This document shows, piece by piece, positions 1 to 64,000 of a stretch of DNA of 64,000 nucleotides. Position 1 is the first letter of the stretch, and every line of letters starts with the position of its first letter. The notes beneath the pieces are model-generated. The model was not told the DNA's origin, searched no databases, and saw only the letters and a list, made by a program, of their open reading frames with translations. The position numbers were made by a program, and so were the translations under genes. The DNA is from an uncultured Acidobacteriota bacterium (GTDB lineage Bacteria > Acidobacteriota > Vicinamibacteria > Vicinamibacterales > UBA2999): the NCBI GenBank assembly GCA_963728305.1, contig CAVSKE010000028.1, positions 73,064-137,063 on the forward strand. Direction: 5' to 3'.

Positions 1-500
1 GTGCACCGCTGGACCTCGAAGGAGCGGCCGGCGTCGGCAGGCTCGATCTCGTCGAGCGTTTCTTCGATGCTACCGGCGGCTTACGCGCGCCGGCGACTCG
101 CGAACAGATGACTGATGGTTACACGTGGGCGTGCGAGTTTGGTCACTCGGAGGTCGTCGAGTGTCTTCTCGAGAGAGGAAGCGACATCGACGCGCGTGTG
201 AAGCATCACGGCCAGACCGGGCTGCACTGGGCCGCCGGCGGCGGGCACGTCGAGACCGTGAAGGTCCTGCTGCGGCGAGGCGCACCGGTTGATGCGGAGG
301 ATGAGACGTGGAAGGGGACGCCGATACAGTGGGCGTTCTTCGGGCTGATGAACCCGAAGACACCGCCAGTGGCGCCGGCGCGCTACTACTCGGTGATATC
401 GATGCTCGTGACCGCAGGTGCGACGGTGAAGGCGGAGTGGCGCGCCAACGCGCGCGAGATCGGGGACAAAGAGCTGCTGACTGCGTTAGGCGAGCGATGA
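1..500 (+). CDS. ankyrin-repeat protein (5' end outside window)
   Basis: Frame 3 is open from the window edge to the stop at 498-500. The translation carries ANK consensus (GQTGLHWAAGGGHVETVKVLLRRGAPVDAED; GYTWACEFGHSEVVECLLERGSDIDAR). Confidence 0.8.
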   Translation, partial: APLDLEGAAGVGRLDLVERFFDATGGLRAPATREQMTDGYTWACEFGHSEVVECLLERGSDIDARVKHHGQTGLHWAAGGGHVETVKVLLRRGAPVDAEDETWKGTPIQWAFFGLMNPKTPPVAPARYYSVISMLVTAGATVKAEWRANAREIGDKELLTALGER

Positions 501-1232
501 ATGCACGCGCGAAAGGAGCGCCACGCACGCGGTATCGACGCGCAGCGTACGTCGTCCAAGGCCGACCCGAGTGAAGCGGTGTGCCTCGAGCAGCGTCAGC
601 TCGAAGTCGTTCCATCCGCCCTCGGGACCGATCGCGAGAAGAACGCGCTCGTCAGGGCCGGTGAGCGCGTTCGCGATGGAGGCTGTCCCCGTCGGGTCAG
701 CCACGAGACGTACGCCTGACGGGAACAGGCCGTCGAGGTGATCCTCGACGAGGATCCGGAACTGCCGATGGATCGAGACCTGGGGCAGCCGCGTGTCGCG
801 CGCCTGCTGGAGGCCTTCGATCAGGAGCGGCCGGTAGGACGCCTCGGTGACGTTGTGCGTGTCAAAGTAGTCGCGCTCGACGCGGCTCGCGTTGGTCAGG
901 ATGATCTGCCCGACGCCGAGCGCTGCGAGCTGTGCCCACAGCCGGCGCATCACTTTGGGGCGCGGCAGCGCGAGCAGCAGATCCACCCGCGGGCGTGGTG
1001 GCGTGTCCCCTTCGAACACACATCGCATCGTCACGCGCCCATCGCTTGCCGATTCAACCGTGCCCGTGCCGAGCGGGCCATCAATGACACCCACTCGGAC
1101 CGTCTGGCCCGGCGTGGCATGAAGCACCTCGAGCAGGTGAGTGGCGCGCGCATCCGTCAGCGTCACGCAGGACGCGGCCGGTCCAAGAAGACCGTCAAGG
1201 CGTTCGCGTTCCTCCAGCAGGATCAGATTCAT
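486..1232 (-). CDS. rsmE: 16S rRNA (uracil1498-N3)-methyltransferase RsmE
   Basis: Intact 248-aa ORF with RsmE-like layout and the SPOUT C-terminal motif LLAIGPEGGWNDFE. Confidence 0.85.
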   Translation of the reverse strand: MNLILLEERERLDGLLGPAASCVTLTDARATHLLEVLHATPGQTVRVGVIDGPLGTGTVESASDGRVTMRCVFEGDTPPRPRVDLLLALPRPKVMRRLWAQLAALGVGQIILTNASRVERDYFDTHNVTEASYRPLLIEGLQQARDTRLPQVSIHRQFRILVEDHLDGLFPSGVRLVADPTGTASIANALTGPDERVLLAIGPEGGWNDFELTLLEAHRFTRVGLGRRTLRVDTACVALLSRVHSSLA

Positions 1233-1235
1233 TGG

Positions 1236-1291
1236 CTACCATTGTCGGATGACCGAAGCGTTTTTGGACTTCGTGGCTCCGACAATGGTAG
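1236..1291 (-). terminator. long hairpin after the sulfatase gene
   Basis: Perfect 14-bp inverted repeat CTACCATTGTCGGA / TCCGACAATGGTAG with inner CGAAG/CTTCG pairing. It lies between the sulfatase stop (1307) and the rsmE start (1232). Confidence 0.6.
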
Positions 1292-1306
1292 GGAGAGGCG
1301 GGACGC

Positions 1307-3661
1307 CTACTGCCGCGCCATCGCCACCCGCATCGTCGCGTCGTCGTCTTTGATCAGCTCACCGCTGACATCGATCACCGCGCTGTGGATGGAGCCGGTG
1401 AACGTGAACGGCGGTTTGTAGAGCTCGGTGACTGGCGAGCCGGGATCGGCGCCGGCCGTGACACCTCCGCCCAGACCGACGCAGAGGGGAATCGTCTTCG
1501 GCAGATCGACTTGGCCGACGAGTTTCCCATCGACGTAGAGCTGTCCTCGCCCGGGAGCCCCGAGTCCCTTGGCGATATCCGGTTTTCCGCTCAGCTCGAA
1601 CTCGTACCGCAGCTTGTGTCGTCCAGCCGGGACGGCTTCCTTCGACTCGACGTGATACTGCGTATCGGCGACGTAGTTGTAGGCGTAGTGCAGCTTGCCG
1701 CCCTGCATGTAGAACGAGAACCCGCCGTCGTTCCCGCCGTGCGACAGGAGGACGCCTTCGGCGCCCGATGTCGGGATCTCGACGTCGACGGTGATGCTGT
1801 ACGGTCGATTCAGGGTGTTCACTGCCGCGTTGGTCGGCACGGTTTGCGTGCCCTGATAGTACTGATAGGTCTTTCGCTCGACAGCGAGCTGGGGACGGGG
1901 TTCGCCGAGACGCAGCTGCCCTCGGGAATCAATCGGTAGGACGTTGTACTTGCCTGCTTCGACGTACCACATGCCAATCATCTCGATCAGCTTGTCGCGG
2001 TTCTTATCGGCGAGGTTGTGATTCTCGGCGAAGTCCTTCTCGATGTTGTAGAGCTCCCAGTGCTTGGCGTCCTGTTCGGTGAGCGTCTTGGCGTCCATCG
2101 GCGCGCCGAACTGACGGCCCGATTCGGTGAACGACGTGCCCGGCCACGGGCAGACTGCGCGCCAGCCGTCGTGATAGATCGATCGGTGGCCGAACATCTC
2201 GAAGTACTGCGTGAGGTGCTTGCTTGGCGCCTTGGCGTCGTCGAAGGTGTGGGCGAAGCTGTGGCCTTCGATCGGCGACTGGGTGACGCCCTTGATTGAC
2301 GTCGGCGCCTCGATGCCGAGCGCCTCGAGCACTGTCGGCAGCATGTCGATGGCGTGCGCGAATTGCGTCCGGACCTCGCCCTTGGCCTTGATCCCCTTCG
2401 GCCAGTGAACCATGAATGGATCGCTGACGCCGCCGCGATAGGTCTCGCGCTTCCAGCGCCGGAAGGGTGTGTTGCCGGCAAACGTCCAGCCCCAGGAGTA
2501 GTGATTGAAGTACTTGGGGCCGCCGATGTCGTCGATCGCCGCGAGGTTCTGCTGCAGATTGTCGGGGACATTGTTGAAGAACTTGTTCTCGTTGACCGAG
2601 CCGCTCGGCCCGCCCTCGGCGCTCGCCCCGTTGTCGGAGATGAACATGATGAGCGTGTTCTCCCACTCGCCGATGCTCTTGAGGAACTCGAAGAGGCGGC
2701 CGTACTGCTGGTCGGTGTGCTCCAGGAAGCCGGCGAAGACTTCCATCATCCGCGCGTAGAGTTTGCGCTCGTCGGCCGGTAAATCCTTCCATGCCGCCAC
2801 GTCCGGATCGTGGCGTGACAGCTCGGCGTCCTTCGGACTGATGCCGAGCTCCTTCTGCCGCGCGAACGTCTTGTCGCGGTAGACGTCCCAGCCCTCGTCG
2901 AACTTGCCCTTGTACTTGTCGGCCCACTCCTTCGGGACGTGATGCGGCGCGTGCATCGCGCCAGGGGCGAAGTACATGAAGAACGGCTTGTTCGGAGCGA
3001 CCTGCTTGGCGTCAGCGATGAAGCCGATCGCGTGATCGACGAGATCCACCGTGAGGTGATACCCCTCTTCAGGGGTCTTCTCCGGCTCGACGCTGTGGTT
3101 GTCGTAGACCAGCTCGGGGTAATACTGATGCGTGTCGCCGCCGAGGAATCCGTAGTAGCGCTCGAAGCCGCGGCCGAGCGGCCAGCGGCTGAACGGCCCC
3201 GCGGCGCTCGTCTGCTCGCTCGGCGTCAGGTGCCACTTCCCGAGGCAATAGGTGTTGTAGCCATTCTCGAGGAGGATGTCGGAGAGGAATCCGTTCTCGA
3301 ACGGAATGTAGCCATTGCCACCCGGATATCCGGTCGAGCCCTCGGTGATGCACGACATCGCGTTCGAGTGGTGGTTCCGCCCCGTCAAGATGCACGAGCG
3401 CGTCGGTGAGCAGAGCGCCGTCGTGTGCATGCTTCTGTACCGCAATCCACCCTTGGCCAGGGCATCCAGGTTCGGCGTCGCGATCGGGCTGCCGAAGCAG
3501 CCAAGCTGGCCGAAGCCCGTATCGTCCTGAACGATGAAGAGGACGTTCGGGGCGCCCTGCTTCGAGCGGAGCGGCTCCGGCCACGCGGGCGACGACTTGT
3601 CAAAGGTCCGGCCGATGACACCGGGGAACGCTGTGCCGGGCTTGTATTCCTTGAGAGCCAT
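1307..3661 (-). CDS. arylsulfatase (formylglycine-dependent, about 784 aa)
   Basis: Uninterrupted ORF with the sulfatase signature CSPTRSCILTGRNHH. The ATG at 3661 is preceded by AGGAGG about 10 nt upstream. The longer ORF-track start (3754) lacks an SD. Confidence 0.9.
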   Translation of the reverse strand: MALKEYKPGTAFPGVIGRTFDKSSPAWPEPLRSKQGAPNVLFIVQDDTGFGQLGCFGSPIATPNLDALAKGGLRYRSMHTTALCSPTRSCILTGRNHHSNAMSCITEGSTGYPGGNGYIPFENGFLSDILLENGYNTYCLGKWHLTPSEQTSAAGPFSRWPLGRGFERYYGFLGGDTHQYYPELVYDNHSVEPEKTPEEGYHLTVDLVDHAIGFIADAKQVAPNKPFFMYFAPGAMHAPHHVPKEWADKYKGKFDEGWDVYRDKTFARQKELGISPKDAELSRHDPDVAAWKDLPADERKLYARMMEVFAGFLEHTDQQYGRLFEFLKSIGEWENTLIMFISDNGASAEGGPSGSVNENKFFNNVPDNLQQNLAAIDDIGGPKYFNHYSWGWTFAGNTPFRRWKRETYRGGVSDPFMVHWPKGIKAKGEVRTQFAHAIDMLPTVLEALGIEAPTSIKGVTQSPIEGHSFAHTFDDAKAPSKHLTQYFEMFGHRSIYHDGWRAVCPWPGTSFTESGRQFGAPMDAKTLTEQDAKHWELYNIEKDFAENHNLADKNRDKLIEMIGMWYVEAGKYNVLPIDSRGQLRLGEPRPQLAVERKTYQYYQGTQTVPTNAAVNTLNRPYSITVDVEIPTSGAEGVLLSHGGNDGGFSFYMQGGKLHYAYNYVADTQYHVESKEAVPAGRHKLRYEFELSGKPDIAKGLGAPGRGQLYVDGKLVGQVDLPKTIPLCVGLGGGVTAGADPGSPVTELYKPPFTFTGSIHSAVIDVSGELIKDDDATMRVAMARQ

Positions 3662-3677
3662 GGTGGGATGACCTCCT

Positions 3678-3693
3678 GACGACTGCAGTCGTC
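3678..3693. promoter_or_regulatory. perfect 16-nt palindrome abutting the sulfatase Shine-Dalgarno
   Basis: GACGACTGCAGTCGTC sits immediately 5' (in mRNA sense) of the AGGAGG at 3672-3677. It could be an operator or a 5'-UTR hairpin. Confidence 0.3.
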
Positions 3694-3972
3694 GACTGGG
3701 TTGCTTCGATCGGCTGTTCGAGCCGAGCCCTTCTTCGTCGGGACCGGAGCCCACGCAATGTCGTGGTGCAGCGGAGCGCTCCCCGCTGCTTTACTGGAGC
3801 AATTCCGTCCCCGAGCGATACGTGACTCGAAGCCGGAGCAGAACTCATGCCCGTCAGTGCCTAGGGTGTGCGTGAGGACCGACTTGTCACCGCGAATTAA
3901 TCGAAACGACGGGTTTCAATTGATGCGCTCGACACATGGCGATCGCACAGTGCGGTGTACGGAGGGGCGCGA

Positions 3973-4182
3973 ATGCCACATCACATCTGCCCACACTGTG
4001 AATGGCCTGGACGCGTGCTGGAGGCGGCCAGTCAGGATGCGTGGGTGATCTACTGCCGCTGCGACGTGTGCGGCCACGTGTGGACGCATGACAAGACGGA
4101 TCTAAAGGCGCCGCCACGCGACGTGACTATGCCAAGAGCGGTGGCAGTCAACCGACGCGTATCACGCGAACGTCAGGGTTGA
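3973..4182 (+). CDS. small zinc-ribbon protein (hypothetical, 69 aa)
   Basis: GGAGG lies 7 nt upstream of the ATG at 3973. Two Cys pairs are present (CPHC ... CDVC). No recognisable family. Confidence 0.4.
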   Translation: MPHHICPHCEWPGRVLEAASQDAWVIYCRCDVCGHVWTHDKTDLKAPPRDVTMPRAVAVNRRVSRERQG

Positions 4183-4634
4183 AGGGTTCGCTTTTGCCGA
4201 TCGACGAGTTCCGGTTGATGGCGATTCAACAGGCGTGCGACTGCTTGCAATCCTCACGAACACCGACCTTCGACGGATTCAAACGCCTTTCGTCACTGGC
4301 GGAGCAGGCCTTCTCGAGGTCCCTGCGAACGAGGCGATGACGAGTGATTCACCATCATCGCCACCGCAAACAACACGACCCCAACCACCACCGCGATCAC
4401 GACTGCCCAGACTTCCTTCATGTCACTGTAGTGTCCGGCCTTTGCCGAACGTATCAATCCTCGTCCAGTTGTCTCTGACTTCAACTCGGCCCGAGGGTGG
4501 CTACTGCGAGAAGTGTCGCAGTGACGAGAGGTCAGGCTGTCAGATTGGCTGTCAAAGGCTGCGACCGCCGCGATGAGCTCGCGATGCATTCGAATTGTCA
4601 GTTACTCATGGGTCCGGAATGGACCGAGGAGTAA

Positions 4635-4710
4635 TGGAGCCGGCAGTCGGACTCGAACCGACGACCTGCTGATTACGAATCAGCTGCTCTACCAACTGAG
4701 CTACGCCGGC
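4635..4710 (-). tRNA. tRNA-Thr (anticodon CGU), CCA encoded
   Basis: The reverse complement GCCGGCGTAGCTCAGTTGGTAGAGCAGCTGATTCGTAATCAGCAGGTCGTCGGTTCGAGTCCGACTGCCGGCTCCA folds as a cloverleaf. Anticodon loop is TTCGTAA and the T-loop is GGTTCGAGTCC. Confidence 0.95.
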
Positions 4711-4911
4711 CAGGCGTGGGCGAAGTCACGATTCTAGCACGCGAGATGGAGCTGGCCGGTGCGGCTCTGATTCCGACGGGTCGAGCGACGCGGGAGATTT
4801 TCCTCGCGCCCGCGGGAGATTCCGCGCTCGGCACGCGCGGCGGAACGGATCCGCGATTCCCCGCGCCATTTCGCGTCGTCCGAAGGCACGTGACTTGCCC
4901 TGAGGATCGGC

Positions 4912-5517
4912 ATGGCACACACACTTGCAGAACCATTCCGCTGCGAGGTGCCCGTGCTCTTCGCCAGCTCCGAAGGGCAGACGGCGCTCATCGCGATTCG
5001 CCTCGCCGCGGTGCTTCACGAACACGGTCTCGACAGCGAGGCCATCGATGTCTCGACACCGGAGGCCGAGGCCATCGACTGGAGTCGCGTCCGCGGCGCG
5101 CTGCGTCGGCGCGTCGCTCCACGCGGGCAGGCATCAGAAGTCGGCCGCGCGGTTCGTCCAGGCGCACGCCGGCGAACCTGAACGCGGTGCCGTCGGCGTT
5201 CTTCTCGGTCAGTCTCAGCGCAGCGTCGAAGAACCCGGACGAAGTCGCCGAGGCCGAGCGCATCGCCCGCGCCTTTCCCGGCCGAGCACGGATGGAAGCC
5301 GTCGCTCGTCCTGTCGGTCGCCGGACGACTGGCCTATCGCGAATACAACGTCTTCATCCGTTTCGTGATCAAACGCATCGCGAAGAAGGAAGGCGGGCCG
5401 ACCGACACCAGCCGCGACCACGAGCTCACGAATTGGGAGGAGGTCGAGCATCTGGGTCGCGAGATGGCCGCGGCAATTCAGGGTCGCGCGGCAGTGGCGT
5501 CGAGAAGAAGCGCGTGA
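4912..5517 (+). CDS. flavodoxin-domain protein (HemG-like); frame-disrupted as assembled
   Basis: A continuous protein is recovered only across three frames: VLFASSEGQTALIAIRLA..., then GASLHAGRHQKSAARFV, then AFFSVSLSAASKNPDE, then GWKPSLVLSVAGRLAYREYNVFIRFVIKRIAKKEGGPTD. About 3 indels are needed. Confidence 0.7.
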
Positions 5518-5524
5518 CAAAAAA

Positions 5525-5549
5525 GGGCGGGTCCTGAAGCGACCCGCCC
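5525..5549 (+). terminator. GC-rich hairpin (GGGCGGGTC-CTGAAGC-GACCCGCCC)
   Basis: 9-bp perfect stem 8 nt after the flavodoxin-like stop. Member of a recurring hairpin family in this window. Confidence 0.6.
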
Positions 5550-5575
5550 GAACATGAACCCTGAACGTCCGAGAA

Positions 5576-5609
5576 GTGAGAACCGAGAAGCGTGAACGAC
5601 TCGGTTCAC
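5576..5609 (-). terminator. hairpin after the peroxiredoxin gene
   Basis: GTGA(G)AACCGAG ... CTCGGTTCAC forms a 10-bp stem with one bulge, immediately past the stop at 5615 on the minus strand. Confidence 0.5.
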
Positions 5610-5614
5610 CCGTG

Positions 5615-6199
5615 CTACTTCGACATCGGCACCTTGAGCTCACCGAGCTTGGCGATCATGTCTTCAGCCGACGTCGCCGGCTGGACCTTCTTCTCGATGT
5701 AGGCGATCTTGCCGTCCTTGTCGATGTAGAACGTCCAGCGGTTCGCCAGCTGCCCGTTCGCCATCAGCACGCCGTACTTGCCCGCGACTTCCTTCGTCGG
5801 ATCGGCGAGGAGCGGGAAGTCGGCTTCCTTCTTCTCCACCACGGTGGCCGGCCCGCCGCCGCGGCTCTGCAGCGTCACCTTGGTCTCCTTGGCGAACTTG
5901 GTGTTGTCCTCGACGGTATCCGTGCTCGCCATGAAGTAGGCCACGTCGTACATCCGGATCTTGTCGCCGTTCTCCGCCAGCGACTTGCACTCGATGGTGC
6001 AGCCCTGCGTGAACGCCTTCGGGAACCAGGCGACGACGACCGCCTTCTTCCCTTTGAAGTCCGACAGCTTGTAGGTCTTGCCGTCGGACGCCTGCAGACT
6101 GAAATCGGGCGCGGTGTCGCCGACCTTCAGCTCAGTGGTCTGAGCCTTCACTCCCACTGCCAGGGCTGCTGCCAGCCCAATCGCCATCAATGCGCGCAT
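5615..6199 (-). CDS. secreted peroxiredoxin (AhpC/TSA-Bcp family)
   Basis: Intact 194-aa ORF with an N-terminal signal-like segment [19 protein letters not shown]. The thioredoxin-fold motif is [13 protein letters not shown], with the peroxidatic Cys. Confidence 0.9.
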
Positions 6200-6302
6200 T
6201 CACGAACCTCCCGGGCAGAAAGCCCTTCGCACCTGTCGGGGAGAATCGGCCTGAGTATACTGCCGCAGTCGGGAAATCCACCTCGGCACCTGCCGTTCAC
6301 CT

Positions 6303-6990
6303 ATGACGCATCCGCTGGTCCAGACGATTCGCCGGGCCCTGGCCGAGGCCGGCCGATCCGGCGAAAGCGCCACAAATGCAGGCCTACATGAAGTCGGCGA
6401 TGCCGTATCGCGGCGTGTCGTCGCCGGTATTGAAGCGGCTGTGCCGTGAGGTGTTCACCGCGCACCCGCTTGCCACGCGCCGCCGAGTGGCAGCGCGTCG
6501 TGCTGGAGCTGTGGCGGAAAGCCGCGTTTCGCGAGGAGCGTTACGCCGCGGTGCTGCTGACTCAGGCGCGTCGCGTATCGCGAGTTCCTGACATTCTCGT
6601 CGGTGCCGATGCTCGAAGAGATGATCGTCACCGGCGCGTGGTGGGATTTCGTGGACACGCTCGCGAGCCACAACCTCGGCGACATCCTGCGCGCCGAGCC
6701 ACGACGCATGAAGCCGCTGATGCGGCGCTGGGCGCACGACCGGACATGTGGAAGCGGCGCAGCGCGATCCTCTGTCAGCTCGGGTTCAAGCGGCGACACG
6801 GATCTCGAGCTGCTCTACGACTGCATCGAGCCGAACCTCACCGCACAAGGACTTCTTCATCCGCAAGGCGATCGGCTGGGCGCTGCGACAGTACGCGTGG
6901 ACCGATCCGAAGGAAGTGCGACGCTACGTGAAGGCCAACAGCGATCGATTGAGTCCGTTGAGCGTGCGCGAGGCGTTGAAGAACGTGTGA
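6303..6990 (+). CDS. DNA alkylation repair protein (AlkD-like HEAT-repeat); frame-disrupted
   Basis: Family-typical segments are spread over three frames: MQAYMKSAMPYRGV, MLEEMIVTGAWWDFVDTLASH, DMWKRRSAILCQLGFK, KDFFIRKAIGWALRQYAWTDPKEV. At least 5 indels are needed. Confidence 0.75.
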
Positions 6991-6991
6991 G

Positions 6992-7011
6992 GTCCGGGTC
7001 TAAAGCCGGAC
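6992..7011. terminator. hairpin between convergent genes
   Basis: GTCCGG-GTCTAAAG-CCGGAC lies directly after the AlkD-like stop (6988-6990). Confidence 0.45.
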
Positions 7012-8744
7012 ACTACGCGTGCGATTACGAGTGAAGAGCTCGCTGCGGACGCGGGCGCGCTCGCGATCGATCTGATCCGGCGTCGCGCCGAGACGCCGCA
7101 GCACGGCCTCGGTCATCGCCAGCGCCACCTCGCCTTCGCCCGCGAACACCTGCTCCGCGCCGGCGCTCCGCAGCGGCGGCACGTCGCGCAGATAGTTGCC
7201 GCGCACGAAGATGTGCACGCTTCGGGTTGATCTCCCGCGCGCCCTTGATGACGTCCGGCGATCCGGTGTCGGCGCCGCTCACGATGAGCGTGCCGGCGTG
7301 CGGCAGGCCGGCGGTGACCAGCGTGTCGTGATGACGGGCGTCGCCGTAGACCGCTGACATGCCCTCGCTCGCGCAGCGCGCGCACGACGTCCATGTTCAG
7401 GTCCACGACGGTCGGCGAGACGCCGTTCTCGCGCAGCAGCCGCGTGACGGTCCGGCCGGTCGGGCCGTAGCCGATCGACAATCGCCCGGCTGTCTGGATC
7501 GAGTAGCGACGACGGCGCCGACATCGACTCCGTCATCCTGCGTCGGCGGCATGCGCCGGACGCATCCGCGCCAGCCAGCGATCGATCGGCTCGATCGCTG
7601 CTGAATGCCAGCGGGTTGAGCGTGATCGAGATGATCGCCGTCGCCACGACGATGTCGACGCGCCTCGGCCGGCACGATGCCGAGGTCGCGGCCGAGCGTC
7701 ACCAGAATGAACGAGAACTCGCCGATCTGTGCCAGCGACACGGCCACGGTCAGCCGTCGTGCGAATCGGATAGCGCATCAGCCAGGCGACGGCCGCGGCA
7801 GTCAGCGGCTTGCAGACGATGACGATGGCCAGCGCGGTCGACGATGAACCCGGGCTGCTCCAGCAGCGCGGACGGCCGCAGCAGCATGCCGACCGAGACG
7901 AAGAACAGCACGGCGAACGCGTCGCGCATCGGCAGCGCTTCGGTGGCGGCGCGCAGGCTGTAGTCGGAGCTGCCGACGACCATGCCGGCGAGGAAGGCGC
8001 CGAGCGCCATCGACACGCCGAACAGAGCCGCCGACCCGACGGCCAGTCCGATCGCGAGGGCGAGCACGGTGAGCGTGAACAGCTCGCGCGACCGGGTCGC
8101 CGCGATCCGATCGAGGATCGCGGGAATGACGCGCCGGCCAACGATCGCGGCGACAGCGACGAGCCCGGCCACCTTGAGCAGCGTGACGCCGATGCTCGTC
8201 GCGACCGCGGTCGGCGCTGAGCTCGAACGCTGAGCGTCGGCAGCAGCACGAGGACGATCGACGGTCAGTACGTCCTGGACCACGAGCCAGCCGACGGCGA
8301 TGTGTCCGGCCGGTGTGTGCAGCTGTCGTCGGTCCGAGAGCACCCGAACGAGCACGACGGTGCTGGCCACCGACAGCGACAGGCCGAAGACGATGGATGC
8401 CGGCCACGTCCACCCGAACGCGTGCGCGGCGACCGCACCGAGGACGGCGGCAATCGCGCTCTGCGTGATCGCGCCCGGAATCGCGATCCGCCGGACGGCC
8501 AGCAGCTCGTCGAGGTGGAACTGCAGCCCGACACCGAACATCAGCAGGATGATGCCGATTTCCGCGAGTTGCTCGGCGATCTGCGGCGTCGGCGACGAAG
8601 CCCGGGCGTGTTGGGTCCGACGACCACGCCGGCCAGCAGATAGCCGACGATCGGCGACAGGCCGAGGCGCTGCGTGATGTAGCCGAAGAGCAGCGCGGCG
8701 CCGAAGCCGCTGGCAAGCGTAAGAATGAGGCCGATCTCCTGCAT
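7000..8744 (-). CDS. CPA2 (Kef-type) cation:proton antiporter with C-terminal TrkA-N domain; frame-disrupted
   Basis: N-terminus MQEIGLILTLASGFGAALLFGYITQRLGLSPIVGYLLAGVVVGP. Further membrane segments occur in several frames. TrkA-N is seen as IGYGPTGRTVTRLLRENGVSPTVVDLN. At least 6 indels are needed and the 3' end is uncertain. Confidence 0.8.
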
Positions 8745-8830
8745 CGACCTGATGGTATCCCGGCGGGTCGCCGGCCTGTGAGCCCCTCGACACGCGATTC
8801 CGCACATTACGCGGCAGGAGGCTCACGGAT

Positions 8831-9551
8831 ATGTCGGAGCACGTGCGTGAACATCGGAGTCTGCTGGCCGCCGCTGAAAAGCGGCTGCTCGATCAGGATC
8901 GCCGGTCACTTGCCGCCGTCGATCCATTCGGACCACCTGACCGTGCTCGCGCTCGCGGCGATGGCGCTGGCCGGGCTCGGCTTCTGGCTCGCGCGCTGGG
9001 ACAGCAACTGGCTCTGGGTCGTGGTCGGCGCGCTGGCGCGTCAACTGGTTCGGCGACAGCCTCGACGGCACGCTGGCGCGGGTCCGCCGCGTCGAGCGGC
9101 CGCGCTACGGCTTCTACGTCGATCACGTCCTCGACATCGTCGGCATCACGTTCCTGATGACCGGGCTGGCGTGCTCGGGATTCATGACGCCGGTCGATCG
9201 CGCTGTCGCTGCTCGTCGCGTATCTGCTCGTCTCCGGCGAGGTGTTTCTCGCCACCGCCGTGCGCGGCGTGTTCCGGATGTCGTTTGCCGGCGTCGGCCC
9301 GACCGAGCTGCGGATCCTGCTGTCGATCGGCGCTATCGCGCTGCGCGGCGATCCGCACGTCGAGTCTCGGTGCGCTTGGACGCGTGCCGCTGTTCGACGT
9401 CGGCGGGGTCGTGGCGATCGCCGGTCTGCTGGTCGCGCTTGGCTGGGCAATCGTGCAGAACACGGCGCGCTGGCGCGACTCGAGCCGCGGCAGCAGCCCG
9501 ATCGCACGCGGCCCGGCACGAAGCCGACCGTCCTCGTTGCCGAGGTTCTGA
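8831..9551 (+). CDS. CDP-alcohol phosphatidyltransferase family protein; frame-disrupted
   Basis: The motif region [31 protein letters not shown] plus hydrophobic segments can be pieced from three frames. The end is approximate. Confidence 0.7.
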
Positions 9552-9625
9552 TGGCTTTGCGCAAAGCGGGCACGGTAGTGACGATTCCCCTTTTACGGGT
9601 TCCAGGGGAATTCGTCACCGTGGGG

Positions 9626-12561
9626 ATGCCTGACGCAACCAAGCCGCAGAAGGCTCGAAGTCCGCTCGTCGTGCGCGGCGCGCGGACCCACAACCTCAAG
9701 AACATCGACGTCACGCTGCCCTCGGGCAAGCTGATCATCATCACCGGTGTCAGCGGCTCGGGAAAGTCGTCGCTCGCCTTCGACACGATCTACGCCGAAG
9801 GGCAGCGGCGCTACGTCGAGTCGCTCTCCGCGTACGCCCGGCAGTTCCTCGAGCGGATGGAGAAGCCCGACGTCGATCGCATCGAGGGCATCTGTCCCGG
9901 CGATCGCGATCCGGCAGAAGAACAGCGTTCGCAACCCGCGCTCGACGGTCGGCACGACGACCGAGATCCACGACTACATGCGGCTGCTGTTCGCCCGCGT
10001 CGGCCGCACGTTCTGCCGTCAGTGCGGTCAGGAGGTGATTCGCGAGACGGCGGAAGTCGTGGCCAAGCGGCTGGGCGAGCTGCCGACCGGAACGCGGCTG
10101 CTGATGGGGTTCGAGCTGCCGGTCGTGGCGATGGCGGCGCCGAAGGCCGGCGCCGAGGCTGAGAACGGTGACGAGGGAGAGTCGACGAGGAAGAGACTCA
10201 CGACTCCAAACTCAAGCCTCAAGCTCTGCCGCTGACCGATCCGATCACCGAGACGCTCGAAGGCCTGCGCCGTCGCGGCTACGCGCGTCTGCTGATCGAC
10301 GGCCAGGCCGTCGGGTTCGACGAGGTCGATCGCGGCAGCGCTCAAGTCGCGCGCGACGCTCGAGGTCGTCGTCGATCGACTGCGCATCGAAGGCGACCTG
10401 CGCAGCCGGCTCACCGACTCGATCGAGACGTCCTATCGCGAGGGCGGCGGCGCCGCGTTCGCCGTCAACGCCGACACCGGCGAGCGCCTCGAGTTCTCCG
10501 AGCGCTTCGAGTGCCGGACCGTGCGGCATCGCCTACGAGACGCCGCAGCCACGGCTGTTCTCGTTCAACAACCCGTTCGGCGCGTGCCCGATCGTGTCAC
10601 GGCTTCGGCAACATCATCGAGCTCGACATGGAGCTCGTCGTGCCGGATCCGTCGAAGTCGATCAATCAGGGCGCGATCGAGCCGTGGAGCAAGCCGCACT
10701 ACCGGGCGCAGCTCGCCGAGCTGAAGCGCGCGGCGCGCAAGAAGGGCATCCGGCTCGACGTGCCGTGGAGCGACCTGACCGACGAGGAGCGCACGTTCGT
10801 CGTCGAGGGCGACCCTTCGAGGTCGGGACTACGAGGGCATCCGCGGGTTCTTCCGCTGGCTCGAGCGGAAGAAATACAAGGTGCACGTGCGCGTGTTCCT
10901 GAGCCGCTATCGCGGATATCTCGCCTGTCCGGATTGCGGCGGCGCGCGGCTGCGGCGCGAGGCGCGCAACGTCCGCGTCGGCGGACGCACGGTGGACGAG
11001 GTCTCGGCGCTGACCGTCGTCAGCGCGCAGAAGTTCTTCGCCGAGCTGCAGCTGAGTGAGAAGGAGTCGACGGTTGCCGACAAGGTGCTGCGCGAGATCC
11101 GTCGCCGGCTCTCGTTCCTCAGCGACGTCGGTCTCGACTACCTGACGCTCGACCGGCTCTCGTCCACGCTGTCGGGCGGCGAATCGCAGCGGATCAACCT
11201 GGCGACGTCGCTCGGCTCGGCGCTCGTCGGCACGCTGTACGTGCTGGACGAGCCGTCGATCGGCCTGCACGCGCGCGACAACCAGCGGCTCATCGACATC
11301 CTGCAGCAGCTCCGCGACCAGGGCAACACGGTCCTCGTCGTCGAGCACGACGAGGACATGATCCGCGTCGCCGATCACATCGTCGACATCGGACTCGGCG
11401 CCGGCGAGCAGGGCGGTCGCGTCGTGTATTCAGGCGACATGGCCGGTCTGCTGCAGGAGACGCGGTCGCTGACGGCGAAGTACCTGCGCAACGAGCTGGC
11501 GATCCCCGTGCCGTCGCCGCGGCGTCGAGGGACCGGGCAGAAGATCCGGCTCAAGGGCGCGACCGAGCACAACCTGAAGGGCGTGGACATCGAGATCCCG
11601 CTGAACACGATCACCTGCGTGACCGGCGTGAGCGGATCGGGCAAGTCCACGCTGGTGCACGACGTCCTCTATGCGGCGATCAAGCGGGCGAAGGGCGACT
11701 GGGATCGGCGGGTCGGCGCATTCCGCGACCTCGACGGGCTCGAATACATCACCGACGTGTCGCTCGTCGATCAGACGCCGATCGGACGGACGCCGCGGTC
11801 GAACCCGGTCACGTATCTCAAGGCGTTCGATCCGATTCGCGAGCTGTTCTCGCTGACCAAGGACGCCAAGGCGCGCGGGCTGACCGCGAGCCACTTCTCG
11901 TTCAACGTGCCCGGCGGCCGCTGCGAGGCGTGCCAGGGCGAGGGCGAAGTCCGCGTCGAGATGCAGTTCCTCGCCGACGTCTTCGTGCCGTGCGATCAGT
12001 GCGACGGCATGCGCTTCAAGCCGCAGATCCTCGAGGTGCGCTACCGCGGCAAGTCGGTGCACCAGGTGCTCGAGATGACCGTGCGCGAGGCGCTCACGTT
12101 CTTCAGCCAGTCGCCGAAGGTGCTTCGTCGCCTGCAGGTGCTCGACGAGATCGGGCTCGGCTATCTGCGCCTGGGGCAGCCGGCGACGACGCTGTCAGGC
12201 GGGGAAGCGCAGCGCATCAAGATCGCCGCGCACCTGGCGTCGTTCGGCGGCGAGCGCGTGCTCTACATCCTCGACGAGCCGACGACCGGGCTGCACTTCG
12301 ACGACATCGCCAAGCTGCTGGCGGCATTCCGCAAGCTGGTCGAGGCCGGGCACTCGCTGCTCGTCATCGAGCACAACCTCGATGTGATCAAGACGGCCGA
12401 CTACGTGATCGATCTCGGTCCGGAAGGCGGAGAAGCCGGCGGTCGAGTGGTCGCGAGCCGGCACGCCCGAGCAGCTGGCGCAGGTCGACGCGTCGCACAC
12501 CGGGCAGGCGCTCAGGCTCGTGCTGGCCACCGGACGCTCGAACGCGTACGCCGCGCGCTGA
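9626..12561 (+). CDS. uvrA: excinuclease ABC subunit A; frame-disrupted (about 5 indels)
   Basis: [99 protein letters not shown] and [12 protein letters not shown]. The centre (10881-12460) is intact. The last about 100 nt are read in another frame, ending at TGA 12559-12561. Confidence 0.95.
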
Positions 12562-12570
12562 CCTTGCGGG

Positions 12571-15299
12571 CTACTCGTGTCTGAGCGCCTGCGTCGGATC
12601 GAGTCGCGCGGCCCGGCGAGCCGGCACGAACACAGCGAGACCGGCGACGCCGACGAGCGATCGCGGTCGCCGACACCATCGTTGAGATGTCGAAGGGCTG
12701 AACACCGAACAGCTGGTTGCCGAGCAGTCGCGACCCGAAGGCCGCGAGCACCAAGCCCACCGCGGTGCCGATCGGTTACGATCCACAACGTTTGCCCCAT
12801 CACGAGCCGCAGAACGTCCGATCGCTGCGCACCGAGTGCCATGCGCACGCCGATTTCGCTCGTGCGTCGCTTCGCATCGTAGGACACCACGCCGTAGAGC
12901 CCGATACACGCCAGAAGAAGGCCGATCGCTCCAGACGCCGCGGTCAGCGCGGCGAACAGTGCGCGGATCGCGGATGGTCTCGGCGATCTGTTCTTCCTGA
13001 GTGCGCACCCGGATCATCGGCAGGGCGGGATCGATCCTGTGGATCGCGGCGCGAACGCCGGCGGTCAGGGCGAGTGCATCGCCCGCGGTTCGGACTTCGA
13101 CTGTCATCCGTCGTGGCGGGATCTGGGTGTAGGGCATGAAGAAGGTTGCCGGAGCCGGCTCGCTCAGTCTGCGAGTACTTGGCATCGCGCACGACGCCGA
13201 CAACCAGAATGGGGATGTCGCGTTCGCGGCCGTTGACGAACTGAAACCGTCGTCCGATGGGGGAGCCGTCCTCGAACACCTGCCCGCGCCATGGCTTCGT
13301 TGACCACGGCCACGCGCGGAGCTTCGCTGGTGTCGCCTGCCTGGAGGCTCCGGCCGGCCATGAGCGGCATGCCGAGGGTCTCGAAGAAGTTCCAGCGGAC
13401 CGACTGCATGTGGACCTCTCGTGGAGTGCCCGAGCGTTCGGCCTGGACCGTCTCGGTCCACTGGCTGCGCGCGACGACGGGCATTGCCGACAGCGTGACC
13501 GACTGCACACCAGGCACCGCCTCGATCGCACCGACCAGGCGTTCGTACAGATCGCACGACGCCACTGGGTTCGCTGACCGACGAACTGGGATCGATTTGA
13601 AACACCAGCAGGTTGCGCGCATCGAACCCGACGTCGACCTGGCTGTAGTTGTAGAGCGTTCGGACGAACAGTCCGGCGACGACGAGCAGTACCAGGCTGG
13701 CGGCAATCTGCACGCCGATCAGGGTCCGCGCCATCAGGGCGCGCTGTCCCCCTGAGCGTGCGGCTTGCCTTGAGCCAGGGCATCGCACCGACGCGCGTCG
13801 CGCGCAGCGCGTGGCCGACACCAAACACGAGTGCGGTGACGGTGGTGAGTCCGGCGGCGAAGGCCAGCGCGCGGAGATCGATAGCCGTCGCGAGAACGAC
13901 ATCGTCCTCGAACATCCTCGGCAGCGCGTCGTTCGCCCACGAGGCGAGTGCCAGACCGGCAGCCGCGCCCGCCGCCGCCAGCACCAGGCTTTCTGACAAG
14001 CAGCTGTCGAATCAACCTGGCTCGACTGGCGCCGAGCGCGAGCCTCACGGTCATTTCCTGACGCCGGTTCGCGGCTCGCACCAGCAGCAGGCTGGCCACG
14101 TTGACGCACGCAATGAGCAGCACGATTCCCGTGACGGCGAACAGGAATGGTGAGACTGTTTCGCGCCATCGGCGAAGGACCGTCCGGACCCTGACTCCCG
14201 GACATGACACGCATGATCGGCATCCCGCTCCGCCCCGGGTCGCGTGTTTCCGGCGCGCGAGCGCCCCAGCTCGTGACGACGGTCTCGTTGAAGATCGGCT
14301 GGAGCTCGGTGAAGCACCTGCTCCCGGGTGACGCCCGGTTTCAGCCGGCCCATGACCAGGAGCCACCAACTCGCAACCGAGCGTGGTTGACGCGTCGGCG
14401 AGAGTCGATCTGACATCGCGAGAGGCAGGCTCAGATCGACTGTCTCGGTCAATTCCGTGCCGTGAAAGGTTTCCGGCGTGACACCGACGATGGTGAACGT
14501 CGTCCGGTTCACGCGGATCGTCTTGCCGATGATGGCAGTGTCGCCGAGAAACCGACGCTGCCAGTAGCGATGACTGACTACGGCTGCGGGTTCAGCGTCG
14601 GGCCGATCGTCTGATGGTCCGAGGGTTCGGCCCAGCGCAGCTGGGACGCCCAGCCCGTCGAAGTAGGTTCCGCTTACGACTTGCGCCGAGGCAATCTCCG
14701 CGCTGTCATCAGTGGCGACGGTCACCGAGCCGAGCGACGCGAACGCGAATACGTGAGAGAGCGTGGTCGCGTGATCGCGAAAGCGTTCGAAGGTCAGCAT
14801 CGAGAAGGAGGTGCGGCGGCTGGTGCCGCCTGGCCCGGGCCGGCCGCTCCCCGAGTAGCTCGCCACCATGCTGTCGCGCTGCTGCAGAGTGTCGAACGCC
14901 ACCAGGTCCTGGGGATTCTTGACCGGCAGCGTGCCCAGAAACATCGCATCCACGACGCTGAACACGGCGGTGTTGGCGCCGATGCCAATCGCGAGAATGC
15001 CGATCGCGGCGGCCGAGAAGCCGATGTTCTTGATCAGCGCCCGGTGGGCGAAACGCAGGTCGCCGCGGAAATCGTCAATCAGACGCAAGCCCGAGGCTCG
15101 CCCGGCCCTCTTCCTTGTATTTTTCGATCGAGCCGAACTCGATGCGTGCCCGACGGATGGCTTCGGCCCGGGACAGGCCGAGGCGGGACATGAGATCGGT
15201 CGCGCGGGCGTCGATGTGAAACGACAGCTCGTCGGCCATCTGTCGCTCGACGTCGCCGCGACGGAACAGCCTGCGCCAGAAGGAGCGAAGCCTGCGCAT
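12571..15299 (-). CDS. ADOP-family duplicated ABC-transporter permease (MacB/FtsX-like); frame-disrupted
   Basis: Starts [30 protein letters not shown] (ATG at 15299). The protein continues through at least 8 ORF-track pieces and ends [28 protein letters not shown]. Confidence 0.85.
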
Positions 15300-15300
15300 G

Positions 15301-15634
15301 TCACGCCTCCTGTGCTTTGCAGGGCGGCGTTCACGGCACCGGCGCTGACGGTCCATCGTTCGGTCTCGGCCTTCAGCCGCTTCCGACCTGCCGCCGTCAA
15401 TGAGTAGAACTTCGCCTTCCGGTTGTTGTCCGACGTGCCCCACTCGGTGTCGAGCAGTCCCTGTTCTTCGAGCCGGTAGAGCGCGGGATACAACGCACCC
15501 TGCTCGACGAGCAGCGCGCCACCGGTGATCTGCTCGATGCGCAGCAGGACGCCGTAGCCGTGCTCGGCGCGCAGCGATACGGCCTTGAGGATCAGCAGGT
15601 CCAGGGTGCCGGGCAATAGCTCCGCACGTCGCAT
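15301..15634 (-). CDS. PadR-family transcriptional regulator (3' end unresolved)
   Basis: LPGTLDLLILKAVSLRAEHGYGVLLRIEQITGGALLVEQGALYPALYRLEEQGLL. As assembled it runs on in frame into the permease. A GTGACATG junction at 15297-15304 suggests the usual stop/start overlap was lost to an indel. Confidence 0.85.
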
Positions 15635-15663
15635 GTCGTCTCTCCTAACTGAACTAGGGGACG

Positions 15664-15692
15664 AGGGTAGACCGTCTGTCCTAAGCTGTCAA
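15664..15692 (-). promoter_or_regulatory. candidate sigma70-type promoter of the padR-permease operon
   Basis: On the minus strand: TTGACA, a 17-nt spacer, then TACCCT, about 30 nt upstream of the PadR ATG. Confidence 0.35.
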
Positions 15693-15761
15693 GGAGTGTC
15701 AGGCGAGTGTCTCCCGCGCGCGTTTGTTCGGCCGACGCTCTCAGAACGCATACGTAGCGCG

Positions 15762-17368
15762 CTAGCTCTCGAGTTCGGCCGATCGTCGCCGCGCTCGTGC
15801 CACGAGGCCTGACGGCGCTCCGTGAAGCTCCAGCAACGCGATTGCGTTTCGCGTCGTCCCGGGTCCCTCGCGCAAGCGGTATCGAAGACGAGCCCCTCGG
15901 GCCCCATGCGATCCGCGAAGTGAAAAGGCGCGTAGAGATCCTGGAGCAGGTTGACGACCTCGACGTCGTGTGTTGCGGTGACGACCAGATGCGGGGTTTC
16001 CGCGAACTCCCTCAGCGTCGCCTCGCTCGCGGCGATTCGCTCGATTGCATTCGTCCCGCGGAACAGTTCGTCGAAGAGAAACAGGTGCCTCTCGGCGGAG
16101 CGGCTGGCACGCAGTGCGTCCAACACACCGAGCACTTCGTCGAGGTAGTAGCTTCGTCCTTCAACGACGTTGTCCCGGCGCCCGATGCAGCTGCGAACGA
16201 TGAGTGACGGCGCGAGGTACGCCGAAGCCGGACAGGTGTTGATGGTCCTGCTGAGCACTGCTGCCAGACCAAGGGCCCTCAAGAAAGTGGACTTGCCGGA
16301 CATGTTCGAGCCGGTAATCAGGACACCGTTCGGTGGCGCCAGGTCGATTGAATTGGGAACGCCGTCGGGCAGTAAAGGGTGGCGCAAGTCGCGAATCTTG
16401 ATCGCTGCTCCGGGCTGAACGGCCGGCCGCGCCCATGTCGTCTCGCCGGCCCGGTACGATGCCACAGCGATCGCGGCGTCGATCTCGCCGACGGCAGCCA
16501 ACGTGTGCTCCAAAGCCGCACCATGCCTCCGAAGCTGGACAGCGCCAAAGAGCAACGCGTTGGCATCCAGCAGCAGGACGGAATTGAGCAGCTCGATCAC
16601 CGCGCCAGACAACGGATCCATCGCAAACGAATCTCGGGCCAGCCATCCCGACAAGAGACGCAGTTGGGACAGCTGTGGCAGATTGACACGCAGCGCTCCG
16701 GTGAGTGCCTCGGTGTCGGCGCTATGAAGCGCGCGAACGGCGTACGCCGTGGCCAGGAGTGGCCCGATGTACCGAAAGGCATCGATCACGCCACCGATAC
16801 GCTTCGCAGTGGCGATTCGTAGCACCAGACACGTCGGCCCAATGACTGCCAGGGCTAGGAGGACCTGTGGCCACGCCAACGCAGACAGGACCGCGAGCGC
16901 CACAACGAAGAACGTGAGAATCGGAAACACCACATGCCAAGCGCGGACATCGATCGAGCCAGGTTGCGCCAGCGCCCAGACGTGATACCCGGAGGCTGCT
17001 GCCAATCGTGAGAGCGCGATCTGGCACCGCTCGCGGAGCGGGTTATCCGATGACAACCTCGCGACGAGCGACTCGAACGCCGGGAGCGTGTTCACGGCCG
17101 AAAACGAACGGAGACGGTGATACAGCTGCTGCTGGCCGACGCTGCTTTCCGTCCGGTCGAGAGCGGAGAACACATCGTCAAGATCGAGGTCATCCCACGT
17201 ACGCTGGTCCAGTGAATCGTGGGGACGTGACGACGTCAGTGCGACGTGATAGGAAGCTATTGCCGGCAGGTCGCGCGATCGAGCGCGGGACGTCCCCCAT
17301 TCCAAGCGCACGCGAGCGAGGACCTGACGTTTGCGCCACCATTCCAGTAATGCTTGAATGGTTGCCAA
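15762..17368 (-). CDS. membrane-anchored MutS-related ATPase (domain V only); one frameshift near 15880
   Basis: Hydrophobic N-terminal half. C-terminal Walker A GSNMSGKSTFLRALG and Walker B LFLFDELFRGTN, then VVTATHD. Restoring one T (GAT-ACC to GAT-TAC-C) gives the family-typical end YRLREGPGTTRNAIALLE with a stop at 15762. Confidence 0.8.
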
Positions 17369-17414
17369 CAGGAGGATCCCGACGAGAATCGCGAGCCCGA
17401 GCGTGGAGAGATCG

Positions 17415-18044
17415 ATGCGTCGAATACTAGCCCAAGAGCTTCCACGCTCTTTCTACAATCGCCCGACGCTCGACGTCACCGCAGCTCTGATCGGGAAGGT
17501 TCTGGTTCACGAGACCCGGGCGGGTCGGGCTGCCGGGATGATCGTCGAGGCCGAGGCCTACATCGGCGAGGACGATCCGGCGTGCCACGCGGCGCCAGGC
17601 CCGACGACACGCAACGAGCCGCTCTACGGACCGCCGGGCGTCGCCTACGTCTATCTCAACTACGGGATGCACTACCTCGTGAATGCGGTGACCGAAGCCA
17701 AGGGTGCGCCGGCGGCGGTGCTGATTCGCGCGCTCGCGCCGCTCGACGGCATCCCGTTGATGACGAAGCGACGGGTGCATGGCAGGCGTCCATTCACGAG
17801 GCCGATCTGTGTCGCGGGCCCGGGCAACCTGACCAAGGCGCTGGGCATCACGCTCAAGGAGAATCGGCTCGATCTCACGAACAGCCGCCTGTGGATTGAG
17901 GATCGCGGCCTCGCGCTGGCCGACTGCAGTTGGGGCACACGCATCGGCATCACGCGCGGTGCTGAGCGGCCGTGGCGATGCTGGGCGACCGGCCACGTGT
18001 CGTGTCTGGCGCACACGGATAAAATAGAAGGCTCACATGGGTAA
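17415..18044 (+). CDS. mpg: DNA-3-methyladenine glycosylase (Mpg/AAG family)
   Basis: [21 protein letters not shown]..., [19 protein letters not shown] and [17 protein letters not shown]. The ATG at 17415 lies 46 bp from the divergent MutS-like start. Confidence 0.85.
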
Positions 18045-19442
18045 AACACTCCTGCAGAAGGTGTGGGATCTCCACACGGTCCGGCAGCTGCCGACGCGGG
18101 CAGACGCAGCTCTTCATCGGCCTGCACCTGGTTCACGAGGTGACGACGCCGCAGGCGTTCGACGAGCTGCGCGCCCGCGGCTGGAAGGTGGCGCGCCCGG
18201 ATCGCACGTTCGCGACGACCGATCACATCATCCCGACGCAGAGCCGGCAGCGGCCGTTTCTCGACGTCATGGCCGAGGACATGCTGGCCTCGCTCGAGCG
18301 CAACGTGCCGCGACTTCGGCATCCGCTTCGCCGGTCTCGACGACGACCGTCAGGGCATCGTGCACGTGATCGGTCCCGAGCTCGGTCTGACGCAGCCCGG
18401 GATGACGATCGCCTGCGGCGACAGCCACACGTCGACACACGGCGCGTTCGGTGCCGTCGCCTTCGGCATCGGCACGTCGCAGGTGCGCGACGTGCTCGCG
18501 TCGCAGTGTCTGGCGATGGAGCCGATGAAGGTCCGCCGCATCCGTGTCACCGGCACCCTCGCCAAGGGCGTGTATGCCAAGGACGTCGTGCTCACGATCA
18601 TTCAGCGGCTCGGCGTGCGCGGCGGCACCGGCTACGCGTACGAGTACGCCGGCGACACCATCGAGCGCATGTCGATGGACGAGCGGATGACGATCTGCAA
18701 CATGTCGATCGAAGGCGGCGCGCGCGTCGGCTACGTCAACCCCGATGAGACGACGTTCGAGTACATGAAGGGCCGTCCGTTCGCGCCAGTCGGCGACGCG
18801 TTCGAGCGGGCGAAGGCCTGGTGGCAATCGATGGCCTCCGATCGCGATGCCTCGTACGACGACGACGTCGAGATGCGGGCCGAGGAGCTGACGCCGGTCG
18901 TCACCTGGGGAGTGAATCCGGACAGTCGATTGGCGTCGACGGCCGTGTGCCGACGCCCGAGAGCCGCGGGCAGCGATCGAGCAGGCGGTGACCGATGCGC
19001 TCGACTACATGGGGCTTCGGCCCGGGCAGCCGATTGCCGGGATGAAGGTGGACGTGGCGTTCATCGGGTCGTGCACCAACAGCCGGCTGTCCGATCTGCG
19101 AGAGGCCGCACGCATCGTGCGCGGCCATCATGTCGCGCCGCACGTCAAGGCGCTGGTCGTGCCCGGGTCGGTGTCGGTCAGCCGCGCGGCGGAGCAGCGA
19201 AGGCCTCGCCGAGATCTTCCGGGCGGCGGGGTTCGAGTGGCGCGGCGCCGGCTGCTCGATGTGCCTCGGCATGAATCCGGACAAGCTCGAAGGCAATCAG
19301 GTCTGCGCGGCCTCGTCCAATCGCAATTTCAAGGGCCGGCAGGGCAGTCCGACCGGCCGCACGCTGCTGATGAGCCCGGCGATGGTCGCCGCCGCGGCGC
19401 TGACCGGCGAGGTCACCGACGTGCGGAAGGCTCGTCAACTGA
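18037..19442 (+). CDS. leuC: 3-isopropylmalate dehydratase large subunit; frame-disrupted
   Basis: [62 protein letters not shown] and [11 protein letters not shown] occur in 4-5 frame pieces. The corrected end ..KLVN-TGA would overlap the leuD ATG at 19442. Confidence 0.9.
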
Positions 19443-20048
19443 TGCGGACGATCACTGGCGTCGTCGGGCCGCGGCGTGCCGCTGCGCGGCAACGACATCG
19501 ACACCGATCGCATCATGCCGGCGCGGTTCCTCCGCGCGATCACCTTCGACGGCCTCGAGACAGCACGTCTTCGAGGACGATCGCAAGAGCGGCGGCAGCA
19601 TCCGTATCGACCGGCACCCGTTCGACGTCTCAGCTTTCAGGGCGCGTCGGTGCTGGTCGTGAACTCGAACTTCGGCTGCGGCTCGTCGCGCGAGCACGCG
19701 CCGCAGGGACTCCAGCGCTGGGGCATCAACGCCGATCGTCGGCGAGTCGTTCGCGGAGATCTTCTTCGGCAACTCACTGATGATCGGTCTGCCGTGCGTG
19801 ACCGCGTCGCCGGATGACGTGCGGACGCTGCAGGACCTGATCGAGCGACAGTCCTGACACCGAGGTCCGCATCGATCTCGTCGCCGGCACCTGCGTCGCC
19901 GGCGACCTGCGCGTGAACGGTCTCGATTCCTCCGAACGCCCGCGACGCGCTCGTCACCGGCGCGTGGGACACGACGGGCCTGCTGCTGGATCGCTACGAC
20001 GAGGTCGACGCCGCGTCGACGCGGCTGCCGTACGTCAGCGGCTTCTGA
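19442..20048 (+). CDS. leuD: 3-isopropylmalate dehydratase small subunit; frame-disrupted
   Basis: [15 protein letters not shown] and [20 protein letters not shown], with the end [32 protein letters not shown] recovered from a third frame. Confidence 0.85.
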
Positions 20049-20056
20049 CGCCCGTA

Positions 20057-20100
20057 GGGCGGGTCCTCTGGACCGACCTGGCGGGTCCAAAGGACCCGCC
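20057..20100. terminator. twin GC-rich hairpins between convergent leuD and the LysR gene
   Basis: GGCGGGTCC-AAA-GGACCCGCC (20080-20100, perfect 9 bp) is preceded by the imperfect copy GGGCGGGTCC-TCT-GGACCGACC. Confidence 0.6.
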
Positions 20101-20101
20101 G

Positions 20102-21028
20102 CTACGCAGATACCTCGCGTTTCCGCGGTCTCCAGCGCGGCCTTCGCTGGATGCTTCTCGTCGAGCAGACCGAGAAACGCCGCCGACGCGTGCGAGCGCT
20201 CGCCGCTCTTGCGGAAGATCAGCCGCACCTGACGACGGAGCCGGATCTCCGGCATGGCGAGCGCGACGAGATCGCCGCGCGCGATCTCCGACTCGGCGCA
20301 GCGGCGCGGCAGCAGCGCCACGCCCATCTGCATCGCGACGGCGCGCTTGATGCCCTTCGAGGCTCGGCAGCGACACCAGGATGTTGGCCGGGATGTGATG
20401 TTGCTCGAAGAGCCGCAGCACGCGGTCGCGGACGTGCGACGGGTCGTTGTGCGCGATCACGGTCTGGCGCGCGCACTCCGAGAGCGTGACCTCCTTGCTG
20501 TGGGCCAGCGCGTGCGAGGGATGCACGAGCATCACGAGCTCGTCCTGTCCGAGCACCATCGCGCCGAGGCCCGGGCTCGGCCGGCTGAAACGTGAGGACG
20601 CCGAAGTCGAGGCTGCCCTGCGCGACCTCGGCGCCGACCTGACGCGCCGGAATGCGGCGCACGTCCACGTGCACCAGCGGGTGGGCCTGTCTGAAGCGCG
20701 CGATGATCGGCAGCACGACGTGCACCGACGCTTCGTTGGCGCCGATCAGGACGCGGCCGCGCCGCAGGTCGCGCAGGTCCTTGACCGCGCCTTCGGCTTC
20801 CTCGGACAGGCGGAGCAGACGCTCGGCGTAGTCGCGCAGCAGCCGGCCGGCGTCGGTCAGGGAGGCGTCCTTGGTGGCGCGGTCGAACAGCCGCTCGCCG
20901 ACGTTCTCCTCGAGACGGCGGACGGCCTGGCTGACCGCCGGCTGCGTCCGGTGCAGTTTCATGGCTGCCCGCGAGAAGCTGCGTTCGGTGGCGACCTTCA
21001 GAAAGACGCGTAATTCGCTGAGTTCCAC
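20102..21028 (-). CDS. LysR-family transcriptional regulator; frame-disrupted
   Basis: The HTH is MELSELRVFLKVATERSFSRAAMKLHRTQPAVSQAVRRLEE. The co-inducer domain is pieced from 3 frames. A stop at 20102 is reached only after a last frame change. Confidence 0.85.
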
Positions 21029-21077
21029 GGCGGTCGAGCTGGACGGGATGGAGCCCGCTAGTATATAAGCAATCCTG

Positions 21078-21090
21078 ATTCAAACAGAAT
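21078..21090. promoter_or_regulatory. candidate LysR-type dyad (ATTC-N5-GAAT) in the lysR/leuA divergent region
   Basis: An interrupted palindrome sits in an unusually AT-rich 125-bp intergenic region. TTGACT at 21103 may be the leuA -35. Confidence 0.3.
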
Positions 21091-21154
21091 AATTATCATT
21101 TTGACTTCTCGGCTGAGTGGTCGCGTTTACTGGCATGAGGGGAGAGTTCCGCAC

Positions 21155-22422
<1,268 letters not shown>

Positions 22423-22430
22423 CGTCGTAA

Positions 22431-22508
22431 TCGCAAAATTCGCAGATTCAAAACTGCAAACGCTGAGTGCGAAGCACCGTTTACATTTTGCCTTTTGCAT
22501 TTTGAATC
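22431..22508. repeat. inverted array of short tandem repeats (GCAAAA-type / TTTTGC-type)
   Basis: The right arm has three exact-period heptamers (ATTTTGC CTTTTGC ATTTTGA, TTTTG at 22486/22493/22500). The left arm has degenerate complements. GATTCAAAACTGCAAA pairs with TTTGCATTTTGAATC. It lies between convergent leuA and mscS. Confidence 0.7.
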
Positions 22509-23600
22509 ACGGGCTTTTCGGTGGCGCCGCCACCTGAATCACTGGCAGCCCCGGCATCCTGATGCCGCGTTCGCGGAAGGTCTTCGCAATCCGCTTCCGC
22601 AGCTCACGTCCGACCGTCCACTGCTTCAGCGGCACGGTCTTGATCCGTCCCTTCAGCGACGAGCTGCGTCGGCTCGAACGCGTCGATGCCGTAGACCTCG
22701 AGCGGCTCGAGGATGTGGATGCGGAACTCCGGGTCGGCGAGCAGCGAGTCGGCGGCGTCCTTCATCGCGTCGGCCACGCGATCGGGATCTTCGTCGTAGG
22801 GCACGCCGACGGTGATCACGTAGTAGGCGAAGTCCTTCGACTTGTTCGCCAGCGTCTTGACCTCGCCGTTCGGGAAGACGTGGACCGTGCCTTCCTCGTC
22901 GCGCAGCACGATCGTTCGCAGGTTGACGGACTCGACCAGCCCGCCCTGTACCGTTGACGACGGCGACGTCGCCGACGCGCACCTGATCCTCGAGAATCAG
23001 GAAGAAGCCGGAGATGACGTCGCGCACCAGCGTCTGCGCGCCGAAGCCGACGGCGAGCCCGACGATGCCGGCGCCGGTCAGCGCCGGCGTGATGTCCACG
23101 CCCAGCTCGCCGGAGCGCGGTGAGTCCGGCGATGAGGACGACGACCGTCGTCAGCGTGTTCTGCAGCAGCGTGCCGATCGTCTGCGCCCGCTTGGTGCGC
23201 TCGATGACGTCGAGGCCGGTGCCCGACGACATCTCGCGCTCGAGCTGACGCGTCGCGGTCGAGCCGATGCGAATGATGATGTAGGCCGCGACGGCGATGA
23301 ACACGATCTGCACGCCGGCACCGAGCAGCCACTCAGTGAACGCCTCAGGGTTGCGCGTGAAGAACGGCCGGTAGCCGGCGAGGCGGCAGCGCGGGAATCG
23401 CGACGATCGCTGCGGTCACGACAAACAGCAGCGCGCGGATGACTGGCAGCGGGCTGTCCACGAGCATGCGCTCGCGCTCGTCGGGAACGAAGCGCGCGCA
23501 GCCAGCGTTCGATGCGCCTGGTGAGGAACGCGGTGACGACGTAGGCGGCGACGAGCGCGAGCGCCAGCGCGAGGCTCAGCTCGGGCCAGTTCGACGGCAT
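22507..23600 (-). CDS. mechanosensitive ion channel (MscS family); frame-disrupted
   Basis: [51 protein letters not shown] and [20 protein letters not shown], pieced from about 4 frames. ATG at 23600. Confidence 0.85.
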
Positions 23601-23614
23601 CGGCGCGGCGATTG

Positions 23615-24789
23615 CTACCGGGACGAGGGCCGGACGATCTCCACCTTCAGACTCGATGCGGCGTCCCTCACGAATCACGCCGATCGCCGCGGTGCTGCCG
23701 ATGCGCGCATCGGAGACCAGGCGCGAGAAGTGTCCGGGGTCCTCGACCGGTGTGCCGTTGAACGACACGATCGACATCGATCGGCTGCATGCCGCCCTTG
23801 AACGGCGGACGAGTTCCGACTGAGCTGGTAGACCAGCGCGCCCTTCGTGTCCGGCAGGTTCAGCTCGTTCGCGATGCGAGTCGTCAGCGGGACGATCTGG
23901 CACCGGCCCGATCGAGCCGCGGCGCACTTCCTGGTACTGCTGCAGGTCGTTGACGACTCGCTTCGCGAGATTGCTGGACACCGCAAAGCCGATGCCCTGA
24001 TAGCCGCCGCTCTGGCTGAAGATGACGGTGTTGATGCCCACCAGCTCGCCGCGGCTGTTGACCAGCGCGCCGCCGGAGTTGCCCGGATTGATCGCGGCGT
24101 CGGTCTGAATGAAGTCCTCGTAGGTCGAGACGCCGAGATTGTTGCGGCCGAGCGGCCGAGACGATGCCGAGCGTGACGGTCTGATTCAGCTGATACGGGT
24201 TGCCGATCGCGAGCACCCACTCGGCGACCTTCAGCTTCGACGAGTCGCCCCACGGCATCGTCGGGAGATCGCGCGCGTTGATCTTCAGCAGTGCGAGATC
24301 CGTCGCGGGATCGGTGCCGACCACTTGCGCCGGAACCTCGCGCTTGTCGGTGAGCGCGACGGTCACGTCGAGCTGCTCGATGCTGCACTGCGCCGAGCAC
24401 TCGCCGGTGACGACGTGATTGTTGGTGAGGATGTAGCCGTCGCCGCTGACGATGACGCCGGAGCCGAGGCTGTTCTCGACGCCGCGCCGCGATCCGAAGA
24501 CGTCGTCGGCGCCGCCGAAGAACGTGAAGAAGGGATCGCGGCACCTGACGGCGGACGATCTGCGTGGCCGAGATGTTGACGACGGCGGGAATGGTACGCT
24601 CGGCGATGCGACTGAAGTCGGTAAGGGTGCCGCCGTTGCCGACCGGTGCCGGCGTGGTGACCGTCGGGCCGCGCCGGACTCGCCGACTGCGCGTCCGCCT
24701 CGGTGGCCTCGCGAATCGTGCCGGCGACGAGCAGGCCGGCACGCAAAGCACGCGAACAGGATCAGAACGGGAGTGATTCGTCCAGACAT
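23615..24789 (-). CDS. HtrA/DegP-family serine protease with PDZ domain; frame-disrupted
   Basis: [26 protein letters not shown] and [15 protein letters not shown], with the PDZ part in other frames. Removing one inserted base near 23651 gives the end ..[16 protein letters not shown] at 23615. Confidence 0.9.
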
Positions 24790-24799
24790 GAGCGATGCT

Positions 24800-25204
24800 C
24801 TATGTAGTGATGTGGATGCGGCGGCCGCCGCCCTCGGGGGCTTTCGGGCAGGTCACGGTCAGGACGCCGTCGCGCAGATCCGCGGTGATGCGGTCGCCGT
24901 CCACGGGAATCGGCAGGTGGAACGTGCGGCTGAACGCAGCCATGGCCGCGTTCGACGCGGTGGTATTCCTCGCCGGCGCGTTCGCGGCGGACGCCGGCCA
25001 CCGTCAGCCGACCATCGTCGTGCAGCGAGATCGTGAGATCGTCGCGGATCGACGCCGGGCAACTCCGCGATGACCATGTAGGCCGTCGGCGGTTTCGAGC
25101 AGATCGACCGGTGGAGTCCAGCCAGCCGGACCAGGTGCAAACCGGTCCAGGCGCTGCTGGATGGCGAGCAGGTCCCGAATTGGATCCCAGCGCGCAAACG
25201 CCAT
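24800..25204 (-). CDS. Hsp20/alpha-crystallin small heat-shock protein; frame-disrupted
   Basis: [22 protein letters not shown]... and [21 protein letters not shown], with the end [27 protein letters not shown] recovered from other frames. It lies 10 nt upstream of the htrA start, consistent with an operon. Confidence 0.85.
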
Positions 25205-25217
25205 GGGAGAATCGTAC

Positions 25218-25301
25218 TCCAGGACTCAGGATTCAGGAATCAGGAATCAGACTCAGGAATCGGCTCGAATCAGGCCTGATCCTGCGGCCTGATTCCTGAT
25301 C
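25218..25301. repeat. inverted heptamer array (NTCAGGA x about 7 / CCTGATN x 4)
   Basis: CAGGA occurs at 25220, 25227, 25234, 25241, (25248), 25254. The palindromic centre is ATCAGG|CCTGAT at 25274/25275. CCTG occurs at 25275, 25281, 25288, 25295. The array fills the hsp20/efp divergent region. Confidence 0.8.
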
Positions 25302-25349
25302 GCGTCCGCATCGTTGTGCTACGATCTGACGGATCTACCGACTCAAATT

Positions 25350-25914
25350 ATGGCATCTTTACAAGCTACACGTCTGAAGAAGGGCATGCTCATCAACGTC
25401 GAGCAGGACCTGTTCCGGGTCCTCGAGCTCCAGCACGTGACTCCCGGCAACCTGCGCGGATTCGTCCGCGTGAAGATGCGCAACATCCGCAACGGCACGC
25501 TGGCCGATCAGAAGCTGCGCTCGGAAGACTCGGTCGAGCGCGCGACGCTGGACGAGCGTCAGATGCAGTATCTGTATCACGAGGGCGAGGACTATCACTT
25601 CATGGACACGTCCAGCTACGAGCAGATTCACATCTCGAGCGAGGCGCTCGGCGACTCGGTGAACTACCTGAAGCCGGAGATGACGATTCAGGTGGAGTTC
25701 TACGGCGAGGAGCCGGTCGGCATCGAGTTGCCGCAGACGGTGGACTTGAAGGTGACGGACACCGCGCCGGGCATCAAGGGCGCCACCGCCAGCGCACAGG
25801 TCAAGCCGGCGACGCTCGAAACCGGGCTCGTCGTGCAGGTGCCGCCGTTTGTGAACACCGGGGATCTCGATTCGCGTCAACACGGAGACGGGCGAGTACC
25901 AGTCGCGGGCGTAG
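25350..25914 (+). CDS. efp: elongation factor P; one frameshift near 25868
   Basis: LKKGMLINVEQDLFRVLELQHVTPGNLRGFVRVKMRNIRNG and KGATASAQVKPATLETGLVVQVPPFV. Removing one base restores ..GDLIRVNTETGEYQSRA-TAG at 25912-25914. Confidence 0.95.
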
Positions 25915-25948
25915 GCGTAGCCTGCGTGTCACGCGTTGCTCGTGACTT

Positions 25949-26566
25949 ATGGACGTCGTCAGACAGCCTGTCCAGGGCTGGATTGAAGTCATCGTCGGCA
26001 GCATGTTCAGCGGCAAGAGCGAGGAGCTGATCCGCCGCCTGCGACGCGCGCGCATCGCCCGACAGAAAGTCCAGATCTTCAAGCCGTCGATCGACACGCG
26101 CTACTCCGACGACCACATCGTGTCGCACGGCGAGATGCGGATCGAGTCGCGCGCGGTCGAAGGGTCGCGTCAGCTGCTCGAGGCAGTCGAACCGGACACC
26201 GAAGTCGTCGGCATCGACGAAGGGCAGTTCTTCGATCAGGATCTGCCCGCCGTGTGCAGCGCGCTCGCCGATCGCGGCATGCGCGTGATCGTGGCCGGGC
26301 TCGATCAGGATTACCTCGGCAAGCCGTTCGAGCCGATGCCGCAGCTGCTGGCCATCGCCGAATACATCACCAAGACGCACGCCATCTGCATGGTCTGCGG
26401 CAATCCGGCCAATCACACGCAGCGGCTCGTCGCCAGTGAGGATCGCGTGCTGCTCGGCGCGCACGGGATGTACGAAGCGCGCTGCCGGCGTTGCTTCGAT
26501 CCGCTGCTGACCAGCGAGCGGCCCGCGGCTGCGGCGCAAGGCGGGTCTGACGAAACGCGGGTCTAA
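25949..26566 (+). CDS. tdk: thymidine kinase
   Basis: Intact 205-aa ORF with [24 protein letters not shown] and the zinc ribbon [13 protein letters not shown]...CRRC. Confidence 0.95.
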
Positions 26567-26574
26567 AGACCCGC
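26557..26574 (+). terminator. GC-rich hairpin GCGGGTC-TAAA-GACCCGC overlapping the tdk stop
   Basis: Perfect 7-bp stem from the same family as 5525 and 20080. Confidence 0.55.
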
Positions 26575-26598
26575 ACGCTGACCGAAGCAATCGGCCCG

Positions 26599-27181
26599 AT
26601 GAGCTCGGACGCCTTGATTCCCTCGTTCGCCTGGCTGGCGCCGCGGCTGCTGCTGCTCTTCGGCGTGGGCTTCCTCGTCGCCAATCTCAAGGTTGGCTAC
26701 GAGCTCGCTGCGCTACCACCGCGCCAAGCGCTCGGCGCTGCTGGTCTGGCCGAAACCGAAGCCGCGCTACTACGGCATGAGCCTGTTGATCGGCGTCATC
26801 CTCGGGCTCCTGCTGACCGCTGAGATCCTGCTCAAGCGCCCTGTTTACTCGCTGTTCGGCGAGGCGATGATGTTCATGTACTACATCTGCCTCTTCCCGC
26901 TGGCGACGCGCATCGCCCGCGGGTTCTATCAGGACGGGGTCTGGTCCGACACCGGGTTCATGCCGTGGTCCCAGATCTCCGCCGTCTCCTGGCGGGACGA
27001 AGGCGCGGTCACGCTGATGCTCATTTCGCATGGGAAGAGCATCGCCCGGCGGCTGGAAGTGCCGGGGCCGCAGTATGGCGAGGCCCGCCGGGTGCTTCTC
27101 GACCGCGTGAAAGCCCACGATATCCACATCGGCGGGGCCGGTCTCAACCTGGGCACGCGCGAGGAGGGGGATTCCATTTGA
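26599..27181 (+). CDS. hypothetical membrane protein (3 predicted TM helices plus soluble C-terminal domain); one frameshift near 26695
   Basis: ORF pieces 26599.. and 26693..27181 join as ..LVANLKVGYEL/LRYHRAKRSALLVWPKP... Hydrophobic helices are followed by GVWSDTGFMPWSQISAVSWRDEGAVTL. Confidence 0.5.
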
Positions 27182-27223
27182 CCGTGAACGCGGCAGGGCA
27201 TTCCACCGATAATGTTCTGACAT

Positions 27224-28127
27224 ATGGCCGTGAGACCTACCTGGAAGGGCTACCTGAAGGTCAGCCTCGTCACCATTCCGGTCCACGTGTATCCCGCGAC
27301 GGAATCCGCCGCCACGATCTCGTTCAACCAGCTGCACGCCGAGTGTCAGACGCGCATTCAGCAGAAGCGCTGGTGCCCGCACTGCGAGCGCGAGGTGTCG
27401 AACACGCGAGCTCGCCAAGGGCTACGAGTTCGAGAAGGGCCGCTACGTGGTCGTCTCGGAGGAGGACATCCAGAAGGTCCGCGTCGAGTCCACGCGCGTG
27501 ATCGACCTCCAGCAGTTCACCGACGAGACGTCGATCGATCCGATCTACGTGGACCGCGCCTACTATCTCGCGCCCGACGGTCCGATGGCCGGATCGGCGT
27601 TCTCGGTGATGCGCGAAGGCATGGCGGGGAAGGCCGGCATCGGCAAGGTCGCGCTCTACGGCCGCGAGTATCTGGTCGCCATCCGTCCGCAGAAGAAGGG
27701 CCTGGTGATGTACACGCTGCATCACGACGCCGAGATTCGCAGCATCGATCAGATCGAGGAGCTCAGCTCGCTGCCGGCGAAGGTCAAGCCGGAGGAGATG
27801 AAGCTCGCCAAGCAGGTGATCTCGACCTTCGACGGCGAGTTGAATCTGAAGGACTACAAGGACGAGTACAAGGACGGGCTCCGCAAGATCATCGACGCCA
27901 AGATCGCCGGCGAGGAGATCGTCGCACCCGAAGTGCAGGAGCCGCCGAAGGTCGTCGATCTGATGGAGGCGCTGCGGCGCAGCCTCGATTCCGTCAGCGG
28001 CGACAAGAAGAAGCCGGCCAAGGCGACCGCAAAGCCCGCAGTCAAAGCCAAGGCCGCAGCGAACGGCGCGAAGAAGACGAAAAGCCGGCGTAGTCAGAAT
28101 GCCGGTGGCGGCAGCGCCGGATCGTAG
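27224..28127 (+). CDS. ku: Ku (non-homologous end-joining DNA-binding protein); one frameshift near 27405
   Basis: MAVRPTWKGYLKVSLVTIPVHVYPAT, KGYEFEKGRYVVVSEEDI, DPIYVDRAYYLAPDG and a Lys-rich tail KKKPAKATAKPAVKAKAAA. Confidence 0.9.
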
Positions 28128-28688
28128 ACGAACGCCTGCATGCCCAGCGCACGTCCCGCGGCGACGTAGTCGCGGCGATCGTCGATGTAGACGATCTGGT
28201 CTGCGGCTGCGCCCTGACGCGCGAATGCACGCTTCGAAGAACGGCACCGCGGGCTTGCGTGCACCGACTCTGAACGACAGCACCAGTTCGTCGAACAGCC
28301 GCAGGACCGGCTCGAACTGCCGGCTGAACCACTCGATAGTGCAGTTCGTTGGTGTTGCTCGCCAGCACGAGTCGCGTGCCGCGACGCTTCTCCTCGGACG
28401 ATCAGCTCTTCGATCGACGGGATTCGGCGTGAAGATGTCGCACCACGCCTCGGCGATCGCCTCGTCGGACGCGTCCAGCTGAAGATCCCGTCTGAGGCGG
28501 TCGACGAACGCCGCCGTGCTCAGGCGCCCGCAGTCGTAGTCCTCTTCAAGCGTCGTGTTGAAGATGTGCTCGTAGACGTTCTGCGCGTCGCGCGGTGGGC
28601 GCGACAGCGACGCGAGCCGGCGGCAGGCAATCATGTGATCGAAGAACGCGATCACGTTGCCGAAGTCGAAGACGATGCAGCGGGTCAT
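28094..28688 (-). CDS. HAD-superfamily hydrolase; frame-disrupted
   Basis: Motif I is IVFDFGNVIAFF, followed by LASNTNELH. The end IVYIDDRRDYVAAGRALGMQAFVYDPALPPPAF-TGA (28094) comes from other frames. The 3' end overlaps ku by 34 nt. Confidence 0.75.
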
Positions 28689-28695
28689 GAGCCGC

Positions 28696-28717
28696 AGGCG
28701 GATCTGAAGATCCGCCT
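28696..28717 (-). terminator. hairpin AGGCGGATC-TGAA-GATCCGCCT
   Basis: Perfect 9-bp stem directly after the stop (28718-28720) of the upstream minus-strand gene. Confidence 0.55.
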
Positions 28718-29490
28718 CTACAAACCGAGGCGTTTACGTTCCGAGAGAATCAGGTTGTACTCCGCGGTCCGCTTCCAGACGCGGTTCGACATCTCGGTGA
28801 GCTGCACGGCCTTCATGCCGTAGTACAGGAAGATTGCGCCGAGCACGCTGATCAGCGCGTAGCGCAGATAGGTCACGCCGCCTTCCCCAAGCGTCGGCGT
28901 CAGGAATCCGAAGACCGCGAAGAGCACGAACGCCGCGGCCGCCAGGACGGTTCCGGTGACGGTTCTGACGCCCCACGACGCGACGCGCGATTGCTTCTCC
29001 ATCAGCGACGCGATCGTCTGCAGGCGATCGATCTGGGCCTTCACGGTCGCAGTGTCGCGGCCGAGCAGGACGTCGCGCAGCGACACCTGGGCCCGGCACG
29101 CGTGCGCCACGCGGCGTTCGCCGCGCCACCACGACGGCCCCTTCACGCGCACCGATGTGATCGCGAAAGCGTTCGCGCGAGCATCGTCCAGCAGACGCTG
29201 GTGCGAGGCCGGCTGAGTTCTCGCCCCACGTCGAGACGGTATCGACCTCGATTCGCTTGCTGGCGGGAATGAACACCAGCTCGTGCAGATCGCCGGACGA
29301 GGCATCCTGCAGGTACGCCGCCGCGTGTGGAGCGACGCGTCTCGTGCAGCATGGCCTCATGGTCGAGGCAGGGCAGGATCGGGACCGCGGGCGCGGGATC
29401 GAGCGTCAAACGGTACAGCTTGATCGCCAGCACCGGACCGAACGGCTGCAGGGCTTCAATCGACTGCCGCGCGCCATCAGAGTCGCTCAT
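28718..29490 (-). CDS. hypothetical protein with C-terminal 2-TM hairpin; frame-disrupted
   Basis: Pieced from 29143..29490, 28734..29360 and 28718..29305. The soluble N-terminal part is about 150 aa. The TM region is VLAAAAFVLFAVFGFL and YALISVLGAIFLYYG. No family recognised. Confidence 0.5.
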
Positions 29491-29589
29491 CGGCGCTCTA
29501 TCGCAAATACTCCCACACGCCCATGCCTGAGGCCGTCGGGTCGCGCAGCCAGTCCGGCGGCGTGAGCCAGATGAACGCGAGGATGGCGA

Positions 29590-30269
29590 TCACCCAGAGA
29601 TCGTAGGGCAGCGATCGCGCGCTCGTCGCGCCAGAAGAATCCGCGCCAGAAGATTCGCGTCAGAACGTTCGAGCCGGTCGGGATCGGCTTGTCGTTGAGC
29701 GACCAGATAGGTGTAGTGAATACGATTGGCGACGGTGACGATCGCCAGGATCAGGATGACCCACAGCACCGCGGCCATGCGATCGGTGAGCGCGCCGATC
29801 CAGAAGAGCACGATGCGCTCGGGGCGCTCCATGAAGCCGACCTTGCACTTCTCGATCAGCGATTCGGCGCGGGCGCGCGCGTAGCTGGTCATGATCGAGA
29901 AGGTCAGCGCCAGCGCCGCGACCATCACGTAGTCGGTGCGGCGGAGGTCGGCGTAGAGATAGATGAGGCCGAGGAAGAGCGCGATGTCGGCGAAGCGATC
30001 GAGCGTCGAGTCCCAGAACGCGCCAAAGCGGGACATCGTGTTGGTGATGTACGCCACCTTGCCGTCGATGAAGTCGAAGATGCTGCCGAGCATCATGATG
30101 AGGAACGCCAGCCGGAAGTGATCGAGGCCGAGCGCAAAGGCCGCGACGACGATGATCAGGACGCCGATGAGCGTCAGGTGTTCGGATGGATGCCAAGCGC
30201 GACGCTCGCGCTGATGATCGCGCGCAGCGGGTACATGCACACGGCTCCGATGAAGCCGGTGAACGTCAT
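29590..30269 (-). CDS. CDP-alcohol phosphatidyltransferase (PgsA/PIP-synthase-like); frameshift near 30178
   Basis: DFIDGKVAYITNTMSRFGAFWDSTLDRFAD is the D-G-x2-A-x8-G-x3-D-x3-D motif. The N-terminus MTFTGFIGAVCMYPLRAIISASVALGIHPNT joins after restoring one C. Confidence 0.8.
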
Positions 30270-30321
30270 CGCTGGCTAGAATGCAGAGACTTCATCGATA
30301 AGGAACCAGTCATAGTAGATC

Positions 30322-32175
30322 ATGGCCGTTCACGACCTCAAGGATCAGATCGCCCGGCTGCCCGAGCAGCCCGGCGTGTATCTGTGGGGTGACGCGCGCG
30401 GCGAGACGATCTACGTCGGCAAGGCGCGCTCGCTCCGCGACCGCGTGCGCAGCTATCTCGGCGCCTACGGCATGAGCCCGCGCCATGACGCCCTGCTCGA
30501 CGACATCGCCCGGCCTCGAGGTCATTGTCACCGACTCGGTGATGGAGGCGCTGGCGCTCGAGAACAATCTGATCAAGCAGCGGATGCCGCGCTACAACAT
30601 CCTGCTGCGCGACGACAAGAACTATCCCTACCTGCAGCTGACGACGAGCGAGGCGTTTCCGCGCGTGCTGGTCGCCCGGTCGGTGGAGAGCAACGACGAC
30701 TTCTACGCCGGTCCGTTTCTGCCGGCCAAGCTCGCGCGGCGGACGATGACGCTGTCGCATCGGCTGTTCGGCATCAGATCCTGCAACGAGGTGATCACCG
30801 GACTGCGCGCGCGGCCGTGCCTCGAGTACGACATCAAGCGCTGCATCGCACCGTGCGTCGCCGAGATCTGCACGCGAGGAGCGATACGGGGAGGCGGTCG
30901 TCAGCACGCGGCTGCTGCTCGAAGGCCGGAACGACGAGCTCGCCGAGACGCTGCGCGAGCGGATGGAGGATGCGGCGCGGCACGAGCGCTTCGAGGAGGC
31001 CGCGCAGCTGCGCGATGCGATGCGCACGGTGCAGACGCTGCGCGATCGGCAGCAGAAGGTGGCGACGGCCGGGCTGGGCGATCGCGACGTGTTCGGCATC
31101 AAGGTCGGCCCGAGCGGGAGCGCCATTCAGGTCTTCCAGATTCGCGGCGGCCGCGTCGTCGAGCGGGTCGAGCTGAGCACCGATCCCGATGCGCTCGCCG
31201 GCGGGGATCGGGACGTGCTGCAGGCGGCGCTGGGCCAGTTCTATGAAGTGCGCCCGCCGGCGCCGGAGATCAACCTGCCGGTGGAGATCGAGGACGTCGA
31301 CGCGATGGAGGAGTGGCTGTCGAGCCGCGCCGGCCGCCGCGTCCGGGTCCTGGTACCTCAGCGCGGCGACAAGCGCGCGCTGGTGGAGCTGGCGACGCGC
31401 AACGCCGAGCTCTCGTATCGCACGCGCTTCAACGAGATCACGGCGGCGCACTTCGACGCGCTGGAGACGCTGCGCGGCGAGCTCGTCACTGCCGGCGATT
31501 CCGCGTCGCATCGAGTGCTTCGACATCTCGACGATCCAGGGCAGCGAGACCGTGGCGTCGATGGTCGTCTGCGAAGACGGCCGGATGAAGCGGAGCGAGT
31601 ATCGGAAGTTTCGGCATTCCGGGGATCAGCTCGGATCAGAGCCGATCCGGAGCTGCATCGCCCGATCCGAGCTCACGACGACTTCGCCGCGATGCGCGAG
31701 GTCGTGCAGCGCCGCTATCGCGCGGTGCTCGAGGCCGGCGGCCCGTTCCCGGATCTGATCGTGATCGACGGCGGCAAGGGACAGCTGTCGGCCGCGTACG
31801 AAGCGCTCGAGTCGATCGGTCTGGCCAATCTGGTCGCCGTCGGCATTGCCAAGAAGGAGGAGCTGCTCTTCACGCGCGACCGGCAGGATCCGCTCGCGCT
31901 GGCGGAGAGCGATCCGGCGCTGCTGTTGATTCAGCGGATTCGCGACGAAGCGCACCGCTTCGCGGTGACCTTCCACCGCAAGGCGCGTTCGATGCGCGAT
32001 CTGCGATCGGAGCTGGACTCGATCCCCGGCATCGGCGCGAACCGCCGCCGCGCGCTGCTGACAGCGGTTCGGCAGCCTGGCCGGCGTGCGCCGCGCGACG
32101 CGCGAGGAGCTGGCGTCAGTGGTCGGCGCCAAGGCCGCGGCCGCGGTCATCGACTACTTCGCGCGCAGCGCGTGA
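30322..32175 (+). CDS. uvrC: excinuclease ABC subunit C; frame-disrupted (about 5 indels)
   Basis: The GIY-YIG domain is [29 protein letters not shown]. The UVR domain is [16 protein letters not shown]. Also [11 protein letters not shown] and [12 protein letters not shown]. The HhH end is [22 protein letters not shown]. Confidence 0.95.
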
Positions 32176-32945
32176 AGCCACCTGTCGTCTGTGCACGTCC
32201 TGGACTCGACAGAGAACGAGAGGATCACCGTCAGCACGAAGCGCTCACGCTCACCCTTCAGTACCAGAGGTGAGTACCTCCACTGTCTGACGGCGATCAA
32301 CGCCTCGCGATCGAGCACCGACCCGGCGCTGCGCAGCACCGTCACCTCACTCACGGTCCCGTCACGATCGACGAGTGCTTCGAGAATCACCAGGCCCTGC
32401 AGGCGTGCTTTGATGGCGGCCGGTGGATAGATGGGCTCGACGCGTTGCAGGAGTGTCGGCGCCTGAATCTGACCGCCGATGCGAACTGGCGGGCGAGACG
32501 CGGGAGCAGGCGGGGGAGGTGGTTCAGGCAGACCGCCGACGACGCCACCGATGATGCCGCCGACGATACCGCCCGGGACGCCCCCTTCGATTCCGCCCGG
32601 CACTCCGTCCTCCACTGCTGCCGTTCCAGCCGGCTCTGGCTCAATCGTCTTTGGGCACCTCCACCGGAGCAATGGGCTGGCTGGTTGACGGGTGCAGGCT
32701 GTACCGGTGTCGGCGGCTCGACCGGCGCGGAACGCTGTGCAGGCGGAGGCGGGGGCGCGGGCGGGGGAAGCGGTCGCCACGAACACCAGCATGGTCGGGA
32801 TCTCCGGAATCTGTTCGGCGATGAACAGCCCGGGCATGACCAGTGCTGCCGCCGCGGCAACGGCCTGAGCCGTGGTCGACAGCAGGATCGGCAGAGTGGA
32901 GTGACTCGGCAGATGGCGCGCCTTGCCCGTGATGAGGTCAAACAT
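32154..32945 (-). CDS. energy transducer TonB-family protein; frame-disrupted in the Pro-rich linker
   Basis: N-terminal TM segment, then PPPAPPPPP and a Gly-rich linker. The TonB_C domain is QRVEPIYPPAAIKARLQGLVILEALVDRDGTVSEVTVLRSAGSVLDREALIAVRQWRYSP. Confidence 0.8.
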   Translation of the reverse strand: MFDLITGKARHLPSHSTLPILLSTTAQAVAAAAALVMPGLFIAEQIPEIPTMLVFVATASPARAPASACTAFRAGRAADTGTACTRQPASPLLRWRCPKTIEPEPAGTAAVEDGVPGGIEGGVPGGIVGGIIGGVVGGLPEPPPPPAPASRPPVRIGGQIQAPTLLQRVEPIYPPAAIKARLQGLVILEALVDRDGTVSEVTVLRSAGSVLDREALIAVRQWRYSPLVLKGERERFVLTVILSFSVESRTCTDDRWLHALRAK

Positions 32946-33049
32946 GCCGCTCTCCGCACAGTTCGAAATCGAGAGCCTGTACATGTGGAACGCCTGCGCG
33001 CTCGAAATCGAACAGGAGCCTCACACGAGCCTGTTGGTTTACCCGGACC

Positions 33050-33716
33050 TTGAGTCAGTGGTACGCTGACAGTTCCTTGCAGGGCATCGACTTCGTCGGG
33101 ATCCTCATCCAGTTCACTCTCCTCGTCGTTTCCCTCTCGGTTCACGAGGCGGCGCACGCGTGGTCGGCGGACAAGCTCGGCGATCCGACGGCGCGATCTG
33201 CTCGGACGGGTGTCGCTGAATCCCGCCGTGCACGTCGATCCGATCGGCACGATCGTGTTTCCGCTGCTGGCGATGCTCTCCAACCTTCCGCTCATCGGCT
33301 GGGCGAAGCCGGTCCCGGTGGGCATTCAGCACTTGCGCGGGCAACTGGCGTCAGAAGTTCATGTTCATCGCCGCCGCCGGGCCGGCGAGCAACCTGCTGA
33401 TGGCGGTCGGCGCCGCCGCGGTGCTGTGGGTCATCTCCGGAGGTCCGCCGCTCGAGACCACGCAGGGGCTCGGCCGGGCGGATCCTGATGGCGTTCATTC
33501 AGCTGAATCTCCTGCTGGCCGTCTTCAACATGATTCCCGTGCCACCGCTGGACGGCGGCAACGTCCTGGCGGGCCTGGTGAGCGGCCCGATCGCCGACGC
33601 CCTGGACCGCGTGCGACCGTACGGCATCTTCATTCTCTACGCGCTCATGTTCCTGGGCGTGTTCTCCTCAGTGGTCTACCCACTGGCGTTCGGCTCTGAT
33701 GGAACTGCTGCTCTGA
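33050..33716 (+). CDS. site-2 protease family (M50) membrane metalloprotease; frame-disrupted
   Basis: HEAAHAWSA (HExxH), [21 protein letters not shown] and [21 protein letters not shown]. The corrected end ..ALMELLL-TGA would overlap the trpS ATG. Confidence 0.8.
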
Positions 33717-34711
33717 TGGCAAAGTCGCGAGTCGTCTCAGGTATGCGGCCGACGGGGAAGCTGCACCTCGGCCACCTCGTCGGCGCGCTGAAGAACTGGG
33801 TGGCGCTGCAGGACCAGCACGACTGCTTCTACTTCGTCGCCGACTGGCATGCGCTGACCAGCGAGTTCGCCAACACGGCGCCGCTCGCCGGCGAACGGTC
33901 TCGACAACGTGGCCGACTGGATTGCGGCCGGCGTCGATCCGGAGCGCAGCACGATCTTCGTGCAGTCGATGGTGCCCGAGCATGCCGAGCTTGCGACGCT
34001 GCTCTCGATGGTCGTGCCGGTCACCTGGCTCGAGCGCGTGCCGACCTACAAGGAGCAGCGGGAGCAGATCACCGACAAGGATTTGTCGAATCTCGGCTTC
34101 CTCGGCCTACCCGCTGCTGCAGACGGCGGACGTCGCGATGTACGACGCCCGGCTCGTCCCGGTCGGCGAGGATCAGGTCGCGCATCTCGAGCTGTCGCGC
34201 GAGGCGGTGCGCCGCTTCAACCAGTTCTACGGCGAGGTGCTGGTCGAGCCGCAGCCGGTGCTGACGCCGACGTCGCGTCTGCCCGGGCTCGACAACCGGA
34301 AGATGAGCAAGAGCTACGGCAACACCATCGACCTCAGCGACGACGCCGAGACGGTGGTGAAGAAGGTCCGGCAGATGTACACGGATCCGAAGCGGATCCG
34401 CGCCGACATTCCCGGGACCGTCGAAGGCAATCCGGTCTTCATGTACCATGACGCGTTCAACGCCGACACCGCGGAGGTCGAGGATCTCAAGACGCGCTAC
34501 CGGGCCGGCAAGGTCGGCGACGTCGAGGTCAAGACGAAGCTGGCGAAGGCGGTGAACGCGCGTTCTCGAGCCGCTGCGCGAGCGGCGGCGCGAGATGCTG
34601 AGCACGCCCGGCCAGATCCGCGAGATCGTGCACGAAGGCTCGCGGAAGGCACGCACCATCGCGCAGGCGACGATGGAGCGGGTGCGCGACGCGGTGAAGT
34701 TGCGGTATTGA
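33716..34711 (+). CDS. trpS: tryptophan--tRNA ligase; frame-disrupted
   Basis: [19 protein letters not shown] (HIGH), [29 protein letters not shown] and KMSKSYGN (KMSKS). About 3 indels are needed. Confidence 0.95.
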
Positions 34712-34713
34712 AC

Positions 34714-35521
34714 GTGACCACTGAGCATCTGAACTCGACTTCGAATCCTCGCCCGACGCCTACCAGGTCAAGCTCGACACCTTCGAGGGGCCGCTCGATC
34801 TGCTCCTGCACCTCATTCGCACGAGCGAGGTGAACATCTACGACATCCCGATCTCGATGATCACCGAGCAGTACCTGAACTACATCGAGCTGATGCAGGA
34901 GCTGAATCTCGACGTCGCCGGCGAGTTCCTGGTGATGGCGGCGACGCTGATCCACATCAAGTCGCGGACGCTGCTGCCGCGTCCCGATCCGACGCAGGAG
35001 GACGGCGGACCCGAAGAGGATCCGCGCGAGGCGCTGGTGCGGCGGCTGCTCGAGCACCAGAAGTTCAAGGCCGCCGCCGAGCTGCTGCACGATCGCGAGA
35101 CGCTGCGCAGCGCGCAGTTCATGCGGCCGGACTCGCGCGTCGCCGATGCCGCCGGCGAGGACTACGAGCCGGAGCTCGAGGTCGATCTGTTCAGCCTGCT
35201 CGCCGCGTTCCGCGGCGTGCTCGAGCGCGCCAACCGCCGGCCGCCGATGGTCATCCCGCCCGAGCAGATCTCGATCGAGGATCGCATGCGGCAGGTGCTC
35301 GGCCGGCTGTCGGAGACCGAGGCGCTGCGGCTTCGAGGACTTGTTCGCCGATGGCGACGGCTCGCGGCCGTTCATGATCGTCACGTTCCTGGCGCTCCTC
35401 GAGATGATCCGGCTGAAGCTGATTCGCGTGTTCCAGTCGGGCGGCATCGGCCCGATTCGCGTCTACAAGCGCGCGCGGCCAGCGGACGCGCCGCACCCGA
35501 TCGACGATCCCGCGAGGCTCC

Positions 35522-35525
<4 letters not shown>
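34714..35525 (+). CDS. scpA: segregation and condensation protein A; frame-disrupted
   Basis: [35 protein letters not shown] and [25 protein letters not shown] start at 34714 is proposed. The stop overlaps the scpB ATG (ATGA). Confidence 0.85.
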
Positions 35526-36192
<667 letters not shown>

Positions 36193-36220
<28 letters not shown>

Positions 36221-36283
36221 GTGGCAAAGTAACTTTCGACACCTACTTGTCGACTTTTCGACTCTTCGGCTTTTCCACTTTGG
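36193..36283. repeat. inverted array of 8-9 nt tandem repeats (AAGTGGAA x4 / GRCTYTTC x3 plus TTTTCCACT)
   Basis: GTGG occurs at 36195, 36203, 36212 and 36221. The complementary units are GACTTTTC GACTCTTC GGCTTTTC CACTTTGG at 36252-36283. The array spans the stops of convergent scpB and rluB. Confidence 0.75.
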
Positions 36284-36998
36284 TTGCGGCCGCTTTCTTG
36301 AGCGCCGCGACCTCATCCTGTCTCAGCTCCCGCCATTCCCCAGGCTTCAGCCGTCGATCGGTGATCGGGCCGACTTTCGTTCGCTTCAGCGTCTGCACCG
36401 GGTGGCCGACAGCTTCGCACATGCGGCGCACCTGACGGTTGCGACCTTCGCGAATCGTCAGACAGCAGCACAGCGTCATCGTCGCGGCGGCGTGGCGGGA
36501 CGAGCACCACGGTTGCCGGCAGCGTGCGATGGCCGTCGAGCGGAATGCCCTTGCGCAAGCGGGTCGAGTGCCTCTTCGTCCGGCGTTCCGGCGACGCGCG
36601 CTTCGTAGGTGCGCTCGACGCCGTGCCGCGGGTGGGTGAGTCGTCGCGGCGAGGTCGCCGTCGTTGGTCAGCAGCAGGAGGCCCTCGCTGTCGTAGTCGA
36701 GCCGGCCGACCGGGTAGATGTATTCGCGCACGCCGTCGAGCAGATCGATCACCGTGCGGCGCCGCTGCGGATCGGATCGCGTCGTCACGTAGCCCTTCGG
36801 CTTGTAGAGCAGGATGTAGCGGAGCCGCTCGGCGGCGCGAATACGCCGGCCGTCGACGCGGATGTCGTCTGCGGCGGGGTCGGCCTTGACACCCATTTCG
36901 AGGATCGTCCGGCCGTTGACGGTGACGCGTCCGTCGGCGATGAGTTTTTCAGCCGCTCGCCGCGAGGCGACGCCGGCCTGGGAGAGGATTTTCTGCAA
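36243..36998 (-). CDS. rluB: 23S rRNA pseudouridine synthase (RluB/RsuA family); two compensating frameshifts
   Basis: The S4 domain is MQKILSQAGVASRRAAEKLIADGRVTVNG. The catalytic motif is YPVGRLDYDSEGLLLLTNDG, followed by REGRNRQVRRMCEAVG. The middle (about 36500-36640) is out of frame. Confidence 0.85.
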   Translation of the reverse strand: MQKILSQAGVASRRAAEKLIADGRVTVNGRTILEMGVKADPAADDIRVDGRRIRAAERLRYILLYKPKGYVTTRSDPQRRRTVIDLLDGVREYIYPVGRLDYDSEGLLLLTNDGDLAATTHPPAARRRAHLRSARRRNAGRRGTRPACARAFRSTAIARCRQPWCSSRHAAATMTLCCCLTIREGRNRQVRRMCEAVGHPVQTLKRTKVGPITDRRLKPGEWRELRQDEVAALKKAAATKVEKPKSRKVDK

Positions 36999-37041
36999 TC
37001 GTATGGGCGACCCGATGCGTCGACCCCTACACTGTGCTTGC

Positions 37042-38216
37042 TCATTGTCTCAGCAGGCTGGCCCAGAACGAGATCAGCTTCCAGGCGTCCGACGCGCGTC
37101 GCCGCGCGGTTCACTTCGGCGTGGGTGATCAGATTGCTCAGCAGCAGATGCACGTTCGCGCCCTTGCTGCGCAGATGGTCGTTCAAGAGGGCGGACTCAG
37201 CGGCCGGAATCACCGTGTCGTCGTCGCCGTGCAGCAGATAGATCGCCGCCGCCGGCGGATCGGGCGCACGCTGCGGCGACAGCGCCGGATCGCTCGCGCC
37301 CAGCTGATCGAGAAACGGCACGAGCGCCGGACCCAGCTTGCCGACGGCGCGGTCGTTGACGTAGCCCATGAACGTCCGCGACGGCTCCGGCATTGCCTTG
37401 GCCATCTCGCGCGCCTTCGCGAACATCGCATTCGCCTGATCCATGCTGACCAGCGTGAGCTGCGAGGCGAGCAGGAACGTCTTGATGCCTTCGCGGAGGC
37501 CCTCGACCTGATCGGCCGGCACGACGCCCTTGTCGGCGAGGCCGTAGAGAATCACCGACACGCCGTAGTCGTGAGGCGGATGCGTGGCGAGCCCGGGTAC
37601 CTGCGGCGCCTGGCCTGTGGCGAGATACCGCATCACACGCGGCAGATCGCCGTGACCGCCGAACGACAGGATGAACGCGACCCGATCGCGAATCGCCGGA
37701 CGGCCCGACGGCGGCAATCGACAGCCCTCCCGCGAAGCTGATGCCGACGATGCCGACCTTCCCGTCGGGTGCGAGGTTGGGACGCTGCGCCATCCATGAC
37801 ACGGCGTCTTCGATGACGTCGGTCGCGCGCGGCGTGATCATGTAGGCCTGCAGATCGGGCAGCGCCATCGTCATGACGATCACGCCGGTGCCGGCGAGGT
37901 CGTTGGCGAGCGCGGTGAGCCGCGGCTCTTCGATGCCCATCGAGTGAATGCCCGGGACGAGCAGCACCGAGCGATTGGTCTCGCCGTCCGGCATGTAGAA
38001 CTTCGCCGCGACGTTCCCGTAGCGGGTGGGCACCATGTGCGTCGGCTCGGGCGTGACCGTTCGCGCGTACTCGTCAGCGTAGGCCTCGGCGCGTCCACCG
38101 AGGTTCGCCGCGCGCACGACGAGCGAGGCGGCTCGCACATAGGGAGTTGCGACGAAGATCACCACGAGGCCGACGATCAGCAGGATCGTCGCGATTGTCA
38201 GAAGACGGCGCGCCAT
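37042..38216 (-). CDS. alpha/beta-hydrolase-fold protein with N-terminal membrane anchor; frame-disrupted
   Basis: MARRLLTIATILLIVGLVVIFV, the nucleophile elbow GIVGISFAGG and LLHGDDDTVIP. The corrected end ..RVDAWKLISFWASLLRQ-TGA lies at 37042. Confidence 0.7.
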
Positions 38217-38506
38217 CGCTGCATCTTACGCGGAATTCATCACGCGAATTATTCCCTGTTGACTCGAGATGGCCTGTCAGGCGATTTCGAATGGCCTCTG
38301 TACGACGGACTCCATGGACGGTCTGAAAGGCTCACAAACATGTTGCGAATTTTACCGATCGTGCTTGCCCTTGGTGCAGCTCTCTTTGCCTCGGCCGCCG
38401 CATGCGCAGGAGCGTTCGCGAGAGTGATTTATCGCTGGTGATAGGATCGTTCGGATCGCCTGCCTCGCCGAAGCCGCGAGACGACGGCGGGCCCGATGCG
38501 AACGAC

Positions 38507-39172
38507 ATGAAGAGACTGATCATTGCCATCGACGGTCCATCCGGGGCCGGTAAGGGCACGATCTCGCGCTCGTTGTCCGAGACGCTCGGCTACCGGCATG
38601 TCGATACCGGCGCCATGTATCGGGCGGTGGGCTGGAAGGCGCTCCACGAGAGCCTCCCCCTGGACGATGAAGCTGCCGTCGCGGCGCTGGCGCAGCGCGC
38701 GGCGATTGTCGTCGAGGGCGGCGTGGTGTCGATCGATGGCCACGACGTGACGCACGCGATCCGGACGCCGGAGATCGACAAGGCTGCCACGGCAGTCGCG
38801 CGACTCCCGCGCGTCCGCGAGGTGCTCGTCGCCCGGCAGCGCGCGCTCGGCGCCGAAGGCGGCGTCGTCATGGAAGGTCGCGATATCGGGACCGTGGTGT
38901 TTCCGAATGCCGATCTCAAGATCTATCTGGATGCGTCAGCGGAGGAGCGCGCCCGCCGACGCGCCAACGATGCGGCGCATACCGGGAGTCAGGTGGGACA
39001 GGCCGCGGTCGCCGCGGCAATCAAGGCTCGCGATACTGCGGACTCGACGCGAACAGTGTCGCCGCTGACGCTCGCAGCGGACGCTGTTCACATCGATACG
39101 ACGACGATGCCGATCAACGAGGTCGTCGACAAGGTGCTCGGCCTGGTTCGCGAGCGGCTCGACGTCGGATGA
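38507..39172 (+). CDS. cmk: cytidylate kinase
   Basis: Intact from MKRLIIAIDGPSGAGKGTISRSL, with DTGAMYRAV and VMEGRDIGTVVFP. Confidence 0.95.
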   Translation: MKRLIIAIDGPSGAGKGTISRSLSETLGYRHVDTGAMYRAVGWKALHESLPLDDEAAVAALAQRAAIVVEGGVVSIDGHDVTHAIRTPEIDKAATAVARLPRVREVLVARQRALGAEGGVVMEGRDIGTVVFPNADLKIYLDASAEERARRRANDAAHTGSQVGQAAVAAAIKARDTADSTRTVSPLTLAADAVHIDTTTMPINEVVDKVLGLVRERLDVG

Positions 39173-39188
39173 ATCCGTGTGAAGGACT

Positions 39189-39776
39189 TCAGGGGCTGGA
39201 CTTTCCCTTCATCGATTCCTTGACGAGCTGCGAGAACGACATCTTGCTCGCCCACGATCTCCAGCACTCGGGCGACACGCCTGGCACGCGTCTCGGCGGT
39301 CTTCGCGCCGTCCACCATGCGGAGAAAGGCTTTCTGCTGGCTGTCCGTGTAGGTCGGCCAGTTCTTCTTCGCCGCCGCGTTGCCGTTCAACGCCTTCTTC
39401 AACTCGGGCGGCATCGTCATCGCGTCAGTGGCGGCGTGCGCATCCCATCGGCCGCTCGTCTTCGCGACGTCGATCAGCTTCATGCCGGCGCCGGTCATCA
39501 GGCCATCGGCAATGAGACGCTCGACGCGTTTCTTGTTCAGCGCCGACCACGCGCTCGTCTCTTTACGCGGCGTGAAGATCTGTTTGTAGAGCGAGTCGTC
39601 TATCGGGTGAACGAGGCTGTCGATCCAGCCGAAGCAGAGTGCCTCTTCGACGGCGTCCGCGTAGCTGAGTGAGGGAATGCCTGTGTGCTTCTTCGCGTAG
39701 ACGAGCCAGATGCCGGATGAGGAGGCGTGGTTCTTCTCGAGCCACGCCCTCCAGGCTTTGCGCGATTTCGGCTGGA
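39189..39776 (-). CDS. YdeI/OmpD-associated family protein; start codon not identifiable as assembled
   Basis: KSRKAWRAWLEKNHASSSGIWLVYAKKHTGIPSLSYADAVEEALCFGWIDS and PPELKKALNGNAAAKKNWPTYTDSQQKAFLRMVDGAKTAETRARR. The frame opens right after the upstream stop but contains no ATG/GTG/TTG. The end needs one frame change (stop at 39189). Confidence 0.6.
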
Positions 39777-40580
39777 CTAGAGAGCGAAGTATCGCCTCGC
39801 TCTTACCTGTTCATCCCAATCGTCTGACGAGGCCGGATCCAGCTCCCAGCGATTCTTATCCCGCTTCGCGATCTTGGCCTCGCCCTTGAGCTCCTCGTTG
39901 TCCTGATACTCGATCGCCCACGGCGCGGCCGATGTCGTCCACGATGTCCTGATCGGGCGTCGGGTTGTCGCCGCCGGGCGCTTCATCGCCGACGCTGTAG
40001 GCCGACTCCCAATCGGCATCGACGTCGCCGCCGGTCAGTGCCGGGCTCGTTTCGGTGTGCTCGGCGTACTTCTCGCGCAGCTCGCGCCGGCCCGATCGCG
40101 CGGCGGACGCCGAGCGATCGAAGTCGAGCGAGGAGGGCGGCGTCTGGACGATATCGTCGTCGCGAATCGTCCGGCGTTCGCGATTGAGTCCGGGCGCGGT
40201 ACGAACCGGCACGCGCTCGGGGCGCGGGGCGGTCTTCTTCGCACGCGCGGCACGGCTTGGCGACTGCTTCGGGCATCACGCGGCGACCGCTTCCGCGGCG
40301 GCCTTCTTGCCAGCGCTCGCGGCCGCGGCCTGCCTGACTTTCCGCGCGCCTTCGCGCGTTTTTCGGGCAGACGCCGTCTTCTTCCTGCTCGCAGTCGTCT
40401 TACGCGCCGCGACTTCGCCGTGCTTCTTTCGGGCGGACGCCGTTTTCTTCTTGGCCGACGCTGCTCTTCTTGCGGGCAGACGCGGTCTTCTTGCCGGCGG
40501 ACCGGTGCGTCGACCTTGCGCCGCGTCGTGGCGGCCTTCCGACGTGCGGCTTTCCGTTTGGCCGCCTTCCGTTTGGCCAT
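39777..40580 (-). CDS. Lys/Ala-rich histone-H1-like N-terminus fused to a conserved acidic C-terminal domain; frame-disrupted
   Basis: MAKRKAAKRKAARRKAA.. with KKTASARK-type repeats. The C-terminal domain is ELREKYAEHTETSPALTGGDVDADWESAYSVGDEAPGGDNPTPDQDIVDDIGRA..IEYQDNEELKGEAKIAKRDKNRWELDPASSDDWDE. At least 4 indels are needed. Confidence 0.55.
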
Positions 40581-40656
40581 GTCCTCTTCCTTTCTGCGTC
40601 CCTACTCGGACCACCCGGAACGGCGGCCTCTCGTCCAAATTCGGGCCCAGCTTACC

Positions 40657-40686
40657 TTGACAGTCGTCCGATAAGTGACGTAAGCT
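40657..40686 (+). promoter_or_regulatory. candidate promoter of rpsA
   Basis: TTGACA (40657-40662), an 18-nt spacer, then TAAGCT (40681-40686). Confidence 0.4.
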
Positions 40687-40692
40687 CTATTG

Positions 40693-40917
40693 CTTATCGG
40701 CGAAGGACAATCTCTTGCAGGGGGAGTGGATGCGACCCTCGGCCGCCCTCACGCTGTCCGCCCCCGCAAGACGGGGCGGTGCCCACCATGCATTCTCCAT
40801 CGCCGTTATAGCCGCGGGGGGCCGGTCCCCGCAACAGAAACCGGCACAGCCCTCGAGCGAGCCGTGCAACACAGGCGAGTCGACAGGGCAATCAGGTAAG
40901 AGGAGGACGCGCACGTA
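40693..40917 (+). other. long GC-rich structured 5' leader of rpsA (about 225 nt)
   Basis: Strong local hairpins CCGCCCC-N8-GGGGCGG (40758-40779) and GCGGGG-N7-CCCCGC (40814-40832). There is possible closing pairing of GGAGTGGATGC (40723-33) with GCATTCTCC (40790-98). The SD AAGAGGAGG lies at 40898-40906. Confidence 0.35.
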
Positions 40918-42700
<1,783 letters not shown>

Positions 42701-42704
42701 GGGA

Positions 42705-42752
42705 AGGGTCCGGGATCGGGGATCGACGGGCTCGTCGACGCCTGATCCCCGC
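42705..42752. repeat. short G-rich heptamer repeat hairpin (GGGATCG x2 ... CCTGATCCCC), probable rpsA terminator
   Basis: GGGATCG occurs at 42712 and 42719. The inner palindrome is TCGACG-GGCT-CGTCGA and the outer pairing is GGGGATC/GATCCCC. Confidence 0.5.
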
Positions 42753-42772
42753 CCTCTGCAAGGAGCAACAGA

Positions 42773-43132
42773 GTGAATACGCCTGGCGGCAGCATGACCA
42801 AAGCGGAGCTCGTCGAGGAAGTCTCGCGAGTCTCCGATCTCACCAAGAAACACTCGGAAGTCATCGTCGACACGGTATTCAAGAGCATCATCGACGCGCT
42901 GCATCGCGGCGAGAAGATCGAGCTGCGGGGCTTCGGCAGCTTCCGTCTGCGCAAGCGCGAGCCGCGCAAGGGCCGCAACCCGAAGACCGGCGACAAGGTC
43001 GATGTGCCGCCGAAGAAGGTGCCCTACTTCAAGCCAGGCAAAGAGCTGAAGGAGCTGATCAACCGCGAGGAGGAGATCGCCGAGTCTCCTGCCGCCGCGG
43101 CAGACGGTCCGGACACCGCGATTCAGGCCTGA
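42773..43132 (+). CDS. ihfB: integration host factor beta / HU-family DNA-binding protein
   Basis: The GTG at 42773 lies 7 nt after AGGAG. Motif: MTKAELVEEVS..HSEVIVDTVFKSIIDALHRGEKIELRGFGSFRLRKREPRKGRNPKTGDKVDVPPKKVPYFKPGKELK. The position after rpsA matches the E. coli cmk-rpsA-ihfB order. Confidence 0.85.
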   Translation: MNTPGGSMTKAELVEEVSRVSDLTKKHSEVIVDTVFKSIIDALHRGEKIELRGFGSFRLRKREPRKGRNPKTGDKVDVPPKKVPYFKPGKELKELINREEEIAESPAAAADGPDTAIQA

Positions 43133-43171
43133 GCCGCTGAGGCGCCTGCGCGCCTGAGCCCTGGGCCCTGT

Positions 43172-43696
43172 ATGGATCGCCTCTGGACCCCCTGGCGGCT
43201 CGACTACGTGAAATCGAACCGGTCCGAGCTCGAATGCGTCTTCTGCCTCACGGCTGAAGTCTCGGCAGCCGCCGGCCAGCCGGTAGACGCGCACGTGCGT
43301 CGATCCTCTCGTCGTGCATCTCGGCCGCACGGCCTACGTCATCCTCAATCGCTATCCGTACAACAACGGGCACCTCATGGTGATTCCGCGCCGGCACGTC
43401 GCCACGCTCAGCGGACTGACGACCGAGGAACTGCACGAGATCGCCGAGCTCACGCAGCGATCGGAGATCGTGCTGCGCGAAGCGTACGAGCCGGGCGGCA
43501 TCAACGTGGGGCTCAATCTCGGGAAGCCGTCCGGCGGCGGCATTCAGCATCACCTGCACGTGCACCTCGTCCCGCGCTGGGTGGGCGACGCCAACTTCAT
43601 GACCGTGATCGGCGAAACGCGCGTGCTGCCCGAGGAGCTCGGCGTGACGGCGCAGCGGCTCAAGCCGATTTTCGAACGTCTCGCACACGTACGTAG
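43172..43696 (+). CDS. HIT-family protein (Ap4A phosphorylase-like); frame-disrupted, end approximate
   Basis: MDRLWTPWRLDYV, ECVFC, AYVILNRYPYNNGHLMVIPRRHV and the histidine triad GGGIQHHLHVHLVPRW. As assembled it is fused in frame to the next gene. Confidence 0.75.
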   Translation: MDRLWTPWRLDYVKSNRSELECVFCLTAEVSAAAGQPVDAHVRRSSRRASRPHGLRHPQSLSVQQRAPHGDSAPARRHAQRTDDRGTARDRRAHAAIGDRAARSVRAGRHQRGAQSREAVRRRHSASPARAPRPALGGRRQLHDRDRRNARAARGARRDGAAAQADFRTSRTRT

Positions 43697-43751
43697 ATCG
43701 TCCGGCTTCGTCGAGGCTCGGACCGCCGACCCGCGCGTAGAATGGCGTGAC

Positions 43752-44721
43752 GTGGATTTCAATCTCTCCGAATCGCAGCACGCCTGGCAGGAGAGAGCGC
43801 AGGCGTTCGCGCGCGAGCTGTCGCCGGGCGCCACAGCCGGCGACATCGTCGCTGCTGCCGTGCGAGCCCGGCTCGTCGATCCGCACGTCGATCTGCTGTC
43901 GGCGGCCGTTGCGGTTGAAGCCGTTGCGTGGGAGTCGGCCGGAGCGGCCGTCGCGCTGGCGATGCATGCCGGCGTGACGATGGGACTGAGTGAGACCGAC
44001 GCGAGCGCGCCGCTGGTACGCGGCGAGGTCGTCGGTGCGATTGCTCTTTCGTCGGACGAAGTGCCGGCCGTCGAGCACGGGCCTGCTGTCCGGACGCGCG
44101 TCGTGGGTGACGCCGTTGACGCCGCGTGGGCTCGTGATCGTCGGCGTGAGAGACGGCGATTCGCTGACCGCAGCCGCCGTGAGGCTCGATGCTGCAGGCG
44201 TGACGCAAGAACCCGTCGAGACCGCGGGTCTCGGCGGACTTGTTTGCGGCCACGTCCGGTTCGAACGCACGCCCTTCACACCGGCCGGTCCGACGCAGCC
44301 ATTCATGACACGCGCGCGCGTGCTGCTGGCTGCTGCCGGTCTCGGCATGGGACGGCGCGCGCTGCACGAGGCGCTGGTCGTCGCGCGTGGACATCGCGAT
44401 CGCGGCGCTGGCGGCGAGCAGACGGTGCAGGGACTGCTGGCGGATGCGGCGACCGAACTGGATGCCGCGCGCATGCTGACGTGGAAGGCCGCGGCCGCGC
44501 CGAAGTTGTCGCTCTCGGATGCCTCGATGGCCAAGCTGCTGGCCACCGAGGCCACGCAGCGCGCGGTGGCCCGTGCCACGCAGGTTGTCGGCGCCGAGTC
44601 CTTCCGCGCCGGGCACATCGTCGAACGTCTCGCGCAGGACGTGCGGGCGCTGGAGCTCTTCGCCGGACGCACGGAAGCGCTTCGCGAAGCCGTCGCCCTC
44701 GAGACCCTCCCTCCCGCTTGA
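43752..44721 (+). CDS. acyl-CoA dehydrogenase-family protein (short, about 320 aa); one frameshift near 44085
   Basis: GTG start followed by DFNLSESQHAWQERAQAFAREL. The C-terminal helical part is AAAGLGMGRRALHEALVVAR... and KLLATEATQRAVARATQVVGAESF. Confidence 0.7.
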
Positions 44722-44746
44722 CAGCGGCTTAGTACTAAATTAATAG
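44718..44746 (+). promoter_or_regulatory. candidate promoter of the blaI-like operon
   Basis: TTGACA (44718-23), a 17-nt AT-rich spacer, then TAATAG (44741-46). Confidence 0.4.
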
Positions 44747-44778
44747 TAGTCAGGCCGACGCATGCGTCGCCCTGACTA
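44747..44778. promoter_or_regulatory. 32-nt near-perfect palindrome (15/16 bp) between the -10 and the BlaI start codon; candidate operator
   Basis: TAGTCAGGCCGACGCA|TGCGTCGCCCTGACTA. Its last base is the A of the ATG at 44778. No SD is present. Confidence 0.45.
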
Positions 44779-45152
44779 TGCGCACGCCACACCCGACGCT
44801 CACCCCGCAGGAGCTGGCGATCATGAAGGTCGTCTGGTCCCGCGACAAGTCTACCGTTCGCGACGTCTACGAGGCGATGCGCGAGAAGCGATCGATCGCC
44901 TACACGACGGTGATGACGATGATGCGGATTCTCGAGGACAAGGGCTACCTCAAGAAGACGCTCGTCGAGCGCGCGCACGTTTACAAGCCCGCGCAGCGCC
45001 GTCAGCAGGTGATTGGCGCGATGGTGAGGGACTTCCTCGACCGCGTCTTCGACGGTGCTCCCGACAGTCTGCTGGTGCATCTGGCCAGGGACAACAAGCT
45101 CACCGAAAAACAGCGGCGCATCGTCAAGCAACTCATCGAGGAGCAGGAGTGA
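44778..45152 (+). CDS. BlaI/MecI/CopY-family transcriptional repressor
   Basis: Intact 124-aa ORF with LTPQELAIMKVVWSRDKSTVRDVYEAMREKRSIAYTTVMTMMRILEDKGYL. Confidence 0.9.
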   Translation: MRTPHPTLTPQELAIMKVVWSRDKSTVRDVYEAMREKRSIAYTTVMTMMRILEDKGYLKKTLVERAHVYKPAQRRQQVIGAMVRDFLDRVFDGAPDSLLVHLARDNKLTEKQRRIVKQLIEEQE

Positions 45153-46895
45153 TGGACACAGACGCTGCTCGTCGAACCTCGTGGCCTACAGCGCACAGGT
45201 GGCGCTCCTCGTGGTGGTCGGCGCTGGACTGGCCGCGCTCGTTCGCGTCGACGCGGCTGGCGTGCGCTACCTCTATTGGCGCGGCGCTGCTGGCGCTCTG
45301 TCTCGTCGCTGCCGTGGCTGCAGGTTCGCCGCCACGTGGTTGTGCCGATCGGCGACCTCGTGCCGGTCGCGTTGACGGCGGCGCCGAGCCTGTCGAATGA
45401 TGCGCCGGCCGTGACAGTCACCGCCGCGCTGACCGATTGGGTCTCGCTCGCTGGATGGATGCTGGTTGCCGGCGTCGTCTGTCGCCTGTGCTGGGTTGGG
45501 ATTGGTTTGTGGCGACTTCGCCGACTGAGACAGGCAGGGACCATCGCCAGCCCGTGCGCCATCCACGACGAGGCGCAGGAGCTGGTTCGGGCGCGGGCGG
45601 AGATTCGCTATGTCCGGAGCGGTCAGCCGGTGACGTTCGGATTCAGGCGTCCGGTCGTTCTCCTTCCTGAGATGCTCCGCACGCAGTCCGAGCAGATTCA
45701 GCAAGTGGTGCTCTGTCATGAGCTCTTTCACGTGCGGCGGCGCGACTGGGTGTGGGTCGTCGCTGAAGAGATCGTGAAAGCGGTGTTGTGGTTTCACCCG
45801 GCGGTGCTGTGGTTGATCTCGCGGGTCCGGCTGGCGCGCGAGGAAGTAGTGGACGAGTTGACGGTGCTCGCGACGTCGCAGCGCCGTGCCTACATCGAAG
45901 CCTTGCTGGTGTTTGCAGATTCGCCGAGCTCAGGCGCCGGCCGCGGCGTTCGCTCGCCGTCGGCACCTGTTCAGGCGGATGGTGTTGATTTCGAAGGAGG
46001 CAGTCATGTCGTCGAGACGAATCCTCGTATCGGTGGCGACGATGATGGCACTCATCGCCGTAGGCGTGTGGTCTGCCGTGTCGATATTTCCGCTCACCCA
46101 GACGGTGATTGCGCAAGGGCGGGCGGGTGCGACGTCCCTTGCCGCGGTGGCGGCTCAGGGCGAGGTGGGTCCCCTGGAACGGCAGGCCAAGCCGATCACG
46201 CCGGAGAACCCGATCCCGCGCCGGACGTTCTCGGTGCTGCCACAGAATCCTCCGGCTGATGCAAGTGGTGTGGTGATGGTCTCGGTGCGTGTCGTGGTCG
46301 ATCGGCAGGGACGAGTCGCCGAGGCGCGCAGCACCGGTGGTGCTCGCGGCGGACGCGGCGCGACCCAGCCAGCCGGTTGCTCCGCCGAGCGAGTCGTTTA
46401 CCAAGGCGGCGATCGATGCGGTGCGGCAGTGGCAGTACGATCCGCCGGCCGATGGTCCGATCGCGTTCGACGTGACCTTCGCGTTCATGCCTGGTGCGGA
46501 GCCGCGTCTGATGATGCACGGCGCGGCGCCGGGATTCGCCGCTAGCTCGTCAGTCAGGAATTCCGCCAGCGCCTCCACCGCCACCGCCGCCTCCTGGCTG
46601 GGCCGCGAACGCCGTCCGCGTCGGAGGGAACATCAGGGCGCCGGTGAAGACGAAACACGTGGCGCCGGTCTATCCGCCTGTCGCGCAATCCGCCGCCGTG
46701 CAGGGGGTCGTCATCATCGAGATGATCATCGGGGGTGACGGGAAAGTGCAGGACGCTCGCGTGTTGAGGTCGATCCCACTGCTGGATCAGGCGGCACTCG
46801 ACTCCGTGAAGCAGTGGGAGTTCACGCCTACGCTCCTCAATGGGTCGCCGGTGCCGGTGATCATGACGGCCACGGTGCAGTTCACCTTGTCGTAA
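45152..46895 (+). CDS. M56 (BlaR1-type) membrane metallopeptidase fused to two TonB_C-like domains; frame-disrupted
   Basis: The ATG overlaps the BlaI stop (TGATG). The zinc motif is VVLCHELFHVRRRDWVW. Module 1 is GPLERQAKPITPENPIPRR...VVMVSVRVVVDRQGRVAEAR...AAIDAVRQWQYDPP. A poly-Pro linker follows. Module 2 is KTKHVAPVYPPVAQSAAVQGVVIIEMIIGGDGKVQDARVLRSIPLLDQAALDSVKQWEFTPT. Confidence 0.8.
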
Positions 46896-46971
46896 GCGCT
46901 GGAACACCAGTGCTGCGTCGGTGTCTAATGCGTTGCGGCCCGTGGCGAGGCTGCCTCGCGAGGACACTCCG

Positions 46972-47808
46972 ATGACGAGTCGACCACTGCAGGCGCTGTC
47001 GTTTCTGTTGGTCGCGGTCGTTGCATCCGGCGCAGTTCACGCCGCGCAGGAACTGGCGCTTGGAAGCGGTCAGCAATGGCAGATTGCCGGCGCGTTCCCT
47101 CAGAGCGCACCCGGCCCGCTCGAGCGCCAGGCGAAGCCCGTCACACCTGAGAATCCCATTCCGCGCCGGACGCGTACGGTCCGGCCACCGTATCCACCTG
47201 AAGCTGCAGTCGTCGGGGCGCGCGCAACGGTCACGCTGCGTGCGACGGTGGATCATCTCGGGACTGTCGCTGAGGTTCGAACCGTGAGGCTTCCGGTACT
47301 CGGCGCGATGGCGCCGCCGAGCCCCAGCGACGAACGAGCGTTGACGGCAGGGCTGCTTGCGCTCATTCGATCCGCCAAGGATGCAGTAGGGCAGTGGCTC
47401 TACGAGCCGCCGTCAGATGCACCGATTGCGTTCGACATCGTCATTGGCTTCACGTCGCAGGGAGACGGCGACGTGATCGCGCAGACTTCATGGAATGCGC
47501 TGGCCCCGGCCGAGGCGGAGCGGAGCGTCGGCAGTGTCCGGCGCCCATCCGGCCGGCGACGAAAGTGAAGCACGTGACCCCTGTCTATCCTGCGGCAGCG
47601 CGCGACGCGAAGATCGCGGGAGTGGTGATCCTCCAGGCGCGCATCGGGGCAGACGGACGGGTTCTCGACGCGCGAGGTGCTGCGATCGATCCCGGAGCTG
47701 GATCAGGCGGCGCTCGACGCCGTCAGGCAGTGGGAATACGTACCCCCGCTCGTGGACGGCGTGCCGACGCCGACTCTCATCGCGGTGACGGTGCAGTTCT
47801 CGCTCTAG
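46972..47808 (+). CDS. secreted twin-TonB_C-domain protein (paralog of the preceding C-terminal half); frame-disrupted
   Basis: Signal-like MTSRPLQALSFLLVAVVASGAVHA. Then GPLERQAKPVTPENPIPRR...ATVTLRATVDHLGTVAEVR...AKDAVGQWLYEPP. Then KVKHVTPVYPAAARDAKIAGVVILQARIGADGRV...LDQAALDAVRQWEYVPP. Confidence 0.7.
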
Positions 47809-47867
47809 GTGCGTTGCCGTGGGGGCTCGCGTCGAGTCTCGCCCCTCGCCTGACAACGAACGGTCGA

Positions 47868-47920
47868 CCGCTCAACGTCGAGCGGTGGCCGCTCAACGTC
47901 GAGCGGTGGCGCTCAATTGC
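47868..47920. repeat. tandem 21-nt hairpin unit x2.5 (CCGCTCAACGTCGAGCGGTGG)
   Basis: Two identical units lie at 47868-47888 and 47889-47909, with a truncated third. Each contains CCGCTC...GAGCGG. The asd stop codon (47893-47895) lies inside unit 2. Confidence 0.85.
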
Positions 47921-49054
47921 GCCGGCTGTGCGCTGGCGTTCGACTCGAGCACGATGCGCAGCATGCGGCGCAGCGGTTCGGCAGCACCCCACAATAACTG
48001 GTCGCCGACGGTGAACGCCTGCAGGTAGTCGCCGCCCATCGAGAGCTTCTTGAGACGGCCGACCGGCACCTGCAGCGTGCCGCTGACGGCGGTCGGCGTC
48101 AGGTCGCGAAGCGACTCGCCTGTTTGTCGTTCGGCACGACCTTGACCCAATCGTTCGCCGTCGCCAGCATGCGCTCGATCTCGCCGAGCGGCACGTCGCG
48201 GCGCAGCTTCACAGTGAGCGCCTGGCTGTGGCAGCGCATCGAGCCGATGCGCACGCAGATGCCGTCCATCGGGATCGGCTGCGACGACCGGCCGAGGATC
48301 TTGTTGCCTTCGGCCTGTGCCTTCCACTCCTCGCGGCTCTGACCGTTGCCGAGGTCGGCGTCGATCCATGGCAGCAGGCTGCCGGCAAGCGGGAACCCTT
48401 CGAAGTTCTTCACCGGGAACTCGGCTCCTCGCTGTGTGGCGATGACCGCGCGATCGATGTCGAGAATCGACGAGTTCGGATCGGCGAGCAGATCGGCGAC
48501 CGACGCATGCTCGATGCCCATCTGCGTGAGCAGCTCGCGCATGTGCTTGGCGCCGCCGCCCGATGCGGCCTGGTAGGTCATCGACGTCATCCACTCGATG
48601 AGGTCGGCGCGGAACAGACCGTCCATCGCCATCAGCATCAGGCTGACGGTGCAGTTGCCGCCGATGTAGTCCTTGATGCCGCGATCGAGCGCGCGATCGA
48701 TGACCGGCCGGTTCACCGGGTCGAGAATGATCACCGCATCGTCGGCCATCCGCAGGTGCCGCGCGGCGTCGATCCAGTAGCCGGTCCAGCCCGCCTTGCG
48801 CAGCTTGGGATGAATGTCGGCGGTGTACTCGCCGCCCTGGCACGAGATCAGGACGTCCATGGCCGCCAGCTCGCGGACGTCGTTGGCGTCCTTGACGGAC
48901 GGACGTTCGCTTACCGATCTCGGGCGCCGGCCGCACCCGCCTGGGAGGTGGAGAAGAAAACCGGATCAATCAGATCGAAGTCGCGCTCCTCGCGCATGCG
49001 CTGCACGAGGACCGAGCCGACCATACCGCGCCAGCCGATGATGCCTACTTGCAT
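47893..49054 (-). CDS. asd: aspartate-semialdehyde dehydrogenase; frame-disrupted
   Basis: [63 protein letters not shown] and [13 protein letters not shown]. About 3 indels are needed. Confidence 0.9.
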
Positions 49055-49145
49055 CGGTCTATTGTAGCGGTTGGGAAGAACGTTTGTAGGGGCGACGCAC
49101 GCGTCGTCCTGACGTTCTCGCACCAGGCGAGACATGCCTCGCCGC

Positions 49146-50312
49146 CTACGAAAGGATCTGCTTCGCGATCGTCTGCAGCTGCAGGTTGGACGTGCCTTCG
49201 TAGATCTGCCCAATCTTGGCGTCGCGATAGAGCTTCTCGACGGGGTAGTCCTTCACGAATCCGTTTCCGCCAAACAGGTTGACCGCCAGCGACGTCACGC
49301 GCTCGGCGACCTCCGACGAGAACAGCTTGCACATCGCGGCTTCACGCAGGAACGGGCTGCCGGCATCGCGCAGACGTGCGGCGTTGTAGACCAGCAGACG
49401 CGCCGCCTCGAGCTCGGTCGCGGCACGGGCGATCTGGAACTGAACGCCCTGGAAGTCGGCGATGGCGCTGCCGAACTGCTTGCGCTCCTTGGTGTAGCGA
49501 ATGGTGTGATCGAGCGCACCCTGCGCGAGGCCGATCATCTGCGCGCCGATGCCGATGCGTCCTTCGTTGAGCGTCTCGATCGCGACCTTGTAGCCCTTGC
49601 CAGGTTCGCCGAGGACACTTTCGCGTGGCACCTGACAGTCCTCGAAGATCAGCTCGCACGTGCTGCTGGCGCGGATTCCGAGCTTGTCTTCCTTCTTGCC
49701 GACGGTGAAGCCGGGCGTCCCGCGCTCGACGACGAACGCAGTGATGCCGCGATAGCCGGCTTCGGGATCGATCGTGGCGAAGACGATAAAGACGTCGGCC
49801 TCGTTGCCGTTCGTGATCCACAGCTTGCGGCCGGTGATGGCGATATCCGTCGCCGCGCTCCGCGGCGCGCGCGTCGTCAGCGCGAATGCATCGCTTCCGG
49901 ATCCGGCCTCTGACAACGCGTAAGCGCCGACGCTCTTCTGGGCAAGGCGGGGCAGGAGAGCCTGCTTCTGCGCGTCGCTGCCCCAGCGAAGCATCGCGTT
50001 GACGACGAGCGTGTTCTGCACGTCGACGAGAACGCCGATCGACGGATCGACGCGCGAGAGGGCTTCGACGGCGAGCACCGAGTGAAAGAAGGTGCCGCCG
50101 GCGCCGCCCTCTGCTTCGGGGATCTCGATGCCCATGACGTTGAGCTCGAACAGGCGGTCGAGCAGCGTCCGCGGGATCTTGCTCTCCTCGTCCATCTGCC
50201 GGACGAGCGGACGAATCTCCTTGTCGGCGAACTCGTAGACGCCGTCGTAAATCAGCCGTTCCTCGTCGGACAGCGTCGTCAGAGCGGCTGGGGACTCGTT
50301 CTGAACCGTCAC
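49146..50312 (-). CDS. acyl-CoA dehydrogenase (short/branched-chain type)
   Basis: Intact 388-aa ORF with [26 protein letters not shown] and [17 protein letters not shown]. Confidence 0.9.
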
Positions 50313-50390
50313 CGGCCTATTATCCTTGTGGTTCGTTGAGGCCGAGGGCGTATCACTAGAGTGCTAAGATCGCGACAAAGGCGGCGCACC

Positions 50391-52639
50391 ATGCTCAGAC
50401 TGCGACTTTCGGCCGCATTTCTCGTCTGTTTCGCGCTGGTCCAGGTCGGGACTCCGCAGCCGAATGCCGGCACTGCGAACCAGCCGACACGGCGAAGCCG
50501 GCCGCACTGCAGCCAGCCGACGCTGCGAAGCAGCCGCAAGACTGCCCAGCAACCCGACACCAGCGCCGCAGCGTCAGCCAGGTCAGCAGCAGGGCTCAGG
50601 GCCAGGGCGACGCGCAGCAGCCCGTGTTCCGCGCCGGCATCGACTTCGTCCGCGTCGACGTCATCGTCTCCGACAAGAAGGCCCAGCCGGTCACCAACCT
50701 GACGCAGGCCGACTTCGAGGTGCTCGAAGACGGCAAGCCGGTCAAGATCGAACAGTTCAAGCTGATCAAGGTTGACGGCAACGTCGACGCCGGGTGGTCC
50801 TCCGCCAAAGCAGATTCGCAATCGCAACGACGAAGAGCTCGAGGCCGCACGAGACGATGTGCGGATCTTCGTGTTCTTCATGGACGACTATCACGTGCGG
50901 AAGGCGAACTCGATGTCGGTGCGCTCGCCGCTCACCAGGTTCATCCAGCAGCAGCTGCGGCCGACCGACATGATCGGCGATCATGTATCCGCTGATGCCG
51001 GTGTCGGATCTGCTGCTGACGCGCAATCACGAGAACATCGTCAACGCGATCAACACGTTCGAGGGCCGCAAGTTCGACTACACGCCGCGCAACATCGTCG
51101 AGCAGAACTACGCGCGGTATTCGACCGATCAGGTCGAGCGCATCCGCAACGACGTGGTGATGGGCGCGCTGCAGGGCCTGGCGGTTCGACTCGGATCGCT
51201 GCGTGAGGGACGCAAGTCGATCGTCTTCGTGAGCGAGGGCTTCACGGCGATGCTGCCGCCGCAGATGCGGCGCATGGACGCGTCGCAGCCGGCCAATCCG
51301 ATCCAGACGACGGCGGCCGCGGCCGTTCGCAGGACTCGAGCGCGTGAGATCACCAGCGAGTGGTTCGGGCAGATGGACGTCTACTCGCGCCTGCGCGATG
51401 TCTACGACGTCGCCAACCGCAACAACACGGCGGTGTATTCGCTGGATCCGCGCGGGCTCGCGCTGTTCGAGTACGGGATCGACGATATCCCGTTCGGACC
51501 GCCGCCGACGCTTTGCCACCGATCGCCGCGCGCTGCAGATGACGCACGGACACGCTGCGCGTGCTCTCGGAGGAGACCGACGGCCGCGCCATCGTCAACC
51601 GCAACACGCTCGAGGCAGGGACTCGCGGAGATGGTTCGCGACTCGAGCTTCTACTATCTGCTCGGCTACACGTCGACGCAAGACCGGCGCCGACGGCAAG
51701 TTCCATCAGATCACGGTGAAGGTGAAGCGGCGTGACGTGGACGTCCGCGCGCGCAAGGGATTCTGGGCGCTGACCACCGGCCGACGTCGAGAAGATCAGG
51801 AATCCCACTCCGGAAGTGGCCAAGCCGGTGCAGACGGCGCTGGCATCGATTGCCACGTCGGTGCAGGCCGGCAAGTACGTGCGGACGTGGATCGGCACCG
51901 AGCGCGGCGAGAACGGCAAGACGCGCGTGACGCTGATCTGGGAGCCGCTGCCGCAGGTCACCGGCGCGCGACGGCCACAGCCCGGTCGCGTGTCGCTGCT
52001 CGCCGCGACGTCCGCCGGGGAATCTCGTCTTCCGCGGACGCTCGCCTGACGCCGCGCTGGCATCCGCGGCTCCGGCGGCGGCGCCCAACGACACCGGAGC
52101 CGGTGACCGGCGCGCTCTCCGTCCGCGCCGGTGGCGACGGCGCCACAGCGACTGGTGTTCGACGCACCGCCCGGGAAAGATCGAGCTGCGCATGACCGTG
52201 GAGGAGGCTGGCGTCGGCGGCACGCTCGACAGCGAGATTCGCGACATCACGGTGCCGGACTTCACGGCGCCGCAGGTCGCGCTCAGCACACCGCGCGTCT
52301 ATCGCGCACGCACCGCACGGGAGTTCCAGTCGCTGGCTGGCCGACGCGAACGCCATCCCGCAGCCGGGCCGCGAGTTCTCACGCACAGAGCGACTGTTGA
52401 TTCGATTCGATGCGTACGGTCCAGGCACTGAGAAGCCCGACGGTCACTGCCGTGCTGATGAACCGGGCCGGGCAGAAGATGTCCGACGTGCAGATCGCGC
52501 CGGCGGCCGCCGGCGCGATGCATCAGATCGATCTCGGGTCTTGCCTCGTTTCCGTCAGGCGAGTACCTGGTCGAGATCACCGCGAAGAGCGCGAACGGCG
52601 AAGCGAAGGAGCTGGTGCCCGTTCAGGCTCGGTTCGTAA
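50391..52639 (+). CDS. VWA-domain protein of the acidobacterial VWFA-related family (TIGR03436-like); heavily frame-disrupted
   Basis: Signal peptide MLRLRLSAAFLVCFALV. Family-typical FRAGIDFVRVDVIVSDKKAQPVTNLTQADFEVLEDGKPVKIEQF. Also IFVFFMDDYHV, SIVFVSEGF, AVYSLDPRGL and GKFHQITVKVKRRDVDVRARKGFWA. About 9 indels are needed. Confidence 0.8.
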
Positions 52640-52670
52640 GGCGGTTTAACCGCAGGGGTTAGATTCAGCC

Positions 52671-53870
52671 ATGTACGACGTCATCGTCGTCGGCGCGCGC
52701 TGTGCGGGCGCGCCGCTTGCGATGTTGTTGGCTCGAAACGGGGCGAAGGTCCTGCTGCTGGACCGGGCGCGTTTTCCGAGCGACATCCCACACGGCCACT
52801 TCATTCATCGACACGGCCCGCGGCGATTGAGGTCGTGGGGGCTGCTCGAGCGGCTCGAGGTGCGCACACCGCGTGTCGCCAGCATGGTTCTGGACATCGG
52901 TGATTTCCCGCTGCGCGCCAGGAACCTGATCGAGGACGGGATGGCGTGGGGATATGGTCCTCGACGCTCGACGCTCGACAAGCTGCTCGTGGATGCGGCG
53001 ATTGAAGCCGGCGCCGAGTGTCGCGACGGCGTCAACGTCACCGACTACCTGTTTGGCGATGGACGGCTGACCGGCATTCGTGGCCGCGGTCGCGAGGGCG
53101 CGGCGTTCGAAGAGCGCGCGACACTCACTGTCGGTGCGGATGGACGGCACTCCCCGCTGGCGCGTGCGGTTGATGCGCCGATGTATCAGCACGTGCCTAC
53201 CGTGCTCTGCTACTACTTCAGCTACTGGCGTGACGTGGAGACTGAGGACTTCGAACTCTACGTGCGAAGCCAGGAGCGGCGAGTCATCTTCTCGTTCAGG
53301 ACCGAGAACGGCCTCTTCGCGGTATTCGTCGGGGCGCCGATCGAAGAGCTGCCGCAGTTCCGCAGCGATATCGAGGGCGGGTTCATGCGAGCGCTGGACC
53401 TCGCACCCGACTTCGCTGCGCGGATTGGCGCCGGCCGTCGCGAGGAGCGATTCTACGGTGCGTCGGACCTGCCGAATTTCTATCGCAAGCCATACGGTCC
53501 CGGGTGGGCGCTCGTCGGCGACGCGGGTCTGCACAAGGACCCGGTCCTGGCGCTCGGCATCTGCGATGCGTTTCGCGATGTCGATTTGTTGGCAATCGCG
53601 ATAGGCGACGGCCTTGCTGGCCGACGTCCGATGGAAGATGCGCTGGCCGACTACGAATCGAAGCGGAATGCCGCTTCGGCTGCCGATTTCGATCAGAACA
53701 TTGCCGAGGCGCGATTTCCCACCCCGCCGCCTCGCACGTTCGCGCTGCGTGCGGCGGTGCGCGACAGGCCAGAGGAAGCGACGCGGATGATCAAGGCACG
53801 GAACGGCATGATCGATCCCGCATCCTTTTTTGATCCCGAGAATATTTCGCGACTGCTCGCGGGTACGTAG
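52671..53870 (+). CDS. FAD-dependent oxidoreductase/monooxygenase
   Basis: Intact 399-aa ORF with the dinucleotide fold MYDVIVVGARCAGAPLAMLLARNGAKVLLLDR, plus VGADGRHSPLA and ALVGDAG. Confidence 0.85.
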   Translation: MYDVIVVGARCAGAPLAMLLARNGAKVLLLDRARFPSDIPHGHFIHRHGPRRLRSWGLLERLEVRTPRVASMVLDIGDFPLRARNLIEDGMAWGYGPRRSTLDKLLVDAAIEAGAECRDGVNVTDYLFGDGRLTGIRGRGREGAAFEERATLTVGADGRHSPLARAVDAPMYQHVPTVLCYYFSYWRDVETEDFELYVRSQERRVIFSFRTENGLFAVFVGAPIEELPQFRSDIEGGFMRALDLAPDFAARIGAGRREERFYGASDLPNFYRKPYGPGWALVGDAGLHKDPVLALGICDAFRDVDLLAIAIGDGLAGRRPMEDALADYESKRNAASAADFDQNIAEARFPTPPPRTFALRAAVRDRPEEATRMIKARNGMIDPASFFDPENISRLLAGT

Positions 53871-53915
53871 TGCATACGCAGTTGCGATGATCGGTCATCG
53901 AACGTTCGGGTAGGC

Positions 53916-55045
53916 GTGGGAACAGAGGCATGGCCGAGGTCAACGCGCGTGCAGGGCGGAGCGTTGTGGGGCGACGTCGATCGCGAGACGCAGGCCTTCG
54001 GTCTCGTCGTGCCCGGTGGCGTCGTCTCGGAAACAGGCGTGGCGGGGCTGACGCTCGGTGGCGGCGAGGGCTGGGTCCGTCGCAAGTACGGCCTCACGAT
54101 CGACAGCCTTCTCTCGGCGCGGGTCGTCTGCGCGGACGGGTCCGTGCGCACGGCGTCGCCGATCGTCAGAGCCCGATCTGTTCTGGGCGCTCGCGCGGCG
54201 GCGGCGGGAACTTCGGCATCGTCACGTCGTTCGAGTTTCGCGCGCATCCGCTCGGGCCGATCGTCGCGTTCGCCGGCGTTTTCTATCCGGTCGCCGATGC
54301 GCCGCAGATCCTTCCGCGCTGGCGCGACTACTGTGTGGACGCGCCCGACGAGGTCACGTCGGTGGCGTTGGCGATCACGATGCCGGCCGCCCCGCACCTG
54401 CCGCGCGGCGATTCACAACCGGGCCTGCCTGATCATCGGCGGCGTGTACGTCGGAGACGCCCGAAGAGGGCATGCGGGTGATGCAGCCGCTGCGCGAGCT
54501 GGGAACGCCGTTGGCCGACATCTCGCAGCCGATGCCGTTCACGGCCGTGCAGATCGGCGTTCGATCCGGCTCTTCCCGATGGGCAAGCTCCAGAGCTACT
54601 GGAAGGCTCAGAATCTCGCGGGTCTGTCCGACGAGGCGATCCGCGTCATCGCGGCCCGGGCGAACCAGCGACCATCGCCGCTCACGCTCGTCGTGACCTT
54701 CCAGATGGGAGGCGCCATCAACACGGTCGGTGCGACCGACACTGCCTACGCCGAGCGCTCGGCGCCCTGGATGTCGTCGATCGACGGCAACTGGGAGAAC
54801 GCGGCCGACAACGAGGCCAACATCGCCTGGGTGCGCGAGAGCTTCAATCAGATCGCGCCCTACTCCAGCGGAACGACCTACACGAACTTCACCGGACAGG
54901 CGGACGAGACCGCCGGGGCGCTGGCGGCAACGGCGTACGGCGCGAACATGGCGCGGCTGCGGCCGGATCAAGGCGCGAGTACGACCCGGACAACTTCTTC
55001 CGTCTGAACCCGAACGTCGTTCCAGCGACGGCGGCCACGACGTAA
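53916..55045 (+). pseudogene. FAD-linked oxidase (BBE/PCMH family) lacking its N-terminal FAD-binding subdomain; also frame-disrupted
   Basis: Homology begins abruptly at ..[43 protein letters not shown]. It continues through [15 protein letters not shown] to the BBE-like end [21 protein letters not shown]. The about 100 aa normally preceding this are absent, and only 45 nt separate it from the upstream stop. Confidence 0.65.
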
Positions 55046-55070
55046 CGGCGATTTTCTCTGGCGTACTCAT

Positions 55071-57691
55071 ATGACGCTCTCGGCTGGCACGCGGCTGGGT
55101 CCATATCGAATCACCGGCGTCCTGGGTGTGGGCGGGATGGGAGAGGTCTATCGCGCGCACGATTCGAAGCTTGGTCGCGACATCGCCTTGAAGATCCTGC
55201 CTGCAGCCTTTCAGGCGGATCCCGATCGCCTGGCGCGCTTCGAGCGCGAGGCGCGGACGCTTGCCTCGCTGAACCACCCCAACATCGCCACGATCTACGG
55301 GCTCGAGCAGCATGGGGGTGTCCATTCGCTCGTACTGGAGTTGGTTGACGGCGTGACGCTGCACGACATGATCACCGGCGTCGCATCACCGGGCGGCGAG
55401 TCAGGCGGGCGCTCGGGCGCGTCGATGCCGATCGACGAGGCACTGGCCATCGCCACGCAGATCGTTGACGCCCTCGATGCCGCCCATGATGGCGGTATCG
55501 TGCATCGCGATCTCAAACCGGCCAACATCAAGGTCACTGACGACAGACGTGTGAAGGTGCTCGACTTCGGCCTGGCCAAGGCCATGGATGCGGGCCGCTC
55601 AGGATCGTCGCCGGCCAATCTGTCTCTCTCGCCGACGTTTGCGGTCGGTGCCACGTCTACGGGCGTCATCCTGGGGACGGCCGCGTACATGAGCCCCGAG
55701 CAGGCTCGGGGCAGGACCGTGGACAAGCGGTCTGATGTCTGGGCGTTCGGCTGCGTGCTCTACGAGATGCTTACAGGGCGAGTGGCGTTCCCGGGCGAGA
55801 CGCTGTCGGACACGATCGTCTCGATTCTCGATCGATCGCCGGACTGGTCCGCGCTTCCGGCCGCCACGCCGCCGGCGCTGGCGCGGCTCCTTCGCCGGTG
55901 CCTCGAGAAGGATTCGCGCAAGCGGCTCCGCGACATCGGCGATGCGCGGTTCGATCTCGAGGATGTGCAGGGACGAGAGTCCCCGTCGATTCCGCTCGAG
56001 GTTCGGACGCGCGAGCGCGACGTCGCGTTTCAACGACTTACTGACGCCGAAGCGCTCAAAGAAACGCCGGCCGTGTCTCCCGACGGCAAGATGGTGGCGT
56101 TCGTCTCGATCGTCGATGGTACGCGACAGCTGTGGATTCGGATGCTCGCTGGCGGCGCGGTGCTGCAACTGACGCGTGACAACGTGGATCACATGTATCC
56201 CCGCTGGGCGCCAGACTCGAGCACGCTGATTTTCTACACACCGTCGCTGACCGAGTCGGAAGAGGGAATCATCTGGGAAATCGGCGCACTTGGGGGATGG
56301 CCGCGCCGGATTATTACCGCATCAGGTGCAGGTGACATCAGCCACGACGGACGGCGCCTCGTGCTGCTGCAAGCGGAAGGTGATCAGTTGGCGCTGGTTG
56401 TTGCCGCCCGAGACGGGTCGAGTCCCACGCGAGTGGCACTGCTGCCACCTGAAACGTACCACTTCCCTCGTTGGGCGCCCGACGACCGATCCGTTGCAAT
56501 CCAACGTCTCGGACATGCCGGCTTCGACGGTCACATTGACGTCGTGAACGTCGCGACCGGTGACCGGCACGAAGCGGTGAGCGGGAACGTGGCTGCAGGG
56601 ATTCGCCTGGCTGCACGACGGTTCGGGATTCGTCTACAGCGCGTCACGCGGCAGCACGATGCTGTATCCCCCTGCGTTTCATCTTCGCCGCGTTCGTATC
56701 GACGGCAATGGCGACCGGCAGCTGACGTTCGGGGATCACTCCTACGTCGAGCCGGACGTTCACAGCTCGGGGAAGCTCGTCGCCGGGCAGACGCTCAGCC
56801 GATCCGACATCTGGAAGTTTCCCGTGACGGGCACGCCAGCCGAGAACACACGCGACGGGGTTCGGATCACGCGGCAGACGGGCCGGGTTCAGGTGCCGTC
56901 GGTCAGCCCGGATGAACGGGAGGTCGTATTCGTCTCGGATACTGGCGGGCACTCGAACCTGTGGGTTGCACGTACCGACGGCACAGGCGTGCGGCCGATC
57001 ACGTTCGAGACGGACCCTGGCGTCGCGATCGGCGTTCCGGTGTGGTCGCCACGCGGCGACTGGATTGCGTTTGTCCGATCCGACAACAGTCGAGCAGCGA
57101 CGTGGGGAATCCGCCCCGACGGCAGCGGTCTTCGGCTGGTCGCAGCGGGTTGGGCACCGTGCTGGTCCGCCGACGGCCGATGGCTGTACCACTGGCACCT
57201 GGCTGAGCCTCGCGGCATCGAGCGGATTCCGATCGAGGGCGGCCCGTCAGAATCCGTTCATCCTGGAGGCGAGCTGATTCTTCCGGCCATCACGCCTGAC
57301 AACTCGACGCTCTTCCTCTTCCAAGCCGCAACTCTCACCGAACCGAGGCGTGTTTGGCGCAGGACTTCACGAATTCGTCCGAGCCGCCCCTCCTGACAGT
57401 GCGGGCGAGAGGCTCACTCGTATTTCTGGTCACCGGCTGCCGGCCCGGATCGGGAGCATGGTCCTGGCGCCGAACGGGCACTATCTGGCGACGTCTCTCA
57501 TCGACGGCGGCACCACGAACCTGTGGCTCGTCCCGACCGATGGTGGGCCGATGAAGCCGGTCACCGATTTCGGTGAACGGTCCGTCGTGATCGCACGTAG
57601 CATGTCATGGTCGGCGGACAGCCAGTTCCTCTACGCGGCAGTGGCCGACGTGCAAACGGACATCGTCCTGCTCGACGGCTTGCTTGTCTGA
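55071..57691 (+). CDS. Ser/Thr protein kinase fused to TolB-like PD40 beta-propeller repeats; frame-disrupted
   Basis: [38 protein letters not shown] and YMSPEQ. PD40-type repeats follow ([42 protein letters not shown]). About 2-3 indels are needed. Confidence 0.85.
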
Positions 57692-57702
57692 GTGAACGTC
57701 CT

Positions 57703-58957
57703 TCACGCGTACATGCCGCGCAGCTTCGTCACGTTGCCGACGCGCGAGATGGCGACGATGTAGGCGGCGGTCCGCAGATCGACCTTGTACTTGAGCGACG
57801 GTCTGCAGCACGTCGTCGAACGCCTCGATCATCTTCTTCTCGAGGCGCGTGTTCACCTCGTCCAGCTCCCAGAAGTAGCCGTAGCGATCCTGCACCCACT
57901 CGAAGTACGAGCGTGGTGACGCCGCCGGCGTTGGCGAGGATGTCGGGAATCACGAACACACCGCGCTCGTGCAGGTGCTTGTGGGCGTCGGGCGTGGTCG
58001 GACCGTTGGCGCCTTCGGTGAGCACCTTGGCCTTGATACGCGGCGCGTTCTCCATCGTGATCTGATTCTCGAGCGCGGCGGGGATCAGGATGTCGACGTC
58101 CAGCCCCCAGAAGTCGTCGGCGTCCAGAGCGTCGCGCGCCGGGGAAACCGGCGACGGTCTTGTGCTGCTGGGTGTGCGCGAGCAGCGTCGCGAATGTCGA
58201 GGCCCTTCGGGTTGTGGACGCCGCCCTTCCAGTCGGTGACCGCGACGATCTTCGCGCCGATGGCGGCGAGCAGGTCGGCAGAGACTGAACCGACGTTGCC
58301 GAAGCCCTGGACGGCGACCGTCGCGCCCTTGATGTCGAACCCGAGATGCTTCGCGGCTTCGCGCGTGACGATCATCACGCCGCGGCCGGTCGCTTCACGG
58401 CGGCCCAGCGAGCCACCCATCTCGATCGGCTTGCCCGTGACGACGGCGGTCTCGGTGTGGCCGACGTGCATGCTGTAGGTGTCCATCACCCACGCCATGA
58501 CCTGATCGTTGGTGTTGACGTCGGGCGCGGGCACGTCCTTCTCGGGACCGATGGCGTCGATGATCTCGGCGACGTAGCGGCGCGTGAGCGCCTCGAGCTC
58601 GCGCTTCGACATCCGCGTCGGATCGCAGACGATGCCGCCCTTGCCGCCGCCGAACGGGATGTGGGCCACCGCGCACTTCCACGTCATCCAGGCCGCCAGC
58701 GCCGTGACCTCGTCGAGCGACACGTCGGGGTGATAGCGGATGCCGCCCTTGGCCGGACCGAGCGTGATGTTGTACTGGACGCGGTAGCCGGTGAAGACCT
58801 CGATCTCGCCGTTGTCCATCAGCACCGGACACGAGACGATGATCTGCCGCTTGGGATGCGTGAGAATCCGCCAGATGCCGGGGTCGAGTTTGAGGATGCG
58901 GGCGGCGCTGTCGAACTCCTTGAGCATCGCGCCGAAGATGCTGCCGTGCTCGGACAT
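57703..58957 (-). CDS. gdh: Glu/Leu/Phe/Val dehydrogenase (glutamate dehydrogenase-like); frame-disrupted
   Basis: [29 protein letters not shown] and [11 protein letters not shown], with the end [11 protein letters not shown]...RGMYA-TGA at 57703 read from other frames. Confidence 0.9.
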
Positions 58958-59018
58958 TGGCCCATAGTAATGGATGTCGTTCGCGGTTCGTGATTCGAGC
59001 AGACGATATAATCCAGCT

Positions 59019-60610
59019 ATGGGAGATCCTCCGCATCGCACACGCGAAACGTCCGGTCGAACGGCTGTATACGCCGGAGAGCGTCGCGTCGATCGACTAC
59101 GCGCGCGACCTCGCCGATCCGGGGCAGTTCCCGTACACGCGCGGCATTCACTCCACCGGCTACCGCGGCAAGCTCTGGACGATGCGGCAGTTTGCCGGGT
59201 TCGGGACGCCGGAAGAGACCAACGAGCGCTACCGTCGGCTGCTCGAGGCGGGCGGCACCGGGCTCAGCGTCGCGTTCGATCTGCCGACGCTGATGGGCCG
59301 CGATCCCGATCACGAGCTCTCGCTCGGCGAAGTCGGGAAGTGCGGCGTCAACGTGACCTCGCTCGCCGACATGGAGGTGCTGTTCGCCGGCATCGACCTC
59401 GGCGCGATCACCACGTCGATGACGATCAACGGTCCGGCGTCGATGATCCTGGCGATGTATCTGGCGCTGGCCGAGCAGCGCGGGCACGGACTGGACGACG
59501 CTGTCGGGCACGATTCAGAACGACATCCTGAAGGAGTTCATCGCCCAGAAGGAGTTCATCTATCCGCCCGGGCCGTCGATGCGGCTGGTCACCGACGTCT
59601 TTGCCTTCTGCACCGAGCACGTGCCGCGGTGGAACACGATTTCGGTGAGCGGCTATCACATCCGCGAAGCCGGTGCGACGGCGGCGCAGGAGCTGGCGTT
59701 CACGCTGCGCGACGGCATCGAGTACGTGCAGTACGGGATCGACGCCGGGCTCGACGTGGACGCGTTCGCGCCGCGGATCTCGTTCTTCTTCAACTCGCAC
59801 AGCGACTTCTTCGAGGAGATCGCCAAGTTCCGCGCCGCGCGCCGCATCTGGGCGCGGGTGATGCGCGATCGCTTCAAGGCGCAGTCGCCGCGATCCTGGC
59901 AGCTCCGGTTTCACGCGCAGACGGCCGGCGTGTCGCTCACCGCCCAGCAGCCATACAACAACGTCGTGCGGACGGCGCTGCAGGCGATGGCGGCGGTGCT
60001 TGGCGGCACGCAGTCGCTGCACACCAACGCGCTCGACGAGGCGCTGGCGCTGCCGACCGAGGAAGCCGCGACGCTGGCGCTGCGGACGCAGCAGATCATC
60101 GCGCACGAAACCGGGCGTGACCGACCTGACCGATCCGCTCGGTGGGTCGTACTTCCTCGAGTCGCTGACCGAGCAGCTCGAGAAAGAGGCGCTGGCCTAC
60201 TTCGACACCATCGATCGCATGGGCGGCATGGTCGCCGCCATCGAGCGCGGCTACCCGCAGCGAGAGATTGCCGAGAGCGCGTACCGCGCGCAGCAGGCCG
60301 TCGAATCGAAGGAACAGGTCATCGTCGGCGTGAACGACTTCGTCGAGATCGGGGGCCGAAGGCGTCGGCACGCTCTACATCGACGAGACGGCCGGCGAGC
60401 GTCAGCTGGCCCGGCTCGAGGCAGTTGCGCGCGCGGCGCGACGCGGCCGAGGTCCGCAGGACGCTGGCGGCGCTGCAGGCGGGCGCCAGGAGCGGGTCGA
60501 ACACGATGCCGCTGCTGCTCGACGCGGCCCGCGCGTATGCGACGGTCGGGGAAATGTGCGACAGCCTGCGCGAGGTCTGGGGCGAGTACGTCGAGACGCC
60601 GATAGTCTGA
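59019..60610 (+). CDS. methylmalonyl-CoA mutase family, large (substrate-binding) subunit; frame-disrupted
   Basis: [71 protein letters not shown] and [17 protein letters not shown]. The start is proposed as ATG(G)GAG = [20 protein letters not shown] after removing one G. Confidence 0.9.
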
Positions 60611-60641
60611 GGCTGTGCGGGTCGTCAGACCGCGGTGAAAA

Positions 60642-61094
60642 ATGCGCCAGAAAATCCGAGTCGTCATCGCCAAGCCCGGGCTCGACGGCCACGACCGCGG
60701 CGCCAAGGTCATCGCCCGCGCGCTGCGGGACGCCGGCATGGAGGTAATCTATACGGGCCTTCGCCAGACACCTGAGCAGATTGTCGGCGCCGCTCTGCAG
60801 GAAGACGCCGACGTGATTGGTCTGTCCATCCTTTCCGGCGCGCACATGCACATCTGCCCTCGGGTGATGGAGCTGTTGCGCGAGAAGGGGCTGACCGATG
60901 TGCTCGTCGTCGTCGGCGGCATCATTCCGGACGCCGACGTGCCGAGGCTGAACGAGGTGGGTGTGCGGGGAATCTTCCAGCCGGGTACGCCGATGCAGGA
61001 GATCGTAGACTTCATCAATCGCCACGCCCGGACGCGCGTGGCAACATCTAGTTCGAAGGGGGACCGTGACGCACAAGCTCCTGCTCGCCGATGA
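60642..61094 (+). CDS. cobalamin-binding subunit of the split acyl-CoA mutase
   Basis: Intact, with [35 protein letters not shown] (DxHxxG B12 motif) and GLSILSGAH. Confidence 0.9.
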
Positions 61095-62101
61095 CAGCGT
61101 GACCATTCAGCGCGTCGTCGAGCTGACGTTCTCGGGCGAGGACGTGCAGGTGATCACCGTCGGGGATGGGGAACAGGCCATCGCGCGCATTCCCGTCGAG
61201 CGGCCCGACATCGTCCTGGCCGACATCGGGATGCCGAAGCGAAGCGGCTACGACGTCGCCGGCGTTCGTGAAGGGACGGCCCGATCTGGCGCACATCCCC
61301 GTGCTGCTGCTGGCCGGTGCCTTCGAGCCCGTCGACGATGCCCGCGCGCAGCAGGTGAAGTGCGACGGCGTGCTGGTGAAGCCGTTCGAGCCGCAGCAGG
61401 TCGTGGCGCGCGTGCGCGAGCTGGTCGAGGGCGTCAAGGAGAGAGGCGCACGTCTCCGATGTTCGCGCCCGAGCCGGCCGCGGCGTCCCGCCGACACCAC
61501 TGCCGTCGCTTCGAGCCGAACGTGTGACCGGCGGCCGAACCGGCGCGGAAAGCCGAGTCGAAACTCGACGACTACTTCCAGGGTCTCGACGCGGCGCTCG
61601 CCGTGCTCGACAACAAGGTCGAGAGCCGCCCGCAGGGACACCCGAGATCGACGACTTCAGGGCCTCAGAGGTGCCGACGCTCGAGAAGCTGCTCGGCTCG
61701 ACGCCGCTGCGCGATGACGGCCGGTCCAGCCGCAGACGTCGTCGTATGCATCGCCCATCGCGCCGTCGATGATCGACGCGATCAGCGGTCATGCCCGCAA
61801 CGCCGAGCCTGCACCGGCGACGCCACCCGGCGATGGCGGCAATGTCATCCTCGACGCCTTCAATGCGCTGCTCGCGATGGAGCAGGGCGAACCGAGACCG
61901 ACGACGCGTGCGACCGCGCCTGCCGCCGCACCCACTGTCGTCACCGACGAGCTCGTGGACGAGGTGACTCGCCGCGTGCTCGAGCGTCTGGCGCCGAACG
62001 CCGCCCGCGATCTGGTCAAGCAGGTCGTCGGCGAGGTCGCCGAACGTCTGATTCGAGAGGAAATCGCGCGCATCAAAGCCGCCGCGAACACGAAGCGCTG
62101 A
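61066..62101 (+). CDS. response regulator (receiver domain) with Pro/Ala-rich linker and conserved helical C-terminal domain; frame-disrupted
   Basis: The GTG start is followed by [16 protein letters not shown]. Also [25 protein letters not shown] and VLVKPF. The C-terminus is [48 protein letters not shown]. It overlaps the preceding gene by 29 nt. Confidence 0.75.
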
Positions 62102-62107
62102 ACGGGC

Positions 62108-62241
62108 ATTGGTGATTGCTGATTTTTGATTGGGGATTGGTTGTTGATTGCTGATTGGTGATTGCTGATTGAAGGCCAATCACCACTCGACAATCGAAGA
62201 TCACCAATTTATTCGATAATCAAAGATCACAAATCGTCAAT
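62108..62241. repeat. 134-nt inverted heptamer array (ATTGNNG x9 / complementary CNNCAAT-type x about 9)
   Basis: The left arm has ATT at 62108, 15, 22, 29, 36, 47, 54, 61 and 68 (period 7, with one 4-nt insertion). The centre is TGATTG-AAGGC-CAATCA. The right arm has CAAT at 62177, 62191, 62205 and 62238 (period 7/14). It ends on the valS ATG. Confidence 0.85.
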
Positions 62242-64000
62242 GGACCGACTGCAGATCAACCTTCCAGAGAAGCCGGCACTAGAAGGCCTCGAGGCGAAGT
62301 GGACCGCGAAATGGGAAGCGGACGGCACCTACCGCTTCGAGCCCGGTGATCGTCCGCGCGATCAGATCTATTCGATCGATACACCGCCGCCGACGGTCAG
62401 CGGGTCGCTCCACGTCGGCCACGTGTTCTCGTACACGCACACCGATGTCGTCGCGCGCTTCCAGCGCATGCGCGGCAAGGCCGTGCTCTATCCGATGGGC
62501 TGGGACGACAACGGCCTGCCGACCGAGCGCCGCGTGCAGAACTACTACGGCGTGCGCTGCGATCCGTCGCTGCCGTACGATCCGGCGTTTCGTTCCGCCG
62601 GACAAGCCCGGCAAGCAGCCGATCTCCGTCTCGCGTCCGAACTTCATCGAGCTGTGCGCGCGGCTGACGGCCGAGGACGAGAAGGCGTTCGAGCACCTGT
62701 GGCGATACGCTCGGTCTCTCGGTGGAGTGGTCGCGCACCTACGCGACGATCGATCGCCGCTCACAGAGGGTGTCGCAGACGGCGTTTCTGCGACTGCTGA
62801 AGAAGGGCGCCGCGTATCAGCTCGAAGCGCCCACGTTGTGGGACGTCGATTTCCGAACCGCGGTCGCTCAGGCCGAGCTCGAGGATCGCGAGCAGCCTGG
62901 CGCCTATCATCGCATTGCGGTTCGCGAAGCCCGGACGGTCGACGTACGTCGAGATCGAGACGACGCGCCCGGAGCTGATCCCTGCGTGCGTCGCGCTCGT
63001 CGCGCATCCTGACGACGAGCGCTACAAGCCGCTGTTCGGCACCGAGGTGCTGACGCCGCTGTTCAACGTGCCCGTGCCGGTGAAGGCGCACAGCCTGGCC
63101 GATCCGGAAAAGGGCAGCGGCATCGCGATGATCTGTACGTTCGGCGATCTCACCGACGTCACGTGGTGGCGTGAGCTGTCGCTGCCGGTGCGGGCGGTCA
63201 TCATGCCAACGGCGCGCTCGCGCCGCTCACGTGGGGCACGCGACGGTTGGGAGTCGCGTGACGCGAGCCGGCGCGCAGACGGCCTACGACCAGCTGGCGA
63301 ACCTGTCAGCGGCAAAGGCCCGCGCGCGCATCGTCGAGCTGCTGCGCGAGTCCGGCGATCATGATTGGCGAACCGCGCCCGATCACGCATCCGGTGAAGT
63401 TCTACGAGAAGGGCGATCGTCCGCTCGAGATCGTCACCAGCCGGCAGTGGTTCATCAAGACGATGGAGTTCCGTGAGGCGCTGCTGGCGCGAGGCAGTGA
63501 GCTGCAGTGGCATCCGGAGTACATGCGCGTCCGTTACGAGAACTGGGTCAACGGCCTGGCCGGCGACTGGTGCGTCAGCCGGCAGCGGTTCTTCGGCGTG
63601 CCGTTCCCGGTGTGGTATCCGGTGCGCGCCGACGGCACCGTGGACTACGAGCGGCGACTGCGTGCCGGATGAGTCGCGCCTGCCGATCGATCCGTCAACG
63701 GACGTGCCCGACGGCTACACCGCGGCAGCAGCGCAATCAGCCCGGCGGCTTCATCGGCGATCCGGACATCATGGACACGTGGGCGACGTCGTCGGTGACG
63801 CCGCAGATCGTCTCGGGGTGGCTCGACGATCCGGAGTTGTTCGCGCGCGTGTTTCCGATGGATCTGCGGCCGCAGGCGCACGACATCATCCGCACGTGGC
63901 TGTTCGACACGGTCCTGCGCGCGCACCTCGAGCACGACTCGCTGCCGTGGCGGCACGCGGCGCTCTCGGGCTGGGTGCTCGATCCGGATCGCAAGAAGAT
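62240..64000 (+). CDS. valS: valine--tRNA ligase (3' end outside window); heavily frame-disrupted
   Basis: IDTPPPTVSGSLHVGHVFSYTHTDVVARFQRMRGKAVLYPMGWDDNGLPTERRVQNYYGV, ICTFGDLTDVTWW, WCVSRQRFFGVPFPVWY and DIMDTWATSS. About 8 indels are needed. Confidence 0.95.

Follow-up and report, generated by a model that had tools for sequence, protein, structure and literature searches.

A palindrome of heptamer repeats, probably of local origin, between a response-regulator-like gene and valS in a Vicinamibacterales genome

STRR are heptanucleotide repeats of heterocystous cyanobacteria (Calothrix/Nostoc), in which three defined units, CCCCAGT, TTGGTCA, and CAACAGT, occur at high copy number and mostly as direct arrays. 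Each REP family consists of dispersed copies of one conserved sequence of 20-40 nt, which RAYT transposases mobilise. It has been reported that heptanucleotides are over-represented among prokaryotic long simple-sequence repeats (Mrazek et al. 2007, as summarised in PMC4679880 and PMC4692102). In Xanthomonas, 70-75 convergent inverted pairs of GGGAATC heptamers were found per genome (Rehm et al. 2015, PMC4692102). In marine Beggiatoaceae, arrays of the heptamer TAACTGA end one to a few nucleotides before start codons, and a translational role was proposed (MacGregor 2015, PMC4679880). Models of translational coupling by RNA unfolding and reinitiation form a known framework, and coupling by RNA unfolding has been reviewed for phage f1 genes VII/IX and MS2 coat-lysis (PMC12548453).

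In this study, we analysed a repeat element in a 64-kb stretch of DNA, referred to here as the window. An earlier note on this DNA had described an array of heptamers that is arranged as an inverted repeat and ends on the start codon of valS, and this description was borne out by TRF, a repeat finder, RNA folds, and alignment of homologues. The element is an imperfect palindrome of 136 nt (62107-62242) with about nine ATTGNNG heptamers, a short loop, and a mirror-image arm. It begins 6 nt past the upstream TGA (62099-62101), and its final 3 nt are the valS ATG (62240-62242). The left arm (62107-62171, + strand), delimited by TRF at period 7 and by alignment to the relatives L082-L084, contains about nine heptamers in the order ATTGGTG, ATTGCTG, ATTTTTG, ATTGGGG, an irregular 11-nt unit, ATTGCTG, ATTGGTG, ATTGCTG, and ATTG. 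For 62108-62171, TRF gave a period of 7, 9.6 copies, the consensus ATTGCTG, and 75% matches. The apical loop AAGGC (62172-62176, + strand) was placed by the MFE structures. The right arm (62177-62242, + strand), defined by the inverted-repeat pairs I1-I7 and by aligning arm against arm, is the left arm mirrored (CAATCAC ... ATCGTCAATG). Overlapping inverted arms in differing registers were returned by the repeat finder at 62108-62140/62176-62208, 62141-62171/62177-62207, and 62107-62131/62218-62242. The left arm and the reverse complement of the right arm were collinear over 66 versus 67 nt with 72% identity, and the irregular unit lay at the mirrored position. The valS ATG (+ strand) is part of CAATG, the reverse-complemented form of the CATTG on the 5' side of the helix base. 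The unit ATTGNNG contains no G-tracts.

The gene upstream of the element (61066-62101, + strand, stop TGA 62099-62101) was identified by tblastn synteny as a response-regulator-like gene with a receiver domain and a long C-terminal extension. Its intact orthologue (L082:1972-2982, 336 aa) matched Pfam Response_reg at 2.5e-17, and the window copy is broken by frameshifts that are private 1-nt indels. The valyl-tRNA synthetase gene valS (62240-64000, + strand) extends past the end of the window and is likewise frameshifted, with about one private 1-nt indel per 190 nt versus zero in three relatives. Since these indels are private to the window and none occurs in the three relatives, we regard the frameshifts as assembly noise. 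The hairpin itself is not such noise, because L081, an independent metagenome contig, carries the same element; an assembly artefact, which the earlier note had named as a danger to its proposal, was thereby ruled out. The ValRS N-terminus MDRLQINLPEKP aligned with the ValRS of relatives, which supports ATG 62240 as the start, and its best matches were Vicinamibacterales MAGs of the phylum Acidobacteriota. Because the window ValRS is of the actinobacterial type, the valS query also returned 57 Actinomycetota loci, and these were used as a natural control set. The gene order of mutase large subunit, B12-binding subunit, response-regulator-like gene, and valS was kept across relatives (tblastn).

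RNA folding of the + strand gave -58.1 kcal/mol for the valS element versus -39.6 +/- 4.0 for shuffled sequences (z -4.6), and none of 200 shuffles equalled it. The - strand folded at -46.4 kcal/mol (z -4.6). When the whole window was scanned in 140-nt windows, the valS site and 36181 were the top two GC-corrected outliers of the + strand, at about -5 SD. The AUG of valS was paired in the predicted helix, in line with the claim that the start is occluded. It had also been claimed that no space is left for a promoter, a Shine-Dalgarno sequence, or a terminator outside the element. This holds, and a consensus scan of 61800-62500 detected no sigma-70-like promoter and no intrinsic terminator. There was no Shine-Dalgarno sequence before valS and no U-tract after the helix, where the sequence reads GACCGACUGCAG; with a stem of 42% G+C, the element is unlike an intrinsic terminator, in which a G+C-rich stem is followed by a U-tract. 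The hexamer GATAAT at 62215-62220 may serve as a weak -10 box within the element. In Rfam 15, no family reached its gathering score on the valS element, and in a search of the element by E-value only sub-threshold hairpins of plant and animal miRNA precursors were returned (32.6 bits versus 53). The gathering-score search of the whole window found a tRNA elsewhere.

The element compares with described repeats as follows. It is built as a long simple-sequence repeat is, from units of 5-11 nt joined head to tail in at least three copies. As in the Mrazek long repeats, 7 nt is the favoured unit length and the arrays are lineage-specific and intergenic, which was ascribed there to polymerase slippage; Vicinamibacterales fall outside the coverage given in the summaries of that work, and palindromic conversion and abutment on stop and start codons fall outside what they describe. 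As in Xanthomonas, tandem heptamers lie in intergenic DNA both as single arrays and as inverted pairs capable of forming stem-loops, and the single or paired type is stable between related species, with variable length (PMC4692102). The valS element matches the Xanthomonas pairs in having convergent heptamer arrays that are close together and intergenic, but not in the GGGAATC unit with G-quadruplex potential. Xanthomonas uses one G-rich unit per genome, whereas Vicinamibacterales use dozens of units that are mostly not G-rich. Unlike in Xanthomonas, the valS element derives from the stop/start context of its own junction, and the new start codon comes from one of its arms. The TAACTGA arrays of Beggiatoaceae also adjoin start codons, but they consist of a single unit in 2-6 copies and are near-exclusively direct repeats, with one inverted case (PMC4679880).

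The earlier note had taken STRR as the closest precedent. Both have 7-nt units that are tandemly amplified in non-coding DNA, but STRR belong to another phylum, and none of 44 canonical Vicinamibacterales units equals an STRR unit (the valS element has the consensus ATTGCTG/ATTGGTG). The Xanthomonas inverted pairs and the general heptanucleotide excess of bacteria are closer. REP, BIME, and REPIN sequences are likewise imperfect intergenic palindromes within operons or after genes, and REPs can stabilise upstream mRNA. Unlike a REP, the valS element is a tandem-repeat palindrome of local sequence that is unique within the 64-kb window.

Orthologous junctions were compared among relatives. L081 had the same valS hairpin with an equal unit count in both arms, and it differed from the window by 19 substitutions and one indel; its flanks diverged by about 13%. 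The arms of L081 showed the same collinear pattern with a mirrored odd unit. L082, L083, and L084, three equally close relatives, were without the element, and their flanks were 84-89% identical to the window. At these junctions, TGA or TAG is followed by 4-6 nt and TTG, and the valS coding sequence continues at once (...GCATTGG(C/T)...). Both ORFs at the L082 junction are intact. Compared with the empty sites, the element falls precisely at the border of GCATTGG and ATCAACCTTCCAGAG. In L084, the sequence is CATTGGTGAAG, the first heptamer of the window array, and this heptamer is the ancestral valS start context CATTGGTG. Stop/start coupling is taken as the ancestral state, since compact or overlapping regulator/valS junctions were found in 16 further relatives. 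In the flank comparison, L081 pairs most closely with L082, although only the former has the element, and the flank phylogeny fits a gain of the element as well as a loss in L082.

Further junctions showed a wide range of forms. At the valS junction, hairpins with quite different units were found in L003, L013, L017, L044, and L156, and GATT-type versions in L011, L087, and L094; many other genomes were empty. Among distant relatives, the element at this junction measured 57, 87, 160, 183, or >250 nt. In L091, a long left array faces only two or three mirrored units; L097 has a 57-nt remnant, and L089 has a single array containing the start codon. These three are possible intermediates of palindrome formation. 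In L003, L013, L017, L044, L090, L140, and L156, the hairpin lies between the upstream stop and a leaderless-type valS box of TACNAT + 6 nt + ATG. At the junction of the two mutase subunits, stop and start overlapped (TGATG type) or nearly overlapped in 7 genomes, and arrays or hairpins spanned stop to start in 10 others. Some units there include the local stop codon, as in TAGGCGG x7 (L002) and TGAAGTC (L013). Unpaired arrays of 45-100 nt were tolerated at the same kinds of junction as often as hairpins.

The same architecture had been claimed for five other sites in the window, and this was confirmed for two of them. A heptamer palindrome with TCAGGAA units (25220-25299; z -2.4 and -3.5), the second such palindrome of the window, lies between the divergent genes hsp20 (- strand, ATG 25204-25202) and efp (+ strand), directly upstream of TACGAT, a -10-like box of hsp20. 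Occlusion of the hsp20 start codon, as had been proposed, did not hold, since the hairpin is upstream of this box and off the start codon. The third palindrome (36192-36281; z -3.8 and -4.4) has the repeat AAGTGGAA with a period of 8-9. Its arms overlap the coding 3' ends of the convergent genes scpB (+) and an rluB-like pseudouridine synthase gene (-), and they encode the C-terminal tails of both. The site at 22431-22510, between convergent genes, is a weak and degenerate member with TTTGCAT-type units (z -1.1 and -1.6), and its fold was no more stable than those of shuffled sequences. The remaining two sites were rejected. The one at 42705, with no more than two GGGATCG units, is a GC-rich hairpin of the ordinary kind, and the one at 47868, read before as a mirrored 3 x 7 array, is a 21-nt stem-loop duplicated in tandem.

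We found that such arrays are frequent in the lineage. Period-7 arrays were counted from 3.5 copies upwards, and gene calls on their flanks were made by codon periodicity. The 454 kb of Vicinamibacterales DNA, made up of 23 genome loci and the window, contained 52 arrays, versus 6 in 967 kb of Actinomycetota loci. With 344 kb of metagenome loci added, 76 arrays were counted in 0.8 Mb versus 0-2 in five block shuffles, so that the comparison with shuffled sequence suggested by the earlier note came out far above chance in this related DNA. The density per 100 kb was 11.5 in the genome loci, 7.0 in the metagenome loci, and 0.62 in Actinomycetota, which is an 11- to 18-fold excess. Period 8 was also enriched in the Vicinamibacterales loci, and periods 6, 9, 12, and 15 were not. 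An adjacent inverted partner was found for 34 of 71 period 7-8 arrays versus 2 of 71 control flanks 600 nt away and none of 18 Actinomycetota arrays. A merged larger set contained 33 palindromic elements (54-263 nt) and 62 single arrays. About one-third of the Vicinamibacterales heptamer elements are therefore inverted pairs.

The distance from stop codon to element had a median of 0 nt over all elements, with 40 of 66 within -7 to +10 nt. There was no preference for gene 3' ends, as 66 sides faced 5' ends and 66 faced 3' ends; six paired elements sat between convergent genes. Sense and antisense folds of 24 paired elements showed no consistent G-U bias in stability. These results make it well supported that, in Vicinamibacterales, 7-nt units readily undergo tandem duplication in tiny intergenic spacers. 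In the literature covered by our search, there was no description of such elements in Acidobacteria, Vicinamibacter, Luteitalea, or Vicinamibacterales, in agreement with the earlier note, which was aware of none in Acidobacteria-like genomes. The valS element is thus an instance of an undescribed but not unprecedented habit of the order, in which gene junctions are filled with heptamer repeats. What is new here is the lineage, the diversity of units, and the birth of an element within a coupled stop/start junction, whose start codon was replaced.

The units are diverse, with 44 different canonical units among about 60 arrays. An identical heptamer was shared by 13.5% of element pairs from the same genome versus 0.7% of pairs from different genomes (about 19x). 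GATT-phased arrays of a GATT/AATC-core family, which includes the valS element, were found at 14 Vicinamibacterales loci and at none of the controls, and GATT/AATC-core units were over-represented, at 8 of the 44 canonical units. The claim that units are specific to their locus therefore does not hold strictly, given the sharing within genomes and a GATT-core family that spans the order. On another reading, the element is a platform for cold-shock-domain proteins, one protein binding per ATTGG/CCAAT (Y-box core) heptamer and melting the hairpin with temperature. CspB binds about one protein per heptamer (as reviewed in PMC4679880). ATTGG is present in 4 of the 9 left units, and the right arm contains CCAAT twice. 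However, most elements of the class have unrelated units and the motif is absent from some units, and we consider this reading very improbable.

As a whole, the best explanation (probability of roughly 0.55) is that the element is a locally born repeat palindrome, formed by amplification and inverted duplication, and that valS translation is coupled to the upstream stop. Its identity as a simple-sequence-repeat palindrome and its local origin, taken for themselves, are well supported and highly probable, and so is the following course of events. The ancestor would have been a response-regulator-like gene and valS joined as a stop, 4-6 nt, and a TTG start. The heptamer holding the ancestral TTG (ATTGGTG) would have been amplified to about nine units by 7-nt slippage, and the whole array, with its irregular unit, would then have been copied once in inverse orientation. 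The mirror of CATTG, CAATG, would have become the new valS ATG in place of TTG. Because the arms are collinear and the odd unit is mirrored, a single inverted duplication of the formed array is favoured over independent growth of two arms. Local birth is supported because some units at other junctions contain the local stop codon, the median distance to the stop is 0 nt, the first unit equals the ancestral sequence, and relatives are free of the element.

A small mobile palindrome of the GATT-core family, MITE- or REPIN-like, that was inserted at the junction would also account for the polymorphic presence and absence and the sharp boundaries. The 19-fold sharing of units within genomes and the restriction of GATT-phased arrays to Vicinamibacterales fit it as well. 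However, no second copy of the valS element was found within the 64-kb window, and a target-site duplication is lacking. Nor would the insertion have been clean, since the empty site has a different sequence in the 9-12 nt that follow the element on its right. The identity of the first unit with local ancestral sequence (L084 CATTGGTGAAG), the 44 canonical units among about 60 arrays, and the units elsewhere that take in a local stop codon argue against mobility in the same way. We therefore judge a mobile origin improbable. The proposal of the earlier note that the sequence was generated locally and not imported is supported by the empty sites of L082-L084, the local first unit, and the differing units at orthologous junctions.

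Because a fixed structure was kept no better than at random between two sequences, overall stability under random placement of substitutions was used. On the fixed structure, the window and L081 differed by one compensatory and three one-sided changes. L081 broke 9 of 54 pairs of the window's MFE structure, and 8.9 were expected at random, so specific pairs were not conserved. L081 refolded at -56.1 kcal/mol, and the real partner in the reverse direction folded at -50. When the 19 differences between the window and L081 were placed at random, the MFE was -39 +/- 4.7 (p = 0.0025 and 0.025 in the two directions). The same placement test for L087 and L094 gave p = 0.09 and 0.0075. As predicted by folding, the overall stability of the hairpin is kept through register shifts, and specific pairs are not. 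This constraint could act on RNA or on DNA. Across the class, the folds of the two strands gave no sign of RNA-level selection, since neither strand was consistently favoured by G-U pairs.

These results bear on the reading that the element is a purely neutral by-product, in which a lineage-specific bias towards slippage and fold-back litters the spacers with arrays and valS is translated despite a hairpin without a role. Presence, absence, and unit vary freely among close relatives, single arrays are twice as common as hairpins (62 versus 33), the arms have decayed to 72% complementarity, and a strand-specific G-U bias is absent, all of which fit neutrality. However, the observed substitutions keep stability far better than random placement does. 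In addition, the AUG of the essential valS gene is buried in a helix of -50 to -58 kcal/mol, has no Shine-Dalgarno sequence, and demands some initiation route, and therefore the structure is not irrelevant to expression. We consider pure neutrality unlikely.

The unit counts also bear on the copy-number phase switch that had been proposed, a contingency locus in which gain or loss of 7-nt units would turn expression of valS or its neighbour on and off. Tandem 7-nt units are slippage-prone in principle, and length varies among distant relatives. However, the window and L081 have equal unit counts in both arms despite 19 substitutions and a flank divergence of about 13%, and length differs only among more distant relatives. 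Degenerate units (75% matches) suppress slippage, and valS is an essential housekeeping gene. Phase variation is thus hardly credible here.

RNase III typically acts on long, near-perfect helices of 50-60 bp, and REP hairpins are stabilisers of the cistrons upstream of them. The element could accordingly be an RNA 3'-end or processing element: a terminator without U-tract, a REP-like 3' stabiliser, or an RNase III site that splits the cistrons, with valS expressed from processed or separate RNA. Its helix length fits an RNase III substrate, the elements of the class adjoin stop codons, the six paired elements between convergent genes are placed as expected, and hairpin stability is kept. In the seven genomes with a TACNAT box, the hairpin is in the position of a terminator or insulator before that box. 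However, the valS element has no U-tract and no terminator consensus, and the ancestral junction was stop/start-coupled. If the RNA were cleaved or terminated, valS would have no obvious initiation route, because the window and L081 have no TACNAT box, promoter consensus, or Shine-Dalgarno sequence. The same class of element fills the junction of the two mutase subunits, where termination would be harmful, and element sides face 5' ends as often as 3' ends (66 versus 66). A role as terminator or insulator, which the earlier note had raised, is therefore improbable at the valS locus, and the processing reading in general has a low probability.

With regard to the preferred reading, a locally born palindrome with coupled translation, the geometry at the junction tentatively points to coupling of valS translation to upstream termination, and we hold this part to be somewhat less probable than not. 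A single enclosing helix with a paired AUG was predicted for the window, L081, L087, and L094; in L091, the AUG was predicted to be paired without a single enclosing helix. In the window and L081, 1-4 nt separate the upstream stop from the first paired base, and the stop codon itself is within the predicted basal pairing of L087, L094, and L091. Three hairpins at the mutase junction have a geometry similar to that of the valS element. As in coupled gene pairs, the start is predicted to be sequestered near the upstream stop and there is no independent ribosome-binding site. The response-regulator-like gene and valS would still be read from one transcript, and the RNA would fold into one enclosing helix with UGA 1-6 nt before the first pair and AUG buried in the last pairs. 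A ribosome terminating at UGA would open the basal pairs and free the AUG. Since there is no Shine-Dalgarno sequence and no promoter, we infer that valS would be translated mainly after upstream termination opens the bottom of the helix. The 138-nt insert would thus preserve, and may tighten, the ancestral coupling. It would otherwise be close to neutral, and this would explain why related genomes have, lack, or carry differing versions of the element at the same junction.

The proposed route is analogous to that of phage f1 and MS2, in which a sequestered downstream start is freed when the ribosome finishing the upstream ORF opens the helix. The phage helices are short and lie partly inside the upstream ORF, whereas the valS element is a 136-nt untranslated helix bridging stop and start, and the likeness is a functional analogy only. 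Structure immediately after the stop codon was reported to lower coupling efficiency (Chemla et al., as reviewed in PMC12548453), which counts against coupling. Since such junctions also tolerate arrays that are unpaired, the hairpin is not required for expression of the downstream gene.

The locus provides orthologous states before and after the event, in which a large structured element arose from a handful of local bases. It arose between translationally coupled genes without killing the essential valS, and the start codon was replaced along the way. A common soil order is added to the few lineages in which heptamer repeats are in strong excess, and much of this excess is palindromic. The finding is relevant to the annotation of start codons and intergenic "RNA motifs" in these MAGs, to assembly quality control, and to structured-RNA searches in Acidobacteriota. 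If the coupling holds, these junctions would be a natural test bed for the range over which, and the structures across which, bacterial ribosomes reinitiate. On an unlikely further reading, a DNA process specific to Vicinamibacterales, 7-nt slippage with subsequent fold-back copying, may repeatedly form bridging helices within stop/start junctions. These would keep the stop of one gene close to the start of the next, with ribosomes reinitiating across 60-260 untranslated nt, and the repeats could also donate start codons, as in the replacement of TTG by ATG at valS. If true, bacteria would have an equivalent of hairpin-bypassing reinitiation, and operon junctions a new evolutionary route.

At the mutase subunit junction, the boundary between the large-subunit and B12-binding-subunit genes, the relatives' loci differed. 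Some genomes had an overlapping TGATG. In other genomes, the space from stop to start was taken up by arrays or hairpins with differing units, at L002:8292-8342, L013:8202-8229, L015:8310-8412, L011:7889-7982, L017:7955-8049, L028:8366-8456, L032:8333-8428, and L047:931-1005. Some units included the stop codon, such as TAGGCGG, present seven times in L002.

Relatives also had very large intergenic hairpins of 263-287 nt (-134 to -192 kcal/mol), located at the same junction or a neighbouring one (L142:2722-3009, L128:2740-3015, and L011:2875-3137). The hairpins of L142 and L128 were G+C-rich and were not simple heptamer arrays. L007 carried two long 8-nt arrays, AAGTGAGG x11.6 (9313-9405) and ACATCCCC x12.5 (9954-10053), which were separated by about 550 nt and scored as partial inverse complements of one another.

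Other repeat sites were found in the window. Both arms of the hairpin at 36192-36281 fell inside coding sequence, at the 3' ends of scpB and a rluB-like gene, which are convergent, and the repeat therefore extends both proteins with similar Lys/Val/Glu tails (...ESGKVEKVE in scpB and ...KVEKPKSRKVDK in the rluB-like gene). A 21-nt stem-loop, CCGCTCaacgtcGAGCGG, was present in 2.4 tandem copies at 47868-47916, where a TonB-like gene and another gene converge; this arrangement was unlike that of the heptamer palindromes. TRF also detected longer-period repeats (21 nt x4, 15 nt x3, and 17/33 nt x2-4) at 40423-40571 and 50466-50546, in sequence that is G+C-rich and probably coding.

A recurrent motif directly 5' of valS in many relatives (L003, L007, L013, L015, L018, L044, L048, and L158) was TACGAT or TACCAT with an ATG about 6 nt after it. 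A motif of this type with its ATG was also found in the window 5' of hsp20 (25202-25216, minus strand). The spacing from motif to ATG matches that of the -10 box of a leaderless mRNA. The right arm of the valS hairpin contained the hexamer GATAAT at 62215-62220, 20 nt 5' of the valS ATG, and this hexamer was kept in L081, a relative with the same hairpin. The hexamer could serve as a weak -10 box inside the element. A consensus scan of 61800-62500 found no -35 partner or consensus promoter for it.

Comparison with relatives showed private 1-nt indels in the valS of the window (62240-64000) at about 1 per 190 nt, whereas L081 and the hairpin-lacking L082 and L083 had none. The length of 10 of the 11 private indels was not a multiple of three, and the valS, response-regulator, mutase, and hsp20 genes therefore appear frameshifted (regions 62240-64000 and 59000-62100). 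These apparent frameshifts most likely represent assembly noise rather than pseudogenes.

In L017, the unit AAATCCC (GGGATTT on the other strand) occurred at four loci inside 20 kb (2540-2594, 4884-4954, 13391-13441, and 14252-14289). It resembles the G-rich repeats GGGGATT and GGGAATC of Nostoc and Xanthomonas. Unit preference within a genome was 19-fold above the between-genome background.
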